Source of the DNA: a virus
Length of the DNA: 64,000 bases
Reading direction: 5' to 3' (one strand)
Virus record (IMG/VR): IMGVR_UViG_3300002026_000020
Shown: in pieces, positions 1 to 64,000 of the stretch
Position numbering within the stretch: the first letter of the stretch is position 1
Layout of the letters: each line of letters starts with the position of its first letter
Notes under the pieces: generated by a model
Database searches by the model: none
The model's input: only the letters and a program-made list of their open reading frames with translations
Told to the model about the DNA's origin: nothing
Position numbers and translations under genes: made by a program

Positions 1-579
1 GATAAGTGGTTTGAATACGGTGGTGATAACAATCTGAGAATAAACTACAATCTAAACGCCGATAGCGTTGTAATCGACGGTGGGGCATATCACGGCGATT
101 GGTTTAGTAAAATATACAGCAAGTATGCGTGTAATATAATAGCATACGAGCCTACTGCAAGTGGATACAATATATGCAACCAAAAGGTGAATGACAAGAT
201 AAAGCTGCATAAGTCTGGTCTATATGACAAGAATGCAAAGATAAGGATATCAAGCGAGGATGATGGCAGCAGTATATTCAATAATGGTGGTTCGGAATCC
301 ATTGATTTGGTGGATACTGGTGTCGAGTTGGCTTCATGGGGGCAGACAATAGACCTGTTTAAGCTTAACGTTGAAGGCGCTGAATACGAAATACTTGAGA
401 AAATCATACAAATGAACGCTCAGACAAAGTTTAAGAACTTCCAGATACAGTTTCACCGTGGTAAGTATCTTCCAAATGCTGAACATCGAAGAGATGCTAT
501 AAGATCGGTTCTTAGCAAGACTCATCACTTGACATATGACTTCACGTTCGTTTGGGAGAATTGGGAGATAAATCAATGA
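1..579 (+). CDS. FkbM-family SAM-dependent methyltransferase (5' end outside window)
   Basis: Frame open from base 1; VIDGGAYHG SAM motif, AYEP, and LFKLNVEGAEY motif typical of FkbM. Confidence 0.85.
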   Translation, partial: DKWFEYGGDNNLRINYNLNADSVVIDGGAYHGDWFSKIYSKYACNIIAYEPTASGYNICNQKVNDKIKLHKSGLYDKNAKIRISSEDDGSSIFNNGGSESIDLVDTGVELASWGQTIDLFKLNVEGAEYEILEKIIQMNAQTKFKNFQIQFHRGKYLPNAEHRRDAIRSVLSKTHHLTYDFTFVWENWEINQ

Positions 580-1298
580 TAGATAAGAGTTATATAAATT
601 GGGCTGACTTCATCTCAGTTGCAAACGGGTTCAACTTTACTAACAGTGGATGTCACCCTGACCATTATGGGCTTACAGTTGGTGGAAGGCTACCACACTC
701 CATAAACGAGTATGAGTTCAACTACATGCGTGATTACATTGTCAAAAACAATTTGAAGTGTGGTTACGAGTTGGCAACTGGTATAGGTGTTTCAACCGTT
801 GGAATTGGTCTTGGCTTCAAGAAAACTGGCGGAAAGGTCATCACATTGGATTCATATGTGGAAGAGCAAAACCAAGAAGTAGTTGATAACCGATATGATG
901 TAAACTCCAACATACAAAACGCTGGAAAGAGTCGCAATAAGAGCTTGATGCAGCGGTTCTCTTTGGATGATACTGTTATTCTGGAACAGGGCTGGAGTCC
1001 GACTGACTCTATAAAGTTCATAGATAAACACTTCCAGGGCAAGAAGCTTGACTTCGTGTTTCTTGACTGCCCTAAGTATCCAGACGAGTACGAACGTGAC
1101 GCATCATATCTAATAAATTACGTCGCTAAGGATAAGTTTTGTATATTCGTTCATGATACCCATACAATGCGTGGGGAGTTCACTCAACTCTCCGAAAAGT
1201 ATTTTGGAATAACTCCGAAGTTTATAAACAAGTATAACTTCGGCGGAAGAGACATTGAAGTGAGATTCCCAATAGCCCTTATTACAAACATTCCATGA
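576..1298 (+). CDS. Class I SAM-dependent methyltransferase (Methyltransf_24-like)
   Basis: YELATGIGVST, LDFVFLD and VHDT motifs; ATGA overlap with the previous gene. Confidence 0.75.
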   Translation: MIDKSYINWADFISVANGFNFTNSGCHPDHYGLTVGGRLPHSINEYEFNYMRDYIVKNNLKCGYELATGIGVSTVGIGLGFKKTGGKVITLDSYVEEQNQEVVDNRYDVNSNIQNAGKSRNKSLMQRFSLDDTVILEQGWSPTDSIKFIDKHFQGKKLDFVFLDCPKYPDEYERDASYLINYVAKDKFCIFVHDTHTMRGEFTQLSEKYFGITPKFINKYNFGGRDIEVRFPIALITNIP

Positions 1299-1924
1299 TA
1301 CACTGCATAGGCAACAGCCACGCTAACATGTTTACGGGAAGCCCACCTGGGCAGATGTTTATAACAACATGTGGAAGTCGCTTCTCATCGACCAGCATTG
1401 GTCCCGTTATAGCATACAACTTCACAGAGCATCACGAATCTAAGTGTATGGAACAGTTATCAAAGATTCCTGTAAATCCTGGCGACAGGGTTATGCTGAT
1501 AGTTGGAGAAGTGGATTGCCGACTACATCTTCCAAAGAGAATAGCTACAAACAATGAGAGCATAGAATCGGTCGTATTTGAATGTACCAATAGATTCTTT
1601 AGATCCGTATTGAACCTAAAGAAGCGTGGATACAACATGGTGACTTGGTGTGGGCATCCATCAACCACCGATGGTCATAGAGATAATTATGACTCTCCGG
1701 TTTGGGGAGACTGTTTGACTCGTAATAAAATAAGTATAGAATGGAAGAAATCTCTTGAAGCTCTCTCCTTGGCAAACGATATTCCATGTGTAAGTATAAT
1801 AGATGACATGATAAAGGAAGATGGTTTGACTGATATGAGTTACTTTATAGACTACTGTCACCTAAATAGCCAGAAAGCTCTTCCGCTCGTTATCAATAAG
1901 TTTATTGAAAAAGGTCTGTTATAG
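1295..1924 (+). CDS. SGNH/GDSL-like hydrolase
   Basis: N-terminal IGNSH, GEVDCR, C-terminal DYCHL (DxxH). Confidence 0.65.
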   Translation: MIHCIGNSHANMFTGSPPGQMFITTCGSRFSSTSIGPVIAYNFTEHHESKCMEQLSKIPVNPGDRVMLIVGEVDCRLHLPKRIATNNESIESVVFECTNRFFRSVLNLKKRGYNMVTWCGHPSTTDGHRDNYDSPVWGDCLTRNKISIEWKKSLEALSLANDIPCVSIIDDMIKEDGLTDMSYFIDYCHLNSQKALPLVINKFIEKGLL

Positions 1925-1937
1925 GTATAATGTATGT

Positions 1938-2258
1938 ATGAAAACGTTCAACATCAAAGATATGGTAAAGGGATGGTTTGTCGGTGACATTACTCCGGTA
2001 GCCTTTAGCACCCCTTCAGTGGAGGTAGCCTACAAGGAGTATAAGAAGGGTGATTACGACAAGGCACATTATCACAAAATAGCAACCGAAGTTACTCTTA
2101 TATCCAGCGGTTCTGTGAAGATGAACGGTGTCGTGTATTCTAAAGGCGAGATAATCATCATAAATCCTATGGATGTAACAGACTTTGAGGCTTTGGAAGA
2201 CTCGTCAACTGTTGTTGTCAAGGTTCCTGGGGCTAAAAACGATAAATACGAGTCATGA
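1938..2258 (+). CDS. Cupin-fold protein
   Basis: KGWFVGD and HYHKIATEVT cupin motif. Confidence 0.7.
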   Translation: MKTFNIKDMVKGWFVGDITPVAFSTPSVEVAYKEYKKGDYDKAHYHKIATEVTLISSGSVKMNGVVYSKGEIIIINPMDVTDFEALEDSSTVVVKVPGAKNDKYES

Positions 2259-2695
2259 TACTTATAGCACATAGAGGTAATACAGACGGCTCAAACCCTA
2301 CGTTGGAGAACTATCCAGGGTATGTAAACACTGCTTTTGAGATGGGATTCCATGTTGAAATAGATGTGTGGTTGGTCGATGGTAAGTTCTTTCTCGGGCA
2401 TGACAACCCCAAGTTCCCCATTAGTATAGACTATCTGAAAAACGAGAAGCTTCTATGTCACGCTAAGAACAAAGAGGCATTCGAAGCGATGTTGGAGCAT
2501 CCAAGTATTCATTCATTTTGGCATCAAGAAGACGAATATACATTATCATCCAAGAGAATACCAATAGTATATCCCGGCAAGCCCCTAATGACTAACTGTA
2601 TAGCAATGGTTAGAGACTACTATACCGAGTCAGACTTTAGTAAATGTTATGCAATATGTTCTGACTATGTTGGTATGGAAAAGGTTTACCGATAA
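2255..2695 (+). CDS. Glycerophosphodiester phosphodiesterase-like protein
   Basis: IAHRG, EN, VEIDVW, LGHD motifs. Confidence 0.75.
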   Translation: MILIAHRGNTDGSNPTLENYPGYVNTAFEMGFHVEIDVWLVDGKFFLGHDNPKFPISIDYLKNEKLLCHAKNKEAFEAMLEHPSIHSFWHQEDEYTLSSKRIPIVYPGKPLMTNCIAMVRDYYTESDFSKCYAICSDYVGMEKVYR

Positions 2696-3363
2696 TGAAT
2701 TTTACATTTGGGATAATAACCGATGGTAATAATGAGGGATATATAAACACCGTCATTGCATCAATTCACCGTCAGGAAATACCTACAGACAAGTATGAAA
2801 TACTAATAGTTGGTAATAGTAGAGCGAGTGGCGCTAATGTCAGAGTTATACCATTTGATGACAGTGTGAAGCATGCATGGATAACCAGAAAAAAGAATAT
2901 AGTCACTGAACAAGCAAAGTTTGATAACGTTGTTTACACCCATGACTACATATCCTTTAGCGATGGATGGTATAGTGGATTCTGCAACTATGGAAACGAC
3001 TTCTTAGCGTGTATGACCCCTATGATAAACACCGATGGAACCCGCTTCCGAGACTGGACCACCTATCCAAATTGGGTAAGACCGCTTGGGGTCAATACCT
3101 ATATGCTCCCATATAACGTGACCAATCTCTCGAAATACCAATACTTCTCGGGTGCCTATTTTATATGTAAGAGACATGTAATGCAGGAAATCCCACTCAA
3201 TGAGAAGCTGAGTTGGGGCGAGGGTGAGGATGTTGAGTGGAGCAAAGCCTATAACTCCAAGTATGAATTCAAAATAAATACACAGTCAACTGTAAAGCTG
3301 ATAAAATATAAGCCAGCATACTTTGACCATATAACCCCCGAAGACCTTTGTAAGCTACAGTAA
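2695..3363 (+). CDS. Glycosyltransferase, GT2-like
   Basis: FTFGIIT start, THDY, WGEGEDVEW. Confidence 0.7.
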   Translation: MNFTFGIITDGNNEGYINTVIASIHRQEIPTDKYEILIVGNSRASGANVRVIPFDDSVKHAWITRKKNIVTEQAKFDNVVYTHDYISFSDGWYSGFCNYGNDFLACMTPMINTDGTRFRDWTTYPNWVRPLGVNTYMLPYNVTNLSKYQYFSGAYFICKRHVMQEIPLNEKLSWGEGEDVEWSKAYNSKYEFKINTQSTVKLIKYKPAYFDHITPEDLCKLQ

Positions 3364-3372
3364 GGAGACTAC

Positions 3373-4023
3373 ATGTTATTTGACTTTCTAAAAGATGGAG
3401 ACTTGGTATTTGATGTTGGATGTAACGTCGGTAAGAAAGCTGACCTATTCCTTTCCAAGAATTGTAAAGTTGTTGGGTTTGAACCGCAGAAGACATGTTA
3501 TGATACATTGGTTCAGAAGTATTCAAACAACTCCAATATAAAATTAGAATCTCTTGGCTTAGGATCTGAAGATAAGGAAGTGGAATTCTACATAGCTTCC
3601 GCCGACACCATAAGCTCCATGTCTCCTGAGTTTATTGTTGAGACTAAGAAGAACCGCTTCAGCACATACTCCTGGCACCGCAAGGAGATTGTAAAGGTTA
3701 CAACTCTTGACGCCATGATAGATAAGCATGGTCAGCCTGCATTCTGCAAGATAGACGTTGAAGGTTATGAGAGCGAAGTTCTCAAGGGGTTGAATAGGTA
3801 TACCATACCAATGCTGAGTATGGAGTTTACTCCGGAGATAAAGAAGAATACTCTTGAGTGTGTTGATAAGCTTCTCAGCCTGAATAGCAACTACCGATTC
3901 AATATCGTAAATGGTGAGAATGAACACTTCAGGTTCAACGAGTGGCTTGACGAAGGCTACATCAAGAAAGCCATCTCCGAAATAAACTTCCCCGAATGGG
4001 GTGACTTGTATGCCAAGCTCTAA
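3373..4023 (+). CDS. FkbM-family methyltransferase
   Basis: VFDVGCNVG, GFEP, KIDVEGYE. Confidence 0.9.
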   Translation: MLFDFLKDGDLVFDVGCNVGKKADLFLSKNCKVVGFEPQKTCYDTLVQKYSNNSNIKLESLGLGSEDKEVEFYIASADTISSMSPEFIVETKKNRFSTYSWHRKEIVKVTTLDAMIDKHGQPAFCKIDVEGYESEVLKGLNRYTIPMLSMEFTPEIKKNTLECVDKLLSLNSNYRFNIVNGENEHFRFNEWLDEGYIKKAISEINFPEWGDLYAKL

Positions 4024-4843
4024 GGTTGGTATATTCTTCAATGGCGACCCAAACGAACTGCGTGGACCGTCTAAGGTTTATAAGAACCTTGTAAACGGTC
4101 TTAGCAAGCTCGGAATAGAATACTCCCTAAATCAAGGGGAAGTGTTCAACGGTTCTTTGAATAATATGGATCATCACCTTCCTAAGAACACGGTCATCGG
4201 TCCTAACACTGTCATACTTCCAACCGACAATCCAGCACTATACCAGAAATACAAGAGCTTCATTGTGAACTCGCAGTGGACGTATGACAAGCATTCTTCC
4301 ACGGGGCTTCTCCATGGCAAGAATCTGTATATATGGGCTGTTGGCATAGATACTGATTTGTTCAACGATTCCAACAGAAACCCCGACACAGATTGCTTCA
4401 TTTACTTCAAAGGAAGAGAAGACGGAGAGTTGGAAATAGTAAAGCAGAAACTAACTTCTCTGAACATGACATATAGAGTTATAACATATGGCTCATATCG
4501 TGAGGAAGAACTTATTGATGCTACGAAGAAGTGCAAGTTCTGCATCTTGCTAACTGGAACTGAAAGCCAGGGAATCGGATACATGGAGATTCTATCTGCT
4601 AACGTCCCGTGTTATGTTTTGAATATGGGCGCTTGGCGTAACAGCAGCTATCCAAGAGTCTATCCAGCTTCATCGGTTCCATACTTTGATAGCAACTGTG
4701 GAATTATTGATGATATGAACATGGGAAAGTTTGTCGAGTTCTTGAACTCATATGACTCATTCAACCCAAGGCAATACATTGTTGAGAATCACACTCTCGC
4801 AATATCGGCTGGCAAGTATTATGATATACTAAGTCACCAGTGA
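4010..4843 (+). CDS. GT-B fold glycosyltransferase (GT4-like)
   Basis: GPSKV, VGIDT, ESQGIGYMEILSANVP (ExxGxxxxE motif). Confidence 0.7.
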   Translation: MPSSKVGIFFNGDPNELRGPSKVYKNLVNGLSKLGIEYSLNQGEVFNGSLNNMDHHLPKNTVIGPNTVILPTDNPALYQKYKSFIVNSQWTYDKHSSTGLLHGKNLYIWAVGIDTDLFNDSNRNPDTDCFIYFKGREDGELEIVKQKLTSLNMTYRVITYGSYREEELIDATKKCKFCILLTGTESQGIGYMEILSANVPCYVLNMGAWRNSSYPRVYPASSVPYFDSNCGIIDDMNMGKFVEFLNSYDSFNPRQYIVENHTLAISAGKYYDILSHQ

Positions 4844-5412
4844 GTTAGATTACAAACTCCGGTTCCAAATATATTAGCCTTTACATGCAGTCTATCAAAC
4901 TTATATACAGATAGCTTGTTATCTGATATATACTTTGCTGTCAACCATTCAAAGTTCTGCATGTTGTTTTCCATTCCATCATAGTCTATGGTTTCGAGGA
5001 ACCTGACAAGATGTGAATACTTCATGGCAAACATTCCTGTGAACACCTGACCATGATTATCATATCTAACATATGCATCATAGTTAGTGCTATCAATCAT
5101 ATCAAATGTGTTTCTACTCTCAACAAGATAGCGACCAGTTAGCTTTGCCACTTTCTCTCCTTCTGGAGCCTTTATTTGTCTCAGGGCTGTTAGGAGAGCC
5201 TTAGCCTCGTTTACTCCTTTATTTCGCAAGCCAGGGTTGTTTACGCCTGGGTAGATGACATCCTCCCCGTCGATGGGGAATGAACTGGCAACACACTCCA
5301 CTATCTTTGGGCGTATACCATATTCTTTTAGTTGCTGAAGACTATCGGAATATTCTTTCATTCTCATATCATATTTTTCTGTTATAATAGCCGATGTAAA
5401 GAGTAAAATCAT
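4834..5412 (-). CDS. Hypothetical glycan-related protein
   Basis: 192 aa ORF with NKGVNE and KLTGRY, in glycosyltransferase context. Confidence 0.55.
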   Translation of the reverse strand: MILLFTSAIITEKYDMRMKEYSDSLQQLKEYGIRPKIVECVASSFPIDGEDVIYPGVNNPGLRNKGVNEAKALLTALRQIKAPEGEKVAKLTGRYLVESRNTFDMIDSTNYDAYVRYDNHGQVFTGMFAMKYSHLVRFLETIDYDGMENNMQNFEWLTAKYISDNKLSVYKFDRLHVKANIFGTGVCNLTHW

Positions 5413-5449
5413 ATATACTTTTTATTTATAAATATGCCAGGAGAAGATT

Positions 5450-6214
5450 ATGCAGTATATAAAATCTCGTGAAACTCTCATACGCATAATAGACCGTATA
5501 GAGCAGCGCAAGCCTGGAATATATTTGAGGTTTGGCGCCGGCGATGTAAACTTAGCCAACAATACCAGAGAGTTGATGCAGCAGGCAAATGATAAGTTGG
5601 GCGCTGAGATGCGTGAAGCATTTTCCTTGACTGGTGAAGGTGTTATGAAATGCTTACCTGTATACTGCCACAAATATGGAGCGGTTGAGCCTGGAATGTG
5701 CCCAGGAAACCACGAAGCTCCTAATGAGTGGGTGGATGACATCATGCGACGGGCAGCCCCCCATTGGGGTGGAGAGTTTGGTGAAGTATATCCCCACGTT
5801 GCGTTATGCTATATGGCAACGGTAGATGCTCCTGTAGCAAAGAACTTCCTAAACCGTATGAGAGACGCTAACTGCAAGAAGATATTCATCGGCAATAGAA
5901 CATGCCCTGAGAGTGTCATAGAGAGAATGTTTGGGAAGTGTCATATCATAAAGACACCAGAAGCTAACTCTTATGACGGTGCTGACGCAGCATGGGAAGA
6001 GTTTCAACGAGTCAAAACCGACGAATACACGCTCGTCATATTTGCCATGGGATGTTCTGGAAGAGCAGTTCAGAAGAGGATATGGAAGAAGTATTCCGAC
6101 TGCTTTGTATTTGACGTTGGTAGCATCATGGATACCGTTTATGGGAACAGCCCAACAAGAGCGTGGATGGAGATAACCAAATTCAACGGAAAGAAGTTTC
6201 TGGAGACATTATGA
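5450..6214 (+). CDS. GT-D fold (DUF1792-like) glycosyltransferase
   Basis: YLRFGAGD and DVGSIMD resemble GT-D motifs; TATAAATA late promoter at 5427. Confidence 0.6.
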   Translation: MQYIKSRETLIRIIDRIEQRKPGIYLRFGAGDVNLANNTRELMQQANDKLGAEMREAFSLTGEGVMKCLPVYCHKYGAVEPGMCPGNHEAPNEWVDDIMRRAAPHWGGEFGEVYPHVALCYMATVDAPVAKNFLNRMRDANCKKIFIGNRTCPESVIERMFGKCHIIKTPEANSYDGADAAWEEFQRVKTDEYTLVIFAMGCSGRAVQKRIWKKYSDCFVFDVGSIMDTVYGNSPTRAWMEITKFNGKKFLETL

Positions 6215-6975
6215 TAAGTTGTGAGCTTATGGGTGGCATCGGCAACCTTCTATTTCAAGTATCGGCTACATATGCTCACTCAAAGCGTATGGGTGAAGAA
6301 TGCTACTTTGACCTCGGTAGAGATATAATATCCTGCACAAGACACTATGATAATCTATCAGTGTATAAAGACAATATATTTAGGAACTTCAAAAACAGCA
6401 CAAGAGTTCACAACCACCACAGACACGAAGAACCTTCACATAGGTTCTCACCAATACCAAGAGTTCCTAATCTATTCTTGTTTGGTTACTTCCAATCAGA
6501 TAAGTATTTCTCAGAATATGCCGATGAGATACGAACAATGGTTTCACCAAAGCAGGAAGAAATGACTTACATAATAGAGAAATACAAAGAAGTGTTGGAT
6601 AAAGATACTGTCAGCGTTCACGTTAGACGAGGCGACTATTTGAGGGTCAACTCCGCAGCAGTTCTGCCAATAGATTACTACAAGAGAGCATTGGCTCTCT
6701 TCCCAGGAAAGCAGGTTGTAGTATTCAGCGACGATGTTCCATACTGCAAGAATGAGTTCGGAAACGATGCTGTTTACATAACTGGAGAGAAGGATTATAT
6801 TGACATGTATATCATGTCAAGGTGTAAGAACAATATAATAGCAAACTCGTCATTCAGTTGGTGGGGTTCGTATCTGAATAACCATCACGATAAGAAGATA
6901 GTAGCTCCTAAACTATGGAATGGCAACTACACCGACAATCCAGACATTTACTGTAACAACTGGATAACCATATGA
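6211..6975 (+). CDS. Alpha-1,2-fucosyltransferase (GT11)
   Basis: GGIGNLLFQ, GYFQS, HVRRGDY, NSSFSWW. Confidence 0.92.
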   Translation: MISCELMGGIGNLLFQVSATYAHSKRMGEECYFDLGRDIISCTRHYDNLSVYKDNIFRNFKNSTRVHNHHRHEEPSHRFSPIPRVPNLFLFGYFQSDKYFSEYADEIRTMVSPKQEEMTYIIEKYKEVLDKDTVSVHVRRGDYLRVNSAAVLPIDYYKRALALFPGKQVVVFSDDVPYCKNEFGNDAVYITGEKDYIDMYIMSRCKNNIIANSSFSWWGSYLNNHHDKKIVAPKLWNGNYTDNPDIYCNNWITI

Positions 6976-7619
6976 AAATATCCATTCTCATGCCCATATA
7001 TAATGGCATAAACTTTTTGGAAGAGAGCTTGGGATCCATTCGCAATCAGACATATAACGATTGGCAGCTTATCATAGGGGTAAATGGTCATCCACGAGGC
7101 TCTGATATATTCAACATAGCCAACAAACACGCATCCGATAAGGTAAAGGTTTTAGATTTACATACCATAAAGGGAAAGCCCAGCGCCCTGAACGAAATGG
7201 TAAAGCAATGTTCAGATATATGCTGCCTGCTTGACGTTGACGATAAATGGCATCCTGAGAAATTGAGCAAACAGATAGAGCATATATCCTCATACGATGT
7301 GGTCGGAACCTGCTGCCAGTATTTTGGGGATAGGAATGACCACCCGCACGTCCCAACCGGTCATATTGACAGAATTACGTTCATGTCGTTCAATCCGATT
7401 ATAAATTCTTCGTCTATGTTCAAGAAGACCGACGCTTATTGGGATCCGTCACTTTCAGTAGAAGACTATGATATGTGGCTGAGACTGAACAAGCAAGGAA
7501 AGCGGTTCTTCAACCATTCCGACATATTGACTTATCATAGAATTCACAATAATAGTTACTTCAACACTCGCAATCATGACGAAGAGATAAACACAACCAG
7601 AAACCGCTGGAGAATATAA
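6972..7619 (+). CDS. GT2 glycosyltransferase
   Basis: ISILMPIYN, LDVDD, EDYDMWLR. Confidence 0.9.
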   Translation: MKISILMPIYNGINFLEESLGSIRNQTYNDWQLIIGVNGHPRGSDIFNIANKHASDKVKVLDLHTIKGKPSALNEMVKQCSDICCLLDVDDKWHPEKLSKQIEHISSYDVVGTCCQYFGDRNDHPHVPTGHIDRITFMSFNPIINSSSMFKKTDAYWDPSLSVEDYDMWLRLNKQGKRFFNHSDILTYHRIHNNSYFNTRNHDEEINTTRNRWRI

Positions 7620-7628
7620 AGGAGCTTT

Positions 7629-8327
7629 ATGAAGATAGGATTTCTTATAGTTGCAACCCACAAATATATACGCTTTGTTCAGCCTTTGCTGGATTCGATG
7701 AAGCGTCATCTAAGAATACCTAATGGTGAAATAACCATGTTCGTATTCACCGACCAGCCAAACGTTCCAGAAGGATGTGTGAGAATACAACAGGAACACA
7801 AGCCGTTCCCATATCCTACTCTTATGCGCTATCACATGTTCCATAAGAACAAGAGTCTCTATGAGAACTTTGACTTCCTTTATTATCTCGACGCTGATAT
7901 GTTGTTCCTCGGTCCAGTCGGTGATGAAATACTCGCAACTCGCTTGGGCGTATTGCACCCCGGCTTCTTCCGCAAGTCAAGACCAGACTTCACATACGAG
8001 CATCGCCAGGAGTGCTTGGCATACGTTGCTCCACATGAAGGAACCAACTACTTCTGCGGCGGATTCAACGGTGGAAGAACTGCTCCATACCTTGAAATGT
8101 GTAAGGTAATCTCGGAGAGAGTTGACAAGGATCATGAGAAGGGCATAGAAGCCATATGGCACGACGAAAGCCATCTCAATAGATACTATATTGACAATCC
8201 GCCTACTGTTATATTGAATCCATCATACTGCTACCCAGGTGACGGATTGGCTCATGTTCTCGGTCTTGCTGGTCTTCCAAAAAAGATTCACGCAATAGAC
8301 AAGAACCATGACGAAGTTAGAAACTAA
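7629..8327 (+). CDS. GT6 (ABO-type) alpha-1,3-Gal/GalNAc transferase
   Basis: IVATHKY, DADM, HPGF, YFCGGFNGG, WHDESHLNRY. Confidence 0.9.
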   Translation: MKIGFLIVATHKYIRFVQPLLDSMKRHLRIPNGEITMFVFTDQPNVPEGCVRIQQEHKPFPYPTLMRYHMFHKNKSLYENFDFLYYLDADMLFLGPVGDEILATRLGVLHPGFFRKSRPDFTYEHRQECLAYVAPHEGTNYFCGGFNGGRTAPYLEMCKVISERVDKDHEKGIEAIWHDESHLNRYYIDNPPTVILNPSYCYPGDGLAHVLGLAGLPKKIHAIDKNHDEVRN

Positions 8328-9070
8328 ATAACGTTCCAATTGGGCGGGTATATATCGTTGTTCTTGACGCCGAAGCTAGGTGCAAACCAAAGCTTCGGCG
8401 CAATTACTTTATTGCCTGGGCGTTGATTCAAGTGCGCTGCCCACCAAGAGAACGTAGAATTGCATATGATGTTGTGATTGCATAGCATCATACATGCGAA
8501 GTCATCAATCATTCTGCCCTGGTGGAAGTGCATATTTGGTAATCCACCAAGATATCTTCTCGCCAAGTTTATATCATCTGAGAATACTATGAACTTATTA
8601 TTACCAGACAAAGCCATAGCTCTTCTGTAGAAATCCATGTCAGGTCTTGGATACTGGTGTCGAATACCCTCGTAGTCACCGAAGCGAGTATGGATAGTGG
8701 TATACTCGTGAATGTTCTGAATGATATTGACAGGAACCTTTATTCTAAACCAATTGAGAGCATCCTGTCTATCAAAATACTTATAGGTTTGGAAATACCC
8801 CCAACCGGCAATATCTGTATTGTCTTGGATATTCTCAGTCTCGGGGTTATATCCTATATTGTGGTATGGCTCTTGGTAAGAATGAGCCATCTGTCCTTCA
8901 GGGTCAAAGCGCCGGTTAGGATCACTCAAATCAAATATATCATCCCCATCCCACTTCCTCAGACAATATGTAGTGTTGAGCTTCTTGGCTTTTGCTCTCA
9001 TGAATGCATACTGGAACATCTTGTTTCCAAACCGTGCATCCCATAATCCAAATTGACTGAATGTAAGCAT
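8324..9070 (-). CDS. Alpha-1,2-fucosyltransferase (GT11), second copy
   Basis: RFGNKMFQYA, GYFQ, HTRFGDY, NSTFSWW. Confidence 0.9.
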   Translation of the reverse strand: MLTFSQFGLWDARFGNKMFQYAFMRAKAKKLNTTYCLRKWDGDDIFDLSDPNRRFDPEGQMAHSYQEPYHNIGYNPETENIQDNTDIAGWGYFQTYKYFDRQDALNWFRIKVPVNIIQNIHEYTTIHTRFGDYEGIRHQYPRPDMDFYRRAMALSGNNKFIVFSDDINLARRYLGGLPNMHFHQGRMIDDFACMMLCNHNIICNSTFSWWAAHLNQRPGNKVIAPKLWFAPSFGVKNNDIYPPNWNVI

Positions 9071-9071
9071 A

Positions 9072-9752
9072 TTACTTTATATCCGTTGGAAATTCATTTC
9101 TTTTTTGTGTTGCTAACTCAAACCCTGTGACAGTATATATCTTCTTGAACTGAACACAGAACATGAGAAGGTTGTCTATGGCAAACTCAAACGCCTTGTG
9201 GCGCTGTTTGACAATCTCTCCAAGGCGACAGTTGAAGTGGTTATACATGTTTATAGTATCACAGTTTACTATATAGGCGTGCGTCTCAAAGGGGGTTCCA
9301 TCTCTTCTGGCTAAACCACTGGCATGTTTCTCAACCAGTCTTGCTCTCTCAATACTTGAGTCTGTGAAGTTCCTAAGCCAGAATAGCTCAAACTTGGAAT
9401 TGGATAGTTCCTGCTGAATGCGGGAGAAATGACCGTAGAAGTTCTTATCAAACTCCACATCATCTTCAAGTATCAACACATTTCCACTACTCTTCCCGCT
9501 GATATCTTCCCATATCTTCATATGAGACTGAATGCATCCCCACTGCCCTTTATTACCGTCAAATCTCACCCCATGAACTTCTTTTGGAACCTCATGATCT
9601 TTTGGATAAACAGCTTCGACACGAATGATACGGGTATCTTTTATATCTACGCCAATCTTAGCCAACTCGGTTTCAAGCGACTTTTGGCGCTCTGGACGAG
9701 TAGAAGAGTTTATATAATAGATAACATCAACAAACTCAAATATATTATTCAT
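9072..9752 (-). CDS. GT25 glycosyltransferase
   Basis: YYIN..RPER, GCIQSH, LILEDD, THAYIV. Confidence 0.85.
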   Translation of the reverse strand: MNNIFEFVDVIYYINSSTRPERQKSLETELAKIGVDIKDTRIIRVEAVYPKDHEVPKEVHGVRFDGNKGQWGCIQSHMKIWEDISGKSSGNVLILEDDVEFDKNFYGHFSRIQQELSNSKFELFWLRNFTDSSIERARLVEKHASGLARRDGTPFETHAYIVNCDTINMYNHFNCRLGEIVKQRHKAFEFAIDNLLMFCVQFKKIYTVTGFELATQKRNEFPTDIK

Positions 9753-10489
9753 ACATACTTTCGTATTTCGTTGAACGGAATAAGAATGCGCCTCACGCCT
9801 TTCCCGTAAACTTTTCCGTTGTGGTCAATCTGTGGCTTTCTATCCTCGTCGCTTGTAGTATTTGGAACGTCGAGCATTGCTGTGCAATCCCAAGTTTCCT
9901 TGATGAACGGGAATCCCTGCCGTGGGAACTTACCGCCTATGATACACCTACGAGTATAATCACAGTGTTCATACCCGTAGCCTATGTAGTCAGGGTCCAG
10001 AGCGCCAACAGTTGCCAGCGTATCCTTAGTAATTGACATTATCTGCGCAACGTGCGTATACTCGTATATGACGGTTCCAGAAGGATATTGAACAACCTTC
10101 TTAGGATTCTTCTCGTTATCCGATACCCACTTTGGGCAGTAATTGAACAGACCTATTCCAGACTCTTTGTGAACATTGATGTATAGAGAATCCCAGCCCT
10201 TTTTAGTAGGCTTGAAGTCATCCTCAAACAAGAATACATGGTCACACTCCTGAAGGTTCATGAGTGCTATGCTCTTGTTGATTGATATACCGACATTCTT
10301 ATGAGCTATGAGGTTCATCAACTGACCTACACGCTCATAACCAGCGGTGTTTGGCTGGTCAAGTGAACATACGAGCTTATAGTCATACTTGTCTTTATCA
10401 AGTGTTGCTGCGATAGCTTCAGCAACTTCGGTAGCGGCTGCCGCTCTATTGTATGTTATCAGACCTATGCCGATAAGTGGCTTACCCAT
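9749..10489 (-). CDS. GT2 glycosyltransferase
   Basis: ITYNR, FEDD, GYGYEHCDYTRR. Confidence 0.8.
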   Translation of the reverse strand: MGKPLIGIGLITYNRAAAATEVAEAIAATLDKDKYDYKLVCSLDQPNTAGYERVGQLMNLIAHKNVGISINKSIALMNLQECDHVFLFEDDFKPTKKGWDSLYINVHKESGIGLFNYCPKWVSDNEKNPKKVVQYPSGTVIYEYTHVAQIMSITKDTLATVGALDPDYIGYGYEHCDYTRRCIIGGKFPRQGFPFIKETWDCTAMLDVPNTTSDEDRKPQIDHNGKVYGKGVRRILIPFNEIRKYV

Positions 10490-10664
10490 TCTTCACTTCC
10501 TCCAATTCAGTCTCTTCAGCCTGAAGTGATACTTCGACGTTTTGAGTCAACGCCAAGCTCACATCCACAACCTTCTTGCCTGTCTTCTTCTCAATAAAGC
10601 GAACAAGAAGCTTCTTCAAATCTTCTTCAGTTACAACTACTTTTGGGTTGTTGATGATCTTCAT
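10482..10664 (-). CDS. Hypothetical protein
   Basis: 60 aa ORF tightly coupled between two GT genes. Confidence 0.6.
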   Translation of the reverse strand: MKIINNPKVVVTEEDLKKLLVRFIEKKTGKKVVDVSLALTQNVEVSLQAEETELEEVKNG

Positions 10665-11392
10665 TAGTAATCTCCTTCGGGAAATGGTACGAATATCTTA
10701 TTAGGATTGAAGTCAAGATAGACTTTATTAGCCTCGTCAGAGTATTGCTTTCTTAGAGTGTTATTATAACATGGTTCCACATTCATTTCTTCGATGAAGA
10801 TATCCATGTCAAATATATGTGGGTGGATGTTGTGGTGTGCGGGTTGACACAAGCCAGCACCCTTGCAGCGTCTTGTATAATCCGCATGCTCAAATCCAAA
10901 CTTACCATAACGCATATCAAATGCACCAACCTTCTCAATAACTTCATTCGTCATCACCATCAACTGAGCGGTATTCTTCTTATAGAAGCCAATCGTAAGA
11001 TTTTGCGTTCTCGCTATTTTATAAAGGTCTGTTCTATGGTCAAGTCTGATATAGTTGAAATGCTTCATTCCCGTCTCTTGAATAGCAGTCAAAAACAACT
11101 CTATCCAGCCACTCCTACGGATAAGAATGTCATCCTCAAATATAAATACTAGATTGTTGTCTTTCAACTTGCTCAAAACACGGTTCTTATTAGCGGCTAC
11201 GCCACCGTTCGCATGGAAGATTGGCACGAAACCGGAAGGAATTTTACCAGCATAACTACCATCGGCTTCGTGGTCAACTGAACACACCAAGCTATAGTTA
11301 TGCCCCACCGTCAAAGATTTTAATATACTTGCGCAAACCTGTTGACACTCGTTTGGTCGCTTATAACTTGTTACTCCTATGCCTATATCCAT
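10664..11392 (-). CDS. GT2 glycosyltransferase (paralog of 9749-10489)
   Basis: TSYKR, FEDD, FGFEHADYTRR. Confidence 0.8.
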   Translation of the reverse strand: MDIGIGVTSYKRPNECQQVCASILKSLTVGHNYSLVCSVDHEADGSYAGKIPSGFVPIFHANGGVAANKNRVLSKLKDNNLVFIFEDDILIRRSGWIELFLTAIQETGMKHFNYIRLDHRTDLYKIARTQNLTIGFYKKNTAQLMVMTNEVIEKVGAFDMRYGKFGFEHADYTRRCKGAGLCQPAHHNIHPHIFDMDIFIEEMNVEPCYNNTLRKQYSDEANKVYLDFNPNKIFVPFPEGDY

Positions 11393-11445
11393 AATACCCC
11401 TTGACTTTGTAAAAATGTGGCTAAACTGTTACCATTGGAGGCAAC

Positions 11446-12033
11446 ATGCGAATCGTTAGGTCTTCCCTTCTTATTATAGCATCTTCTTTGTTTAGTTTAC
11501 CGCTTGCGGCACCTGAACCGGGATACACTGTTTACGGGGTCGCACCGAGGTATGAGATGATGACCACCAAGTTCATCCCGAAGAATGAACCCATAGTTGC
11601 AGCCCCCATAGAACCGGTGGTTGAAGAGCCAAAGGGTCGCTGGGTTTGGGCTAAGGTGACAGCATATAGCCCTCATGTTCGTTCATGCGGTAAGTGGTCA
11701 AAGCTTGGTCTGACTTCAACTGGTGTTCAAGTGCGCAGCCCGGATCCCGATGACGCTTATGGAATTGCAGCAAACCCAAAAGTTATACCATATGGAAGCT
11801 TCATATACGTTGAAGAATATCATTCAATGTTACAAAACAATAATAAGTTTATACCAACAACAGTGGAGAGCGTTGATGATACTGGCGGCGGCATGCGGCA
11901 ATTTACCCCATATTGGAAAATTGTAAATGGTAATAGGGTCTTTATAACATGTCATATAGATGTTAGATTTAGAAACCAATCAACTGCTCAGAAATGGGGA
12001 GTAAAGTATTTACAAATTTTCATTTACGAGTGA
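11446..12033 (+). CDS. 3D-domain (MltA-like) cell wall hydrolase with signal peptide
   Basis: VTAYS, TSTG, IAANPKVIPYGS, DTGG, HIDV. Confidence 0.8.
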   Translation: MRIVRSSLLIIASSLFSLPLAAPEPGYTVYGVAPRYEMMTTKFIPKNEPIVAAPIEPVVEEPKGRWVWAKVTAYSPHVRSCGKWSKLGLTSTGVQVRSPDPDDAYGIAANPKVIPYGSFIYVEEYHSMLQNNNKFIPTTVESVDDTGGGMRQFTPYWKIVNGNRVFITCHIDVRFRNQSTAQKWGVKYLQIFIYE

Positions 12034-12732
12034 GTCACCTTTGGATAAATTATCAAACTGCCAAAGTGGCTGGAGATTTGTATAGTGAAAACATAATTTT
12101 TGATGCTCGGTGTTAGTCATATCAAAAGACGCACATGGTATTACATGGTCTATATGCCACTTATCATTACCAATCCCGTGGTTTTCCCAAGTCATACCTT
12201 CCACAAACTTTGACTCAAGATAAGTTTTTAGGAACTCTACACTGCACCCCAACAACGATAACATAGTTTTAGACCTATAATTACGAGATACCACTTCATT
12301 CAGTCTGCTTCTGAGGCGCATTCGTATACGAAAATTTATATCGGTTTTATATCTTTCTCTTCTTTTTTCGTTTATTTTATTCTTATTTTGCCGAACCCAT
12401 ACTTTTTTACTATGTTGAATGTTTACATTATTATTTCTGTAAGAAGTGTTACATAATTTACAATAATTATTTTTGCCATGCTTGTGTTTTGCATTATTAC
12501 CAAAGCATTCAAGTGACTTTAGCTCACCACATCTTCCACATTTCTTCTTCAATTCGCCGTTTACAACTTCATCATATACTATATTTTTATTTAGACAATT
12601 CTTACAAGTTCCCCTAAGACCATCCCATTTGGTATTCTGCTTTGAATAATTGTTTAGAGATTTCCACGCTTGACAATGACTACATAGTTTACACTCTACA
12701 TCGTTTATGATAGTATGCTCGATTTTCTTCAT
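12010..12732 (-). CDS. HNH homing endonuclease
   Basis: CxxC repeats; WHIDHVIPCASF...CFHYTNLQPLW..NLSK. Confidence 0.85.
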   Translation of the reverse strand: MKKIEHTIINDVECKLCSHCQAWKSLNNYSKQNTKWDGLRGTCKNCLNKNIVYDEVVNGELKKKCGRCGELKSLECFGNNAKHKHGKNNYCKLCNTSYRNNNVNIQHSKKVWVRQNKNKINEKRRERYKTDINFRIRMRLRSRLNEVVSRNYRSKTMLSLLGCSVEFLKTYLESKFVEGMTWENHGIGNDKWHIDHVIPCASFDMTNTEHQKLCFHYTNLQPLWQFDNLSKGDSLVNENL

Positions 12733-12825
12733 AGTTGCTCCTTATTATAGCACATTTATTTATATACCATACGAAAAACAAATAATTACTGTATAATATA
12801 AATAATGAAGAATGATGGAGTAACA

Positions 12826-14307
12826 ATGCAGACTAAGAAATACCTCACTGAAGTATTTAGAACTTATTACGATGGGTCTAACCTTATTGAGTTGGCGCAC
12901 CTTATAGAAGCCTGGGCAGCTTCTACAACCGCTCTTTATGAGCGTTGGAAGCGTCCTGACCGTGGCAACATGAAGGAACTCAAGGTTCGTAATCGTCGCT
13001 ACCACTACGAGAAGGCAACCGAGAACTCGAAGTTCGGACCCGAGTGGATACTTCACGGGGGTCGTGGCGCTCGTTATGGTTTATTCCGTGGTGTCAACGA
13101 CGAATTCATACCGCTCAACCTCAAGACCCGCAAGGTTGTCGCTAAGGCAGGCACCTTCAAGGCTACTGAGGGCGGCTTGGTCTGGTCAAGAGAGTTGTCA
13201 TACCTTGATAAGATAATAACAAGCATCAACGAAACAGAAAACCTCGTAGAAGGTGGAAACGCCGCTGAAGCCCTTCTCCCAAAGCTTCAGGCAACAACTG
13301 GAAACGCCAATCTGAAGTATTCTAAGATACCTCAGTCAGAACTCGGAGCCGTGTTCCGTGAAATAGTAGAACCTATAATTCTCGAACTTGCCGATGCTGG
13401 TCTTATTGACAAGAACTACAAGACCGAGTTTGGTCTTGGTTCAACCCGCCTCGCAGCGAAGATAGTTGGATATGATGTCAAGGTATACAAGTCAGAAACT
13501 CCAGAGTCAATCGCCAAAGCAACCATGATGAAGAAGAATTTTGGCGACCTTGATATTGACGTTGTTCTCACACAGGGCACAAAGATAGCTGACGTTGGAA
13601 AGTTCCTCGAAAGCAAGCACCCTGAGAAGTATGCCTTCAAGCTTGGAAACAAAGAGATAAACGTGGCAGCAGTTCTCGACGGAAATAATGTCGTTCAGAT
13701 CGACATTGTTGACGTATCCAGTGAGAAGGAAGATATGATGTTCATGCAGAGCAGCAGCATCGTTGATATCTCCGCAGGAGTCAAGGGAGCCATTCAGAAG
13801 TGGCTCATCCGTGCCGTTCTCTCTGTCAAGGATATAACACCAGCACATCAGAAGCTTATCGCCCAGGCACTCAAAAAGAATCCAGAGTATCTGAAGTGGG
13901 CAAAGCAGGGCTACACACCAAACAAAGAAGGTGAGCCAGATAAACAGATTGGGCGTTACTCGCTCTCTACAGCAGGCGGTATATATCTCGTATTCGACAT
14001 ATACAAGCCAGGAGTCAAAAACAAGAAGCTCATCAAGGTTCAGGAAGAGCCTGTTGCACGCTTCTCAAACCTTCCAGAACTCATCAACTTCATTTTGCCA
14101 GGAGCAGATGAAGACGTAGCAAACTCGGCTGTCAAGATGGCTGAGTATGTTCGTGAGAACTTCGACGGTGATGATGTTGATAAGATTTGGAACGCATTCG
14201 TAGAATCCATGGCTAATCAAACCGGAGCAATGGATCCAGCAGACTACAACGCTGGTATGGCTAAGATGGCTGAGATGTTCGGTAAACCATGGAAAGCTGG
14301 AGAATAA
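12826..14307 (+). CDS. Pol-beta-like nucleotidyltransferase domain protein
   Basis: GLGS...FGDLDIDV...VQIDIV (GS, DxD and third D); late promoter at 12797. Confidence 0.6.
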   Translation: MQTKKYLTEVFRTYYDGSNLIELAHLIEAWAASTTALYERWKRPDRGNMKELKVRNRRYHYEKATENSKFGPEWILHGGRGARYGLFRGVNDEFIPLNLKTRKVVAKAGTFKATEGGLVWSRELSYLDKIITSINETENLVEGGNAAEALLPKLQATTGNANLKYSKIPQSELGAVFREIVEPIILELADAGLIDKNYKTEFGLGSTRLAAKIVGYDVKVYKSETPESIAKATMMKKNFGDLDIDVVLTQGTKIADVGKFLESKHPEKYAFKLGNKEINVAAVLDGNNVVQIDIVDVSSEKEDMMFMQSSSIVDISAGVKGAIQKWLIRAVLSVKDITPAHQKLIAQALKKNPEYLKWAKQGYTPNKEGEPDKQIGRYSLSTAGGIYLVFDIYKPGVKNKKLIKVQEEPVARFSNLPELINFILPGADEDVANSAVKMAEYVRENFDGDDVDKIWNAFVESMANQTGAMDPADYNAGMAKMAEMFGKPWKAGE

Positions 14308-14310
14308 GAT

Positions 14311-17300
14311 ATGCCAAGAGAAGGAATAGGTAGGTTCGCTGGTAAGAACGAATTCTCCGATGTTGAGTTCTTGGAAATATTCAAGGAGCTTCTACCACAC
14401 GTTCAGAGTGGTGAGATTAACCTTGACTCTATAAAGAACATAGACATGGTTGAAAAGATGGATTCATCGTTCATCCACTTCGGTATTAACGCAGCAGGCG
14501 CATTCTTCATGGAGTCATCAAACTCTGGCGAAGTAACCGCAGCCGATTACGAGCAACGCTTCAGTCACACATTCATGTCAGACTACAAGGTTGCCTTCAA
14601 GTCTCTCTTGGAGAACAAACTGTTGCAGTCAACCCTTCAGAAGATATTCAGCAAGGTTGGCGCAATTCGTTACGACTCCGAATTGTTTCCGGTTCTCACC
14701 CATACTGGTGACGAGTCTGGTTACATAACCTTCGTAGCAACCAAGTATGACAAGTCAAAGTTCGGCTCTAAGGGCGCACTTGTTGTATTCAAGTCATGGA
14801 TAAAAGACGAAAACGCTCAGTGGACCAGACCAGAGCCAACCGCAAACCTCAAGCTCATTGGAGCTATTGAACATGCGGATTCTTCTGAATGGAGAATCTA
14901 CACCAACGAAAAGCACGCAAAGCTCTCGGGAGTTGTTCAGCTAAAGGCTCTCAACGTTGATAAGATGTTATCATCGCCAGAAGCCATTGACGAAGCCATT
15001 CAGGTTCTCTCTGCCAGAGGCAGCAGCACTATCAAGGCACACTTGAAGAATGTTATCAGTGACCTGAAAGAGAAGCTACAGGGTGTTCTCGACAAGTATG
15101 CAGAAGAAACATCATCCATATTCAGCAAGCACGATTCACCATCGTCAATCGAAGGTGTCGTTCTTCGCATCAAGAAGGCTAATGGAGATATCTTCGAAGT
15201 CAAGGGAACCTCAAACGCATTCGACACTCTCAAGAAGCAGACCTGGGCTACCCGTAGCGGTCTTGCCGAGCTTGAATCTGTAACCGAAGGATCGTTCCTC
15301 AAGGATGCACTTGGATTGAAGACATCACAGGCTGCCGCTCTCAACCGTGCCATCAAGGATTTCGGTGCGAAGTTTACCAGTAAGGAAAAGAATCCAGAGA
15401 AGCGTGAGAACCAGTTCCTCATGCAGTTGTTCGATGAAATGAAGAATACTGAAGCTATGGTTCCTCCTGAAGAAACCAAGAAGCGTGTTGAGCAGATATT
15501 CGACGTTGCCAAGACGCAGCTTGAGAATATCATTGACGAGTTTAAGTCGCAGAAGCTTGACCCTGACAGCAAGCGCAAGTCGCTTGAAGCCATCAAGAGC
15601 ATCATCGACAAGTTTGATACCATTGAGAAGACCATTCATATGGATATGCCAGATGATGCCTTCCAGTTGTATATGTTCAAGTTCTTGCTTGACCGTAGAC
15701 TGAAGATGTATGCTGGTAAGCATATGAACGTTGCTGAGAGAGACTACAGCAGCTTCTACCAGGGTGCTACACCCGTTATTATCTGGAACGGAAGAGCGCA
15801 GCCTTGGCACGTTGGTCATGACGCTATGATTCAGTTGGCTAAGACCAAGATGGAATCGTTGGGCGCTCAAAAGATACTTATCATGGTTGTCAAGGGTGGC
15901 AAGTCTTCGCTCAACAAGGAAGAGAATCCATTGACAGAGAAAGACCAGAAGGCACTTATAGAAGCTGTCTACGCTGGTGATTCTGACGTTGTGGTATCGG
16001 ATACTCCGCTGCCAAATGGAAGCGTATTCGCAATCATTCAGAAGCTTGGTGAGCAGAACATGTATATGGTCGGCTGGCTTGCTGGTGATGACCGTATTGA
16101 AGATTACCGTAAGGAGCTTACTCGCTTCAACGCATCGGTATGGTTGAATGACCACGCTGGATTGCCAATCAAGGTTGACAGCAAGGGTGTAGCTCAAGTC
16201 GAAATGATTGAGACACCACGAGTCATGAGTGGAACCAAAGCAAGAGAATCGGCTAAGACTCTCGACTTCAAGGCATGGGGTCAGCTTGTCATTCCTAAGC
16301 ACGCTCAGAAGAACAAGGCTGCTATTGGAATCTATAAGCAGGTTTACGAGTTGCTGAACTCTGCCAAGCAGGAATCGGTTGTCTATGGGATGGTCAAGAG
16401 AATGTTTTTGACTGAGTTGACAGCCGACAATCCAGAGATGCACTTGAAGAGACTTGAGAAATACATAACAGACTATGAGAATGCTCCAGCCGATAAGAAA
16501 GAGCAGATCATGGGTCGTATAAAGCAGATGTCGGGACCGCTCGACACTATCGACGCTGAAGATATGAAGAAGTTTACTCCTGAGATGCAGGCTAAAGTAA
16601 CTGATTTGAAGGCTAAAGTCAAGGAGTTGGAATCACCAGCATCGGCAAACGCTGGGGATAAGATATCCGGTCCTGAAGCTGCTAAGAATATCGGAACTGA
16701 CCAGAAGCCTTTGGGGATTGCTGGTCCAGAAGCGGAACCAAAGGCAGATCCGAAGGATGAACCTAAGCCAGAAGCGGTAGATAAGAAGAAAGAATTTGAA
16801 GCATATGTAAAGAAGATACCAAAATATGCGGCTGCTTCGGATCCTGAGAGACTGAAAAAGTTCCTACACGCATCGCTTGGTGTGTTATCTGGAGCCTTGG
16901 TATGGGCGATGAAGGCTGAGAATGAAAAAGGCGGGTCCGCTGCCGATGTATTCTTCAGTAAGGTTTCCGAAAAATGGACAGCTATATGGGATAAAATAAA
17001 GAAGGGTAGAGTAGCCGCTGATGAAATAAATCAGATGATAAAGTCTGCCGCTGATGATATGGGTGAGAACATGCAATCGTATCTTGAGCTTAAAAAGTCT
17101 GCCATGGATATTATGAATAAGCATAAGCTTGCAGACAAGTTTGAGCAGTATGCAAATCAAAGAAGAATATCTGCTGCTAAACATGACAGCGGCGGTAAGA
17201 TGCAGAAGGGATTAGATGAAACAAAGTATATGTTCTTGTTGAATCACATTAGAATATTTGCTTCTGTAGAAGGTTTGGACGAGAGTATAAAAGGTGGATT

Positions 17301-17535
17301 GAAGAACATTATGGCTAAATATAAAGGAAAGCCATCGGATGCTAAAAAAGCTACCACCGAGATAATTGACTCTCTCGGAAAAATGGATTTGCCATATGAT
17401 GTTATTAGACAAGCCTTGGATAATAACCCAGGCATGGCTCCAAAGGAACTAAAGAGCATAATAGAAAAGGCGATTGCCAATAGTAAGAATACTAAGACAC
17501 AACCTCAAAACACCAATACCAAACCAACCCCCTAA
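14311..17535 (+). CDS. Large fusion: ATP-dependent ligase-like domain plus HIGH-type cytidylyltransferase-like domain plus C-terminal extension
   Basis: EKMDS (motif I-like), IEGVVLR (IV), FEVKG (V); then GRAQPWHVGH and MSGTKARE. Confidence 0.65.
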   Translation: MPREGIGRFAGKNEFSDVEFLEIFKELLPHVQSGEINLDSIKNIDMVEKMDSSFIHFGINAAGAFFMESSNSGEVTAADYEQRFSHTFMSDYKVAFKSLLENKLLQSTLQKIFSKVGAIRYDSELFPVLTHTGDESGYITFVATKYDKSKFGSKGALVVFKSWIKDENAQWTRPEPTANLKLIGAIEHADSSEWRIYTNEKHAKLSGVVQLKALNVDKMLSSPEAIDEAIQVLSARGSSTIKAHLKNVISDLKEKLQGVLDKYAEETSSIFSKHDSPSSIEGVVLRIKKANGDIFEVKGTSNAFDTLKKQTWATRSGLAELESVTEGSFLKDALGLKTSQAAALNRAIKDFGAKFTSKEKNPEKRENQFLMQLFDEMKNTEAMVPPEETKKRVEQIFDVAKTQLENIIDEFKSQKLDPDSKRKSLEAIKSIIDKFDTIEKTIHMDMPDDAFQLYMFKFLLDRRLKMYAGKHMNVAERDYSSFYQGATPVIIWNGRAQPWHVGHDAMIQLAKTKMESLGAQKILIMVVKGGKSSLNKEENPLTEKDQKALIEAVYAGDSDVVVSDTPLPNGSVFAIIQKLGEQNMYMVGWLAGDDRIEDYRKELTRFNASVWLNDHAGLPIKVDSKGVAQVEMIETPRVMSGTKARESAKTLDFKAWGQLVIPKHAQKNKAAIGIYKQVYELLNSAKQESVVYGMVKRMFLTELTADNPEMHLKRLEKYITDYENAPADKKEQIMGRIKQMSGPLDTIDAEDMKKFTPEMQAKVTDLKAKVKELESPASANAGDKISGPEAAKNIGTDQKPLGIAGPEAEPKADPKDEPKPEAVDKKKEFEAYVKKIPKYAAASDPERLKKFLHASLGVLSGALVWAMKAENEKGGSAADVFFSKVSEKWTAIWDKIKKGRVAADEINQMIKSAADDMGENMQSYLELKKSAMDIMNKHKLADKFEQYANQRRISAAKHDSGGKMQKGLDETKYMFLLNHIRIFASVEGLDESIKGGLKNIMAKYKGKPSDAKKATTEIIDSLGKMDLPYDVIRQALDNNPGMAPKELKSIIEKAIANSKNTKTQPQNTNTKPTP

Positions 17536-17550
17536 AATACTGGAGAATAT

Positions 17551-17919
17551 ATGGCTGATAGATTAGAGAAACTTCCGGAGGATGCTGATGATGCTTTGAA
17601 CGCTTTTATAGCGCAAGAAGCTCAATTTTTTAGTGAGTTGGCAAAGTGTGTAGAAAAAGCCAATGGTATTTTGAAAGGGGTTGCTGGCGATGCTGCTCGT
17701 GATAAAAATGTAACGTATGTTTCACGTCAAGATTACAAGGATTTCTTCAATCTAAACGATGAAGTTATAGACGCTTGGATAAAGTATGCAACTGATGTTC
17801 TTGGTAGAGAAGAATTGGTGAGGGGAATAGAAAAGATAAAAGGATCCTGGCTAAAGAAGGGTAAGAGTGGAAACGCTACAACCAACGATGCTGTGTCAAA
17901 CGCAAACAAAACAAACTAA
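17551..17919 (+). CDS. Hypothetical protein
   Basis: 122 aa ORF with GGAG RBS. Confidence 0.65.
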   Translation: MADRLEKLPEDADDALNAFIAQEAQFFSELAKCVEKANGILKGVAGDAARDKNVTYVSRQDYKDFFNLNDEVIDAWIKYATDVLGREELVRGIEKIKGSWLKKGKSGNATTNDAVSNANKTN

Positions 17920-17931
17920 GAGTTTATCTAA

Positions 17932-18105
17932 ATGATAATCAAACGCTTTATAAATGGCAAGCCTGTAGAAGAGACGGTGGAGAAAAACCAGCCGTTACCT
18001 TCTGTTATTCCAAAGAAAGCAAAGACCACTCAAACTCCGCCAAAGCCACGCCCAATTCCACCATCAGCCCCACAGAAACGTGGCGGCTGCGGGTGTGGGA
18101 GATAA
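17932..18105 (+). CDS. Small Pro/Lys-rich protein ending GGCGCGR (not in ORF track)
   Basis: 57 codons, MIIKRFINGKPVEE...KRGGCGCGR, stop immediately before the next ATG. Confidence 0.55.
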   Translation: MIIKRFINGKPVEETVEKNQPLPSVIPKKAKTTQTPPKPRPIPPSAPQKRGGCGCGR

Positions 18106-18106
18106 T

Positions 18107-19366
18107 ATGAAGTTCAGCAATTTTATTTCCAGACCATTGACAGAAGAGAAGAACGTCGGAGAAACGATGGAGGGTATATTCGCCATCGCTGTAGCTCTTC
18201 ATATGGCTTATGGAAGAATAGACAAGAACCAGCTTCACCAGATTCGCAAGTCTCTGGATTTGAGCAGCGGCAAAGCTTCATACGTTATAGACCCAAACAT
18301 TGCCAACGATAATATCTACGGTGTAGACGCTGATAGCAATGATAAGGTATCTGTAAGGGTTGAGGTATACCTTCGCCCAAACAAGGTTGATGGAATGTTC
18401 GGTCCCAAAATGGTAGCATATCCAGCAGTTGACTCAAAGATAGAGACTCTGGTCAACAAGATCCCAAACCTCAAGATACTGCGCAAGATACATGAGTTCA
18501 TGATTGGTGTTCTTACCAATCACAAGAAAGATGACATTGACTTCACCGTTGTTGCCGATGGTGCTGGTGGAATCTCTTCGGGTGGAACCATCAAGGGTGA
18601 CATCAAGCTAAAGATTTCAGCCAAGTCAAAGACAGACATTCCAAAAGACCTGTCGGAGCCTATCGTATTCTCCTTGAAGACCGATGAGACTACCGTATCC
18701 AACATGGGAATATTCGACGGTATGCTCAAGCTTGGGCAGTTGTTCAACTTGAGTTTCATCGAAGGTCTTGAGAAGCTTGATAAGTTCCCCGACAAGTATT
18801 CAAAGATTCAGGATGTCATTTACCAACACCCCGACAAGATGGATGACGAAAACCACTTCTTATCGTATGTCAGAAAGTATTTGACCATACAGGATAAGCA
18901 CTACGCCGGTGGTGGAGAGTATGAAAGCGATGCTGACCGTAAGGTAGGTCAGGCTGGTCAGGAGCTAAACCAGTTGAAGGTGACTCTCAACCGCTTCATT
19001 CAAGCCATGTCTGAAGAGATACAGGCTAAAGACTCTGAGGTATTCACAGCCGACCCTCGTGCCCGCGTATTTACCATGAAGTGCTTCGAGTTCCTTCGTA
19101 GTGCCATATTCGGCTCAGATACACCAAGAGTTGTCAGTATTCGTGGAAACGATATCAAAGAGATAGAAGATGCCGATTTCGACCAACTCAAGAACGAATA
19201 TGTTGTAAACCTGAAGACGGAGCCAAACGGAACCATGAAGTTCTACGGCATAAACATAAATAATGAAAGTAAGCTCTTGTTTCAGATAAGACCAAGGTTA
19301 GAATATAATCTCAAGAGCGGCAAGAAGACACAGAAACTCATTGTGGAGGTTGGAGAACTGATATGA
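18107..19366 (+). CDS. Hypothetical protein, possible PD-(D/E)XK-like fold
   Basis: EG...KGDIKL...FSLK pattern. Confidence 0.5.
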   Translation: MKFSNFISRPLTEEKNVGETMEGIFAIAVALHMAYGRIDKNQLHQIRKSLDLSSGKASYVIDPNIANDNIYGVDADSNDKVSVRVEVYLRPNKVDGMFGPKMVAYPAVDSKIETLVNKIPNLKILRKIHEFMIGVLTNHKKDDIDFTVVADGAGGISSGGTIKGDIKLKISAKSKTDIPKDLSEPIVFSLKTDETTVSNMGIFDGMLKLGQLFNLSFIEGLEKLDKFPDKYSKIQDVIYQHPDKMDDENHFLSYVRKYLTIQDKHYAGGGEYESDADRKVGQAGQELNQLKVTLNRFIQAMSEEIQAKDSEVFTADPRARVFTMKCFEFLRSAIFGSDTPRVVSIRGNDIKEIEDADFDQLKNEYVVNLKTEPNGTMKFYGININNESKLLFQIRPRLEYNLKSGKKTQKLIVEVGELI

Positions 19367-20802
19367 ACCAGATAAAGATACTTATGGAGAATGTATTGGG
19401 ACTCAATGAGGGTCGTGGCGTTGCTGCGAGAACCAAGGGTGACACATACATCAACGCCAAGGGGCATGTTCTCTCGTTTGAGAAGGTTATATTTGTTCCA
19501 GATAAGACCGATGGTATGGAAACTGAAGAACTCGTCAAGACCATAAACAACTGGAAGATGTCTAACAGCGACATAGCAACCAAGGACGCGAATGAAGTAA
19601 AAGATTCCACTTGCGCAGTCATCGTGGTATTCAAAGACAAAGAGAAAAATTCTTTCGTAGCCTTTATAAAGTATCTCAAGAGATTCAAGACAAATAGATT
19701 GGCAGCTTGGGCAAATGATGATTTCCGTAAGTTGACTGGCTATGAGTATACCAGTAAGCTCACTAAGAAAGAGAAGTCTGGTATAAAGGCTTCCGACCTT
19801 CTTACCGGCGGGAAAAAAGATGCCAAGGTGGAAGTTCTATCCGCTGATACTCTTATCGAAAAGGTAAAAGCAAATGTTGCCAGTTCGACCATGCTGGCTG
19901 ATGAATCTAAGACTGATATAAACAATCTCATAGATAACTTCATTATGGGGAGTGCCAATTTGGTTCCTCTGGCTAATGAATCCATGGCTTCGGCGTATGA
20001 GGATTACCTCGGAGAAATTCTCGCACCGTATGCTGTTGTAAAAGGAATAAAGGTCACTGGTGACATACAGACATCGGAGAGTAAGCTACTAGCTCCTTTT
20101 GCTCTGAAATACTCGGACATGCTCATACGTTTCAACACCACTGCCACCGAAAAGCTCATAGACTCTACTCTCGTATCACCTGACGGCAACACCAAAGTAG
20201 GAATAAGCTCAAAGGCTGACTCCGATGGTGGAGCGGCTGCGGCTATAACAAACCTATATCACGCTCTTTCAGAAGTTGATGACGCATGGAAGGCAAATAA
20301 TAAGTATGCAGTTGATATAATCAATTCGGTTACAAAGACAAAATCTGTTGAAAATCCAGTCGAATTGGCTCGTATTGCGGAATTACTTCCGGGTGACGAG
20401 TATCAGATATATAAAAAATACATAGCCACTCAGATGAAGTCAAGCACTCCAATTCCAATTCCTGACGTTCCGAGTGCCAGCGTATTTTTACATGCAATCA
20501 AAGTCAAGGATTCTTCAGCATCGTCAGAGTTCTATACTCTTTTGGCTGGTATGGCTAAGTTGTCGGCTGCGGTAATAAACAGGAACGCCAAATACAATAT
20601 AACTGGATCATTCTTAGAACTTCTCAACAAATCCAGCATACTTCAGGTTTACACTAGAGTAAAAACAAGTAAGAAGGGTATGCGATTTGATGGGTTTGAA
20701 GTCAAATACCCACCGCAGTTTAAGGGAAAGATTGAGCTATGGACTTCCACTCGCTTCAAGTCAACCGGTATCAGCGGTAGAGTTGGATTCAAGCTTATAT
20801 AA
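19363..20802 (+). CDS. Hypothetical protein, possible PD-(D/E)XK-like fold
   Basis: GEILAP...LIDS...GISSK pattern. Confidence 0.5.
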   Translation: MNQIKILMENVLGLNEGRGVAARTKGDTYINAKGHVLSFEKVIFVPDKTDGMETEELVKTINNWKMSNSDIATKDANEVKDSTCAVIVVFKDKEKNSFVAFIKYLKRFKTNRLAAWANDDFRKLTGYEYTSKLTKKEKSGIKASDLLTGGKKDAKVEVLSADTLIEKVKANVASSTMLADESKTDINNLIDNFIMGSANLVPLANESMASAYEDYLGEILAPYAVVKGIKVTGDIQTSESKLLAPFALKYSDMLIRFNTTATEKLIDSTLVSPDGNTKVGISSKADSDGGAAAAITNLYHALSEVDDAWKANNKYAVDIINSVTKTKSVENPVELARIAELLPGDEYQIYKKYIATQMKSSTPIPIPDVPSASVFLHAIKVKDSSASSEFYTLLAGMAKLSAAVINRNAKYNITGSFLELLNKSSILQVYTRVKTSKKGMRFDGFEVKYPPQFKGKIELWTSTRFKSTGISGRVGFKLI

Positions 20803-20841
20803 GCCATATTGATTTCCTGGCGAGTATGGTAGAATAGGTGC

Positions 20842-21477
20842 ATGAAGCACCCAGCCAAGTTTACAAAAACATTGATGCCTATATTCACAGAGCTACTGTC
20901 AACTCTTCCAAAGACATCAAAGGTTCTTGACCCGTTTGCAGGAACAGGTAAGATACATGAGCTTCCGTTTGACACATATGGCATAGAGATAGAACCCGAA
21001 TGGGCGGCTATGCATCCAAAGACAATCTGCGGCGATTCAACAAAGATGAAGTTCTCTTCAGGCTTCTTTGATGCTATTTGCACTTCACCAACCTACGGCA
21101 ACCGTATGGCAGACCACCATGAAGCCAAAGACACATCAAAGAGAAATACATACACCCATGTTCTTGGTAGGAAACTCACCGAAAACAATACGGGCGCTAT
21201 GCAGTGGGGCGATGACTACAAGCGTTTACATGAAGATGTTTACGCTGAATGTTTTAGAGTGTTGAAGCCAAACGGTATAATAATCATCAATATGAAAAAC
21301 CATATACGCAGTGGCGTTGAAATTGATGTCAACAAGTGGCATATTGAAAGTCTTGTAAAGCTCGGGTTCGACCTTGAGAAGATGGTCACGGTTCCGCTCA
21401 AGGGCAATGGATTTGGTGCCAACGGAAAAGTGAGAACGGGTGTAGAATACATCAACATGTTTAGGAAGCCAATATGA
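20842..21477 (+). CDS. DNA amino-methyltransferase (N4C/N6A)
   Basis: LDPFAGTG (motif I), TSPTY (motif IV), RVLKPNG. Confidence 0.8.
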   Translation: MKHPAKFTKTLMPIFTELLSTLPKTSKVLDPFAGTGKIHELPFDTYGIEIEPEWAAMHPKTICGDSTKMKFSSGFFDAICTSPTYGNRMADHHEAKDTSKRNTYTHVLGRKLTENNTGAMQWGDDYKRLHEDVYAECFRVLKPNGIIIINMKNHIRSGVEIDVNKWHIESLVKLGFDLEKMVTVPLKGNGFGANGKVRTGVEYINMFRKPI

Positions 21478-22052
21478 TAAAATCTCTCTCCGACTCTCAA
21501 CTCCAGATAATCAAAGACATTCAGAGTCTCTACACTGGCAACATCCAATGCGATGTCACCTTCTCAAAGGGAGCCTTCTGGAAGGGCTTAGAAGAGCCTA
21601 CAATCAAGTTTGATGTCTGCCCCCACCCAAAGCGTCCAGATGTCCTCCAAGCCGATTGTAGGCACCTTCCTATGCCAGAGAACACCCTTGAGTCGATGAT
21701 GTACGATCCACCTTTCATCGTAGCTCACGGAAAGGGTTCCGTTATAGGGAATCGTTTCTCGTCATATAAAAGTATGAAGGAGCTTTGGAAGTTCTATGAT
21801 GACTCGCTCAAGGAGTTTGGCAGAGTCATCAAGAAGAAGGGCTACCTTATCGTCAAGTGTCAAGATATTGTCTCGGGCGGAAAGAACCACCTGTCGCATG
21901 TTTTTATCTGCAACAAGGCAGCGGAATGCGGCTTTGAGAACATTGATTTGTTCATTCTCACCGCTAAACACCGCATGACAACACATAATACAACCATACA
22001 GAAACACGCAAGAAAATACCACTCATATTTCCTTGTATTCCAGAAAAAGTGA
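21474..22052 (+). CDS. DNA adenine methyltransferase-like protein
   Basis: DVTFSKG, YDPPF, RVIKKKG, KCQD. Confidence 0.75.
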   Translation: MIKSLSDSQLQIIKDIQSLYTGNIQCDVTFSKGAFWKGLEEPTIKFDVCPHPKRPDVLQADCRHLPMPENTLESMMYDPPFIVAHGKGSVIGNRFSSYKSMKELWKFYDDSLKEFGRVIKKKGYLIVKCQDIVSGGKNHLSHVFICNKAAECGFENIDLFILTAKHRMTTHNTTIQKHARKYHSYFLVFQKK

Positions 22053-22235
22053 GAACCTATTTATAACAACATATAGCGTATGGCGTAGTATTTATACGCT
22101 ATACATTGTGGTGTTTGACAGATTACCCATTGATAAATACCACTACCAACTAAAATAAGATGATATGAAAAACTCTATGTCAATAAATATGTTACAACAA
22201 TATTTTTCTCGTATAAATACATATAGGAGAATAGT

Positions 22236-22988
22236 ATGAGAAAAATAGAAATAGGCGAAAGATACAATAACTTTACTGTACTAAAACAAGTAGAAAGTAA
22301 GAATAATAGAAAGATGTGGTTATGCAAATGTGTCTGTGGAAATGAACATCCGGTAAGCGGAACCTATTTGATAAATGGGCAAACGAAGTCGTGCGGATGT
22401 GTCAATAAAAATATTGGATCTAATAAAAGTAAGAATATATCGGGAGAGCGGTTTGGTAAGTTGGTGGCTGTCTCGCAAATGGGGGCTAAGTCGTTCGGCA
22501 AAAAAGGAAGACAGATGATGTGGTTGTGTAAGTGTGATTGTGGTGGAGAAAAGGTATGCCCAACATCAAAACTCATCAACGGAACTTATAAAGATTGTGG
22601 ATGTTTTTATAAAAGTTCGGCAAACAATCACCACAATTGGAAGGGGTATGGCGAAATTTCTCTTTCTCTGTGGAACTCTATAAAAAGTGGAGCAAAAAGT
22701 CGCGGCTTTGATTTTAGTATAGATATAGAGTATGTTTGGAATTTATACATAGAGCAGAGTAAAAAATGTGCTTATTCCGGCGTAGATATATACTTCTCAA
22801 ACAATATAAACCATCATAGGGGAAATGCATCCCTTGATAGAATAGATAGTAGTAAAGGATATATAAAAGGAAATGTTCAGTGGATTCATAAAGACATCAA
22901 TAAGATGAAAAATGATTTTACTGAGGATATATTTTTGATGTATTGTAAAAAAATAACAGAGACTAAAATAACAGCAGGAGAACAATAA
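22236..22988 (+). CDS. HNH-type homing endonuclease
   Basis: Repeated WLCKCxCG...SCGC modules; SLDRIDSSKGYIKGNVQW. Confidence 0.85.
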   Translation: MRKIEIGERYNNFTVLKQVESKNNRKMWLCKCVCGNEHPVSGTYLINGQTKSCGCVNKNIGSNKSKNISGERFGKLVAVSQMGAKSFGKKGRQMMWLCKCDCGGEKVCPTSKLINGTYKDCGCFYKSSANNHHNWKGYGEISLSLWNSIKSGAKSRGFDFSIDIEYVWNLYIEQSKKCAYSGVDIYFSNNINHHRGNASLDRIDSSKGYIKGNVQWIHKDINKMKNDFTEDIFLMYCKKITETKITAGEQ

Positions 22989-22989
22989 G

Positions 22990-25236
22990 ATGTCTATACG
23001 CGCCCTCATGGAATACACACGTTACGCTAAATACAGCCGTTTCGTACCGGAACTCAAAAGAAGAGAAACGTGGGACGAACAGGTTGACAGAGTATTCGAG
23101 ATGCATGAAAAGAAGTATGCGGATAAGATTGAATCCATAAGAGAAGATTTTGAGTTTGCAAAGCAGATGGTAAAGCGTAAGCGTGTTCTCGGCTCGCAGA
23201 GAGCCTTGCAGTTTGGTGGTAAGCCAATCCTTGACAAGAATGCGAAGCTCTATAACTGTACCGTAAGTTATGTTGATCGCCCTCGTTTCTTCCAAGAGTG
23301 CATGTATCTACTTCTTTGTGGTTGTGGAACCGGCTTTTCCGTCCAGACGCACCATGTAGCCAAGTTGAGCGACATTGCAACCAGAACCAAGGCTGAGAAG
23401 ACATATGTTGTTCCTGACTCCATTGAGGGCTGGGCTGACGCTATTGGTGTTCTCGTCTCTTCATACTTCACAGGCGAAGTTCCTTTCCCCGACTATCAAG
23501 GGCATAAGGTAAAGTTCGACTTCAGCAAGATTCGTCCAGCAGGCGCTCCCCTTTCATGGGGTGGCAAGGCTCCAGGCGCTAAGGGCTTGACACAATCCAT
23601 TGAGAAGATGGCAAGTGTTTTTGATGTAACCCTTGCAACCGGATCGAAGCGTCTTCGCTCCATCGACGCATACGATCTTATCATGCACGCATCCGATGCG
23701 GTGCTTAGTGGTGGTATTCGCCGCAGCGCAACCATTTGCATATTCTCGGCTAATGACACCGAAATGGTAAATGCTAAGACTGGTGACTGGTTCATCAAGA
23801 ACCCGCAGCGTGGACGCTCCAACAACTCGGCTCTGCTCATTCGTGAGAAGACTTCCCGTGAAGACTTCGAGAAGCTGATGAAGTCGGTGCGTGAATTCGG
23901 TGAGCCTGGATTTATTTGGAGTGACAACGAAGAAGCTCTGTATAATCCATGCGTAGAAATCGGCATGCGTGCCTATGACGAGAAGGGCAACTCTGGCTGG
24001 CAGTTCTGCAACCTCTGTGAAATCAACATGAAGAAGTGCAAGACGGAAGAGGAATTCCTCAATGTCTGCCGTGCAGCCGCTATTCTCGGAACCATGCAGG
24101 CTGGTTACGATAAGTTTGATTATCTTGGTCCAGTCACCGAAGCCATCGTTCGTCGTGAAGCCCTTCTCGGCTGCTCTATGACAGGCATGATGGATTCGCC
24201 AGAAATAGCTTTCGATCCAGCCATTCAGAAGAAGGGCGCAAAGCTTATTCTCAAGGTGAACGAAGAGATAGCCGCCAAGCTCGGTGTCAACAAGTGTGCA
24301 AGAGCTACCTGTGTCAAGCCTGCTGGAAGCACAAGCTGCTTGCTCGGCTCGGCAAGTGGAATCCACCCACACCACGCTCGTCGCTACTTCCGCCGTGTTC
24401 AGGCTAATGTCAATGAAACTCCACTCAAGTATTTCCAGGCTCACAATCCAAGAGCCGTTGAGAAGTCTGTGTGGAGCGCAACTGGAACTGACATGTCAAT
24501 CGTATTCCTATGCGAAGTTCCCGAAGGAGCCAAGCTCAAGAATCAGATGAACGCTGTCGAGCTTCTTGAGCATGTGCGTCTCACCCAGCAGAATTGGGTT
24601 GAGTATGGCACCCGTGATGATGCGGTAGTCGCTTCATGGCTCCGTCACAATGTTTCCAACACCATCACCGTTCGTGATGATGAATGGGATGATGTAACCA
24701 AGTTCATTTACAACAACCGCAAGTGGTTCGCAGGAATCTCCTTGCTGCCTATGTCGGGCGACTTGGATTACCCGCAGGCTCCGTTCTGCTGCGTCTTGGA
24801 GCCAAAAGAAATAATGGCTCAGTATGGCGAGGGGGCTTTGTTTGCTTCGGGGCTTATCGTTGACGGCTTGAAGGCTTTCGATGATAACCTATGGGCAGCG
24901 TGTGACTCGGCTCTCGGCATAGGTGAGAAGCTTGAGTTGACAGACGAGCAAAAGAAGCTAACCAACGGCAAGCTGAAGGCAGTTGTTGACAAGCTCACCA
25001 TCAAGGAAGATTGGGTACGCCGCTTCCAGCAGTTCGCAGATAGATACTGCGGTGGGGATAAGCGTAGATGCTCACACCTTCTCAAGCATGTCACCAACTA
25101 TAAGCTGTGGGTTGACTTGAAGCGTGAGTACCAAGAGGTTGATTGGAGTCTATGCATGGAAGATGACTTCAAGATTGATGTAACTACAATAGCTGGAGCA
25201 GCTTGCAGCGGTCCAAACGGCTGCGAGATGAAGTGA
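22990..25236 (+). CDS. nrdJ: Class II (adenosylcobalamin-dependent) ribonucleotide reductase
   Basis: RRETW, YNC, GIRRSA, NPCVEI, FCNLCE, VKPAGS, C-terminal CSGPNGC. Confidence 0.9.
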   Translation: MSIRALMEYTRYAKYSRFVPELKRRETWDEQVDRVFEMHEKKYADKIESIREDFEFAKQMVKRKRVLGSQRALQFGGKPILDKNAKLYNCTVSYVDRPRFFQECMYLLLCGCGTGFSVQTHHVAKLSDIATRTKAEKTYVVPDSIEGWADAIGVLVSSYFTGEVPFPDYQGHKVKFDFSKIRPAGAPLSWGGKAPGAKGLTQSIEKMASVFDVTLATGSKRLRSIDAYDLIMHASDAVLSGGIRRSATICIFSANDTEMVNAKTGDWFIKNPQRGRSNNSALLIREKTSREDFEKLMKSVREFGEPGFIWSDNEEALYNPCVEIGMRAYDEKGNSGWQFCNLCEINMKKCKTEEEFLNVCRAAAILGTMQAGYDKFDYLGPVTEAIVRREALLGCSMTGMMDSPEIAFDPAIQKKGAKLILKVNEEIAAKLGVNKCARATCVKPAGSTSCLLGSASGIHPHHARRYFRRVQANVNETPLKYFQAHNPRAVEKSVWSATGTDMSIVFLCEVPEGAKLKNQMNAVELLEHVRLTQQNWVEYGTRDDAVVASWLRHNVSNTITVRDDEWDDVTKFIYNNRKWFAGISLLPMSGDLDYPQAPFCCVLEPKEIMAQYGEGALFASGLIVDGLKAFDDNLWAACDSALGIGEKLELTDEQKKLTNGKLKAVVDKLTIKEDWVRRFQQFADRYCGGDKRRCSHLLKHVTNYKLWVDLKREYQEVDWSLCMEDDFKIDVTTIAGAACSGPNGCEMK

Positions 25237-25270
25237 GTGATACAGTGGGGTGGGCTACCAACTCACCCCA

Positions 25271-25348
25271 TTGACATTACTAAAAAGCTGTTATACTAAA
25301 CCTCAGAAGAAAGAAAAAGTAAGTGGTCGTGTGAACCGCTTATAAATA
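25271..25348 (+). promoter_or_regulatory. Promoters for tRNA array 1: TTGACA-N15-TATACT and late TATAAATA
   Basis: TTGACA 25271, TATACT 25292, TATAAATA 25341. Confidence 0.65.
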
Positions 25349-25372
25349 CCTATAACAAGGATTCAGATTTCA

Positions 25373-25447
25373 ATGACTACATGCACCTATAATAAGATAG
25401 CAAATAAAGGATGTGCCGAAGGTACAATCCTCGGGGGTGCGGTGTAA
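25373..25447 (+). CDS. Attenuator leader peptide 1 (MTTCTYNKIANKGCAEGTILGGAV)
   Basis: AAGGA RBS at 25357; 24 codons; 3' end complementary to the terminator 5' arm. Confidence 0.75.
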   Translation: MTTCTYNKIANKGCAEGTILGGAV

Positions 25448-25474
25448 CAAAGGTTCTCAAACCTAAGATTCACC

Positions 25475-25510
25475 GAAACCCCTGGCTAAAACCAGGGGTT
25501 TCTTCTTTTA
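25475..25510 (+). terminator. Intrinsic terminator (attenuator) upstream of tRNA array 1
   Basis: GAAACCCCTGG-ctaaaa-CCAGGGGTTTC followed by TTCTTTT. Confidence 0.9.
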
Positions 25511-25569
25511 CAACTTTATATAAGTAGTTTGATGTTTCTTCTTTTACAACTTTATATAAGTAGTTTGAT
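25498..25569 (+). repeat. Perfect 36-nt tandem duplication
   Basis: gtttcttcttttacaactttatataagtagtttgat twice. Confidence 0.95.
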
Positions 25570-25572
25570 TAT

Positions 25573-25646
25573 GCCGGTGTCGTATAACGGAAATACGAAA
25601 CATTGCCAATGTTTAGATAGGGTTTCGACTACCCTCACTGGCTCCA
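25573..25646 (+). tRNA. tRNA-Gly(GCC)
   Basis: Cloverleaf, AAACA-TTGCCAA-TGTTT, U73, CCA. Confidence 0.9.
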
Positions 25647-25649
25647 TAT

Positions 25650-25725
25650 GTTCCTATCGTCTAACGGTTTAGGACAGTAGACCCTCAATCTACTAATAGC
25701 GGTTCGAATCCGCTTAGGAACACCA
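25650..25725 (+). tRNA. tRNA-Glu(CTC)
   Basis: GTAGA-CCCTCAA-TCTAC, CCA. Confidence 0.88.
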
Positions 25726-25906
25726 AACGGTGACTCACACACCATAAACGCTAAGGCGAAGTGAGGGATTGAAAGATAGAAAATGGGATTATACTTATCC
25801 CTGTCAGCAACGATGAGCGAGCCATAAGACTCCGTGAAAGACACGGCAGGCAGACCTAAGTAGTAGTTGACACGATTGACAACTTTATATAAGTAGCTTG
25901 AATTAT

Positions 25907-25992
25907 GGGTGGTTCGGGTAGCGGCAATCTCAAAGCACTGTAAATGCTTCGCTCAAAAGGCTTCGCTGGTTCGAGTCCAGCACCACCCACCA
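25907..25992 (+). tRNA. tRNA-Tyr(GTA)
   Basis: AAGCA-CTGTAAA-TGCTT, long variable arm, CCA. Confidence 0.9.
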
Positions 25993-26028
25993 ATTATGGT
26001 TCCGTCAGTAATGACATAAAACTCACGA

Positions 26029-26114
26029 ACGAGGATAGGTCGCTCTTATCAGATTCGGGAGGAATCCTTCGACGAGGATAGGTCGCTCTTATCAGATTCG
26101 GGAGGAATCCTTCG
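26029..26114 (+). repeat. Perfect 43-nt tandem duplication
   Basis: acgaggataggtcgctcttatcagattcgggaggaatccttcg twice. Confidence 0.95.
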
Positions 26115-26186
26115 CCTAAAGCGGAGGGGAATCGCCATGCGTAGGTTTGTAGGCACGCTTCCAATAAAGAAAGCAACCTTCACCAT

Positions 26187-26277
26187 GCGTCCGTGCGTTG
26201 AGTGGCTGAAAACCTCCGACTCTTAATCGGAATGAGTTTATCTCACATCGTAGGTTCGAATCCTACCGGACGCACCA
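26187..26277 (+). tRNA. tRNA-Lys(CTT) with long variable arm
   Basis: TCCGA-CTCTTAA-TCGGA, 18-nt variable region, CCA. Confidence 0.85.
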
Positions 26278-26314
26278 TCAAAGGTTTTTCAAGTTTACCT
26301 ATAAACTTGTGCAT

Positions 26315-26405
26315 GCATCCGTGCGTTGAGTGGCTGAAAACCCCCGCCTTTTAAGCGGACGAGACTTGTTCTCCATCGTAGGTTCGAATCCTACCGGATG
26401 CACCA
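26315..26405 (+). tRNA. tRNA-Lys(TTT) with long variable arm
   Basis: CCGC-CTTTTAA-GCGG; paralog of the previous tRNA. Confidence 0.85.
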
Positions 26406-26641
26406 GACGCAGTTGACGGTACAACAAGAGGAAATAAACCGTATTGGCATTTCACTGGCTTCGGTCTGCCCAGCGGAGTGTCACGCTACCATAGGTAGAA
26501 ACTAATAAAGACCGATAGGTAAGGATGTAGTCAGCATAGACTACTGCGAAAGCGGTTCATCCGATGCCGAAATTTCATGCTGATAAGGTGCTGCAAGCGT
26601 TCGTCCTTTGCGCCAGCATACCCGACAATAAAGGACTTTAT

Positions 26642-26733
26642 GGGAACAGGACAGTAAGGAATCCACGGGGATTCACCGGATTGTAAACCCGGACCCTTCG
26701 GGGCACAAGGTTCGACTCCTTCCGTTCCCACCA
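26642..26733 (+). tRNA. tRNA-Tyr(GTA), atypical 8/4-like
   Basis: CCGGA-TTGTAAA-CCCGG, 4-bp T stem, extended D region. Confidence 0.65.
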
Positions 26734-26734
26734 A

Positions 26735-26820
26735 AATGCGTGTCTCGTACATCAGAGGGTTTCTGGTGGGTGTCTGCAAAACACATAGAGTTTGGGGTTC
26801 GACTCCCCCACGCATTTCCA
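26735..26820 (+). tRNA. tRNA-Cys(GCA), atypical 8/4
   Basis: AATGCGTG/CACGCATT acceptor, GTGT-CTGCAAA-ACAC, U73, CCA. Confidence 0.7.
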
Positions 26821-26823
26821 TAT

Positions 26824-26897
26824 GCCTGCGTAGTATAGTGTTATTACAACGCCTTTGTATCGCGAAAACGGGGGTTAGATTCCCTCCGTAGGCTCCA
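26824..26897 (+). tRNA. tRNA-Thr(TGT), weak anticodon stem
   Basis: GCCTGCG/CGTAGGC acceptor, loop TTTGTAT, CCA. Confidence 0.65.
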
Positions 26898-26951
26898 AAT
26901 ATTTCTGTCTCCCAACCACTTGTTAGTATAAATACTGGTAGGGAGATACAT

Positions 26952-27371
26952 ATGACTACATGCTTACATTGTGGAAAAGAACTTGTAATACATAAAGACA
27001 AAAATAAAAAGTTTTGTAACAATAAATGTCAGCAAGATTATCAATATGAACAAAAAGTAAAGTTATGGAAAGATGGAAGGCTAAAGGAAACCAGCGGTGA
27101 TTATCAAATAGCAAGAACTATTCGCCGGTATCTTTTTGAAAAACATGGTAATAAATGTTGTGAATGTGGTTGGGATAAAATAAACCCGATAACTGGTAAA
27201 TGCCCGTTAGAAGTTGAACATATAGATGGAAACCATGAAAATAATAAAGAAGAAAACTTAACTCTTCTTTGTCCAAATTGTCATTCATTGACTCCTACCT
27301 ATAAAGCATTGAATAGAGGAAAGGGTAGAAATCAAAGGATGAAAAGGTATAAAGAAGGAAAAACATTTTAG
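26952..27371 (+). CDS. HNH homing endonuclease
   Basis: LEVEHIDGNHENN..ENL.LLCPNCH. Confidence 0.9.
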   Translation: MTTCLHCGKELVIHKDKNKKFCNNKCQQDYQYEQKVKLWKDGRLKETSGDYQIARTIRRYLFEKHGNKCCECGWDKINPITGKCPLEVEHIDGNHENNKEENLTLLCPNCHSLTPTYKALNRGKGRNQRMKRYKEGKTF

Positions 27372-27374
27372 AAT

Positions 27375-27472
27375 GCTGCTTTAGCTCAGTTGGTAGAGCA
27401 ATAGTTTTGGTTGACTGAAATCAACTTCCAGTAAACTATAGGTCGTCTGTTCAAGTCAGACAAGCAGCACCA
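27375..27472 (+). tRNA. tRNA-Thr(TGT) with 22-nt insertion (27409-27430) in the anticodon
   Basis: Canonical D and T arms; ATAGT-TTT[GGTTGACTGAAATCAACTTCCA]GTAA-ACTAT. Confidence 0.8.
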
Positions 27473-27573
27473 GTGTCTCTTTGTTTCTCACCTTGCATAC
27501 AGGAGCATCCCTCAAGATGACTCAAACATGGTGTTGTTTCCTTTCGACATTATCAAAGAAAAGAAACAGGTAT

Positions 27574-27649
27574 AGGCGGTTAGTATACTAGGTGTTTACA
27601 TTCGTCTGTTAAACGAAAGAAGGTGGTTCGAATCCACCGCTGCCTGCCA
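27574..27649 (+). tRNA. tRNA-Asn(GTT)
   Basis: TTCGT-CTGTTAA-ACGAA, G73, CCA. Confidence 0.85.
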
Positions 27650-27654
27650 AGCAT

Positions 27655-27743
27655 TGAAGAGTACCCGAGTGGTAGCAGGGGTCTGACTGTTAATCAGAAA
27701 GCAGAAATGCTCGCCGTAGGTTCGAATCCTACCTCTTCAGCCA
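27655..27743 (+). tRNA. tRNA-Asn(GTT) with long variable arm
   Basis: TCTGA-CTGTTAA-TCAGA; AGCA-GAAA-TGCT variable arm. Confidence 0.85.
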
Positions 27744-28110
27744 AAACAAAGCTGGATAAACAATCCGCCCTGCCAACCTTCACCTGTCCTCGTAGGGGAT
27801 AGTAAACTTCTCTCCAGCATCCGAAAGGATTTGAGGGGTTAGTAAAGGTAAAAGACCTTCCGTAGTAGCCGAGCGTGTCGGCGGCGGAGCACCATTTCAA
27901 CGGATACGATGAATCCGACAGCCGCAATGGGCTGTGAAAATTAGTTGCTGGGTATAGAAGTATCTACTCAGCGGCAACCAACGAGCCATCACCGAGAACT
28001 TTAGCTGAGAGGCAAAGCGTTTCACTCATAAAAAGAAACCAGCTTCACCATTTTTGGATTACTGTGATATAATGGGTATAAATACTTTGTAGCAAAGGAG
28101 ATTTACCCAC

Positions 28111-28644
28111 ATGACAGAAAATCATAGAAAGCTAGTTGAAGCAAATTGTATTCATTGTAATAAAATAATACTAACCAGACCGGATAGAGTAAAAAAGTTT
28201 TGCTCAAAACTATGTAAAAAAATACATAGAAATGTTGAAGTGAAATGCACCAATTGTGGTAAATTAACTCTAAAGAAAAAATCGGCTCTTGCCAATTCAA
28301 AACATGAAATATATTTTTGTAGTAGAGAGTGTAAAGATTTCGCTCAAAGTATCAAGGGTGGTTGTGAGATAATAAGACCTTCTCACTATGGAAATGGTGG
28401 TTTACATTTTTACAAAAGCCTAATAAATAAAACTGACAATCCTAAATGTTGCGATTGTGGTGAAACAAAAAGATATACATTATGTGTTCATCATATAGAT
28501 AGTGATCGTGAAAATAATTCAGTAGATAATTTAGAAATAGTTTGTGCAAATTGTCACATGAAAAGACATCTAAAACTTATAGATGGTGAGTGGCAATATG
28601 GCGCAAAGTATCTTACACCAAGAGAAGATTTAAAAATCATATAA
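28111..28644 (+). CDS. HNH homing endonuclease
   Basis: VHHIDSDRENNSVDNLEIVCANCH. Confidence 0.9.
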   Translation: MTENHRKLVEANCIHCNKIILTRPDRVKKFCSKLCKKIHRNVEVKCTNCGKLTLKKKSALANSKHEIYFCSRECKDFAQSIKGGCEIIRPSHYGNGGLHFYKSLINKTDNPKCCDCGETKRYTLCVHHIDSDRENNSVDNLEIVCANCHMKRHLKLIDGEWQYGAKYLTPREDLKII

Positions 28645-28645
28645 T

Positions 28646-28721
28646 GGGGGCACATGTACCTCGCAGGCGAACCGCACTTGCAATGCAGTTGTGATGGGTT
28701 GAATCCCCATTGTCTCCACCA
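28646..28721 (+). tRNA. tRNA-Ala(TGC), atypical D arm
   Basis: G3:U70 pair, GCA-CTTGCAA-TGC, CCA. Confidence 0.7.
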
Positions 28722-29040
28722 TTTTTCAGTAGAAGCAAATCGTAAGGTACGGCATACATAAACAAATAAGGGTATGCTGGGAGCGGCGACACCAAGCCAG
28801 GGTCTATGCAATAGGCAACACTACATTCAATATAGTAGTTGTGTAAATAAAAACACTAAAGTCACTTTACGGTGGGAAGCCTTAGTGGGTGTGGAGAAAA
28901 TCTCCTTTATTGAGCCTAAAAACTCTAAGCCCTATGGTTGTACTTTGTCGTGACGAGGGTAATCCCATAGGGGAATATCCCAAGTTTAGGCTTCGAACAG
29001 CGGTGTCCACGCGACCAACCCGGCTGACTGAAAACCATTT

Positions 29041-29465
29041 AGGTGTGTAGTATGTGTCGTATAAATGTGTTTGGCGATGCTCAGTCGTTTCATCCTGCTT
29101 GTTTGGATGGGCGGCACCACAATGGACACAGCGATGTAAACCAAACACTGCGCCAGTAAGTACGCAGGGCTACCAGCCCTCGAAGAGTAGAGTATGTGCG
29201 CCTCTATCGCTTACGCTTCGGGGTTTGTTCCCGAAAGTCACACCCAAACCCATTTTTGTTTACCATGTGTGTCGTATAATGTTCTGTGCGAAGTCCGGCG
29301 AAATGACCATCACGGCTCCTGTGAGTCGATAAAGGGTGGTCATCTACCCTCAAAATGTAATAAAGACACAGTAAGCATAGAACAGCGCAGCCAGTACAGC
29401 GGTACTTTTAATTCCGTAGGAGTAGAGTATGTGCGCCTCTATCACAAGGCATGGTAAACAAAAAC
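29041..29465 (+). ncRNA. Two tandem copies of an unknown pseudoknotted RNA motif
   Basis: Shared TGTGTCGTATAA, GACACAG, GCCAGTA and GAGTAGAGTATGTGCGCCTCTATC, with covarying stems. Confidence 0.65.
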
Positions 29466-29471
29466 ATTCAT

Positions 29472-29603
29472 GTGGTGGTCGTAATAATGAAACGAAGTAA
29501 AGACTGTTATCTAAGTAAGTCTTGAAGAAACCGTTTCGTGGAAGTTACAATACGCGGCAATGCAATCGCTGAGATGCTGGTTCGAGTCCAGCCCACCACT
29601 CCA
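29472..29603 (+). ncRNA. tRNA-like RNA (acceptor and T arm with large insert)
   Basis: GTGGTGG/CCACCAC-T-CCA and GCTGG-TTCGAGT-CCAGC. Confidence 0.6.
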
Positions 29604-29742
29604 TTACAGTGTATCACACGCCTGTCAACTTGACTGGCATGGTGGGAAAAATAAGTATTGATAAATAAAAATACCCTCTACAATAGAGGCATGAGCAACG
29701 AAAGAAGCTCGGTTGACAAATATATATGAGTAGCTTGAATAT

Positions 29743-29817
29743 GGGTTGCAAGCATTAGGGCTGATGCAATGGTCTTTTAAACCATGGAAGTAGGATCGAC
29801 CCCTACGCGACTCACCA
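29743..29817 (+). tRNA. tRNA-Lys(TTT)
   Basis: ATGGT-CTTTTAA-ACCAT, CCA. Confidence 0.85.
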
Positions 29818-29922
29818 TAAGAGATTACAGGACAACTCTCTATAAACACTGTACCATTTAGCGAATACAGAAATCAGTTTCGGGTACTAGACATAAATCC
29901 GTCAACAAAAACAACCAATCAC

Positions 29923-29999
29923 GCGCCTAGTGTTCGCCGGTTGTGGACGGTGGTCTTATAAACCATTCTGAGGGTGTTCAACTCACCATAGGCGTACCA
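29923..29999 (+). tRNA. tRNA-Ile(TAT)
   Basis: GTGGT-CTTATAA-ACCAT, CCA. Confidence 0.8.
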
Positions 30000-30147
30000 T
30001 TTTGTAATCGTTGAAGAAGAGGATAGCGCAACTCATAGAACCTTCGGGGGAGAGTTGCCGTATCAATGCGATTCCTTCATTCAACCGTGTTCTCCAGCGG
30101 AACCCGATAACATTGATACGAGTTGCATCTGGATATACAACTCACAT

Positions 30148-30225
30148 GCACCCATCGTCTAACCCGGCTCAGGACAGGAGACTTTCATTCTCCCGATTGG
30201 GGTTCAAATCCCCATGGGTGTACCA
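30148..30225 (+). tRNA. tRNA-Glu(TTC)
   Basis: GGAGA-CTTTCAT-TCTCC, CCA. Confidence 0.9.
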
Positions 30226-30284
30226 TATGACGAAGTTTGTTGGTTTGATACTCAGAGCTAATTAGATAGCGAAACCAACATCAT

Positions 30285-30359
30285 GCTCTATTAGAACAGT
30301 GGCTAGTTCATTCGGCTTTCAACCGAAAGAAGAGGGATCGAAACCCTTATAGAGTACCA
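30285..30359 (+). tRNA. tRNA-Glu(TTC)
   Basis: TTCGG-CTTTCAA-CCGAA, CCA. Confidence 0.85.
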
Positions 30360-30402
30360 AGTGTAAACGCATAAACCCTATCTGGCGGTAGGTGGCACGC
30401 AT

Positions 30403-30477
30403 CGCGGGGTGGAGAAGTGGTAACTCGCTTGGCTCATAACCAAGAGAACGCAGGTTCAAATCCTGCCCCCGCAACCA
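30403..30477 (+). tRNA. tRNA-fMet(CAT), initiator-like
   Basis: CGCGGGG start with C1:A72 mismatch, CTCATAA loop. Confidence 0.9.
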
Positions 30478-30506
30478 TACAAGTCGAGACACATGTCTCG
30501 CAAATT

Positions 30507-30580
30507 TGCGCGGTGGTGTAACGGTAGCATAATAGCCTCATAAGCTTTTGATCAGGGTTCAAATCCTTGCTGCGCTCCCA
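30507..30580 (+). tRNA. tRNA-Met(CAT)
   Basis: AGC-CTCATAA-GCT, CCA. Confidence 0.8.
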
Positions 30581-30803
30581 TTGAGTCTTCTTTCATAACG
30601 AGGGTAGTAGTCTCGTTGTAGTTTCTTTGACTGAAAAAGAAACGCTATACTAACATCTGGTGCCGGGAAAGTGAATGTGGCGTGAGCCAACCTTTGCCGA
30701 GATTCACCACCTTTTATCCCTCCAGCCTCTTCACAATGCAGAAACGGAGACTTGAAAAAACAAGTATCGCTCATAGGGAACGATGAGTGTGGGAGCCTTT
30801 TAT

Positions 30804-30879
30804 GCGTCAATAGCTCAGTTGGTAGAGCGGAACTTTTCCAAAGTTCGGGTCGCAGGTTCAAATCCTGTTTGACGCTCCA
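30804..30879 (+). tRNA. tRNA-Gly(TCC)
   Basis: GAACT-TTTCCAA-AGTTC, U73, CCA. Confidence 0.92.
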
Positions 30880-30938
30880 TTTAAAATAGTTCAATAGTCA
30901 AGTATCGAACTAATATAAATATATGGTATAATATATTT

Positions 30939-31589
30939 ATGTTCTATACCATCTACAAGATAACAAACCGAGTAAACAACAAGATTTATGTCGGCAAACA
31001 TCAAACCGAAACCCTTGACGATTGTTATATGGGTTCTGGAACTCTTTTACTTAGAGCGATAGAGAAGTATGGTATTGATAAGTTTGATAAAGAAATACTA
31101 TATGTATTTGACAATGAAGAACAAATGAATAATATGGAAAAAGAAATTGTCAACGAAGAGTTTTTACTAAGGGAAGATGTTTATAACTTGAAGGTTGGTG
31201 GTGACGGTGGGTTTGGATATATAAACTCAAAAGATACCACCGAGACTACGAAAAAAGGGAGAATAGAATGTGATAAAATAATGTTGAGTAAGTATGGAGA
31301 TGATTGGAGACAAATCTTAGGGAAAAAAGCTGGCAATGCTTCGTGGGATAAACGAAAAAAGACTGGCAATATCCTTATAGGAAATCCATACTCATTCTTA
31401 GGTAAAAGACACACTGATGGAGCTAAAAAAATAATAGGGCAAAAAAATTCTATACATCAATCCGGAAATAAAAATTCTATGTACGGAATGATGTGGATTT
31501 ATAATTTAGAAACTTTAGAAAGTAAAAGGATTGGTAATAGAGAAGAAATACCTATTGGTTGGGTTAAAGGAAGAAAAATAAAAAAATAA
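30939..31589 (+). CDS. GIY-YIG (Seg-like) homing endonuclease
   Basis: TIYKITN..NNKIYVGKH..YMGSG, YNL..GG.GG. Confidence 0.9.
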   Translation: MFYTIYKITNRVNNKIYVGKHQTETLDDCYMGSGTLLLRAIEKYGIDKFDKEILYVFDNEEQMNNMEKEIVNEEFLLREDVYNLKVGGDGGFGYINSKDTTETTKKGRIECDKIMLSKYGDDWRQILGKKAGNASWDKRKKTGNILIGNPYSFLGKRHTDGAKKIIGQKNSIHQSGNKNSMYGMMWIYNLETLESKRIGNREEIPIGWVKGRKIKK

Positions 31590-31592
31590 GAT

Positions 31593-31668
31593 GCAGCAGT
31601 AACTCAGAGGCTAGAGTGCGACTTTTCCAAAGTCGATGTCGAGATTTCGAAATTCTCCTGCTGCACCA
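31593..31668 (+). tRNA. tRNA-Gly(TCC)
   Basis: CGACT-TTTCCAA-AGTCG, CCA. Confidence 0.85.
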
Positions 31669-31799
31669 GTTTCGGTTGAATATGTGGATGGGTGCCACCC
31701 TAAAAAGTCGCTTTCAACCAACCCCCTAGAAATAGGAAGTATTCACATTATTCATTGTGCTATTAGGTTCTCTTTATCCTAAGAAACAAAAAAGAATAT

Positions 31800-31875
31800 G
31801 TAGAGCAGTAGCATTAAGTAATGCACCCGTTGTTTATACGGGACTAAGTTGGTTCAATCCCAACCCTCTGCACCA
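31800..31875 (+). tRNA. Atypical tRNA, anticodon TTT (Lys?)
   Basis: CCCGT-TGTTTAT-ACGGG with G33; T arm and CCA present. Confidence 0.5.
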
Positions 31876-32381
31876 GCCAGCCCCTTGAAAAAGGGCTACT
31901 TGTGATACTACAAGGAACAGTAAGGGGATTCTGCACAGGGTTATGAGGTATCGCCAGCACCTATAGCTGGTACGAGCCGAGTAATGTTCTGTGAGTGAAA
32001 ACGCAAGGGCAGAACAGCCTGACCAGTCATTCATCTGGCAAACGGACCCAAAGTATCAAAACCATCGACGCACGATGATGAGAACAAACCTACGAGTTTT
32101 TCAGTAGTCACGAAGGATACAGATCGTATCAACTGAGTGATGAAAGGGCAGAGAAAAACTAAGCGACCTTCAAAGTAGAGTCTCCCGAGTTTCGTGCGGG
32201 TCGGATCAAACGGGATTCGGTTGAGGCTCCGCTTCTTTTTCCAACCGTGGAGGATCCCGAAGTATCGGAAATTCGAGACATGAATACACGGATACCATGT
32301 CATCTTATGTCAACCACAGCACAGAGAGTGCCACACTTCTTATAAAGAACTAAGAAAGTGTCGTAAAGGGGGTTGACACAT

Positions 32382-32458
32382 GCTCCCCTAGCTCATCTGG
32401 ATAGAGCAAATGTTTTCTAAACATTAGGTAGAAGGTTCGAGTCCTTCGGGGAGCGCCA
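32382..32458 (+). tRNA. tRNA-Arg(TCT)
   Basis: AATGT-TTTCTAA-ACATT, CCA. Confidence 0.92.
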
Positions 32459-32465
32459 TTTACAT

Positions 32466-32540
32466 TGCCTCTTAGCTCAGTGGTAGAGCGATTGACTGTT
32501 AATCAATTGGTCCGGGGTTCGAATCCCTGAGAGGCAGCCA
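32466..32540 (+). tRNA. tRNA-Asn(GTT)
   Basis: ATTGA-CTGTTAA-TCAAT, CCA. Confidence 0.93.
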
Positions 32541-32839
32541 ACCAAAAACCCTATGATGACGAGTTGTAAGTCATAGGTCGTTTATTACCATTCGCTTTAA
32601 GTAGCAGCGGCTCGCAAGAGTGGTGATGGTAATAGGTGTTATTGCCGCGAGCATCCCGCGAACAACTCTTAGGGAAGCTCCAAGTAGAAATGAACCGAGT
32701 CCAGTTGCATTCTACTTGACCTATACTGTGTATAGACGGAAATACGATTGGACCGCGAAAAGTTGGATGAAGAACGGGGACTTCACCAACCGCATAGATT
32801 TCTCCCTACCGTGGGGAGTCTAAAACATTCCCCACACAT

Positions 32840-32914
32840 GCCCGAGTAAGCTAATGAATAGACTGACTCTTTCCTAAAGAGTATATCTTGGTTTGATTCC
32901 AAGCTTGGGTGCCA
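32840..32914 (+). tRNA. tRNA-Arg(CCT)
   Basis: ACTCT-TTCCTAA-AGAGT, CCA. Confidence 0.8.
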
Positions 32915-33124
32915 TATGCCGTGTATACCACATTGGCAGAAATAGAGCAGATATCCGAATGCTGCTCAGAAGTGGGTAGCCTGTCCCAAACGACAAAACA
33001 GGGCATCGTGATTCCAGTTACCTGCGGTACAGCGGGGCATATCATGACTGGTGGATGTTGACTAATACTATATAAGGCGAAAGACAATATAAAGTCTTAG
33101 TGTGCGTACCAAACACTGCATTAT

Positions 33125-33199
33125 GCTGGATATGAACAATGGCTGTTCGGCGCTCTCATAAGGCGCTTCCAGAAGGTTCGATTCCTTCATCCAGCACCA
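33125..33199 (+). tRNA. tRNA(CAT), elongator Met or Ile2
   Basis: GCGCT-CTCATAA-GGCGC, CCA. Confidence 0.85.
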
Positions 33200-33382
33200 T
33201 TTACTGTAGGGTAGTTCAGCGGCAGATCAAATCTGAGAGGAAGCGAGAAATTGCTTCTAGGTCGCAAATAGTGACCGTTCGAGGATTGCGCGGGTAAAAC
33301 GGGCTTTGCTCGGGTTCGACTCCCCCTCTTATAGTAATCCTCTTGTGGAGTTAGTATTCTCCTACAGATAAAAATACATTAT

Positions 33383-33457
33383 GGGGGTTTGGTGATAATG
33401 GTAGCACTCGTGCTTTGCAAGCATGAAGCAAGAGTTCGATTCTCTTAACCTCCACCA
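33383..33457 (+). tRNA. tRNA-Ala(TGC)
   Basis: G3:U70, CGTGC-TTTGCAA-GCATG, CCA. Confidence 0.9.
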
Positions 33458-33628
33458 TTCAATTACGGGTTTGTGGGTTTAGATTTCCAGGCAGGCAAAG
33501 AAAACCCTCATGTTGCTTATGTCCAAGGGCGGCTCCTTGGGAGGGGCGGAATCCCCGAATGTTGGTTCGACTCCAACCGTAAGCCCGGAGCCTCGTACTC
33601 GTCACTCTGGCAACGACGAGCCTTTTAT

Positions 33629-33702
33629 GCTGTCATCGGATAATGGTATTCCGTCTGTTTCGTAATCAGAATATAGAGGTTCGATTCCTCTTGACAGCAC
33701 CA
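33629..33702 (+). tRNA. tRNA-Thr(CGT)
   Basis: TCTG(T)-TTCGTAA-(T)CAGA, CCA. Confidence 0.85.
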
Positions 33703-33717
33703 AACTAATCAAGCTAC

Positions 33718-34056
33718 TTATGTCAAACCACCAACGGTTCCTATACTTTTCTTCTTTTGTTTCTTTATTTCTTTTACTTGATACCCGTATAAGAAATGAC
33801 CATTCTTGAGATATATTATAGCTCTATCACTTTGAATAACATCAAGAGTCAGTTTATCAACAGGTTCCCCGTCTCTGTCACCCCTCTTGATCTTCTCCAT
33901 ACCAACTATTTTTTGAGCGCCGAAGTTATCACTTATAACAGTGTCACCAATTTCAACTGTTTGTGAGTTATCAAACATATAATCACCAACGGTATCAAAC
34001 ACATCTCCCAAACCTTCGTTCATTTTACTCTTCAGATAGTAAGATTTGAAACCCAT
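33718..34056 (-). CDS. Hypothetical late protein
   Basis: AGGAGG RBS and TATAAATA on the minus strand near 34070-34079. Confidence 0.7.
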   Translation of the reverse strand: MGFKSYYLKSKMNEGLGDVFDTVGDYMFDNSQTVEIGDTVISDNFGAQKIVGMEKIKRGDRDGEPVDKLTLDVIQSDRAIIYLKNGHFLYGYQVKEIKKQKKKSIGTVGGLT

Positions 34057-34145
34057 AGACGCCTCCTACCATATTTATAAAAAACACCCCTATTGCATAA
34101 TTCAGAAAACTGACATAATAGAAACATAACCAAAAGGAAAACATC

Positions 34146-34598
34146 ATGGCTCAAGTTCGCATTCGTAAGGCACTCCAGATCAAGAACCGTCTCGCTGGGG
34201 AAATCGCCAATCTCAACAAGCTCATTCAGAACAACAACTCTCATCGTGAGGGTGTGACTCAGTTCGATGTGAAGAAGCTGCTTGTTGACCGCTCCAACAC
34301 AGTTGCAAAGCTGGTTGCCGTGAAGTCATCTCTCGCTACTGCTAATGTTGCAATTTATGGGAAGCTTACTGTTCTTGCAGAACTCAAGGATGAGATTAAG
34401 TTCCTTCGTGGATTGAACACCAACTCGGGTGAGGATGAAGTTGGCTACGGCGAGCGTGCTAAGACCGTCAAGGTTGTTGCTGAAGTAACGGCAGCCGATG
34501 TTGAACTTGCAGTCACCCACTTGACACTTGAGATTGAAAAGCTCCAAGATGAAGTTGACTACTTCAACTCCACTGTCGAAATCACCATTCCAGATTGA
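34146..34598 (+). CDS. Coiled-coil hypothetical protein
   Basis: 150 aa ORF with AAGGA RBS and upstream promoter. Confidence 0.75.
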   Translation: MAQVRIRKALQIKNRLAGEIANLNKLIQNNNSHREGVTQFDVKKLLVDRSNTVAKLVAVKSSLATANVAIYGKLTVLAELKDEIKFLRGLNTNSGEDEVGYGERAKTVKVVAEVTAADVELAVTHLTLEIEKLQDEVDYFNSTVEITIPD

Positions 34599-34906
34599 AA
34601 GGGGAGTACCAGGGTAGAGGATCAGAGAAGCTTCGGTAACGCGCCCTAAAAAGGCAATTATGGCGGCTGGGAAACTAGCCACTTATACCGGTAAAGATAA
34701 TGAACGATTCTTCGGAATCAGAAAACTAAACATTCTGTTCATAAAGATTCACAAGTCATTACTCTTATATCAAAGCTCTTCAAACCGATTCTTCAAAGAA
34801 CCTCTACCCTGCGAAACCCGCTCTGTCTCACACACTTCCAACCCCTCCAAAAAAAGATTATTGAGATAATCAAAAAACCTGTTATAAATAACATTAGAGA
34901 AAAACA

Positions 34907-35008
34907 ATGAACACCTTATCCACCCAATCATGGCATCAGTCACAGCCCAGCGTATCGCGCTTGGATAGACTCGTTCCATTTATTGACAACGGGGGTTCAG
35001 GTTTCTAA
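34907..35008 (+). CDS. Attenuator leader peptide 2 (MNTLSTQSWHQSQPSVSRLDRLVPFIDNGGSGF)
   Basis: Follows TATAAATA at 34883; 33 codons; 3' end complementary to the terminator 5' arm. Confidence 0.78.
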   Translation: MNTLSTQSWHQSQPSVSRLDRLVPFIDNGGSGF

Positions 35009-35032
35009 AAGGATAAAATCCTAAAAGACACC

Positions 35033-35067
35033 GAAACCCCCTGGCGAAAACCAGGGGGTTTCTTTTT
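35033..35067 (+). terminator. Intrinsic terminator (attenuator) upstream of tRNA array 2
   Basis: GAAACCCCCTGG-cgaaaa-CCAGGGGGTTTC-TTTTT, near-identical to 25475. Confidence 0.92.
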
Positions 35068-35116
35068 GACAAGTTTATATTGTAGATTATGTTTGGGGCG
35101 GCTTCCGCCCCATCAT

Positions 35117-35207
35117 GGAAGGTAGAACCGATGTGGTATCGGAATTCTTTGCTAAAGAAATTGTTCCCTTTATTGGGAATGGAGTTCGATTCTCCCACTT
35201 TCCGCCA
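35117..35207 (+). tRNA. tRNA-Ser(GCT)
   Basis: TTCT-TTGCTAA-AGAA, long variable arm, G73, CCA. Confidence 0.85.
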
Positions 35208-35252
35208 CAAAAAGCTTGAGGATTGCTATAAACCTATTGGAATCTTCGTCAT

Positions 35253-35326
35253 GCTGCTTTCGGATAGTGGTATTCCGCTTGCTTGGTATGCAAGATACGC
35301 TAGTTCGATTCTAGCAAGCAGCACCA
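35253..35326 (+). tRNA. tRNA-Thr(GGT)
   Basis: CTTGC-TTGGTAT-GCAAG, CCA. Confidence 0.88.
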
Positions 35327-35330
35327 TTTT

Positions 35331-35404
35331 GGGTGATTAGTACAATGGTAGAACATCTCTTTGACGTAGAGAAAACGGGGGTTCGATTCCCTCATTACCC
35401 ACCA
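35331..35404 (+). tRNA. tRNA-Val(GAC)
   Basis: TCTCT-TTGACGT-AGAGA, CCA. Confidence 0.88.
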
Positions 35405-35553
35405 AAACGATATGCGAAACTGCGCTGGTGCAAGACCTGGGCTTGAGCTATAAACGCTCACGGAGTATGCCGCCTAAAACGGATGTTACGAGGAAGGCTG
35501 CCTTGGTTATTCAGAGGGGTTCGATTCCCGGGGATGACATACATATCGTGTAT

Positions 35554-35643
35554 GGAACAGAGAAGCATAGGGGATATGCGTTCGCCTGGAAAGCGAAAGG
35601 TCGCCTCACGGTGGCAGAGTTTCGATTACTCCTTGTTCCGCCA
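35554..35643 (+). tRNA. tRNA-Ser(GGA)
   Basis: TTCGC-CTGGAAA-GCGAA, long variable arm, G73. Confidence 0.85.
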
Positions 35644-35678
35644 TATTGACAATGAAAAATACGAGTTATAATACTTGT

Positions 35679-36059
35679 ATGAGCGATTATGAGAAACAAC
35701 TTGAAGAAGCTAACGAGAAGCTGAAAGGCGAGATAGAAGCTCTTCAAAAAGAAAAAGATGAGGTTGAAGAGAAGTGGAGAACCCACGAAATCTTCGATGA
35801 CAGTGAGTTGTGGTCGCTCGACTATACGATGTCTTGCTTCATCTTGCCAAGACTCAAGAAACTCAAAGACACTAAGAGTGGATATCCAAGTGAATTGGAA
35901 TCTCATGAAGAGTGGGCAGCTATCATGCAGAAGATGATAGATGGGTTTCAAGCGATAGTTGACGATGAAAGATACCCCGCAGGAAGCATGAAACAGAAAG
36001 AAACAATAGAGGCTGGGCTGAAGTTGTTTGCCGAGTATTTCCAAAACCTGTGGGATTGA
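35679..36059 (+). CDS. Conserved phage hypothetical protein
   Basis: WSLDYT..FILPRL..GYP..GL.LF..YF..LWD pattern. Confidence 0.75.
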   Translation: MSDYEKQLEEANEKLKGEIEALQKEKDEVEEKWRTHEIFDDSELWSLDYTMSCFILPRLKKLKDTKSGYPSELESHEEWAAIMQKMIDGFQAIVDDERYPAGSMKQKETIEAGLKLFAEYFQNLWD

Positions 36060-36066
36060 TGGTTAT

Positions 36067-36156
36067 GGATAGGTGGCAGAGTGGTCTATTGCGCTGGTCT
36101 TGAAAACCAGAGGGGGCGAAAGTCCTCCGGGGGTTCGAATCCCTCCTTATCCGCCA
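36067..36156 (+). tRNA. tRNA-Ser(TGA)
   Basis: CTGGT-CTTGAAA-ACCAG, canonical. Confidence 0.95.
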
Positions 36157-36267
36157 GATTTATGTTGACATGTCTTCGGAAGATAGTACCAGTCTCTTCC
36201 CCGCTTTTGCCAGTGGCTTGCGAGTTGATACGAAAAAATCAACGGACCTTACTGGATGTCAATGTAT

Positions 36268-36354
36268 GGAAGCACGGGAACATGGTGTTCAAGCTGCCTC
36301 GAAAGCAGTCCTGGGGGCTTGCTCCCAACCGTTCGATTCGGTGTGCTTCCGCCA
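36268..36354 (+). tRNA. tRNA-Ser(CGA), 8/4 structure
   Basis: GGAAGCAC/GTGCTTCC 8-bp acceptor, ACCG/CGGT T stem. Confidence 0.85.
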
Positions 36355-36533
36355 AGTCTTAGTGAGTGATACACCTTTCCTTATAAGGTGTTCGCCCTCT
36401 TGTATCCTACAGGAAGGCGCTATGATATGCGTATGAGAAAGAGATACGAGCCATAAGACTCCGTGCTAAAGACACGGCAGGCAGACCATCGAAGCCTCAT
36501 ACTTTGAAAACTATATACTGTAGATATGTTCAT

Positions 36534-36607
36534 GGGCGATTAGTACATTGGTAGTACATCGGTTTTACATTCCGAAGAAAAAAGTTCGATTCTTTTATTG
36601 CCTACCA
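36534..36607 (+). tRNA. tRNA-Val(TAC)
   Basis: TCGG(T)-TTTACAT-(T)CCGA, CCA. Confidence 0.85.
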
Positions 36608-36656
36608 TACACGGTCTTAAAATAAACTTGAGGATAGTTGACCGAAACCTCTACAT

Positions 36657-36731
36657 GCCCCGATCATCTAACGGAAGGATACTTCGCTACGAACGAAGCA
36701 ATCGCAGGTTCAAATCCTCGTTGGGGTGCCA
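36657..36731 (+). tRNA. tRNA-Arg(ACG)
   Basis: CTTCG-CTACGAA-CGAAG, CCA. Confidence 0.88.
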
Positions 36732-36801
36732 AAGAGTTAGTTGCTTGTAAAATACTCAAATCCCCCGCATGCAGGGGACAGCCGATGAACAAGCGTTTCA
36801 T

Positions 36802-36880
36802 GCCCGCGTATGCCGCCTGCCTTCTAAGCAGGAGAAAGCTAACTGGACACATGTAGGTTCAACTCCTACCGCGGGTGCCA
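36802..36880 (+). tRNA. D-armless tRNA-Arg(TCT)-like
   Basis: 7-nt linker replaces the D arm; CCTGC-CTTCTAA-GCAGG; T arm and CCA. Confidence 0.65.
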
Positions 36881-36886
36881 TTTTAT

Positions 36887-36966
36887 GCGGGTGTATAACC
36901 TCCGTCTGATAAGCGGTAGAAAGTTTAATTGGTAGCATGTAGGTTCAACTCCTATCACCCGCACCA
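36887..36966 (+). tRNA. D-armless tRNA-Ile(GAT)-like
   Basis: Same architecture; CCGT-CTGATAA-GCGG. Confidence 0.65.
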
Positions 36967-37021
36967 TTTTAAATCGAACCAAATATAAATACTATGATAT
37001 AATATATCATGGAGGTTCGAT

Positions 37022-37648
37022 ATGAGTTACGAAGACATAAAGAAGTATAGGAGAAGGTTCAAGGAAAAGATTGTAATGTTAATGGGTGGAAAATGTATGT
37101 GTTGTGGATATAGCAAGTGTATAAAGGCTATGGATTTACATCATGTTGATCCAACAAAGAAAGAATTTACTATCAGTCAAATGATCATCCTTAACTGGAA
37201 GCGTATCTTTAAAGAATGTCAAAAATGTGTTTTAGTATGTTCTAACTGTCATCGGGAGATACATGATAATGTAACACAATGCCCAGAAATGGTTGATATT
37301 AAATACGAATCACTGGCTCCAGATAGAAGAATAGATTGGGAATCACTTAACTTAGATAAAGACGCCATGACACTTAATGTTAAAGAACTCTCTAAAAAAT
37401 ACGGAATCAGTAGAACGGCAATACATAAAAAGTGTAAAGAAAGTAATATAAAACTTAAGGAAATTATACGCCCGTCAAAGTTTATAGTAGATTATGAGAA
37501 GTTGAAAAAACTTGTTACCGAAATGCCGTTTACAAAAATAGGTGATATGTATGGAGTTTCTGATAACGCAATTCGTAAAAGGTGTAAAGTTTTGGGAATA
37601 AAAATACCTAGATTTGGAAGAGGGTATTGGACTAAGAATAAACAATGA
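37022..37648 (+). CDS. HNH homing endonuclease
   Basis: DLHHVDP..KCVLVCSNCHREIH plus HTH tail (GVSDNAIRKRC). Confidence 0.88.
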   Translation: MSYEDIKKYRRRFKEKIVMLMGGKCMCCGYSKCIKAMDLHHVDPTKKEFTISQMIILNWKRIFKECQKCVLVCSNCHREIHDNVTQCPEMVDIKYESLAPDRRIDWESLNLDKDAMTLNVKELSKKYGISRTAIHKKCKESNIKLKEIIRPSKFIVDYEKLKKLVTEMPFTKIGDMYGVSDNAIRKRCKVLGIKIPRFGRGYWTKNKQ

Positions 37649-37664
37649 TATAATGAAATCATAA

Positions 37665-37760
37665 CGGCGCATAGGTCAGTCTGGTAGACCGCTTGCTTGG
37701 TGAACTAATATTCACTTCCATGGGAGCAAGAAGTCGCAAGTTCGAATCTTGCTGCGCCGA
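37665..37760 (+). tRNA. tRNA-Pro(TGG) with 22-nt insertion (37699-37720)
   Basis: CTTGC-TT[GGTGAACTAATATTCACTTCCA]TGGGA-GCAAG; C1-G72, A73; no encoded CCA. Confidence 0.8.
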
Positions 37761-37842
37761 CTCTCACCTAGAAATAGGTTGTTATTACCGTCGTTTAGTA
37801 ACTGTAAAAAACCTTCCGAAATGAAGGTAAACGGCATTTCAT

Positions 37843-37914
37843 CAGGCTGTGGGATAATGGTAGTCCACTCGTTTTGGAAGCGAGGAAAAGTTGGTTCGAT
37901 TCCAACCAGTCTGA
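37843..37914 (+). tRNA. tRNA-Pro(TGG)
   Basis: CTCGT-TTTGGAA-GCGAG; no encoded CCA. Confidence 0.8.
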
Positions 37915-37984
37915 TTCTTTCAATGGGGATGAAACGCCCCAGCCCATCACAAGCCTCTTTACAATGCTCAACCCGTGATGTCGT

Positions 37985-38060
37985 GGTCCTTTCGTATAGT
38001 GGTTTATTACATCTCCCTGTCACGGAGGAAATGCGAGTTCGATTCTCGCAAGGATCGCCA
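37985..38060 (+). tRNA. tRNA-Asp(GTC)
   Basis: TCTCC-CTGTCAC-GGAGG, G73, CCA. Confidence 0.92.
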
Positions 38061-38077
38061 TTCAGTTTCAAGGTTAT

Positions 38078-38152
38078 ACCCCCATCATATAAAGGCTATT
38101 ATGATAGATTGTCGATCTATTCATGCGGTTTCGAAATCCGCTGGGGGTGCCA
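38078..38152 (+). tRNA. tRNA-Asp(GTC)
   Basis: ATAGA-TTGTCGA-TCTAT, G73, CCA. Confidence 0.8.
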
Positions 38153-38179
38153 AAAATAAATAGTCATGGAGGTATTCAT

Positions 38180-38332
38180 ATGGAATCATTCATGATGATA
38201 TGTTCAATAGCAGCAAGCGTAACTGCTATTATCGTAAACGCTTACACAATCTTCACGATTCGTAAGCACCTTGGTAAGTTAGCCAAGGAAGGATATGAGA
38301 AGGTTGAGGATAAGATAAAAAAGATTCTATAA
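38180..38332 (+). CDS. Small single-pass membrane protein
   Basis: GGAGGT RBS; hydrophobic N-terminus and basic tail. Confidence 0.6.
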   Translation: MESFMMICSIAASVTAIIVNAYTIFTIRKHLGKLAKEGYEKVEDKIKKIL

Positions 38333-38335
38333 CAT

Positions 38336-38411
38336 GGGTTGTTGGTGTAAGTGGTCTACACGCTCGCCTGAAGAGCAAGAGAATACGGTTCGATTCCGTG
38401 ACAACCCACCA
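38336..38411 (+). tRNA. tRNA-Phe(GAA)
   Basis: Loop CTGAAGA, T arm, CCA. Confidence 0.85.
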
Positions 38412-38649
38412 TGCAAAGGAAGTATGTCTTGCTAAAAACCCCAATGGGGGTATTAGTGTAAAGGTTAGCACGCCCCCATCAAAGGGGCAGTTCGGGTTCG
38501 ATTCCCGTTTTGAGGTTTACCTCACAAGGCAAAATGAGTAGGGAGGCGACGGCTGAACGAATACTTCCGTAAGTGGATGATTGCTCGCCACTATAAAAGA
38601 CTAAGAAGCTTTGGTTCTCAGATTGCCGAATACCTTAAAGTCGGCGCAT

Positions 38650-38768
38650 TGGGGGTTCGTCTAATGGTAGGACGAGAGACTTTGCAAGACAAAGGAATCA
38701 TATGGTTCAACTCCATAGTCTTGCGCCAGGATCTCTCTGTGGGGGTTCGAATCCCTCACCCCCAACCA
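38650..38768 (+). tRNA. tRNA-Gln(TTG) with nested 45-nt mini-tRNA (38684-38728)
   Basis: AGAGA-CTTT[GCAAGAC...TATGG-TTCAACT-CCATA-GTCTTGC-G-CCA]GGA-TCTCT. Confidence 0.8.
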
Positions 38769-38825
38769 TTTTCGGTTACATATAAATAATAGTGTATAAT
38801 ATATGTAACAGATAAGGAATAGAAT

Positions 38826-39536
38826 ATGTCACAAAGAGCAAAACGAAGCATAATATGGAAAATAACAAAAGAAAATCTTATAAATGTTGTAAAGACATCT
38901 AAATCTTTTAGTGAAATACTAAAACACTTCGGTATGATAAACAAAGGTGGAAACTGTATAACTCTCAAAAAAAGATGCGGGGAGGAAAATATAGATATAT
39001 CACATATACCAATTGGTAATTCTTCTAATAGGGGGAGAAAGTTTATAAAAGACAAGACGCCATTAGAAAAAATATTAGTAGTCGATAGTAACTTTTCAAG
39101 AGTTCATCTAAAAAAGAGAATTATTGAAGAAAATATTATAGATTATAAATGTAAAAAATGTGGCAATACTGGAGAATGGCTTGGTGAGAAAATATCCTTA
39201 CATTTAGAACACATAAATGGAGTTTCTAATGATAATAGATTAGAAAATATATGTTTCTTATGCCCTAACTGTCACAGTCAAACTGAAACTTATGCTGGAA
39301 AAAACTTGCCGAGAGTAAAATATAATTGTTCTGAATGTGGAAAAGTAATAACGAAGTGCTGTAAGAGTGGGAAATGTCTCTCATGTTTGGGAAAGAATAA
39401 AAGGGTTTTCGATGCTACGAAAGAAACTTTAGAATCTCTAATAGAAACAAAACCTATGACTAAAATTGGCGAGATGTTTGGTGTTTCTGACAATGCTATA
39501 CGAAAAAGATGCAAAAAATTAGGAATATCTTTATAA
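38826..39536 (+). CDS. HNH homing endonuclease
   Basis: LHLEHINGVSNDNRLENICFLCPNCHSQT. Confidence 0.9.
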   Translation: MSQRAKRSIIWKITKENLINVVKTSKSFSEILKHFGMINKGGNCITLKKRCGEENIDISHIPIGNSSNRGRKFIKDKTPLEKILVVDSNFSRVHLKKRIIEENIIDYKCKKCGNTGEWLGEKISLHLEHINGVSNDNRLENICFLCPNCHSQTETYAGKNLPRVKYNCSECGKVITKCCKSGKCLSCLGKNKRVFDATKETLESLIETKPMTKIGEMFGVSDNAIRKRCKKLGISL

Positions 39537-39541
39537 AACAA

Positions 39542-39966
39542 TTTTTGTTGATTAGACCGAAACGTAGGCTTAGAAGCAGCCATGGAGAAATCCACATAGG
39601 GAAACTTATGCATCTAAGGAGTCCGCACACTATATGGGTTATGAGCGAGCAACCGACTGTGAGTGTTTCGAAATGTTCGCAAGAGCATATTCGAGTGAAC
39701 CGATAAAAAGGAAGACCAAGAAACGCATTCAGCCAGCGGATTGAACAACTCGTCACATTGTCGCAAGTAAGCGAACCCAACTATGAGGAAAAAGATGCTA
39801 ACAAAGGCTCGTGGCGTCGAAAGAACCAAAGCATGTTAGAACAAATCCTCTCTTGAAACCGGGAGCAAACTTTACAAAGCGTTATTACCGGCTCAAGTGG
39901 GTGTATGGTAAAGAGTAGTCAAACCAGCGGTTTAGCGTAACAGCACATCGGATAAGTCAACAAAAA
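39542..39966 (+). ncRNA. Large ncRNA containing a mimic of 23S rRNA helices 42-44 (L11/L10 binding site)
   Basis: GTAGGCTTAGAAGCAGCCAT...CTAAGGAG...AGCGTAACAGCACA; terminal helix tttttgttgatt/agtcaacaaaaa. Confidence 0.75.
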
Positions 39967-39975
39967 CAATTTCAT

Positions 39976-40053
39976 ACAGGTGCGGACTGTGGCGTAAGTC
40001 GAGAACCCTCCAAAAGTTCTGCTATTCAGGTTCGATTCCTGACACCTGTGCCA
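39976..40053 (+). tRNA. tRNA-Trp(CCA)
   Basis: GAAC(C)-CTCCAAA-(A)GTTC, G73, CCA. Confidence 0.75.
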
Positions 40054-40181
40054 AAGTAAACGTATAACTGGCGTTCTTGAGGGTTCGATTCCCTTCGCAG
40101 CCTTAGCGGGTTGTCCTCGGTGGAGGGCTGCATGCACCCAATGATGCAAGGTTCGATTCCGTGATACATTTACCCTTTTAT

Positions 40182-40306
40182 GAGAGAGTGGAGGAAATTA
40201 GTATACTCACCGCTATAAACGGCGGCGTCTCTTTGGGTGTACAACCACTGACGGAGTGATATGCTCCGTAGCAGACATGTAGGTTCGAACCCTACCTCTC
40301 TCACCA
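40182..40306 (+). ncRNA. Leu-like tRNA derivative with very large variable region
   Basis: GAGAGAG/CTCTCTC-A-CCA, T arm, abnormal anticodon loop. Confidence 0.55.
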
Positions 40307-40361
40307 TTTTTATTAGAGAAAAGTGCGATACTCGTATAAATACTAATAGGAGTATCGCACA

Positions 40362-40946
40362 ATGACAATATATCTTCTATACAAGATAATCAACAAAGTA
40401 AATGGAAAAATTTATATTGGCGCTCATCAAACTGAAAATGTTGACGATGGGTATATGGGATCCGTGAATCTCATACAAAAGGCAATAAAAAAATATGGAT
40501 TGGAAAACTTTGAGAAGCATATCATAATGTTATTTGATAATCAAAAAGATATGTACGATATGGAATCAATAATAGTAAATGAGGATTTCGTAAAGAGAGA
40601 TGATGTGTATAATATAAAAGAAGGTGGTATTGGAGGGTGGAAGCATATCCAAATGGATCCAGAGGCAAGTGAATCTCGTAAAAAAAGAGCAGGAGATTTA
40701 TTCAGAAGGTTACATGTAGAAGGTAAAATAAAGTATGACACTTTTACTGGTAGAAACCATTCGGAGGAATCTAAAATAAAAATAGGAATGGCAAATGCTA
40801 TAAAACAGAGTGGGGATAAAAATTCTAACTATGGTAAATGCTGGATATACAACGATACAGAGAAGAAGAGTATAAGTGTTCCAAAGAATGAAGTTGATGT
40901 GTGGATTACAAAAGGCTGGAAAGTTGGAAGAAAAATAAAGTGGTAA
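40362..40946 (+). CDS. GIY-YIG homing endonuclease
   Basis: LYKIINKVNGKIYIGAH..YMGS; paralog of 30939. Confidence 0.9.
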   Translation: MTIYLLYKIINKVNGKIYIGAHQTENVDDGYMGSVNLIQKAIKKYGLENFEKHIIMLFDNQKDMYDMESIIVNEDFVKRDDVYNIKEGGIGGWKHIQMDPEASESRKKRAGDLFRRLHVEGKIKYDTFTGRNHSEESKIKIGMANAIKQSGDKNSNYGKCWIYNDTEKKSISVPKNEVDVWITKGWKVGRKIKW

Positions 40947-40949
40947 CAT

Positions 40950-41025
40950 GGTGGTGTTCGTATAATGGTAGTATTATCGGTCTGTGAATCCGAGGGAGGC
41001 GGTTCGATTCCGCTACACCACCCCA
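40950..41025 (+). tRNA. tRNA-His(GTG)
   Basis: G-1:C73, loop CTGTGAA, CCA. Confidence 0.88.
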
Positions 41026-41030
41026 ATCAT

Positions 41031-41195
41031 GTTGTTTGTATGCTAAGTGGCAAAGCAGGAGGAATAAAACCGGGATGAAAGGTTGAAAACCGCCGAGAAT
41101 GAATAGTCAACTGGAAACGGGGTAGGAGAATGGCAGTATGCGCTCCTACTGACAAAAATCATTCAGTGAAGGTTCGAGTCCTTCCAACAACACCA
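41031..41195 (+). ncRNA. tRNA-like RNA with large central insert
   Basis: GTTGTT/AACAAC-A-CCA, D-like CTAAGTGGCAAAGC, GAAGG-TTCGAGT-CCTTC. Confidence 0.55.
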
Positions 41196-41270
41196 CTTTC
41201 GGATAGAGGCAGAAAAACTCCAGGGTATAAGAATGACACTGATCGTCAAACCCAAACCAAAGGAGGATGT

Positions 41271-41657
41271 ATGCTGATAGAAGAAATAAAGGATCGTAAT
41301 GACCTTCAAAACATTACCATCGCACAAGACGATGACAACGATTACGAAGAGAGTGGCTACATCGCCGTATGGGATGGGAAGAGAGCCGCAATCGCAAGGT
41401 ATTCTCACTGCTCTTGTTACGGAACGTGGACATCTTTGAACGGCGGGGACTATAGTAAGACTGGAAACGGTATTACTTGGGACTGGTTCGGATCAAAGCG
41501 TCAACTCCTAAGACTGGCTAGAGAGAAGCTTGATCCTCATGCTCCATTCGGAACCCGCAAGGCAGACGAAAAGGATTATGATTATGACCACTTGCTGAAT
41601 GTGTACCAGCAGATTCTTGAGTGGCATGAAAAGACAAAGAGGGGAAAGAAGTCGTAA
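41271..41657 (+). CDS. Hypothetical protein
   Basis: AGGAGG RBS; HCSCYG motif. Confidence 0.75.
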   Translation: MLIEEIKDRNDLQNITIAQDDDNDYEESGYIAVWDGKRAAIARYSHCSCYGTWTSLNGGDYSKTGNGITWDWFGSKRQLLRLAREKLDPHAPFGTRKADEKDYDYDHLLNVYQQILEWHEKTKRGKKS

Positions 41658-41705
41658 CTGGTAAGGTGCTTCTGAATCCGTTACACCGAAAACAACGGGC
41701 TTTAC

Positions 41706-41789
41706 GGGCAAGTGACGTTATAACGAATGGCACAGTTTGCCGTCTCAAACACGGTCGTTTTGTGGGTTCGAGTCCCACCTTGCCTACCA
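41706..41789 (+). tRNA. tRNA-Leu(CAA)
   Basis: GCCGT-CTCAAAC-ACGGT, enlarged D loop, CCA. Confidence 0.75.
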
Positions 41790-41792
41790 TAT

Positions 41793-41869
41793 GGTGAATA
41801 GTAGCATATACATGCGCTCCCTATTTGTGGGAGAATAAATATCGGTAATCAACCCGATCTTCACCGCCA
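41793..41869 (+). pseudogene. Degenerate tRNA-like cloverleaf
   Basis: GGTGAA/TTCACC-G-CCA with non-canonical loops. Confidence 0.4.
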
Positions 41870-41969
41870 GTGTCTATCACATCATCCTAACCGTGTGTGG
41901 GCGAAATAGACTCTAAACAATGCCGTTGCTATTCGCAGCGTAAGTCGGCATAGCGGTGGGACCATTTAC

Positions 41970-42062
41970 GGGGATGTGGCGAAACGGCTGAAACGCGGCG
42001 GATTTAAAATCCTCTACAGACTAATGATCACGGTGCAGGTTCGAATCCTGTCATCCCTACCA
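41970..42062 (+). tRNA. tRNA-Leu(TAA)
   Basis: GGA-TTTAAAA-TCC, long variable arm, CCA. Confidence 0.88.
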
Positions 42063-42083
42063 CTTTCACAGAAAGGAAACCAT

Positions 42084-42344
42084 ATGAAAAGAGATAGAGC
42101 GTTTCGTATAGACCAGAAGGAGAGAGTCATCAAGAACCGTAAGCGGTTGATGAAAGATACAGATTTACAACATCGTAATGAACATCAAGACAATAGGTAT
42201 AACAAGCGTCATCCATATGACTGCGGTAATCCACAGTGTCTTGTATGTCACAGTGAAAAGGTTTTCGATGAAAAGACTGTTGAAGATTTGAGAGTTGAAG
42301 ATTCATATAGGGATCAAGTAAGAGATGAGTTCGAGGGCGATTAG
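42084..42344 (+). CDS. Small basic zinc-binding protein
   Basis: AAGGA RBS; HPYDCGNPQCLVCH. Confidence 0.7.
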   Translation: MKRDRAFRIDQKERVIKNRKRLMKDTDLQHRNEHQDNRYNKRHPYDCGNPQCLVCHSEKVFDEKTVEDLRVEDSYRDQVRDEFEGD

Positions 42345-42353
42345 CCCTCATAT

Positions 42354-42443
42354 GGAAGGTTGGCTGAGTGGTCGATAGCAGCGAATTACTAATTCGACAT
42401 GCGGTAAAACGCATCGGGGGTTCGAATCCCTCACCTTCCGCCA
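42354..42443 (+). tRNA. tRNA-Ser(ACT)
   Basis: CGAA-TTACTAA-TTCG, Ser-type body, G73, CCA. Confidence 0.85.
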
Positions 42444-42551
42444 AAATAACATAACCCTAACATGGGGTATGTTAGAATGATGTTACATCACTCCAAAAAG
42501 ATAGTTTGCCATATTGTTAGTTTGCCGTATAAATAACAGTAGGAGATTATT

Positions 42552-43166
42552 ATGGCATTAGGATATACAGACGAAACTTTCGTTATTATTGTTAAAGAAT
42601 CCTTTTCTATTAGGGAATGTTTGAAAAAGTTAGGATTGAAACATACGGGTGGTAACTATAAAACATTTTACAATAAAGTAAACAATCTAAAGTTAGATAC
42701 ATCGCATTTTACGGGGCAGGCGTATATGACTGGAAAGCCTAACATAAGGTCTAAAAAGAGATTGTTGGTTGATATATTGAAAGATGGTGTGGAATATAAG
42801 AGTCACGAATTGAAACTTAGATTGATAAAGGAAGGAATGAGGGATCATAAGTGTGAAGTATGTGGGAATACTGAATGGATGGGTAAAAGCATACCATTAG
42901 AATTGGATCATATAAATGGTGTTCATACTGACAACCGTATAGAAAATCTTCGCATACTATGTCCGAATTGTCACGCTCAAACGGAAACATACTGTTCAAA
43001 AAATATAAAGAAAGAAAAAATGACGAGTGAGCAGAAAAAAATAAATGATAGTAAAAGAAGAATGAAATTTGTTTGTGTGGATTGTGGTGGACCGTGTACT
43101 AAGACTAAACATGGTATATGTAAAAAGTGTACTCTAAAAAAATACAAAAAGGTTACGGGGGTGTGA
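42552..43166 (+). CDS. HNH homing endonuclease
   Basis: LELDHINGVHTDNRIENLRILCPNCHAQT. Confidence 0.9.
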   Translation: MALGYTDETFVIIVKESFSIRECLKKLGLKHTGGNYKTFYNKVNNLKLDTSHFTGQAYMTGKPNIRSKKRLLVDILKDGVEYKSHELKLRLIKEGMRDHKCEVCGNTEWMGKSIPLELDHINGVHTDNRIENLRILCPNCHAQTETYCSKNIKKEKMTSEQKKINDSKRRMKFVCVDCGGPCTKTKHGICKKCTLKKYKKVTGV

Positions 43167-43242
43167 TGTAATGGCAGCCATGCAACGCTTAGAACGTTGT
43201 GAGAGAAATCTCGTGCAGGTTCAAGTCCTGTCGCCCCTACCA
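43157..43242 (+). tRNA. tRNA-Leu(TAG)
   Basis: CAACG-CTTAGAA-CGTTG; overlaps the HNH stop codon. Confidence 0.92.
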
Positions 43243-43457
43243 GTTTCTTGTTGAGTTACCATCTGCGCCAAAATCGCGGGTGTAAGTTATCCTGGCTAAA
43301 CTATGACGCCATTGTGCGATCAAAACGCGGGTTCGATTCCCGAAAAAATAGCCAACAAGAAAAACCGCAGAGTTGTTGCGGGATATAAGTGAATCAATCG
43401 CAGTTGGGAGTAATTACCCCATCGTAATAGTTGCCGTGCGTGAATCGGCAACATCAT

Positions 43458-43545
43458 GTGTGAGTGGCGTAACTGGCAGCCGCGCTAGATTGAGGTTCTA
43501 GTGGAATAACATTCCGTGGGGGTTCAACTCCCCCCTCGCACACCA
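43458..43545 (+). tRNA. tRNA-Leu(GAG)
   Basis: CTAGA-TTGAGGT-TCTAG, CCA. Confidence 0.92.
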
Positions 43546-43548
43546 TTT

Positions 43549-43867
43549 TTGTATATCAGACAATCGCAAGAGGACTCCAAACTCTTGAGGAAAGTCGGGG
43601 CACCATAAAAAAGTATACCAGCTAACGGCTGGCACATCTTTCGGTAGGTGTGAGGAAAGGGCAGTAAGAAATATACCGCCGATGACTCCGCAAGGAGAAC
43701 AGGTAAGGGTTGAAAACACGACGTAAGAAACCGTGCTTTGTATAGTAATATACATCGAATGTAACCCCTATACGGTGCAAGGCAGTAATTGCCGCTTGAG
43801 GGTGTCAGTGATGACACTCCTAGACAAATGATTGTCCAACGACAGAACCCCGCTTACCGATATACAA
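43549..43867 (+). ncRNA. rnpB: RNase P RNA
   Basis: CR-I GAGGAAAGTC, AGACAAATGATTGTC, CR-V ACAGAACCCCGCTTA; P1 gtatatc/gatatac. Confidence 0.92.
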
Positions 43868-43931
43868 TACCGATTTTTATGATATAATGTAATCAAACCA
43901 TTATAAATACATTATGGAGGGTTTGATTACA

Positions 43932-44660
43932 ATGAGAAATAAAAGTATAATATGGACAATATCTAAAGACAAGTTGCAGGAAATGTGCAATACATGCTCT
44001 TCATATAAAGACATCCTACTGTTACTAGGATATAGTAGTTGTACTGGCGTCGGGGAGATGCTAAAAAAGCGTATAGAAAAAGATTGTATTGACACTAAAA
44101 CATTAGAACTTAATAGGATAAATAATAGACATTGTATTCTAAGAAAAGTTAGATATCAGTATGACAACAAAGATGTTTTTATCTCCGATAGTAAATGTTG
44201 CAGAGGTTCTGTTAAAAGACATATTATAAAAAATAATCTAATGGATTACAAATGTGAAAAATGTGGTATTGGTGATATGTGGGAAGGTGAAAAAATATCA
44301 CTTCAACTTGATCATAAAAATGGGGTGAACAATGATAATAGATTAGAGAATCTAAGATTCCTATGTCCAAACTGTCACAGTCAAACACATACTTTTAGTG
44401 GAAGAAATACTAGAAAAGAAAAAGCAATAAAGGTAAAAGAGTCTGCGGACGAAAAAGAAAATAGATATAAAACCCTTATGAGATTTCAAGTATCATTCGA
44501 AGAACTAAAAAATGATGTAGAAAATATGCCTCTTACCGATATTGCAAAAAAATATAAAGTAAGCGACACCGCTATTAGAAAAAGATGTAAAGCATATGGT
44601 ATAGAATTGAAGGGTCGTGGATATTGGTCTAAAAATATAAAACACTCACCGATGGTGTAA
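43932..44660 (+). CDS. HNH homing endonuclease
   Basis: LQLDHKNGVNNDNRLENLRFLCPNCHSQT. Confidence 0.9.
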   Translation: MRNKSIIWTISKDKLQEMCNTCSSYKDILLLLGYSSCTGVGEMLKKRIEKDCIDTKTLELNRINNRHCILRKVRYQYDNKDVFISDSKCCRGSVKRHIIKNNLMDYKCEKCGIGDMWEGEKISLQLDHKNGVNNDNRLENLRFLCPNCHSQTHTFSGRNTRKEKAIKVKESADEKENRYKTLMRFQVSFEELKNDVENMPLTDIAKKYKVSDTAIRKRCKAYGIELKGRGYWSKNIKHSPMV

Positions 44661-44720
44661 TGGTAACATTTTTGTTTCTGACACAAAAGACTAGAGGTTC
44701 GAGTCCTCTTCGGTGAACCA
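44646..44720 (+). tRNA. tRNA-Gln(CTG)
   Basis: TTTGT-TTCTGAC-ACAAA, U1-A72, CCA. Confidence 0.88.
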
Positions 44721-44794
44721 GATGTTGCGGTAGCACCCAACTGATTTGAGAGTATTACGGGTAAACTCAAAAAGAAAAACAAATACCCGACCAC

Positions 44795-44870
44795 GGTGGC
44801 TATCGTCCAATGGTTAGGACATCGGATTGTGGCTCTGAGAATGGCGGTTCGAATCCGCTTAGTCACCCCA
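44795..44870 (+). tRNA. tRNA-His(GTG)
   Basis: G-1:C73, TCGGA-TTGTGGC-TCTGA. Confidence 0.92.
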
Positions 44871-44871
44871 C

Positions 44872-45186
44872 TTATTTACGCCTAGTATAAACCTCTGTAG
44901 TCTTTTCATGACTCGGTTTATCAACTTTAACAGTAGGCTCAAGCGCATCTGCTAAGTTCCTGTGATAATCCTTGATGGTCATCATTTCAGGAACTCCAAG
45001 CCTACGAAGGGCTGTTACAACGCATTTAGGGCATAAATCTTCGTAGAGGCTATCGTCTAGCGAAAGCTCAAGATGACCGCATGCTGGGCAAATAAACCCC
45101 TTTCCGTTGCGACTAAACGCCGGGAGAGTGTGTGAGGGGGTGGCGTTATACTCGCCGCTTCCATATTGTGGTGATTTGCTTGACAT
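44872..45186 (-). CDS. Zinc-ribbon hypothetical protein
   Basis: CPACG and CPKC motifs. Confidence 0.6.
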   Translation of the reverse strand: MSSKSPQYGSGEYNATPSHTLPAFSRNGKGFICPACGHLELSLDDSLYEDLCPKCVVTALRRLGVPEMMTIKDYHRNLADALEPTVKVDKPSHEKTTEVYTRRK

Positions 45187-45504
45187 GGCAGATTTATTTA
45201 TAACCTTCTAAACATAGGTCATGCGGTGTCTTTTGGCGACATGCGGCATCCTGTGGTGTGTGGTATATGAGAGTTTACGAGTAGCGGCAAAATATCCTCC
45301 AGGGTAAACTAAGCAAAAATTGGTGTATATGTTTTTACAGTATGGTATGTGATATACAGACGTATGTCATAAACCGCCTTATTGAACGGGCAACCGGACT
45401 ATAACCGAGGAAAACAAAAAGCACCGCTGACCAAAAAGCAGTATAACACACATATGAGTCTTGAAAAAACATAATCTACAGTATAATAAACCTACTACCC
45501 GAGT

Positions 45505-45577
45505 GGTTCCATAGCTCAGTTGGCAGAGCAAGGCACTCTAAACGCCCAGGTCGGGGGTCCGACTCCCCCTGGAACCT
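45505..45577 (+). tRNA. Amber suppressor-type tRNA (CTA)
   Basis: GGTTCCA/TGGAACC, loop CTCTAAA, U73; own promoter at 45461-45487. Confidence 0.7.
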
Positions 45578-45621
45578 CAATAAGTCTCCTGACATGTATA
45601 AATAATGTCAGGAGATTTTTT

Positions 45622-46956
45622 ATGCGTGACATTCAGCTTAATGCCCTTAGAGAAACTTTCGCCCGTATAAACATGCCAACTCTTGTGGAGTCACATGTTC
45701 CACTGAGAGAAAACAAGGTTTATCTTCCAGAGGCTAAAAAGCGTTTCCCACATCTCGCAGAGAGCTTCCTACTTGAGAACAAGGTTCTCATGGAGAACAT
45801 CAACTTCTTCAAGGTTACTGTTAAAGAAATACAGAATAGTTTCCAAGGATTGAAATTTGCCGAAGCGAGAGCAGTTCAGAAGGCTATGATGCAGTTTGCC
45901 ATCATGGAACACCACGCTCGCAATACTCCAGACGATGCTGAGATGGCTGTCAAGATAGAAGAGTCTTCGAAGCTTATTCTTGAGTTGCAAGACGAAACTA
46001 CGTTCGATCCAGAACAGACATTGGGTGGAATGGATTTTGATTCCGGTGAAGCGGCTCCGGAACCAGAAAAGAAGCCTGGATTAATGGGAAGAATAGGTGG
46101 AGCCATAAAGGGCGCAGCAGCCAAAGTCATTCCAAAGAAAATTAGAGAGTTCCTTGCTAAAGCTGGTGAGCTTATAAAGAACATCATACAGAGTAAGGAA
46201 TTCTGGAAAGCCGTTGCAATTGGCGCAGCTATGGTTATGCTTGGATTTATAGCTGCTGCTTTTGGAGGATGGATCGCCGTAGGATTTGCAGCCTTTAAGA
46301 CTATATTAGCAGGTATATCCGTATTCAAGGGCGCTCAAGGATTGGTAAAAACAGCAGATTTTGCACAGGGTAAAAAGGGTGTAGAAGGTGTTAAGCAGTG
46401 GATACAGTCAGCCAAACAGCCAGCAAATGCTGCCAAAGTTATTATTTCTTTGGCTCAGATAGCAATGGGTCTTTGGGGAATCAAAACAGCCGTTGGGCAG
46501 GCTTGTGATGAAGTCAAGAAGATGGCTGAAGCCGCTGGTAGAGCCGCTGGCGAAGCTACTGCTGGTGCCCCTGGACCTAAGCCAGATGCTCCCGCTCCTA
46601 AGCCAACTGCCCCAGCACCAGCCGAAGCACCTAAGCCAACCGAAGCTCCGGCTCCAGCCGAAGCTCCAGTAGCCCCAGCCCCCGATTTGTCAAGATACTC
46701 TGCATGGGGTGCCAGTAAAGCCGAAGAACTCCAATCAGCTATTCAGCAAGCTGCAACGGGCGGCGGCGGAAGCATGAAAGAAATACTAAATCCCCTCGCT
46801 GAAAAAATAGCGAAGGGCGTTGCAAGTGGGGCAATAACAAGAGAACAGGGTATTGCTGCTCTTGAAGGGCTTGCTAAAGGTATAGTTAATAACAACGGCG
46901 GATTACCTTACAAGGGTATCCTTGGCATGTTGTTAAAGGTTGCCAATCTAAACTAG
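45622..46956 (+). CDS. Late protein with transmembrane segments and Pro/Ala linker
   Basis: Hydrophobic stretch, PAPAEAP repeats, late promoter at 45597. Confidence 0.75.
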   Translation: MRDIQLNALRETFARINMPTLVESHVPLRENKVYLPEAKKRFPHLAESFLLENKVLMENINFFKVTVKEIQNSFQGLKFAEARAVQKAMMQFAIMEHHARNTPDDAEMAVKIEESSKLILELQDETTFDPEQTLGGMDFDSGEAAPEPEKKPGLMGRIGGAIKGAAAKVIPKKIREFLAKAGELIKNIIQSKEFWKAVAIGAAMVMLGFIAAAFGGWIAVGFAAFKTILAGISVFKGAQGLVKTADFAQGKKGVEGVKQWIQSAKQPANAAKVIISLAQIAMGLWGIKTAVGQACDEVKKMAEAAGRAAGEATAGAPGPKPDAPAPKPTAPAPAEAPKPTEAPAPAEAPVAPAPDLSRYSAWGASKAEELQSAIQQAATGGGGSMKEILNPLAEKIAKGVASGAITREQGIAALEGLAKGIVNNNGGLPYKGILGMLLKVANLN

Positions 46957-47186
46957 GGAGTAGAATACTCCATTAGAGCCTTAGCTACAGCAAGCTGTGA
47001 CTTCAGCTTTTTAATCTCGACGCTACTTTCGGCGTTTTCCGCCCGAAGCGTCTCAATAACATCGTCACGTTGCTTGAGAGAATTTCGACTATCAATAGAG
47101 TCGAAGATGAGAAAAATGTTGAAAAGCGTGATCACAATAAGCGTAATGAGAAGGTCAAGCCTTGGGGGCGCTTCATTGTCAGACAT
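46953..47186 (-). CDS. Small membrane-anchored coiled-coil protein
   Basis: AAGGAG RBS; TM segment followed by coiled coil. Confidence 0.6.
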   Translation of the reverse strand: MSDNEAPPRLDLLITLIVITLFNIFLIFDSIDSRNSLKQRDDVIETLRAENAESSVEIKKLKSQLAVAKALMEYSTP

Positions 47187-47336
47187 GGGGAATCTCCTTT
47201 ATACTCATAGATTACATGGTATTACCCCTTTAGCAACCTATGAGTTTTTATTTGACACCAAGCGTGTGACACACTCTCCAGTCACCGTTTTGACAAATTT
47301 CGCCCAGCCGTATAATATGCTTATCAAGGAGATTAC

Positions 47337-47618
47337 ATGAAGAACTATATCTGCGTGAAGAACGGCGAAACCATCAAGCGTGTGCTTCGTAAGGAAGCCG
47401 ACAAGCTTGTGGCAACTGCTGGGTGGAGCTACTGCCCCCGTAGTGAGTGGAAAGAGAAGGTTAGAGACGGGAACAGAGCTGTTATAGCTGAGAATGTTCG
47501 TGAGGCTGTCGCAGCCGCTCCTAAGCCAAGAAACGATGCCAGAAGGGCTAAGAACCTCAAGGGCAAGGCTCGTAAGGTTGCGGAACAGGCTGAAGAGCCG
47601 AAGGCTGAAACCGTATGA
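47337..47618 (+). CDS. Hypothetical protein
   Basis: AAGGAG RBS; promoter at 47290-47316. Confidence 0.75.
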   Translation: MKNYICVKNGETIKRVLRKEADKLVATAGWSYCPRSEWKEKVRDGNRAVIAENVREAVAAAPKPRNDARRAKNLKGKARKVAEQAEEPKAETV

Positions 47619-47893
47619 TAGAATCCTTCGTGAAGTGGACCATGGCGGCTATTGGCATTGCTGTTATAGTGGTAGTTCTTACCGCTGTGGCGACAATGTT
47701 TGGAATGTATATGGCAACCAAAGAAGGAAGCTTCGTTATCATACCCGAATCGGGTCAGCCTTTCAATGTCAGAAGAGTCACATTCATAAGCAACAACACC
47801 GTAGCTTATGAAAAGGCGGATGGAACTGGCGGTCGTATCTCTGGTAACTTCAGAGTTGAAGACCTCATTTCATCCATACTGGAAAAGAAATAA
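47615..47893 (+). CDS. Membrane-anchored hypothetical protein
   Basis: N-terminal TM segment; ATGA overlap. Confidence 0.7.
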   Translation: MIESFVKWTMAAIGIAVIVVVLTAVATMFGMYMATKEGSFVIIPESGQPFNVRRVTFISNNTVAYEKADGTGGRISGNFRVEDLISSILEKK

Positions 47894-48007
47894 AGGATAT
47901 AATACAAACATGCTTTAGAAGAAACTTGACTATGGGTAGCTAATTCGTGGACCACCTTGTAAGGTTGTTGTCGATTCAATCACACCAACCAAAACAAGGA
48001 ATATAAC

Positions 48008-48613
48008 ATGAACAACATGACAAACGAAGAACAAATCAGATTCAAGATCCGCTACCTCAAGAGCTACCTCAAGCATGCATCGTGTGTGCTTAGGGAAAAC
48101 AAAACCATAGCCAAAGTTCAGGCTCGCCTGTCAACCGAATGGCAAAAGGTTATACGAAACCTAAACGAGCGTCACAGTGACCGTCAAGTAGCTCATAAGA
48201 AGCTGAATGACATAGAAGCGGAGATGAAGTCGCTTTACAAGTCATCGGATATAGATATACGGTTTGACTGGAATGGAATCCTCCTGAAGCAGTTTCCGCA
48301 TTATATCTACTGGAAAGACGGCGATAAGCATAGAAGTCATACGATTAGCAGCGATTCGAAGGTAACGGGCGCACACATCCTATACAACAGGCTCCGTGGT
48401 CGCCCCTCACACATAAGGGATATAGAAAAAGAACATGAGTATAATCACGAGCTTACTTACTGGTCTGAGAGATTGGCGTTCCTCCAAGAAGAGGAATGTT
48501 CTCGTAACCTTAGCCCGAAAGACTTCATTAGCCCGAGAGATGGAGTTGGGGAATGTGGAGATGGGGTCGTTGGGACCAGTCTTCACGGAGAAGGGACGGA
48601 AAGCCATGGATAA
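48008..48613 (+). CDS. Hypothetical protein
   Basis: AAGGA RBS; HILYNRLRGRPSH. Confidence 0.7.
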   Translation: MNNMTNEEQIRFKIRYLKSYLKHASCVLRENKTIAKVQARLSTEWQKVIRNLNERHSDRQVAHKKLNDIEAEMKSLYKSSDIDIRFDWNGILLKQFPHYIYWKDGDKHRSHTISSDSKVTGAHILYNRLRGRPSHIRDIEKEHEYNHELTYWSERLAFLQEEECSRNLSPKDFISPRDGVGECGDGVVGTSLHGEGTESHG

Positions 48614-48944
48614 AGCTCTCCGCATGTATGTCATTGTCAACCGAGAAGTTCTGCCCCTGGTTCACGCCGGGGTGCAGGGCGCTCACGCTACACATACCTA
48701 TGTGTGGGAACATCGTGACCATCCAGCTACCAAGCAGTGGTGCGAAGTTGACAAGACGTTGCTGTTCCTGAATGGCAACAAGAATGATATGGCAGCTATG
48801 ATGAGCTACTTCGACCTCAAGGGGATGAAGTATGCCAAGTTTATCGAACCTGACATGAACGATGAACTGACTGCCGTTGCATTCCAGCCGATGACCAAGG
48901 CTGAAGGGGCTGTTCTCTTCGGCAAGTATAAGCTGATCGCATAA
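48606..48944 (+). CDS. Peptidyl-tRNA hydrolase type 2 (PTH2)-like protein
   Basis: MYVIVN..VQGAHA..FIEPDMNDELTAVAFQP. Confidence 0.7.
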   Translation: MDKALRMYVIVNREVLPLVHAGVQGAHATHTYVWEHRDHPATKQWCEVDKTLLFLNGNKNDMAAMMSYFDLKGMKYAKFIEPDMNDELTAVAFQPMTKAEGAVLFGKYKLIA

Positions 48945-49018
48945 ATACTATCACGACATCTATCGCGTCACCATGTAGCGATTCGTGTCGTGGTAGGCTC
49001 TTTATAAATCTATAATGT

Positions 49019-49385
49019 GGGGATGAACCGATTTCGACTGGATTATGAAAATAATACCGGCATGTGGTAGAGCATTAGGCTACCTAAAATAAATGCAAAC
49101 GCATAACTGACGATTCAGTTACATATGCAATGGCTGCGTAAGCCTTGCCTAACGCCCTAAACTCCGTTATAGGGAAACGTTAGCAGCAACGGATGCTGTC
49201 TGGAAATGTCAATGGGAGTTATCCAGAAGTAAGTCAACACCTGTTCGTGGCACGACGAAACAACCTAGCCCGTCTTCGGGGCGATACAAAATGGAGAATG
49301 GTGTCAATGACATTCATTGACTAAACATGTAGAAGGGTTATAGAAGTTATTCAGGACGCGGGTTTGACTCCCGCCATCTCCACCA
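49019..49385 (+). ncRNA. ssrA: tmRNA; tag (A)DDSVTYAMAA at 49109-49141
   Basis: 5' GGGGATG..TTTCGAC; 3' GACGCGGGTTTGACTCCCGCCATCTCCACCA; G3:U pair; tag ending AA-stop. Confidence 0.92.
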
Positions 49386-49435
49386 CTTTCTTTTTTGACA
49401 AAACATTGTATAATGTTTACATACAGGAGACATTC

Positions 49436-49741
49436 ATGGCTATCAAAGGCACAGCAGTAGGAAACACCAACATCATTATCTACGTCAAGGAAACCTTGAC
49501 CGAATCTGATAAGCAGCAAATCAAGGGGTCAAAGCTCATTGATGTTGTCAAGCAACTTGGAATACCTGTTGGCAGACCAGTAGCCATTGATGACCAAGCC
49601 GTAGCAATATACGAGACTGACAACTTCGTTATGGCTTCGTTGAAGGTGACTCTTGCTAAGTGGTGTAAAGTAGAATCGTTCACCGAGGTTCACCCCCGCC
49701 TCACACCGAACCTTGGGGATCTTGCAAAGGGAAGTAACTAA
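49436..49741 (+). CDS. Hypothetical protein
   Basis: AGGAG RBS. Confidence 0.7.
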   Translation: MAIKGTAVGNTNIIIYVKETLTESDKQQIKGSKLIDVVKQLGIPVGRPVAIDDQAVAIYETDNFVMASLKVTLAKWCKVESFTEVHPRLTPNLGDLAKGSN

Positions 49742-50245
49742 ATGGCAGTCATTCGTGAAATCGGAAAGGCACAACTTGCCGAACTCAAGGTTAGATTCCT
49801 TGCAGTTCCTACGTTGGCTATTCCGGTGCTTGAAAAGGTCTACTATCCAAAGTTCCTTTGGTTTACATCTCTTGATGCTCTTGTCAAGGAAGTTTCTACA
49901 CGCAAGCCGCTTATCATTGTTGATATGCCAAGTGACAAGCGTATAACCCCTGAGAAGGTTCCAGCACACTTGCGCTCCGCTCCCGAAGTCTTCTGTATCC
50001 GTGCCTTCGACAGTTTGCCAGAACGTGAATGGAGCATGGTAAGGTCAAACATCATAGAAACTGACAACCATAACTTTACATTCAAGTGGGATACTGATAA
50101 CTACTCTGACCCTGTGCTGGAAGCAGCAAAGACCCGACAGGAAGCCGAAGCAAAGGCAGCCAGAGAATATGACCTGAAAGAGCTTCAAGAGCATACACAG
50201 TCAGTATCCGTAGGCAAAAAGAAACACCCCCTCCTATCCACATAG
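49742..50245 (+). CDS. Hypothetical protein
   Basis: Abuts the previous gene. Confidence 0.7.
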   Translation: MAVIREIGKAQLAELKVRFLAVPTLAIPVLEKVYYPKFLWFTSLDALVKEVSTRKPLIIVDMPSDKRITPEKVPAHLRSAPEVFCIRAFDSLPEREWSMVRSNIIETDNHNFTFKWDTDNYSDPVLEAAKTRQEAEAKAAREYDLKELQEHTQSVSVGKKKHPLLST

Positions 50246-50347
50246 AACAACATATTCGTGTGTGATACAGGCAAAGGGGTGGCTAATAAGCCTCCCCTTT
50301 ACTTTTTTACAAAACTGATAAGATAAATAACACATAAGGAACAACAC

Positions 50348-51016
50348 ATGACCGAAGTAATCCGTGAAAATGAGAACAGGGGAAGCCTGCCCCGTTGTAT
50401 GATCCTCAATGCCAGCAACGAGTTCCTGTGCGTTCGCGACTGGTTCAAGTCTCTCCGTTTGGTCACTGAAACCTACATCCCGCAGCACATCGCTGACGAT
50501 CTGAGCCTGTCAGCCTACTTCAAGAACCTCAAGCGTGAGTTGAAGATGGAAGTTCTGGCTTGGTACGATGATGTCGATGTCAAGTCGGAGAAAGAGTCGT
50601 TCCGTCTGCCTGCTGTTATGCGTCTTCGTTACTTGGTCAAGACGAACAAGGACAAGATGGATGGTCGCCTCAACGCTCCGTCGCTTCGTAACGTTCTGGT
50701 TCGTGACAAGTTCAAGTGTCAGTATTGTGGTAAGGGTGTCAGCCTTCGCAACGCTACCCGTGACCACGTTCACCCACTGTCAAAGGGTGGACCGAACACG
50801 CTTGACAACATCGTTGCAGCATGTAAGTCGTGCAACGGTCTGAAGGATAACATGAGCCTTCGTGCGTTTGAAGACAAGTACAGCATGAAGCTGGCAAATC
50901 ACCCTCGTAAGCTGACCGAGGAAGAGAAGCTTCAGGCTGCTCTCAAGGGATTCAAGTCTCGTGAGCGCCGTGTATGGCTCAAGTGCCTGGACGAAAACGG
51001 CATTGAGTTGTGGTAA
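50348..51016 (+). CDS. HNH endonuclease (McrA-like)
   Basis: RNVLVRDKFKCQYCG..TRDHVHPLSKGG..NIVAACKSCN. Confidence 0.9.
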   Translation: MTEVIRENENRGSLPRCMILNASNEFLCVRDWFKSLRLVTETYIPQHIADDLSLSAYFKNLKRELKMEVLAWYDDVDVKSEKESFRLPAVMRLRYLVKTNKDKMDGRLNAPSLRNVLVRDKFKCQYCGKGVSLRNATRDHVHPLSKGGPNTLDNIVAACKSCNGLKDNMSLRAFEDKYSMKLANHPRKLTEEEKLQAALKGFKSRERRVWLKCLDENGIELW

Positions 51017-51026
51017 GCAAAAGAAT

Positions 51027-51059
51027 ACTCCAAGATACCCTCTTGGAGTTTTTCTTTTT
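51027..51059 (+). terminator. Intrinsic terminator
   Basis: ACTCCAAGA-taccc-TCTTGGAGT followed by a T tract. Confidence 0.75.
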
Positions 51060-51076
51060 GCCGATATAATAAGTTC

Positions 51077-51337
51077 ATGATGCATCTCAACAGGTATTAT
51101 CCTGTCCGTCTAAACGGAAAAACAGAACGAGTCAAAAAGATACTGGCGGCATACAAAGACTGTATGTTGCTCAAGGAGTATGACGAGTTTGGAAGACCCA
51201 TGTGTATCTGCCCAAACGGCATGCAGGGTATCTTTTGCGTTTCTCCAGATGGATTCTGGAACGGATGGTTTATGCTGGAAGAGATAGAGTTTGCAGACGA
51301 GGAAGAACTCAAGAAATTCTCTGAAAGGAACGTATGA
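51077..51337 (+). CDS. Hypothetical protein
   Basis: Coupled ORF. Confidence 0.6.
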   Translation: MMHLNRYYPVRLNGKTERVKKILAAYKDCMLLKEYDEFGRPMCICPNGMQGIFCVSPDGFWNGWFMLEEIEFADEEELKKFSERNV

Positions 51338-51741
51338 GCCATAGAAACTTTCCCATCCGTGTCAACAGAAAGGATGCAGAGAGACAGCGTTTCCCAAGCC
51401 GCAATCCAGACAGCGACCTCAAGGTGTTCGCCCCAGGCGCTCGCCACTACCTTCATCCTAAGCTGTCAATCCTCGACCGTTTAGACTGCGAATTAGCCTA
51501 TTACAGACAACATAAGATACTCGTGGTGTCGTATGCCCCTAAGCAGGAAAACATCGACCATACTGACTATACGCACAAGGTTTACGAGAAGGGTATTTTG
51601 ACCACTGATGTCAATTATGTGGTTGATTTGATTAGAGAGTATCTGGATGACCTGAAAAAAGAACAGGAAGGTTCCTCTGACTCCATAAATAGTGATATTC
51701 GTGGCGACAATCACTATACAACGGAGGAAAGAACTGTATGA
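51334..51741 (+). CDS. Hypothetical protein
   Basis: ATGA-coupled ORF. Confidence 0.6.
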   Translation: MSHRNFPIRVNRKDAERQRFPSRNPDSDLKVFAPGARHYLHPKLSILDRLDCELAYYRQHKILVVSYAPKQENIDHTDYTHKVYEKGILTTDVNYVVDLIREYLDDLKKEQEGSSDSINSDIRGDNHYTTEERTV

Positions 51742-51980
51742 TATACTACACTGACCCTGACGAATCCATTCTCATTGGAATCTCGGCATCCGACCGCAGC
51801 GAAGCATCCATTGCCAAGATTGTTGGCAAGCTGCTGGCTTACGATATGGTAGAGGCTGACTCCAATGCGTTTGATGATGTAAACGAGTTTGCCGCAGACA
51901 CCGTTGTTGTCTCGGTAGCAGACTTTACCGAAGAATTGCTCGACCTACTCGACAAAGATATAAAGGTTTATTTGGTATAA
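51738..51980 (+). CDS. Small acidic protein
   Basis: GGAGG RBS; ATGA overlap. Confidence 0.65.
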   Translation: MIYYTDPDESILIGISASDRSEASIAKIVGKLLAYDMVEADSNAFDDVNEFAADTVVVSVADFTEELLDLLDKDIKVYLV

Positions 51981-51987
51981 TACCCAT

Positions 51988-52854
51988 ATGAGTTCATACT
52001 ACATTGATGAAGGCGCATACAAGCCACAGAAGCCAGGGCTAACACTCTCACCGTCATCCATTGACACGATGGAGAAATGCCCCCGTCAGTATTTCTTACA
52101 GTATATTGAGAAGATAAAGGTAAAGGACGAGAAGCCTGCCAATACCTTTGGCAAGATAATGCATTTGATTGCCGAAAACTACAAGGGTGGGGGCGGTGAG
52201 GAAATCAAGGGTTTGGCTAAGTGCTTCCAGACGAATGAGAAGCTACGGGCTAAGTATTGGGATAAGCTGGATGATGAGTATAAGAGCAAAATTCCACAGG
52301 CATTGAAGAATCTGCATTACTACCTGACCAAGCGGTATCCGCTGGCTGAGAATTTCAAACACGAAGAATGTTTGGATGTGGTTGACTTTGACAAGATTGG
52401 TGAAACGAATATCCACTTGCAGGGTAAGCTTGACGGGCTTTATGAATTAGCGGGTTCTGTTTTCGTGATCGACTTCAAGAGTGGGAAGAAGACAAAAGAC
52501 CACAGTGGGCAGCTTGGATTCTACTTGTTCCTTATTGAGAAGCTTAGGGCTGGGTGGCTGAAGAGCCGACCAGTTATAGGAGAGGTTGTCAATATATGTC
52601 TTGAGAATGGGACAGTTGGTGAAGCTGCCATAGAACATCATAAACTCGAAGAGTATGACAGCAGCGTAGCCGAGAAGCGTGTGAAGAAGGCTATAGCCAC
52701 ATTGAAGGCTAACGGAATAACAGTTGACGATAAAGAGAAGTATGTGAAAAAAACCAGCCCTCTATGTAACTGGTGTAAGTTCAAGTCGGCTGGGCATTGT
52801 GACGGTGTTTCTAAGAAAACCTGCGAACGTGATTTTGACATTTTAGTAGAGTGA
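51988..52854 (+). CDS. PD-(D/E)XK nuclease (RecB/Cas4-like exonuclease)
   Basis: LSPSS..CP, GKLD..IDFKSG, QL..Y, C-terminal CNWC..C. Confidence 0.85.
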   Translation: MSSYYIDEGAYKPQKPGLTLSPSSIDTMEKCPRQYFLQYIEKIKVKDEKPANTFGKIMHLIAENYKGGGGEEIKGLAKCFQTNEKLRAKYWDKLDDEYKSKIPQALKNLHYYLTKRYPLAENFKHEECLDVVDFDKIGETNIHLQGKLDGLYELAGSVFVIDFKSGKKTKDHSGQLGFYLFLIEKLRAGWLKSRPVIGEVVNICLENGTVGEAAIEHHKLEEYDSSVAEKRVKKAIATLKANGITVDDKEKYVKKTSPLCNWCKFKSAGHCDGVSKKTCERDFDILVE

Positions 52855-52996
52855 AATAGTTACGGTTGGTGTTGTTCCGCATATAAATAGATTATGCAGG
52901 AACGATAAACAGCCCCGCAAAAGCAAGTTTATAACTCCTGTCTCCGCAAGGTCGTTCTTTGCGGGGCTGTACCAACCGGAAGACGGGAGTTATTTT

Positions 52997-53920
52997 ATGC
53001 CAGCGAGATTAACACAAGAAAAGTTTATAAAAAAGTGTAAGATTATACACAATGACTGCTATGACTATAGTAAAGTAGAATACAAAAATAATAAAACACC
53101 AATTTGTATAATTTGTAAAACCCATGGGGTATTTTTGCAGATGGCAGGGTCGCATATAACCGGAAAGGGATGTAGAAAATGCGCCAGAGTTACAACCGCA
53201 AGTAAGACAAAGAATACAAAAGAATACTTTATACAAAAGTCAATAGAGAGACATGGTGATAAGTTCACTTACGATAAAGTTGTTTATGTGAATGCCGCCT
53301 CAAAAGTAATAATAACATGCCCTATTCATGGTGACTTTTTACAGAAAGCTGGCATCCACATGTCAGGGTGTGGATGTAAGAGATGTCATTTTGATGGTAA
53401 GTTCAAAGGAGATGAAGAGTTTAAGAGGCAGAGCTATGAAAAGTGGAAAGGTGAAATAATACCAATTGAAGAGTATAAAGGTGATCATGAAAAAATGCTT
53501 TTCAAACATATTAAATGCGGACATATTTTTACATCGGCTCCATACTGTCACTTACAAGGAAGTGGCTGCCCCAAGTGTAGAGAATCCAGAATGGAAAGAG
53601 TTATAGGAGCATGGCTCTATGAGAATAATATAAAGTTTGATAAACAGAAAAGGTTTGACACTTGTAGGCATAAATATCCACTCCCATTTGACTTCTACTT
53701 ACAAGACTTAAAAGTAATTATAGAATACGACGGGGAGTTGCATAATAGACCATGGAATAAGAGTAAAACAAGAGATATTGAAAAATGCGAAGATGTTAAA
53801 TTCAGAGACTCTATAAAAACCAAATGGTGTCAAGATAATGACATAAAATTGATACGCATAAGTTATCTTGAAAAGGATAGGTATAAAGAAATACTTTGTA
53901 GAGAGTTAAATATAAATTGA
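52997..53920 (+). CDS. Homing endonuclease (repeated Zn modules plus C-terminal Vsr-like domain)
   Basis: YDYSKV.Y..IIC..HG.F repeats; FDFYL..IEYDGE.H. Confidence 0.85.
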   Translation: MPARLTQEKFIKKCKIIHNDCYDYSKVEYKNNKTPICIICKTHGVFLQMAGSHITGKGCRKCARVTTASKTKNTKEYFIQKSIERHGDKFTYDKVVYVNAASKVIITCPIHGDFLQKAGIHMSGCGCKRCHFDGKFKGDEEFKRQSYEKWKGEIIPIEEYKGDHEKMLFKHIKCGHIFTSAPYCHLQGSGCPKCRESRMERVIGAWLYENNIKFDKQKRFDTCRHKYPLPFDFYLQDLKVIIEYDGELHNRPWNKSKTRDIEKCEDVKFRDSIKTKWCQDNDIKLIRISYLEKDRYKEILCRELNIN

Positions 53921-53936
53921 TGGTAGAATAAGTATC

Positions 53937-54827
53937 ATGGCATTTAAGATACTTACCGACTCATCATATATACCACCACCAACGGTAGCCGCTACTCTAC
54001 CACCCCGCATACTTAGGAATTTAAACAAGCACCGAAAGCTTGCATATTGGTGCGTTTCAAACGGCGAACACACTAAGATGGCACAGACGCTTGTAAGGTC
54101 AGCCCGCGAAGTTGGCGTTGAAGAAGACTTCCATATATATGCTCCAAACGCTGATAGCATAGAAGGTGCTGAGTTTCACAAGTGCAACAACTTCAATATA
54201 AAGGGTTGCTGGTTCAAGTTAGATTATCTTTTAAATGAAGTTTCTAAGCTTGACTACGAGTATTTCTGCTGGCTTGACGCTGACCACTTCTTCGTTCGTA
54301 AACCAAGAAGCCTAATGGATAATGTTGATGGCGGTGTTTGCATGATACCAATGGAGAATGACATAGCTTCGCCATCCAACAAGAGAGGCGACTGGTGGGG
54401 AGTTGAGAATAAGAAGTGTATAGACGTATTTGAGAAGTGTGGGGTGAAGACGAAGGAGAAGTATAACACCAATGGTGGGTTGTTTGTAGTTCGTAAAGAG
54501 TTTATAAAGACTTTCCACCATATGTGCTACGAGTTCCATGATATCGTATTGAAGGAAACTGGCAAGGATGTTCCTGAAGAATACTGTTTGGCTATAATGG
54601 GTAATCTACTGAATAAAGATACTACAAGATGTGGAACAGAGGCGCTGATAGACATTTGGGCGTGCGATTGGACTTCTCAGTTTACCAATACCGTTCCAGA
54701 AGGAAATCCGTGGCAGTGGGAGAACTACTTGACTGGAGATAAGAAGATGGTTAATCCAGCTATAGTGCATGTGATGAAGGGTAAGAAGGGTCTTATAGAA
54801 AAGAAGTGGGATAGTAAGAATGAGTAA
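53937..54827 (+). CDS. GT-A fold glycosyltransferase
   Basis: FKLDYL, WLDADH, NGGLF. Confidence 0.65.
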   Translation: MAFKILTDSSYIPPPTVAATLPPRILRNLNKHRKLAYWCVSNGEHTKMAQTLVRSAREVGVEEDFHIYAPNADSIEGAEFHKCNNFNIKGCWFKLDYLLNEVSKLDYEYFCWLDADHFFVRKPRSLMDNVDGGVCMIPMENDIASPSNKRGDWWGVENKKCIDVFEKCGVKTKEKYNTNGGLFVVRKEFIKTFHHMCYEFHDIVLKETGKDVPEEYCLAIMGNLLNKDTTRCGTEALIDIWACDWTSQFTNTVPEGNPWQWENYLTGDKKMVNPAIVHVMKGKKGLIEKKWDSKNE

Positions 54828-56472
54828 ACTAACTTTTTACCATCTTTTTCCGAAAAATGATTACATAAGTATTCATAACCGTTTATTTGCAAAGATTATA
54901 TCAAATAGTTTTTTCGATGATTGTATTTTTTATTTTACAGTTGTTGGTGATAAATCGTCAGTAGAGTGGGAACGTTTAATAATGCCAAAAAATGCAAATA
55001 TTAGATATGTTGAAAATACTAAGCATCAAAGCGAATCGCCTGCTTTTATATGGATGCGTGAGAAAGTTACAGACAACACTATAAAAGATGATGATAATAT
55101 ATTTTATTTTCATTGCAAAGGAAGTTCTCAGCCGGGCACGATAAAATGGAAAGAACATATACATAAAAGTTTACATTCCAAATTTGCTATTAACAACTGG
55201 GTTGATGTTATGTGTTATTTTCTTATAGAGAAGATACAAGAGTTTATTCCTAAATTAAATCAGTATGGAACTCTTGGCGCATATCCAATCTACAGATTTG
55301 GTGATAAAACATTACACATAGCTGGTACTACTGGAAATATTTGGTGGGTAACTGGTGACGTTATAAAAAATATTACGAAAATAGAGAATCTTGAAGAACG
55401 TCCTCGTTTATATTATGAGTATGAAATGATTAGGGATATTTTAAGAGTGTCGTGCAGAGAATACAAATATATGTATTATGTTAATGACTCTCATTTATCG
55501 GTATATACGCTATCATCACCCAACGAAATAGAGTGTGTAAATGGATATATTAATAAGGAATTTAACGATTTAATAAACTTTGCTTTACCAAAAAATGAAA
55601 ATAATATTGCAGTTATATGTGAAGTAATTGATGCTGAATCTCGTAAAAATTTAGAGAACACTCCACAGTCTTTTAATAATTATAAAATTTCTGGAAGAGA
55701 TGACGATGATTGCTTAATTAAAATAATATGTTTTGGTAAGAATAGAAAATTTTCTTCTGATTTTATTCATGATTGTGCAAGACGCTACAAAAATTCTAAT
55801 ATTTATGATCCACATATAGATGACTATAAATTTTTAATTTATGATAATAGTACAGTTATTATCCCAGGTAAAAAAACCAAAAAAAATAAATACTTAAATG
55901 TGAGTCTATTTTTAGAACAACAGAATAAGAAATATGAAATTGGTACAATATCAAGGTCAGATTTAGTATCTCGTAATTTTTCATCTGAGTTTATTTTTAA
56001 TAATTATAAAAATTTGAAAACTTACATTTATAACAATGAAGTATTGATGTTACGAGATAATAATGAAAATGTAAAATACATTTTTAGATATGTAGAAAAT
56101 ATAAACATGCTATATGGATATGGTACATATGATGGGTATGGTGATGAGCCATACTATATACAAGAGTTAAACTACGTCAATACACATAAAGTAAAACAAA
56201 AAGAATTGATTTCCAATAAAAATAGTACATGTAGTAATGTCAATACATCTATAATAAGTATAGTTTACGGAAGTGATGAATGTGATATATGGGTTGATGT
56301 TACCGATAAGTTGCTAAACATAATTTCATGTAACAATAATTTTATATTTAATTTAAACGAAGAGTTAGATTCCATATGTGGCGACCCAATACCGGGAAAA
56401 AAGAAGTCTATAAAAATAAATACACTGACCGGCACCAAAATTATAGATGCCGATCAGTGTATTACTTTGTAA
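54820..56472 (+). CDS. AT-rich glycan-related protein with C-terminal lectin-like domain
   Basis: YFHCKG, GNIWW; C-terminal YG..WVDVT..GDPIPGKKK. Confidence 0.55.
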   Translation: MSKLTFYHLFPKNDYISIHNRLFAKIISNSFFDDCIFYFTVVGDKSSVEWERLIMPKNANIRYVENTKHQSESPAFIWMREKVTDNTIKDDDNIFYFHCKGSSQPGTIKWKEHIHKSLHSKFAINNWVDVMCYFLIEKIQEFIPKLNQYGTLGAYPIYRFGDKTLHIAGTTGNIWWVTGDVIKNITKIENLEERPRLYYEYEMIRDILRVSCREYKYMYYVNDSHLSVYTLSSPNEIECVNGYINKEFNDLINFALPKNENNIAVICEVIDAESRKNLENTPQSFNNYKISGRDDDDCLIKIICFGKNRKFSSDFIHDCARRYKNSNIYDPHIDDYKFLIYDNSTVIIPGKKTKKNKYLNVSLFLEQQNKKYEIGTISRSDLVSRNFSSEFIFNNYKNLKTYIYNNEVLMLRDNNENVKYIFRYVENINMLYGYGTYDGYGDEPYYIQELNYVNTHKVKQKELISNKNSTCSNVNTSIISIVYGSDECDIWVDVTDKLLNIISCNNNFIFNLNEELDSICGDPIPGKKKSIKINTLTGTKIIDADQCITL

Positions 56473-56473
56473 C

Positions 56474-57064
56474 TTACTTGCCGCCTATATTGATAAGCTC
56501 ACCTTCATTGACAGTGATATTCTTCTTCATTCCACGAATCGTGTATTCGATACGCATTTCTTTACGGACCTGTGGGGCAGGATCACCCATACCAAAATCT
56601 CCAGCCTTTATTGTAAGTGTCTTACCATCAGAGAACCCCTTCAGCTTCTCGGTAACATCAACCCACTTGTTCGCAGCGCCATAGCTGGCAGAAATAATAA
56701 CCAGATCATCTGTCTTACCACCTAAAAGATCGGAATTCTTTGCATCCCTCTCGTCTATTAGCGCCACTACAGCATCCACAGTCATCGCCTCCTGCTTCGC
56801 CTTGATAGCCATAGCAAGCTCAAGGTTTCCCGCCTTGGTAGCAGCCTGCTTCTCCTTCTCCAGAGCCGCCTGTAGCTTCTTTACCTCGGCTTCCACAGCC
56901 TTGATATAGACGCTGCGAGCCTTGTTCACGGCGTCGTTCATAGTGTCCTCTGCCTTGATGACAGGGGCAGGCAGCGGGACTTCCTTCTTCTCAGGAGGAT
57001 CCGCTGCCCAGCCAGCCGAAGCAGCCAGAGCGATAGCGAGTAGGGTAGAGGTCAGTCGGTTCAT
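56474..57064 (-). CDS. Secreted protein with SUEL/DUF3395-like lectin domain
   Basis: Signal peptide ending AGWA-ADPP; ISASYG..WVDVT..GDPAPQVRK. Confidence 0.7.
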   Translation of the reverse strand: MNRLTSTLLAIALAASAGWAADPPEKKEVPLPAPVIKAEDTMNDAVNKARSVYIKAVEAEVKKLQAALEKEKQAATKAGNLELAMAIKAKQEAMTVDAVVALIDERDAKNSDLLGGKTDDLVIISASYGAANKWVDVTEKLKGFSDGKTLTIKAGDFGMGDPAPQVRKEMRIEYTIRGMKKNITVNEGELINIGGK

Positions 57065-57288
57065 GGTATTGTTCCTTTGTATCTGCCATAAGTATATGAA
57101 CAGGCACCGCAAGTCAATAACCAGTTGACTTATAGGTTTATTAGGTGTGTCACACACTTTTAGATAAAGAACCCCGCAAATCTTCATGTTTATTTCATCC
57201 ACCCCATTTGCATAACTGGAACCCTCGGGTATACTTTATTCATCAACCAGGGGGAAAGAAACCCCCGTATCTCAAAAGGAGAAAACAA

Positions 57289-57555
57289 ATGAGAGTGACC
57301 GCAACCGAATACTTCATCGTCCGTGACCGCATCTCGGGTGGAGAGTATCTTACAACCCGCAAGAGCCGCAGCAACGTCAACCAGCCTGCGTATCGCTGGA
57401 CCAAGGCTCGCCGTAGCCTCGCCACCCGATTCGCAACGTATGATGCCGCTCAGAAGGCAAACCAGCGTTACGGTGGCGAACTCGTCCGCTGCACCAAGGT
57501 CGCTGTTCAGTCCTCGAAGGGCTACAGCAAGGCAACCTTTCAGGAAGTTCTCTGA
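57289..57555 (+). CDS. Small basic hypothetical protein
   Basis: AAGGAG RBS, upstream promoter, downstream terminator. Confidence 0.7.
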   Translation: MRVTATEYFIVRDRISGGEYLTTRKSRSNVNQPAYRWTKARRSLATRFATYDAAQKANQRYGGELVRCTKVAVQSSKGYSKATFQEVL

Positions 57556-57585
57556 GCTAACTGGAGTAGTCTAATAGACGCTGCA

Positions 57586-57620
57586 AGAACCCAGGAGCAA
57601 CCCTCCTGGGTTCTTCGTTT
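57586..57620 (+). terminator. Intrinsic terminator
   Basis: AAGAACCCAGGAG-caacc-CTCCTGGGTTCTT. Confidence 0.75.
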
Positions 57621-57653
57621 AGATAAATACGGAAACAAGAGTATAATAACTCC

Positions 57654-57947
57654 ATGACTCCGCTATTGACACTACTATTCATGCTTCTCGGGTCGTTGTC
57701 TCTTACAAAAATGTGGGCAGACTCCGACATATTCACTCCCGTCCGTAACAAGATGGCAGATTACCCATGGCTTCGTAAGCCATGGCTGTGCGCTAAGTGC
57801 ATGTCATTCTGGTTCGGTGTTCTCTCAGCCGTGCTGATAGGCGACCCGTTCCACCAGTTAGGAGTTACTATAGGAGTGTCAACCGCATTTTGCGGTCTTG
57901 TCACTCATCTCATCGTTTGCATATTATCAGATAAAGAAATATTCTAA
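57654..57947 (+). CDS. Membrane protein (DUF1360-like)
   Basis: D.IF.P.R..C..CMSFW pattern. Confidence 0.65.
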   Translation: MTPLLTLLFMLLGSLSLTKMWADSDIFTPVRNKMADYPWLRKPWLCAKCMSFWFGVLSAVLIGDPFHQLGVTIGVSTAFCGLVTHLIVCILSDKEIF

Positions 57948-57956
57948 GGAGTATCT

Positions 57957-58457
57957 ATGCCAGAAATTCTCAACGTTCCAATTTTCCTCGAAACTATTAG
58001 GGTCAATGATAAATATAGAGAAGAGTTTACCGCAATTGCCCCTGAAGTGAAAGCCGACATTATCTCATTCAAGGATAATCCCAAGTGCAACTGCCGACGT
58101 AAGATACATGAATACTATGAGCAGAATAAAGCCAGAGCCGATATACAGTCGTTCATACAGAAGTGGAAGACTCAGATACCAAATTTAATCATCAATGTAA
58201 CACCAAACACCCAAACCACTACAACCCCCGCAACAACAGTATCGGTTCAAGCGGTCAACGAGGCTCCGGTTGTAAATCCAGCCCAAGCTAAGATAAAGCC
58301 GATGGAAGGTCATGTGGTTGAGATTCCAGCCCTTCCAGCCGAATATAAGACTCTCATAGAACATAGCAGAAAAGACAGATGGGTGTACCGTGGTGTGAGT
58401 GTTATGGAGAAGGTCGGAGATGATGGTCAAAAGACTTGGTTAGTATTTTTCTTCTGA
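57957..58457 (+). CDS. Hypothetical protein
   Basis: AAGGAG RBS; NPKCNC. Confidence 0.7.
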   Translation: MPEILNVPIFLETIRVNDKYREEFTAIAPEVKADIISFKDNPKCNCRRKIHEYYEQNKARADIQSFIQKWKTQIPNLIINVTPNTQTTTTPATTVSVQAVNEAPVVNPAQAKIKPMEGHVVEIPALPAEYKTLIEHSRKDRWVYRGVSVMEKVGDDGQKTWLVFFF

Positions 58458-58469
58458 TAGGAGCAATGG

Positions 58470-60098
58470 ATGACACCGATTGGTGCGGATATAACTGACA
58501 TAGGCAACGATGTATTTACCTTCAACGGCAACTACAGAGCTATTGTTGAGGATAACGAAGACCCCATAGATATTGGGCGTGTTCGTGTTCGCATATTCGG
58601 AATGCACTCACTTGACCCCGCAGAAACACCAGTAGACCATTTGCCGTGGGCAGAGCCTTGTCTCGCACCATATTACTCAGGCGGTAAGAACCTCGAATCT
58701 CGTGAAGAGAAAGACCCAAAGCGTTTCACCCCCGAAGGCAGCGTCTTTACCCCGCCCCCAAAGACAACAACCGAGCTAACTGAGTCGTTTGTTGATACCG
58801 TCATGCAGAAAGAAGGCTCGGGCGGTATGTTCACCGTTCCTCGCAAGGGTACAATGGTTTGGATATTCTTCGAGAATGGCGACCATACCCGCCCTCAGTA
58901 TTGGGCGCTTGCCTCCAAGAAAGACGATTGGGTAGCTCAGAAGAACAAGTTAGTCAGTGAAATCAAGATAAAGCGTGATAACGTTACCTATTGGCGTGAT
59001 GTGTTTCAGAAAGCACTTGACGCCGCTGAACACAAGGGTAAAGACACTCCAACGCAGAATGCCAAGCTCAAACTCATCAATGAGAAGCCTAAGCTTGAGA
59101 TATTCAACGTTGACGATATTGAGAACTACCACATAACCAGCTACACAAGCCCAGGTGGCGTAACTCACATCGTCGTCAATAAGAAGGGTCTTGAGAAGCA
59201 TTACATCATTCACAAAGGAACCATAGAATACGTTGAACACAACGGGCAGCGTAAGCTGATGGTTGGTAACAACGGCTTCAAGGATTCCTCGCAGACAGGT
59301 AAAGCTAATGACCTTGAAGAGCTTGTAGCCAACAACTATGAGCTTCACATCGGAGGCGACTTTGAGGTATTTGTCAAGAAGTCGAAGTCAGTTCAGATTG
59401 ATGGTGACTGTCAAGTAAACGTCAAGAAGAACATCGGTATCGTCTGCCGTGAAGGCAACGTGTCTATCATTGTTGAAAAGGGCGACTGCAACATTGACAC
59501 CAAGGGCAAGACCAACATCCATGCCGCTGACCAGATTCAGGTTCACTCCAACAAAGACATATTCATCAAGAATGATGCTACACTAAACGTTCACTCTGTC
59601 AAGAAGATGTCGGTTACTTGCGATGATGAAATATCATTCAAGGCTGCTAAGGCTATTTCGTTTGAGGCTGGAACCGACTTCAATGTGAAAGCCGGTAAGA
59701 CTGCCAATGTTACTACAGGAACTACAACGTCATTCAAGTGTACACAATACAGCGTTACATGCACTCCTGCCGGATTCCATGTTGACGCTGGAAGTAAGTT
59801 CCGTATAGATCCCGCTGGTTTCGGTGGAGACAAGACCTGTAACGCTCAAGTGGTCAATGCTCGCCACCCAGGATGCTTCCCAGGACCGATTGCAGGCTTT
59901 GCTACGCCATATCCTGGCACACCCCTACCTCCGACACCACCAATAGCTCCAACCCCTCTAAAGTTCGTTGTAGGGGCTTCCACGACACTTGAAGCAGCCA
60001 ACCCCCCCGCATTCACAGATGTTCCAAACGGCACTCCGTTGCCTCCTGTGAACACACCACCCCCATCCAAGTTCCAATTCTTCGGGCTTGAAGCGTAA
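58470..60098 (+). CDS. Baseplate hub/spike, T4 gp5/VgrG-like
   Basis: YRAIVEDNEDP..GRVRVRIFG.H..LPWA, VP..G..VWIFFENGD; beta-helix repeats. Confidence 0.9.
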   Translation: MTPIGADITDIGNDVFTFNGNYRAIVEDNEDPIDIGRVRVRIFGMHSLDPAETPVDHLPWAEPCLAPYYSGGKNLESREEKDPKRFTPEGSVFTPPPKTTTELTESFVDTVMQKEGSGGMFTVPRKGTMVWIFFENGDHTRPQYWALASKKDDWVAQKNKLVSEIKIKRDNVTYWRDVFQKALDAAEHKGKDTPTQNAKLKLINEKPKLEIFNVDDIENYHITSYTSPGGVTHIVVNKKGLEKHYIIHKGTIEYVEHNGQRKLMVGNNGFKDSSQTGKANDLEELVANNYELHIGGDFEVFVKKSKSVQIDGDCQVNVKKNIGIVCREGNVSIIVEKGDCNIDTKGKTNIHAADQIQVHSNKDIFIKNDATLNVHSVKKMSVTCDDEISFKAAKAISFEAGTDFNVKAGKTANVTTGTTTSFKCTQYSVTCTPAGFHVDAGSKFRIDPAGFGGDKTCNAQVVNARHPGCFPGPIAGFATPYPGTPLPPTPPIAPTPLKFVVGASTTLEAANPPAFTDVPNGTPLPPVNTPPPSKFQFFGLEA

Positions 60099-60130
60099 AT
60101 ATATAAATAACCTGTAAAGGGTTTTCATAT

Positions 60131-60523
60131 ATGGCGCGTGCCCTAAAAAGACAATTTCTATACAACGACCTTCCATTCAATATGGAACTCGGGGCAGACG
60201 GTGACGTTCCTATGAAGGGCGACCGTGACGCTATCAGACAGGCTATATTCAATATTCTAAATACTGTCAAGGGAAGTAGACAAATAAACCCTGACTTTGG
60301 ATGTAACTTGAACCTTTATCTCTTTGAGCCGTATAATGAAAATACTGCCATGAAGATAGGTGAAGATATATCAAGGAACATAAATGGGGAGCCGAGAATA
60401 ACCCCGTTGAAGATAGATGTTACGATGGATGATGAAAACGCGGCATATGCGATTGAGGTTGTTTATCAAATCAAATCAACGCAGACACGGGACAGCATAA
60501 ACTTTAGACTACAGGCGCTCTAA
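60131..60523 (+). CDS. Baseplate wedge subunit, T4 gp25-like
   Basis: AIRQAIFNILNT.KG.R..NPDFGC.L..LFEP, EPRI. Confidence 0.92.
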   Translation: MARALKRQFLYNDLPFNMELGADGDVPMKGDRDAIRQAIFNILNTVKGSRQINPDFGCNLNLYLFEPYNENTAMKIGEDISRNINGEPRITPLKIDVTMDDENAAYAIEVVYQIKSTQTRDSINFRLQAL

Positions 60524-60524
60524 T

Positions 60525-63500
60525 ATGGATGAAACAAAAGAAAAGAGAAGTTTAGACTATACAACCTTTGACTTCGCTGAGAAGTTGACGGAGTATGAGG
60601 CTTTCCTCCGCGATACCAACACTTTCAAGGATTTCCAGGCAGAAGGATCTAACATCCGTGTTCTCATGGAACTCATGGCAATGCAGGGTTCGCAGAACTC
60701 GTTTTACACCCATGCCGCTGCTAATGAGATATTCCAGCCAACCGCCAAGCTCTACAAGTCGCTCAACAAGGTTGGAAATACCCTGCGTTACGCCGCTCGT
60801 GGTAAGACCGCATCCAAGGTCGATGTAGTCGGCTCGTTGAACCCTGAATACGTTTACGGCAAGATATCTCAGTATATTGAAATACCAGCATACTCGGTAT
60901 TCCCATCAAACTCACCAACATCAACGGGAGCTTCTTTCTCGTTCACTAACCCATTGCCTATCGTGTATATCGTTCGTGGCTTTGGTATTCGTGAGTTGCA
61001 GGCTGAAGATATTCGCTACAAGGGATACCCACTTCCATACACATCGTCAACTCCGTTCTTCATGTTGAACGCCACAGATGTCGGTATTGACCCTACACAG
61101 ATAACATTGCCTTTGTCGTTGACCAAGCCAATGTCGGTTATAAAGAAGACAACCACAGACAACTACCGTGGCTTTGACACCGACAACTATCCGCTGCTCA
61201 ATCGCTCCGACAACCAGAGCGTCGGTCAGCCGTTCTCAAAGACCATCACAACCCAGGAATACGGCTCGCCGCTTGTTCCAGGCAGCACATATGCTTTGAT
61301 ATTGAACCTCGACCCGGCTACATCAACTCCATACATGACGGTAGCAGAAGCCAATAATGTCATTCAGGATAAGCAGGATGACGTTATCTGCACATTCTCA
61401 TTGCAGCCAACCGATTCCACAAACTCGTTCTACACTCTCCAGATAGATGAGATGCGCTCCTACAGACGCTTCTATGTCGGTGTCACGGGTCTTCAGAACC
61501 TCGAAAGCTGCCGTCTTGAATATGATGCAATCCCAGGACGTGACAATGCCGTTGAGAGAATCAAGCTTATCGTCAACAAAGACGGCAACTCGGCTCCGCT
61601 CTCAGCACTCATCAATGGAAACATATTCACCTTCCAGACAGGAACCATATTCAGTCAGAAGATTCCTATCGACTTTTGGGATACTGGAATCGAAGAATAC
61701 AATGTAAACCTCGTCATAACCGATGAACTCTCGCCAGAGACAAACTATGGTGCGCAGCTTGTCATTACTTCACAGGAGCCAATCTCCAACCAAGTAACCG
61801 TTGCCAAGATAAACACCAAGTATACTGACGCTTCGACCAACACCAAGACTCTCGAATCAACTTCGGGCAAGCGTTTCGGTGACTTGAAGTTCGTTGACAA
61901 GGCTCCTATCAAGACCTCAGAGCAGAAGGCAGGCAGAATATTCTTCCAGAAGGGCGAAACCGTTCAGAAGATAATATTCGATACACCGTTCGTTCCATCG
62001 GGAACTGAAACAAGTGCATCATATATAGCCAATATAACCCCCGAAGGCAACGTTCGCACATGGTACGCAAACAAGACTGACGGAAGCTTTGAGTTGTATG
62101 TTGAGCCTAACTCGCAGTTTGAGGGCTTTATAGCATGGAGCGCCACAAGAACCGTTGAAGGATCCTTCAAGGAGATTTCGGTTCAGTTCACCGAGCCTAT
62201 CCCAACTGCCGTAAACGTCGCCGGTTCAACTTCTAACTACATGGTTCAGTTGACACCAAACGAGAACGTTCAGATTTGGTATGAGAATCCAACACCAGAG
62301 GGCTTCACCATCAGAACCGAAAAGGAGTTCCGTGGAAAGATAAGCTGGTCGGTATTCAACTACTTCAGCGGTGACGTTGTTCCTATTGAACCAGAATCGG
62401 CTTATCGTCAGCGTGGAACTATTCTTATAAACCCATCAGACGCCGAAACCGGCATTCCTGTCGAGTTGACAGTTCCTATCATTGACAAGAACTACGCCAT
62501 TCAGCTTGTTCCTAACAAGAACGTAGTTGTATACTACAACGACAAGCAATCAACTGGATTCACAGTCAAGGCTGAAAAGAACCAAGAGATTCTTACCGTT
62601 GATTGGTACGTTGACTCCAATGACGGATATGTATTCCAGAAGCATGGTGAGATAGACTTCTCGGGTCAATCGACTAATGAGCTTCAGATACCGGGACTCT
62701 ACTTCACAAACATTCCAGAGACATTTGAGATTCCTGGGCTTGTTCAGGGAAGCGTTTCATTCACATATGTCAATGCCAACACGGTTGTTGACTCTGCTAA
62801 TAACGGATTGTCAATATCACTTGACCCAACCCGCCAGTTCGAGACAGACACTCGCTTCCTCGTGGAAGATGACAGTGTTGCCGTAAACTCCATTCGTGTA
62901 TTCGTCAAGAATGAACGTGGAACCTGGGATGAATGGAACCGTGCTGGAACAGGATTCGATCAAGACGTTGCTCCTGGCAACTTCGTATTCTTCGCCAAGG
63001 TCGGACCAGACAAGCGCATCATGATTGAGTTTGGTGATGGGGTTGTTTGGGGAACTTCGATGATGAACAAGGAAACCTTCATCCTCGGTTTGAAGTCAAT
63101 CGGAAGCGAGGGCGATGTAGCTAAGGGAACTCTCTCAGAGAAGGTTGTTCTCTCGCAGTATATCCTCGGAAACGACAACACCAACATATCCTTCGAGAAG
63201 AACTTCGTGTCTCTCGTTGGCTTGAAGTCTGCCGTATACTTTGAGAACGGCAATACATCAACCCGTATCATCGACTCTGAGAGAACCCGCCTCAAGGAAA
63301 CCGACCTTATCATCATCCAGAACCAGAATGCGTTCGGTGGTAATGAAGTTGAAACGGTAGACGAGATTCGCCAGAACCTCACCAATACATTCATTCGTCA
63401 GGATAGAAACGTATCGTTGACTGACTATGAGAAGTATGTAAGAGAAGTATTCAGCAACTACCTACAGGAAGCCATTGTTCTGTCATATGAAGACGCTAAG

Positions 63501-64000
63501 AAGCAGGGTATCATAACAGGAAACCAAAACTACTGGTTCAATCATATCTTTGTCGTTGGCTTGAATAAAGACGGAAGTAACGTCATTCCAAGAAACCTCA
63601 AGGATGCCATGATCGCCAACTTGGATGGAACCTCGTTCCGCATGATGGGTGCCAAGCATGAGATAGTTGAAGCCACCTGGGTTCCCGTTGACGTTGCTAT
63701 AAGATACCGCAAGTCTAAGTTCGGAAGTGCTGAACAGGTTGAGACGCAGATGAGAAAGAACATACAAGACTTCTTCTCGCCTAAGAACCACTCACTCGGC
63801 GGCAAGATAAGCCACTCTGACCTTGTTTCAATACTCAAGGTGGAGTATGTCGAAGCGGTTGAAGTCATGCTCAACAAAGATCCAAACAACGCCTTCAACG
63901 CGAGCGACTACGATGTATCGGTAAGACAGTCTGACACCGATGTAAACGTCTCACGCAGAAACAAGCTTATGACCCTTGTAGCTAAAGACCCATCGCTCGT
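60525..64000 (+). CDS. Baseplate wedge subunit, T4 gp6-like (runs off window; absent from ORF track)
   Basis: MDETKEKRSLDYTTFDF..FKDFQAEGSNIRVLME; later FGDGVVWG and GGNEVETVDEIR. Confidence 0.85.
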   Translation, partial: MDETKEKRSLDYTTFDFAEKLTEYEAFLRDTNTFKDFQAEGSNIRVLMELMAMQGSQNSFYTHAAANEIFQPTAKLYKSLNKVGNTLRYAARGKTASKVDVVGSLNPEYVYGKISQYIEIPAYSVFPSNSPTSTGASFSFTNPLPIVYIVRGFGIRELQAEDIRYKGYPLPYTSSTPFFMLNATDVGIDPTQITLPLSLTKPMSVIKKTTTDNYRGFDTDNYPLLNRSDNQSVGQPFSKTITTQEYGSPLVPGSTYALILNLDPATSTPYMTVAEANNVIQDKQDDVICTFSLQPTDSTNSFYTLQIDEMRSYRRFYVGVTGLQNLESCRLEYDAIPGRDNAVERIKLIVNKDGNSAPLSALINGNIFTFQTGTIFSQKIPIDFWDTGIEEYNVNLVITDELSPETNYGAQLVITSQEPISNQVTVAKINTKYTDASTNTKTLESTSGKRFGDLKFVDKAPIKTSEQKAGRIFFQKGETVQKIIFDTPFVPSGTETSASYIANITPEGNVRTWYANKTDGSFELYVEPNSQFEGFIAWSATRTVEGSFKEISVQFTEPIPTAVNVAGSTSNYMVQLTPNENVQIWYENPTPEGFTIRTEKEFRGKISWSVFNYFSGDVVPIEPESAYRQRGTILINPSDAETGIPVELTVPIIDKNYAIQLVPNKNVVVYYNDKQSTGFTVKAEKNQEILTVDWYVDSNDGYVFQKHGEIDFSGQSTNELQIPGLYFTNIPETFEIPGLVQGSVSFTYVNANTVVDSANNGLSISLDPTRQFETDTRFLVEDDSVAVNSIRVFVKNERGTWDEWNRAGTGFDQDVAPGNFVFFAKVGPDKRIMIEFGDGVVWGTSMMNKETFILGLKSIGSEGDVAKGTLSEKVVLSQYILGNDNTNISFEKNFVSLVGLKSAVYFENGNTSTRIIDSERTRLKETDLIIIQNQNAFGGNEVETVDEIRQNLTNTFIRQDRNVSLTDYEKYVREVFSNYLQEAIVLSYEDAKKQGIITGNQNYWFNHIFVVGLNKDGSNVIPRNLKDAMIANLDGTSFRMMGAKHEIVEATWVPVDVAIRYRKSKFGSAEQVETQMRKNIQDFFSPKNHSLGGKISHSDLVSILKVEYVEAVEVMLNKDPNNAFNASDYDVSVRQSDTDVNVSRRNKLMTLVAKDPSL

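Follow-up and report, generated by a model that had tools for sequence, protein, structure and literature searches.

The 64-kb stretch of DNA analysed here (the window) is a portion of the genome of an uncultured large phage and carries an array of more than 40 tRNA genes at 25.5–45.6 kb, together with T4-like baseplate genes, a tmRNA, an RNase P RNA and numerous genes for HNH and GIY-YIG endonucleases. On the plus strand of this array, at 38650–38768, lies a gene for tRNA-Gln(UUG) that is interrupted in its anticodon loop by 45 nucleotides. The 5′ exon (38650–38683) comprises the 5′ strand of the acceptor stem, the D arm, the 5′ strand of the anticodon stem and the loop bases C32, U33, U34 and U35, while the 3′ exon (38729–38768, also plus strand) supplies G36, G37, A38, the 3′ strand of the anticodon stem, the variable loop, the T arm, the 3′ strand of the acceptor stem, A73 and an encoded CCA. 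The Rfam tRNA model (positions 1–71) covers 38650–38765 end to end across the insert with a score of 50 bits. ARAGORN makes no call at 38650–38768 in its default mode and returns in intron mode (-i) a tRNA-Gln(ttg) with a 45-nt intron at position 35/36 of the anticodon loop. A Gln(CUG) gene lies at 44646.

The insert itself (38684–38728, plus strand) opens with a 7-bp acceptor stem, GCAAGAC/GTCTTGC, that pairs 38684–38690 with 38718–38724 and encloses a 10-nt linker, AAAGGAATCA (38691–38700), and a T arm, TATGG-TTCAACT-CCATA (38701–38717), whose loop is TTCAACT; a discriminator G (38725) and CCA (38726–38728) complete it. Alone, these 45 nucleotides fold as a minihelix at −12.8 kcal/mol (z = −3.4), with none of 200 shuffled sequences folding as well, and a scripted scan of both strands of the window for a 7-bp stem, linker, T arm and NCCA found 38684–38728 as the only perfect free minihelix. 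Submitted alone, the insert matched no Rfam family and received no tRNA call from ARAGORN. The last loop bases of the 5′ exon are CTTT and the first bases of the 3′ exon GGA, and removal of the insert gives the loop CT-TTG-GA; the boundaries are ambiguous by 1 nt, since a G occupies both 38684 and 38729. The initial annotation had described an insert of acceptor stem, T arm, G and CCA whose precise removal restores that loop, in the only Gln(TTG) gene of the window. Direct reading of the bases agrees exactly with this anatomy and with the restored loop, and ARAGORN in default and intron modes finds no other Gln(UUG) gene in the window.

Public runs that match the window are microbial-mat metagenomes, with no RNA run among those listed. 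The stretch 28826–49536 (20.7 kb) is present at 100% identity across assemblies of five samples from JGI, ENA and Logan (Logan runs SRR931091 and SRR10915312), and since the runs containing it date from 2014 to 2023 the phage population appears to be very stable. The neighbouring HNH gene occurs in five assemblies, each 100% identical to the window, and so displays no sequence variation. An exact 34-mer of the insert found no match in IMG/VR, and an exact 36-mer of the 3′ exon none among metagenome contigs; few contigs cover the site, and only insert-bearing alleles of the tRNA-Gln gene were seen. Relatives of the tRNA-Gln gene or its surroundings were not found among INPHARED phages, and a search for relatives of the 478-aa protein adjoining the tRNA array returned none.

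Several other RNAs were recorded in the window. Between tRNA-Pro and tRNA-Asp, at 37945–37981, lies a match to the Rfam abiF RNA motif (38.7 bits, threshold 37). Long, class II-like variable arms, which in bacteria normally belong to Leu, Ser and Tyr tRNAs, are present in tRNA-Lys(CUU) (26187–26277), tRNA-Lys(UUU) (26315–26405) and tRNA-Asn(GUU) (27655–27743), and also in the Cys, Pro and Asn tRNAs of a related record, G004 (L015 c10017–10109, c15585–15683 and c17765–17852). An 84-nt tRNA-like RNA (41706–41789) has a 7-bp acceptor stem, a T arm, A and CCA around an irregular centre; it is called by neither ARAGORN nor Rfam, and is 100% identical to positions 80298–80381 of the relative G006, although G006 is otherwise diverged. 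A 125-nt tRNA-like element (40182–40306) joins a perfect acceptor stem, T arm and ACCA to an irregular middle; ARAGORN in intron mode reads it as Tyr(ata) with a 32-nt intron, and Rfam scores it below threshold. Finally, an amber suppressor tRNA(CUA) lies at 45505–45578, and the relatives G001 and G006 have one too.

Helical inserts ending in CCA in other phage tRNAs

Two further tRNAs of the window carry inserts of 22 nt, located by ARAGORN and folding, in which a stem of 6 bp closes a 6-nt loop and is followed by U and CCA. GGTTGA-CTGAAA-TCAACT-T-CCA (27409–27430, plus strand) follows U34 of tRNA-Thr(UGU) (27375–27472), and GGTGAA-CTAATA-TTCACT-T-CCA (37699–37720, plus strand) follows U33 of tRNA-Pro(UGG) (37665–37761). 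The ARAGORN name for the latter gene, Thr(ggt), was rejected in favour of Pro on account of C1-G72, A73 and the post-excision loop UU-UGG-GA; we take C1-G72 and A73 to fit Pro by the identity of E. coli tRNA-Pro. The Thr insert, all 22 nt at 27409 and nothing more, is missing from contigs of two further metagenomes, and the likely tRNA-Thr ortholog in G006 is likewise without it. A pattern for the 22-nt family matched IMG/VR nine times, never within a tRNA, and these matches were taken as chance.

IMG/VR was searched for longer inserts with one pattern drawn from the tRNA-Gln body, with a long gap allowed, and a second consisting of the linker, T loop and CCA. The tRNA-body pattern recovered an orthologous tRNA-Gln gene in the near-identical contigs G006/G007 (L071, L073; L071 c4748–4865), the only Gln(UUG) gene in the examined array regions of G006. 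Its exons are identical to those of the window at 71 of 72 positions (34/34 in the 5′ exon, 37/38 in the 3′ exon), while the other likely orthologous tRNA pairs (Thr, Pro, Asn and Arg) are about 73–77% identical and a protein gene common to the window and G006 has 71% DNA identity. The ortholog's insert shares the site and architecture of the insert in the window, with an acceptor stem that is almost wholly different in sequence yet paired.

Three more tRNAs of G006 bear inserts: a 45-nt insert in tRNA-Asn(GUU), with the linker and T loop of the Gln insert in the window, a 22-nt insert in tRNA-Arg(UCU), and, in the tRNA-Pro ortholog on L071, a 22-nt insert homologous to that of the window and shifted by 1 nt. 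ARAGORN called the Asn gene Tyr(gta), which we rejected; removal from the helix start to CCA gives Asn(GUU), in keeping with its class I body and G73. Among likely ortholog pairs, the Thr insert is present in the window only and the Asn and Arg inserts in G006 only. The linker, T loop and CCA pattern located the family minihelix in a tRNA-Lys and a tRNA-Arg of contig L097. The same element also stands free, outside any tRNA, on L095 (1211–1255, plus strand) and L093; the L095 copy reads GGTACTG, linker AAAGGAATCA, T arm GCAAG-TTCAACT-CTTGC, CAGTACC, A and CCA, and in both contigs it is intergenic, with two protein genes around it, a small hairpin on one side and a strong terminator-like hairpin on the other. 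None of the 38 tRNAs of G004 has an insert. A look for other phage anticodon-loop inserts ending in NCCA, as the initial annotation had advised, has turned them up in Gln, Asn, Lys, Arg, Thr and Pro tRNAs. The 45-nt insert may well belong to a family of NCCA-ended minihelices, along with the 22-nt microhelices, in the anticodon loops of tRNAs from uncultured large phages, an assignment that we make tentatively.

An insert of another kind was seen in suppressor tRNA(CUA) genes of 16 IMG/VR contigs (L055–L070; e.g. L055 c4994–5113), where about 46 conserved nucleotides occupy the 5′ side of the anticodon stem with the hairpin GGTTATCC...GGATA. As its 3′ end is not CCA and its hairpin differs, phage tRNAs seem to have in it a second, distinct class of insert.

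The long and short helices were then compared position by position. Across six long inserts, 91.5% of cells are paired and both sides change in 10 of 12 helix pairs; none of 500 shuffles reached the observed pairing, and sliding the partner strand left 31–45% paired. The four 22-nt inserts are 100% paired, with covariation in three of six pairs. Little or no variation was seen across the family in the linker AAAGGAAUCA, the T loop UUCAACU and CCA. Covariation and the shuffle controls indicate that the minihelix structure is under selection, and at the level of sequence comparison the insert is confirmed as a real, selected tRNA-like minihelix within a tRNA whose exons are strongly constrained.

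The same inserts define a simple rule for their ends. For each of the seven inserts found in the window (Gln, Thr, Pro) and G006 (Gln, Pro, Asn, Arg), removal from the start of the helix to CCA yields a loop of 7 nt that has U33 and, at 37, a purine; no boundaries except the first base of the helix and the final A of CCA produce correct anticodon loops throughout the set. The insertion site floats among 33/34, 34/35 and 35/36, and recognition would therefore have to come from the insert and not from the tRNA frame. The base at −1 is U in six of the seven and that at +1 is G in five, and both Pro orthologs give UGG under the rule despite insert sites 1 nt apart. The rule is not universal, for in the tRNA-Arg of L097 the CCA is followed by some five additional bases. 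Inserts of this kind hide tRNAs from standard annotation (tRNA-Gln was missed by default ARAGORN and two other tRNAs were misnamed), and estimates of phage tRNA repertoires are therefore distorted. Our provisional reading is that tRNA-Gln(UUG) could be a functional gene, with the 45 nucleotides as its intervening sequence.

Proposed excision and resealing, and rival readings

The explanation that we advance, as a tentative one, unites a cut by RNase P, a cut by a CCA-respecting endonuclease and sealing by Rnl1. In the pre-tRNA the outer cloverleaf would remain intact, with the minihelix as a separate domain atop the anticodon stem; against this, CUU is paired with AGG beside the CCA in the predicted minimum-energy fold. 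RNase P, either the host enzyme or the phage RNA combined with a host protein, would cut immediately 5′ of the minihelix and leave a 3′-OH on the 5′ exon, and a putative CCA-respecting endonuclease, RNase Z/BN-like, would cut after A76 of the minihelix and leave a 5′-phosphate on the 3′ exon. A ligase of the T4 Rnl1 type, which in nature acts on broken anticodon loops, would then seal U35 to G36, and the released product would be a CCA-ended mini-tRNA.

Minihelices of acceptor stem and T arm with NCCA are RNase P substrates, the upstream piece being left with a 3′-OH, and U at −1, G at +1 and a 12-bp stack of acceptor and T stems are features that the enzyme prefers. The Gln insert has 7+5 bp, TTCAACT, GCCA and U35 before G38684, and such features are conserved in the long family. 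By analogy we infer that RNase P may cleave the Gln insert at the 5′ base of its helix; the 6-bp microhelices, which have no T arm, would be cleaved poorly by RNase P. Only a few RNase Z/BN enzymes are, to our knowledge, known to cut precisely after CCA.

As the initial annotation had stated, the phage does encode an RNase P RNA, with a type A core (43548–43872, plus strand; Rfam RF00010, 187 bits, model positions 1–367). Its P15 is a bare hairpin, GGCA-GUAAU-UGCC, that is without L15, P16 and P17, four bases replacing 43 consensus positions. L15 of RNase P RNA holds the GGU that pairs with the RCCA of the substrate; nearly all tRNAs neighbouring the phage RNase P RNA encode CCA. An RNase P RNA was not found in G006/G007, which are fragments, or in G001/G004. 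The link from the phage RNase P to excision is weak, because its RNA is without the L15 region and none was found in the insert-bearing relatives (fragments), so that we rate the host enzyme and the phage RNA as equally likely actors.

Among the approximately 70 ORFs of the 64-kb window, many of which have no Pfam match, nothing could be recognised as a ligase, a kinase, RNase Z or a CCA-adding enzyme, and a walk downstream met structural genes only. All four related records (G001, G004, G006 and G007) encode a ligase of the T4 Rnl1 family (PF09511), along with a CCA-adding-family nucleotidyltransferase and an AAA_33 kinase; the Rnl1 ORF of G006 lies at 24.8 kb, and in G006/G007 the AAA_33 kinase lies at most 2 kb from Rnl1. 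An RNase Z-like metallo-beta-lactamase was not found in these relatives, nor were RtcB (PF01139), EndA (PF01974) or PNK3P. A close Rnl1 homolog is encoded on a 386-kb JGI contig; the Rnl1 homologs P0002–P0005 and P0012 come from other samples, none tied to the samples of this phage. G004 has Rnl1 and no inserts in its tRNAs, and the ligase is therefore not specific to inserts.

Excision by tRNA end-processing enzymes followed by resealing with an ATP-dependent RNA ligase, the route put forward in the initial annotation, is thus partly supported for the 45-nt insert. The selected minihelix with exact ends and the Rnl1 of all four relatives speak for it; against it, the window yields neither a recognisable end-processing enzyme nor a ligase, L15/P16/P17 is missing from the phage RNase P RNA, and an RNase Z-like protein for the cut after CCA was not found in the relatives. 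The accompanying claim that the insert is neither a group I nor a bulge-helix-bulge (BHB) intron holds, since there is no Rfam intron match and no BHB can be drawn; a BHB reading was rejected on the predicted fold, which places both junctions at the foot of the minihelix and leaves a 3′ tail of 4 nt. On a broader view, which is possible though we regard it with some doubt, inserts made of a helix and NCCA would constitute a third, protein-dependent pathway of tRNA splicing in viruses that infect bacteria, with universal end-processing enzymes excising and Rnl1 rejoining. Were this true, a 6-bp stem with NCCA would be the minimal signal, judging from the 22-nt microhelices, and the mini-tRNA that is released might itself be functional.

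A different emphasis, compatible with excision but in our judgement unlikely as the main explanation, would make the minihelix itself a mini-tRNA gene or a selfish mobile element, with anticodon loops as safe landing sites or expression platforms. The released RNA would be functional, for instance by acting as a substrate, or as a decoy, for enzymes specific to the acceptor end or the elbow of tRNA, and resealing of the tRNA would be secondary. The free-standing copy on L093/L095, with the same linker, T loop and ACCA, agrees with such an element, as do the spread of one family, in different phages, across tRNAs for Gln, Asn, Lys and Arg, its differing presence and absence between likely orthologous tRNAs, and a linker AAAGGAAUCA and T loop conserved more than a bare cleavage signal needs; the GG of that linker could mimic G18G19 of the D loop. 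However, the 22-nt microhelices follow the same boundary rule with neither linker nor T arm, the 45 nucleotides hold no transposase or homing function, the free copy was seen once only, and the exons are almost invariant, which argues that the tRNA itself matters. A DNA hairpin element of the IS200/605 kind was rejected, 22 nt being too small and the inserts lying always in the anticodon loops of intact tRNAs.

Two other readings change the enzymes or deny excision altogether. A dedicated phage or host endonuclease, putative at present, might read the helix and NCCA and leave a 2′,3′-cyclic phosphate and a 5′-OH, to be healed by a kinase and a phosphoesterase and sealed by Rnl1, on the model of T4 anticodon-nuclease repair. 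The AAA_33 kinase close to Rnl1 in G006/G007 would suit this scheme, as would the CCA-adding-family nucleotidyltransferase of all four relatives (the E. coli CCA-adding enzyme has a phosphoesterase domain) and the many window ORFs lacking a Pfam match; but the relatives are without RtcB, an EndA-type endonuclease and the PNK3P phosphatase, the BHB motif is not drawable and no candidate nuclease is linked to the inserts, so that we consider it quite improbable. That the tRNA-Gln gene is a pseudogene, disabled by the insertion and never repaired, with a host tRNA reading CAA, seems to us very improbable indeed. ARAGORN in bacterial mode does make no call, and CAA is the minor Gln codon in the window (8.8 per 1000 against 19.9 for CAG). 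Yet the cloverleaf is intact, neither the window nor the examined array regions of the relative have a second Gln(UUG) gene, the insert has changed with compensation, and the exons have stayed invariant while other tRNAs and genes of G006 diverged much further, which makes a dead pseudogene unlikely. We tentatively retain excision by RNase P and a CCA-respecting endonuclease with Rnl1 sealing as the working explanation.

Comparison with known introns, processing signals and repair systems

The tRNAs of Lak megaphages contain 'enigmatic' introns, short conserved anticodon-loop inserts that are present or absent between related phages; one, in Thr UGU, "may encode a tRNA", and a predicted boundary lies one off from the alignment-based boundary (Devoto et al., 2019, Nat Microbiol, PMC6784885). 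A 2026 survey of jumbo phages says of such introns that they 'could encode another tRNA' (PMC13037316). In the literature on tRNA-like phage introns, we found no paper proposing or testing a mechanism. Such introns are already known and unexplained, and the tRNA-Gln insert adds another case. Like the Lak introns, the Gln insert lies within the anticodon loop of a complete phage tRNA (Rfam, ARAGORN -i) and folds as part of a tRNA, and the inserts of the window and G006 are precisely present or absent between related phages. Unlike the Lak phages, the phage of the window belongs to a different lineage and habitat (microbial-mat contigs, T4-like baseplate genes). Beyond the Lak reports, the 7+5 bp stack, the conserved linker, the NCCA end, the floating site, the 22-nt minimal forms and a free-standing copy are resolved here, and this anatomy yields a concrete model that can be tested with RNase P, RNase Z/BN and Rnl1.

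To the extent of our knowledge, bacterial-type tRNA genes have no established introns other than those of group I; if bacterial-type tRNAs carry these alone, inserts of 45 or 22 nt need a removal route that has not been described. Group I introns occupy anticodon loops of bacterial and plastid tRNAs, for example tRNA-Leu(UAA), and exceed 200 nt with a ribozyme core. The location is common to both, whereas the present inserts are 45 (or 22) nt long and no match to Rfam Intron_gpI was found in the window or in the insert alone. Archaeal and eukaryal BHB introns are cut by EndA or TSEN and joined by RtcB or Trl1, the archaeal ones also occurring at non-canonical positions; their motif consists of two 3-nt bulges separated by a 4-bp helix. 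Small size and proposed cutting by protein with joining by a ligase are shared with them. In contrast, the present inserts have no bulge-helix-bulge, EndA and RtcB were not found in the related phages, and the ligase is of the Rnl1 type, which needs 3′-OH and 5′-phosphate ends.

Closer parallels come from RNA processing and repair. In mascRNA of MALAT1, a tRNA-like structure directs cleavage by RNase P and RNase Z inside a longer RNA. The Gln insert shares with RNase P minihelices and mascRNA a 12-bp coaxial stack, a T loop, an RCCA tail and U(−1)/G(+1), and as in mascRNA the embedded tRNA-like fold would define both cut sites; the flanks are discarded there, whereas here they would be re-ligated into a tRNA. 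T4 Rnl1 and Pnkp repair anticodon loops broken by PrrC. By the explanation favoured here, a phage ATP-dependent ligase would likewise seal a nick in an anticodon loop, and Rnl1 is encoded by four relatives of the phage. Unlike the T4 case, in which the host attacks at one fixed position, the cut proposed here is a programmed double one that would remove 22–46 nt, and it could give T4-type RNA ligases a routine function beyond the repair of host attacks.

Follow-up and report, generated by a model that had tools for sequence, protein, structure and literature searches.

The window analysed here is the whole 64,000-nucleotide stretch of DNA, whose source is an uncultured T4-like giant phage. Within its phage tRNA gene array lies a 425-base element at 39542-39966 (+), which is the gene of a non-coding RNA, namely a self-closed replica of nucleotides 1051-1108 of 23S rRNA. 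This segment of E. coli 23S is the GTPase-associated centre (GAC), a 58-nt domain binding uL11 and thiostrepton, with which the translation GTPases make contact. The replica covers the top of H42, H43 and H44, and these parts are supplied by the two ends of the RNA. The element and its direct neighbours are composed as follows.

38826..39536 (+), HNH-type homing-endonuclease-like ORF, context outside the RNA; weak HNH / zinc-ribbon Pfam matches
39542..39553 (+), terminal helix, 5' strand (UUUUUGUUGAUU); pairs with 39954-39966 in the MFE fold
39557..39561 (+), top of H42, 5' strand (23S 1052-1056); CCGA pairs with UCGG 39948-39951
39562..39583 (+), H43 mimic (1057-1078); loop UUAGAAGCA at 39570-39578
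39584..39610 (+), insert-1, 27 nt, two hairpins in the MFE fold, between U1078 and C1079
39611..39622 (+), lower H43 3' strand and junction (1079-1090), CAU CUAAG GAGU; the A1088 equivalent is 39620
39623..39930 (+), insert-2, 308 nt, in the H44 5' strand, closed by CCGC/GCGG
39931..39934 (+), family-specific UUU-R linker, here UUUA, after GCGG
39935..39946 (+), H44 mimic (1091-1102), GC-GUAACA-GC-AC; hairpin in the MFE fold, A1095 is 39939
39947..39951 (+), top of H42, 3' strand (1103-1107); paired with 39557-39560 in the MFE fold
39954..39966 (+), terminal helix, 3' strand (AAGUCAACAAAAA); G39956 bulged in the MFE fold
39976..40053 (+), tRNA-Trp(CCA), found by ARAGORN, 9 nt downstream of the element

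When both inserts are removed, the core is identical to E. coli 23S 1051-1108 (reference NC_000913 rrlH) at 43 of 58 positions, including the 17-mer GGCUUAGAAGCAGCCAU, and the mismatches fall mostly at stem positions which covary across the family described below. The H43 mimic agrees with E. coli 1062-1078 at 17/17 positions, and a 15-mer of H43 occurs only once in the window with up to 2 mismatches allowed, where 0.07 occurrences are expected. When the full 425 nt are folded, the MFE structure contains every helix of the GAC. The H43 hairpin has its 3-bp GGC/GCC top and 9-nt loop, with 39567-39581 equal to E. coli 1062-1076 exactly (A1067 is 39572 and U1060 is 39565). In lower H43 the pairs C1079-G1059 and U1081-A1057 are kept, and A1080.C1058 is mismatched here and C-G in the orthologue. 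The junction Y-UAA-R with its 1082:1086 pair, followed by G1087 and A1088, is present as CUAAG GA at 39614-39620, the pair being C1082-G1086 (in the family, UA 26 and CG 15). The H44 hairpin, with G1091-C1100, C1092-G1099 and the loop GUAAYA, is found at 39935-39944 as GC GUAACA GC, and the nucleotides of the GAC tertiary fold are U39565 (U1060), A39620 (A1088), G39576 and C39577 (1071/1072). The family layout is present too, as CCGC...GCGG, then UUUA, then GCGUAACAGC-A-C with A at 1101. The closing helix flanking 1056/1103 is formed by 39557-39560 with 39948-39951 plus an outer helix, which is also found in the orthologue L286; A39561 faces A39947, equivalent to 1056.1103, a position that is A.A in 27/63 and G.A in 30/63 members.

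The core identity and the free-standing nature of the RNA bear out a sequence-only reading of this DNA, which had proposed a phage non-coding RNA mimicking H42-H44. The strings quoted there, CCGAAACGTAGGCTTAGAAGCAGCCAT, TCTAAGGAGT and AGCGTAACAGCACATCGG, do lie at 39557-39583, 39613-39622 and 39934-39951, and the insert of about 300 nt which it placed between CCGC (39623-39626) and GCGG (39927-39930) measures 308 nt. Its 12-bp terminal helix is roughly right, but only 10 pairs are contiguous (39542-39551 with 39957-39966), and two more lie past a 1-nt bulge. Insert-1 (39584-39610) was a feature it missed, made of hairpin A (39584-39593, GGA-GAAA-UCC) and hairpin B (39595-39610, 6 bp, GAAA loop).

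It had also held that other rRNA sequence is absent, and indeed no LSU, SSU or other rRNA family is matched in the 64-kb window, nor around the element at E up to 10. Rfam 15 has no family for the element (gathering thresholds for the whole window, E up to 10 for 39400-40100), and its group I/II intron, L10 leader, GOLLD/ROOL-type and rRNA models give no match to it. An identity as an r-protein leader (L10_leader and similar) or a group I intron was rejected on this result at E up to 10 and on the neighbours, which are tRNAs and homing endonucleases. Small ORFs of 32-36 aa within the element were also rejected, having no support and no conservation in the orthologue. Among contigs assembled from four DNA runs, those that cover the element are identical over it, and so no natural variants were obtained.

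The element has many relatives. In IMG/VR at least 117 loci were obtained via the 5' 17-mer and at least 84 further ones via the 3' 19-mer, none of the listed loci being real 23S, and the family is also present in 14 bacterial assemblies. Paenibacillus phage Pd_22F and many 'phage' records of 2-7 kb carry insert-less true 23S and were left out of the count. A blastn search with the whole element against 50,697 phage records gave no match at 1e-5, for which a shorter core query is needed. We could not find such an RNA family described by full-text search of the literature or in Rfam 15, and it is apparently undescribed; to our knowledge, rRNA domains are not known as independent genes copied by viruses.

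Covariation among the phage homologues is strong. In an alignment of 33 members, 94.1% of cells are paired against 68.8% in shuffles, 191 cells are changed on both sides against 58.7, and the covariation score is 0.66 against 0.17, with 0/500 shuffles as high. The pairs of the closing helix are 76-95% paired across the family and covary through all four Watson-Crick types. Every member has an insert at 1090/1091, from 20 to 309 nt long, with a covarying closing stem (its first pair is GC in 27, AT in 14 and TA in 6). In the UUU-R linker each position is U in 52-55 of 62 members, followed by G in 49 or A in 8. The H44 loop has U1094 in 55/62, A1095 in 56/62, A (43) or G (13) at 1096, any base at 1097 and A1098 in 53/62, while G1093, at 62/62, was demanded by the detection script and is uninformative. 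Among the 49 members retrieved through the 3' half, A1067 is A in 36 (about 73%; G 10, C 3) and positions 1068-1070 vary too, which argues against a function that depends on the tip of H43, for instance the binding of thiopeptides or the contact with EF-G domain V.

A covariance model, R1, trained on nothing but phage copies, recovers the genuine GAC in E. coli 23S (51.9 bits, E 1.5e-12) and also in Acidithiobacillus and Flintibacter 23S. R1 has no place for insert-1 or the 308-nt insert, and because of these two large inserts the window copy is aligned in pieces, at 39565-39583 with 22.2 bits (E 1.7e-4 over the window) and at 39833-39955 with 14.6 bits. Among other carriers of insert-1, L279 scores 60 bits and L280 43 bits, and L286 is aligned in pieces like the window copy.

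Set against the 23S GAC, the phage RNA has the same helices, H43 loop and GUAAYA H44 loop and the same 1082:1086 covariation (U-A or C-G), and keeps U1060, A1088, G1071 and C1072. It differs in being free-standing among tRNAs, with its own closing helix and no surrounding rRNA. The family always has an extra helix at 1090/1091, behind a UUU linker, and A1101 where rRNA has U, and it is relaxed at the H43 tip (1067-1070); the window copy has a further insert at 1078/1079. The alignment shows that the family retains those nucleotides from which the tertiary fold of the GAC is built, and also the pair U1060-A1088, which is read by uL11. The uL11 determinants (U1060, A1088 and the GAC fold nucleotides) are kept in the element as well. 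Insert-1 falls inside strand 1075-1083, which is contacted by the uL11 C-terminal domain, and since it interrupts this strand, uL11 binding is perhaps hindered in the insert-1 subclass.

The case of uL10 is different. Real 23S keeps the lower H42 strands AGACAGC... / ...GUCGAG as the uL10 platform, whereas these positions, here and family-wide, form a freely covarying A/U-rich helix, by which the uL10 site is shown, at the level of sequence, to be dropped by the family. This speaks against the uL10-(bL12)n binding that the earlier reading had inferred. Its suggestion of r-protein autoregulation fares no better, as there is no r-protein gene nearby and no L11 or L10 gene in four complete carrier phage genomes; it follows from the latter that the partner of the RNA must be a host molecule.

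As to the genomic context, the element lies on the strand of the tRNAs and no terminator-like site separates it from tRNA-Trp, so that co-transcription with the array is plausible. At the listed family loci, a tRNA occurs within 500 nt in 75/117 cases, with 710/712 tRNAs in the same orientation as the element. The phage RNA island contains tRNAs, tmRNA, RNase P RNA and a stand-alone abiF antitoxin-type RNA motif. No neighbouring protein gene is conserved, the maximum being 8/118 loci, for homing endonucleases, which argues against a cis-regulator; nor is any downstream ORF conserved at the family loci. Homing-endonuclease genes flank the element, but at the syntenic site of L286 the HNH-like ORF is missing and the RNA is kept. 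In two prophage-bearing isolates the junction of the mimic differs from the host's own GAC, which indicates that it is not a recent host capture.

The comparison with the syntenic phage orthologue L286 separates a conserved core from its inserts. The core is 84-92% identical, with 92% for the segment 39611-39622, and insert-1 is 74% identical. The two-hairpin form of insert-1, with compensatory stem changes, is shared with L286/L283, L279, L280, L288, L115 and L045. A shorter insert-1 pattern retrieved L283/L286, L279 and L280, whereas insert-1-specific patterns gave chance matches only in IMG/VR and none in metagenomes, and a search via the neighbouring protein found no close relatives. Insert-2 is only 54% identical to the insert of L286 (z 2.9), while the neighbouring, neutral-looking spacers are 74-86% identical, and so large a divergence suggests replacement or diversification. 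Insert-2 and its counterpart in the orthologue have a single block in common, ACCGAUAAAAAGG (39699-39711), and insert-2 has no similarity to any other locus. The window copy is a derived variant and an outlier of the family, unusually expanded by two hairpins at 1078/1079 and by 308 fast-evolving nucleotides at 1090/1091. The scaffold tolerates expansion at two sites, one of them in the presumed uL11 contact strand, and this constrains the common function.

Several other explanations of insert-2 were considered and rejected. Its fold stability is not unusual (MFE z -1.07), hence it is not a strongly folded domain. Nor was it taken for a further rRNA piece, as the only blastn-short matches to E. 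coli 23S, namely GGAAGACCAAG (E 0.2) and some scattered 8-10-mers, were put down to chance. The covariance model alignment proposed an alternative register via a second UAAAGAGU (39909-39916), which was rejected as well: the preceding nucleotides are unable to pair with 1057-1059, 1082:1086 would be G.A, and the next 14 nt have no closing stem, while the first junction has all three features.

In the mechanism which we propose, the element would be transcribed together with the phage tRNA array as a stable non-coding RNA and would probably be excised by tRNA-processing enzymes, where a cut by RNase P at the 5' end of tRNA-Trp would free its 3' end. The ends of the RNA would then fold into a self-closed copy of the uL11-binding GAC and offer, off the ribosome, a second copy of it. 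The molecule captured by such a copy could be the uL11 of the host, or else a factor, an enzyme or a toxin recognising the uL11-GAC surface, and by this capture the RNA would serve as a decoy or sponge during infection. An off-ribosome GAC decoy, transcribed with the tRNA array and directed to host uL11 or to a GAC-recognising factor or toxin, is our best reading, to which we give about even credence. uL11 is required for RelA activation. A point against the decoy is that exchange of ribosome-bound uL11 may be too slow for a sponge to matter. More generally, and only tentatively, phages may make free-standing replicas of factor-docking rRNA (GAC alone, or GAC with the sarcin-ricin loop) as decoys for host effectors directed at the ribosome, among them toxins, immune enzymes and stress factors like RelA, or in order to sequester uL11 or translation GTPases, with the fast-changing inserts as lineage-specific adaptors. 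If this is true, phage-host conflict through rRNA mimicry would be a previously unrecognised layer, and a widespread phage uL11/GAC replica would suggest that host translation is manipulated or protected by a route not known so far, with uL11 sequestration, titration of translation factors and absorption of GAC-directed toxins as candidate outcomes.

Decoys of a comparable kind are known in phages. The pseudo-ToxI of phage PhiTE is a phage RNA decoy imitating an antitoxin RNA (PMC3475682), and phage tRNAs are spares against tRNA-cleaving defences (PMC13096335). The present RNA is like them as a phage non-coding RNA that imitates an RNA of the host and would thereby blunt one of the host's activities, and shares the tRNA-array context, but they imitate an antitoxin RNA or replace tRNAs and do not copy an rRNA domain; no earlier description of an rRNA-domain decoy was found in the literature. 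The leaders of r-protein mRNAs (the rplJ L10 leader, Rfam RF00557) are likewise off-ribosome RNAs imitating a protein site of the H42-H44 region. However, they are cis-acting, lie upstream of an r-protein gene, retain no more than the features contacted by the protein and bind L10(L12)n, whereas the phage RNA has no Rfam match or r-protein gene and copies the whole 58-nt domain with the L10 part missing.

The captured partner might be, more narrowly, a toxin of the host or of a competitor which would modify or cut ribosomal H43/H44 and is soaked up by the free GAC copy as a decoy substrate, parallel to the role that has been proposed for phage tRNAs in countering anticodon nucleases. The bacterial toxin Tre23 has exactly such a target: its ADP-ribosylation of 23S H44 falls at about 1095-1098, and it blocks EF-G (PMC8661411). 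A1095 and A1098 are well kept in the family. RNA-directed ADP-ribosyltransferase toxins are known from phage defence (CmdT) and with tRNA, tmRNA and RNase P RNA as targets (preprint 10.1101/2024.02.24.581848), and these last three RNAs, beside the abiF motif, are present in the phage RNA island. Nevertheless, Tre23 is a T6SS effector rather than a defence gene, and the loci show nothing tying the RNA to a toxin or defence system. We know of no anti-phage defence system directed at the GAC, and a decoy substrate for a toxin is on balance unlikely.

Another explanation is suggested by a subclass of the family (L036, L099, L102, L198, L219, L242 and L261), where a sarcin-ricin-loop (SRL) hairpin AGUACGAGAGGA with covarying flanking stems lies about 250-275 nt after H43, which brings the two rRNA components of the docking site for GTPases together in one molecule. 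The RNA could thus be a mimic of the factor site which binds a translational GTPase (EF-G, IF2, EF-Tu, RF3, BipA/LepA) or RelA off the ribosome and retunes translation or the stringent response. Munishkin and Wool are said to have found in 1997 that EF-G binds oligonucleotides of both domains, GAC and SRL, which would favour it. The subclass has the same core, insert site and a similar length (about 380-440 nt), but the SRL hairpin is in its insert, whereas the insert of the window copy has no SRL and no shared sequence. An assignment of insert-2 to this class was rejected, as the motif (AGUA-C-GNRA-G-GA with flanking stem) is missing from the element, nhmmer with the subclass profile found nothing in insert-2, and the window has only a chance-level match. 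With A1067, a factor contact, variable in the family and the uL10/bL12 stalk platform that recruits factors missing, we regard a factor-site mimic as decidedly doubtful.

The GAC fold might instead be a chassis, a compact nuclease-resistant scaffold on which the variable insert does the work as an aptamer, antisense or protein-binding module. The inserts, with their wide range of lengths and subfamilies having their own conserved motifs, agree with this, as does the divergence of insert-2 beyond that of the spacers. Yet some members carry inserts of just 20-60 nt, family-wide conservation sits in the core, the fold of insert-2 is of ordinary stability, and an exact rRNA domain is hard to explain for a mere scaffold, which makes this account improbable. 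Least of all do we expect the RNA to have no function of its own, whether as a captured piece of rRNA, as what is left of an rRNA exon around an intron or a site of homing endonucleases, or as an mRNA leader of the r-protein type. Although homing-endonuclease genes flank it and r-protein operons do have rRNA-mimicking leaders, such an origin is already disfavoured by the strong covariation, the hundreds of independent copies, the lack of a group I/II intron or leader family in Rfam at E up to 10, the orthologue that keeps the RNA without the HNH gene, the lack of a conserved downstream ORF and a mimic unlike the host's own GAC.

Annotation would profit too, as several hundred gaps between genes in the tRNA arrays of phages could then be named. 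The family RNA is carried, unannotated, by Pseudomonas putida phage pf16 and Cronobacter phage GAP32, as confirmed with the model, and by the isolates Flintibacter muris DSM 110149 and Acidithiobacillus sp. M4-SHS-6, and its presence in isolates and in cultured phages with tractable hosts makes the question directly testable. Serratia phage BF and the Erwinia pEa_SNUABM phages are suggested by BLAST as further carriers.

The 425-nt RNA gene at 39542-39966 on the plus strand of the window is a mimic of the GTPase-associated centre (GAC) of 23S rRNA, as the sequence-only reading had proposed. With the E. coli 23S rRNA (NC_000913, rrlH) as the reference, whose numbering is used throughout, the flanks of the element map to nt 1051-1108, which comprise the top of helix H42, H43, the 1082-1086 junction and H44. 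Its parts are as follows.

39542-39553 with 39954-39966, plus strand: terminal helix in the fold, 10+2 bp, small internal loop inside
39557-39560 with 39948-39951, plus strand: top of H42, CCGA paired with UCGG
39561-39583, plus strand: H43 mimic, AACGUA-GGC-UUAGAAGCA-GCC-AU
39584-39593 and 39595-39610, plus strand: insert-1, two small GAAA-capped hairpins
39611-39622, plus strand: junction, CAU-CUAAG-GAGU
39623-39930, plus strand: insert-2, 308 nt, closing stem CCGC/GCGG
39935-39947, plus strand: H44 mimic, GC-GUAACA-GC-AC-A, preceded by the linker UUUA

With both inserts taken out, 43 of 58 positions are identical to E. coli, including the 17-mer 1062-1078, and the mismatches fall mainly at covarying stem positions; the minimum free energy fold of the whole 425 nt recovers all the listed helices. 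Allowing up to two mismatches, the window contains a single occurrence of the H43-loop 15-mer, where 0.07 would be expected. Rfam 15 reports 38 tRNA matches, one RNase P RNA, one tmRNA and one abiF motif in the 64-kb window and no rRNA, in agreement with the earlier statement that no other rRNA is present, and it has no match for the element itself even at E up to 10. The architecture described earlier holds, apart from a 27-nt insert between U1078 and C1079 that was left unmentioned. A second UAAAGAGU junction-like motif lies in insert-2 at 39909-39916, 14 nt 5' of the UUU linker, where the orthologue described below reads GAUGAGUA; it was rejected as a true junction and may be the remnant of a duplication.

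The element belongs to a large phage RNA family, whose sets are pattern-ascertained and whose counts are lower bounds. The 17-mer alone matches at least 117 IMG/VR contigs, among which no other 23S signature was found, and a reciprocal scan with the 3' 19-mer gives at least 118 loci, 84 of them new. Most of the 17-mer loci share one architecture: closing stem, GA-NGUN, H43, CNN-YUAAR-GAGU, a variable insert, YUUU-GGCGUAAYAGCACA and closing stem. When 185,579 species genomes were scanned by pattern, 53 true 23S genes came up along with 14 mimic copies carried by bacterial assemblies. Among the 14 are copies in two isolates, Acidithiobacillus sp. M4-SHS-6 and Flintibacter muris DSM 110149, and there the junction of the mimic differs from that in the host GAC, hence these copies are not fresh captures of host rRNA.

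Both ends could be placed in 74 copies, 63 of which are unique; across these 63, pairing in the closing helix runs at 76-95% and uses all four Watson-Crick types. Pair 1058:1080 is UA in 20, GC in 15, AU in 7 and CG in 4; 1057:1081 is AU in 38 and CG in 7; 1082:1086 is UA in 26 and CG in 15; the insert stem has GC at its first pair in 27, AU in 14 and UA in 6. The covariation among phage homologues that the sequence-only reading proposed to look for was confirmed on a 33-sequence MAFFT alignment with our structure: paired cells amount to 94.1% against 68.8% in column shuffles, cells changed on both sides to 191 against 58.7, and the covariation score to 0.66 against 0.17 in shuffles and 0.11-0.20 with slid partners, a value reached by none of 500 shuffles.

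A covariance model built from phage copies only, R1, detects the genuine GAC in the 23S genes of E. coli (51.9 bits, E 1.5e-12), Acidithiobacillus and Flintibacter, which is a formal test of the term 'mimic'. It also finds full-length, unannotated copies in two cultured phages, Pseudomonas phage pf16 (94.6 bits, flanked by tRNA-Asn and tRNA-Pro) and Cronobacter phage GAP32 (87.1 bits). Candidates at the BLAST level are Serratia phage BF, the Erwinia pEa_SNUABM phages, Xanthomonas XbC2, XacN1 and XaC1, Pectobacterium CBB and Aeromonas 4_4572. The two inserts keep R1 from aligning the window copy and its orthologue L286 other than in pieces, and the family membership of the window copy was assigned feature by feature in place of a full-length alignment. 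The record of Paenibacillus phage Pd_22F (MZ092003.1, about 83.9 kb) has near its end a GAC stretch with no insert (L291:1492-1555); its genuine lower-H42 flanks mark it as true 23S sequence, and transduction or capture of host rDNA may explain it, as may an assembly artefact.

To guard against ascertainment bias, each half of the element was scored in the set retrieved through the other half. The nucleotides that build the H43 loop fold are kept, namely U1065/A1073, U1066, G1071 and C1072; in L260 (L260:4902-5063), with the loop AUAGAAGCU, A replaces U1065 and U replaces A1073, so that the pair closing the loop, 1065.1073, has changed in a compensatory way. The exposed tip is less constrained, with A at position 1067 in 36 of 49 copies, G in 10 and C in 3, and positions 1068-1070 vary too in the set retrieved via the 3' half. 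In H44 the family retains U1094 (55/62), A1095 (56/62) and A1098 (53/62), 56 of 62 copies have a purine at 1096, and 1097 is free; G1093 (62/62) is uninformative, as the detection script demanded this base. U1060 is invariant although no search pattern imposed it, nearly all listed junctions have A at 1088, and uL11 hydrogen-bonds the U1060-A1088 pair (PMC2175356). The lower-H42 strands, which are conserved in real 23S genes and carry uL10, are not conserved in the mimic. On this pattern the family keeps the compact uL11-type domain as such, and keeps neither the stalk platform nor, strictly, the contact that thiopeptides and EF-G make at A1067. No L11 or L10 gene was found in four complete carrier phage genomes.

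The phage, from microbial-mat metagenomes, is myovirus-like, with baseplate hub and wedge and ribonucleotide reductase genes. Its 25-50-kb island consists of tRNAs, RNase P RNA and tmRNA, interrupted over 25-45 kb by at least seven HNH or GIY-YIG ORFs. The element's neighbours there are the following.

38826-39536: HNH-like ORF, 5' of the element
39976-40053: tRNA-Trp, 3' of the element
40362-40946: SegE-type GIY-YIG gene, 3' of tRNA-Trp

Among the matches listed, 75 of 117 loci have a tRNA no more than 500 nt from the element, 710 of the 712 tRNAs in these loci are on its strand and many directly abut it, and no neighbouring protein family recurs, the best reaching 8 of 118 loci, all homing endonucleases. 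Neither a sigma-70-like promoter directly 5' of the element nor a terminator-like site between it and tRNA-Trp was found; co-transcription with the tRNAs and release by tRNA-processing enzymes are plausible.

The orthologue L286 (with L283) is a metagenome contig syntenic in tRNA order and abiF motif. Identity to the window is 91% in the 5' core, 92% in the junction and 84% in the 3' core, falling to 74% in insert-1 and 54% (z 2.9) in insert-2, against 74-86% in the intergenic spacers of the array and 82% in the tmRNA. The GAC core was thus held, whereas insert-2 was either exchanged or changed at a much higher rate than the non-coding DNA beside it; the sole common block is ACCGAUAAAAAGG, at the same offset (39699-39711). 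Insert-2 is among the longest in the family, matches no other locus and shows no unusual folding energy (z -1.07). Since L286 has no upstream HNH gene, the endonuclease is not part of the element's unit. Insert-1, a GNRA-capped hairpin of 3-4 bp followed by one of 6 bp, marks a minority subclass (the window copy, L286/L283, L279, L280, L288, L115 and L045) with compensatory stem changes. As the uL11 C-terminal domain contacts 1058-1060, 1062-1065, 1075-1083 and 1088 (PMC1802607), we infer from this published list that insert-1 emerges from the middle of a contact strand. In other members the insert motif GGUGCGAAAUG...(G)AUGAUGUGC(C), which looks C-box/K-turn-like, and CACCCCGUAAC-GGUAAGG recur (L049, L054, L091, L116, L215, L007, L250, L192 and others; L005, L018, L188, L192, L205, L212, L267), thus inserts form subfamilies with their own constraints.

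Fold, family and genomic context are observed, and from here we infer binding and effect. The element would present a GAC replica off the ribosome, which would capture host uL11 and/or a molecule recognising the uL11-GAC surface and so act as a decoy or sponge, a reading that we favour, at about even odds. The main rivals keep the decoy logic and differ in the target. It is possible, at a clearly lower level, that the decoy is for a GAC-directed toxin: Tre23 ADP-ribosylates H44 at 1095-1098 (PMC8661411), and RNA-directed ADP-ribosyltransferases have a role in defence and also target tRNA, tmRNA and RNase P RNA, the very RNAs carried by the island. Somewhat less probable, translational GTPases or RelA would be the target. 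A subclass (L036, L099, L102, L198, L219, L242, L261), with G at 1067 in several copies, carries a sarcin-ricin loop (SRL) hairpin with covarying stems, AGUACGAGAGGA and variants, at a fixed distance about 250-275 nt 3' of the H43 motif in a ~300-330-nt insert (305-313 nt where measured), and so holds both rRNA halves of the GTPase factor-docking site; the SRL motif is, however, absent from the window copy. That the GAC core is a chassis for a functional insert is doubtful, and a functionless captured fragment, intron exon or leader is very improbable, given the covariation, the number of copies and the comparison with the orthologue.

The closest known object is the 23S rRNA GAC domain itself, and the closest principles are rRNA mimicry by r-protein mRNA leaders and phage-made RNA decoys (pseudo-ToxI, spare tRNAs). 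A full-text search of the openly accessible literature found no description of a phage-encoded GAC replica. We class the family as a new kind of phage RNA, and the window copy as an unusually expanded member.

Several other features of the island were noted. Pieces of the SegE-type gene, within the stretch 40208-40703, occur near-unchanged in freshwater metagenomes of other studies, differing by one letter in each contig of about 233 nt and set in different flanks, as would suit a mobile homing endonuclease. A stand-alone abiF RNA motif between tRNA genes (37945-37981, plus strand; RF03085, 38.7 bits, gathering score 37) is kept at the syntenic place L286:4901-4937 with no adjoining abiF gene, and may be an antitoxin-RNA decoy. 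A bacterial class A RNase P RNA (43548-43872, plus strand, 187 bits) lies 3 nt 3' of tRNA-Leu(GAG); no RNase P match occurs in the syntenic 445-nt gap of L286, which makes the gene variable cargo. The phage tmRNA (49019-49385, plus strand) has the tag DDSVTYAMAA, versus DDSVEYAMAA in L286 (L286:11555-11914). Two more T-arm boxes, GGTTCGATTCC at 40082-40092 and 40150-40160, lie 3' of tRNA-Trp (40054-40170, plus strand), with no tRNA call around them by ARAGORN or Rfam, and could be decayed or unconventional tRNA-like genes. A CUA-anticodon tRNA (45505-45578, plus strand; Pyl by ARAGORN), an amber suppressor, is kept at L286:9248-9322, a possible sign that part of the genome recodes TAG.
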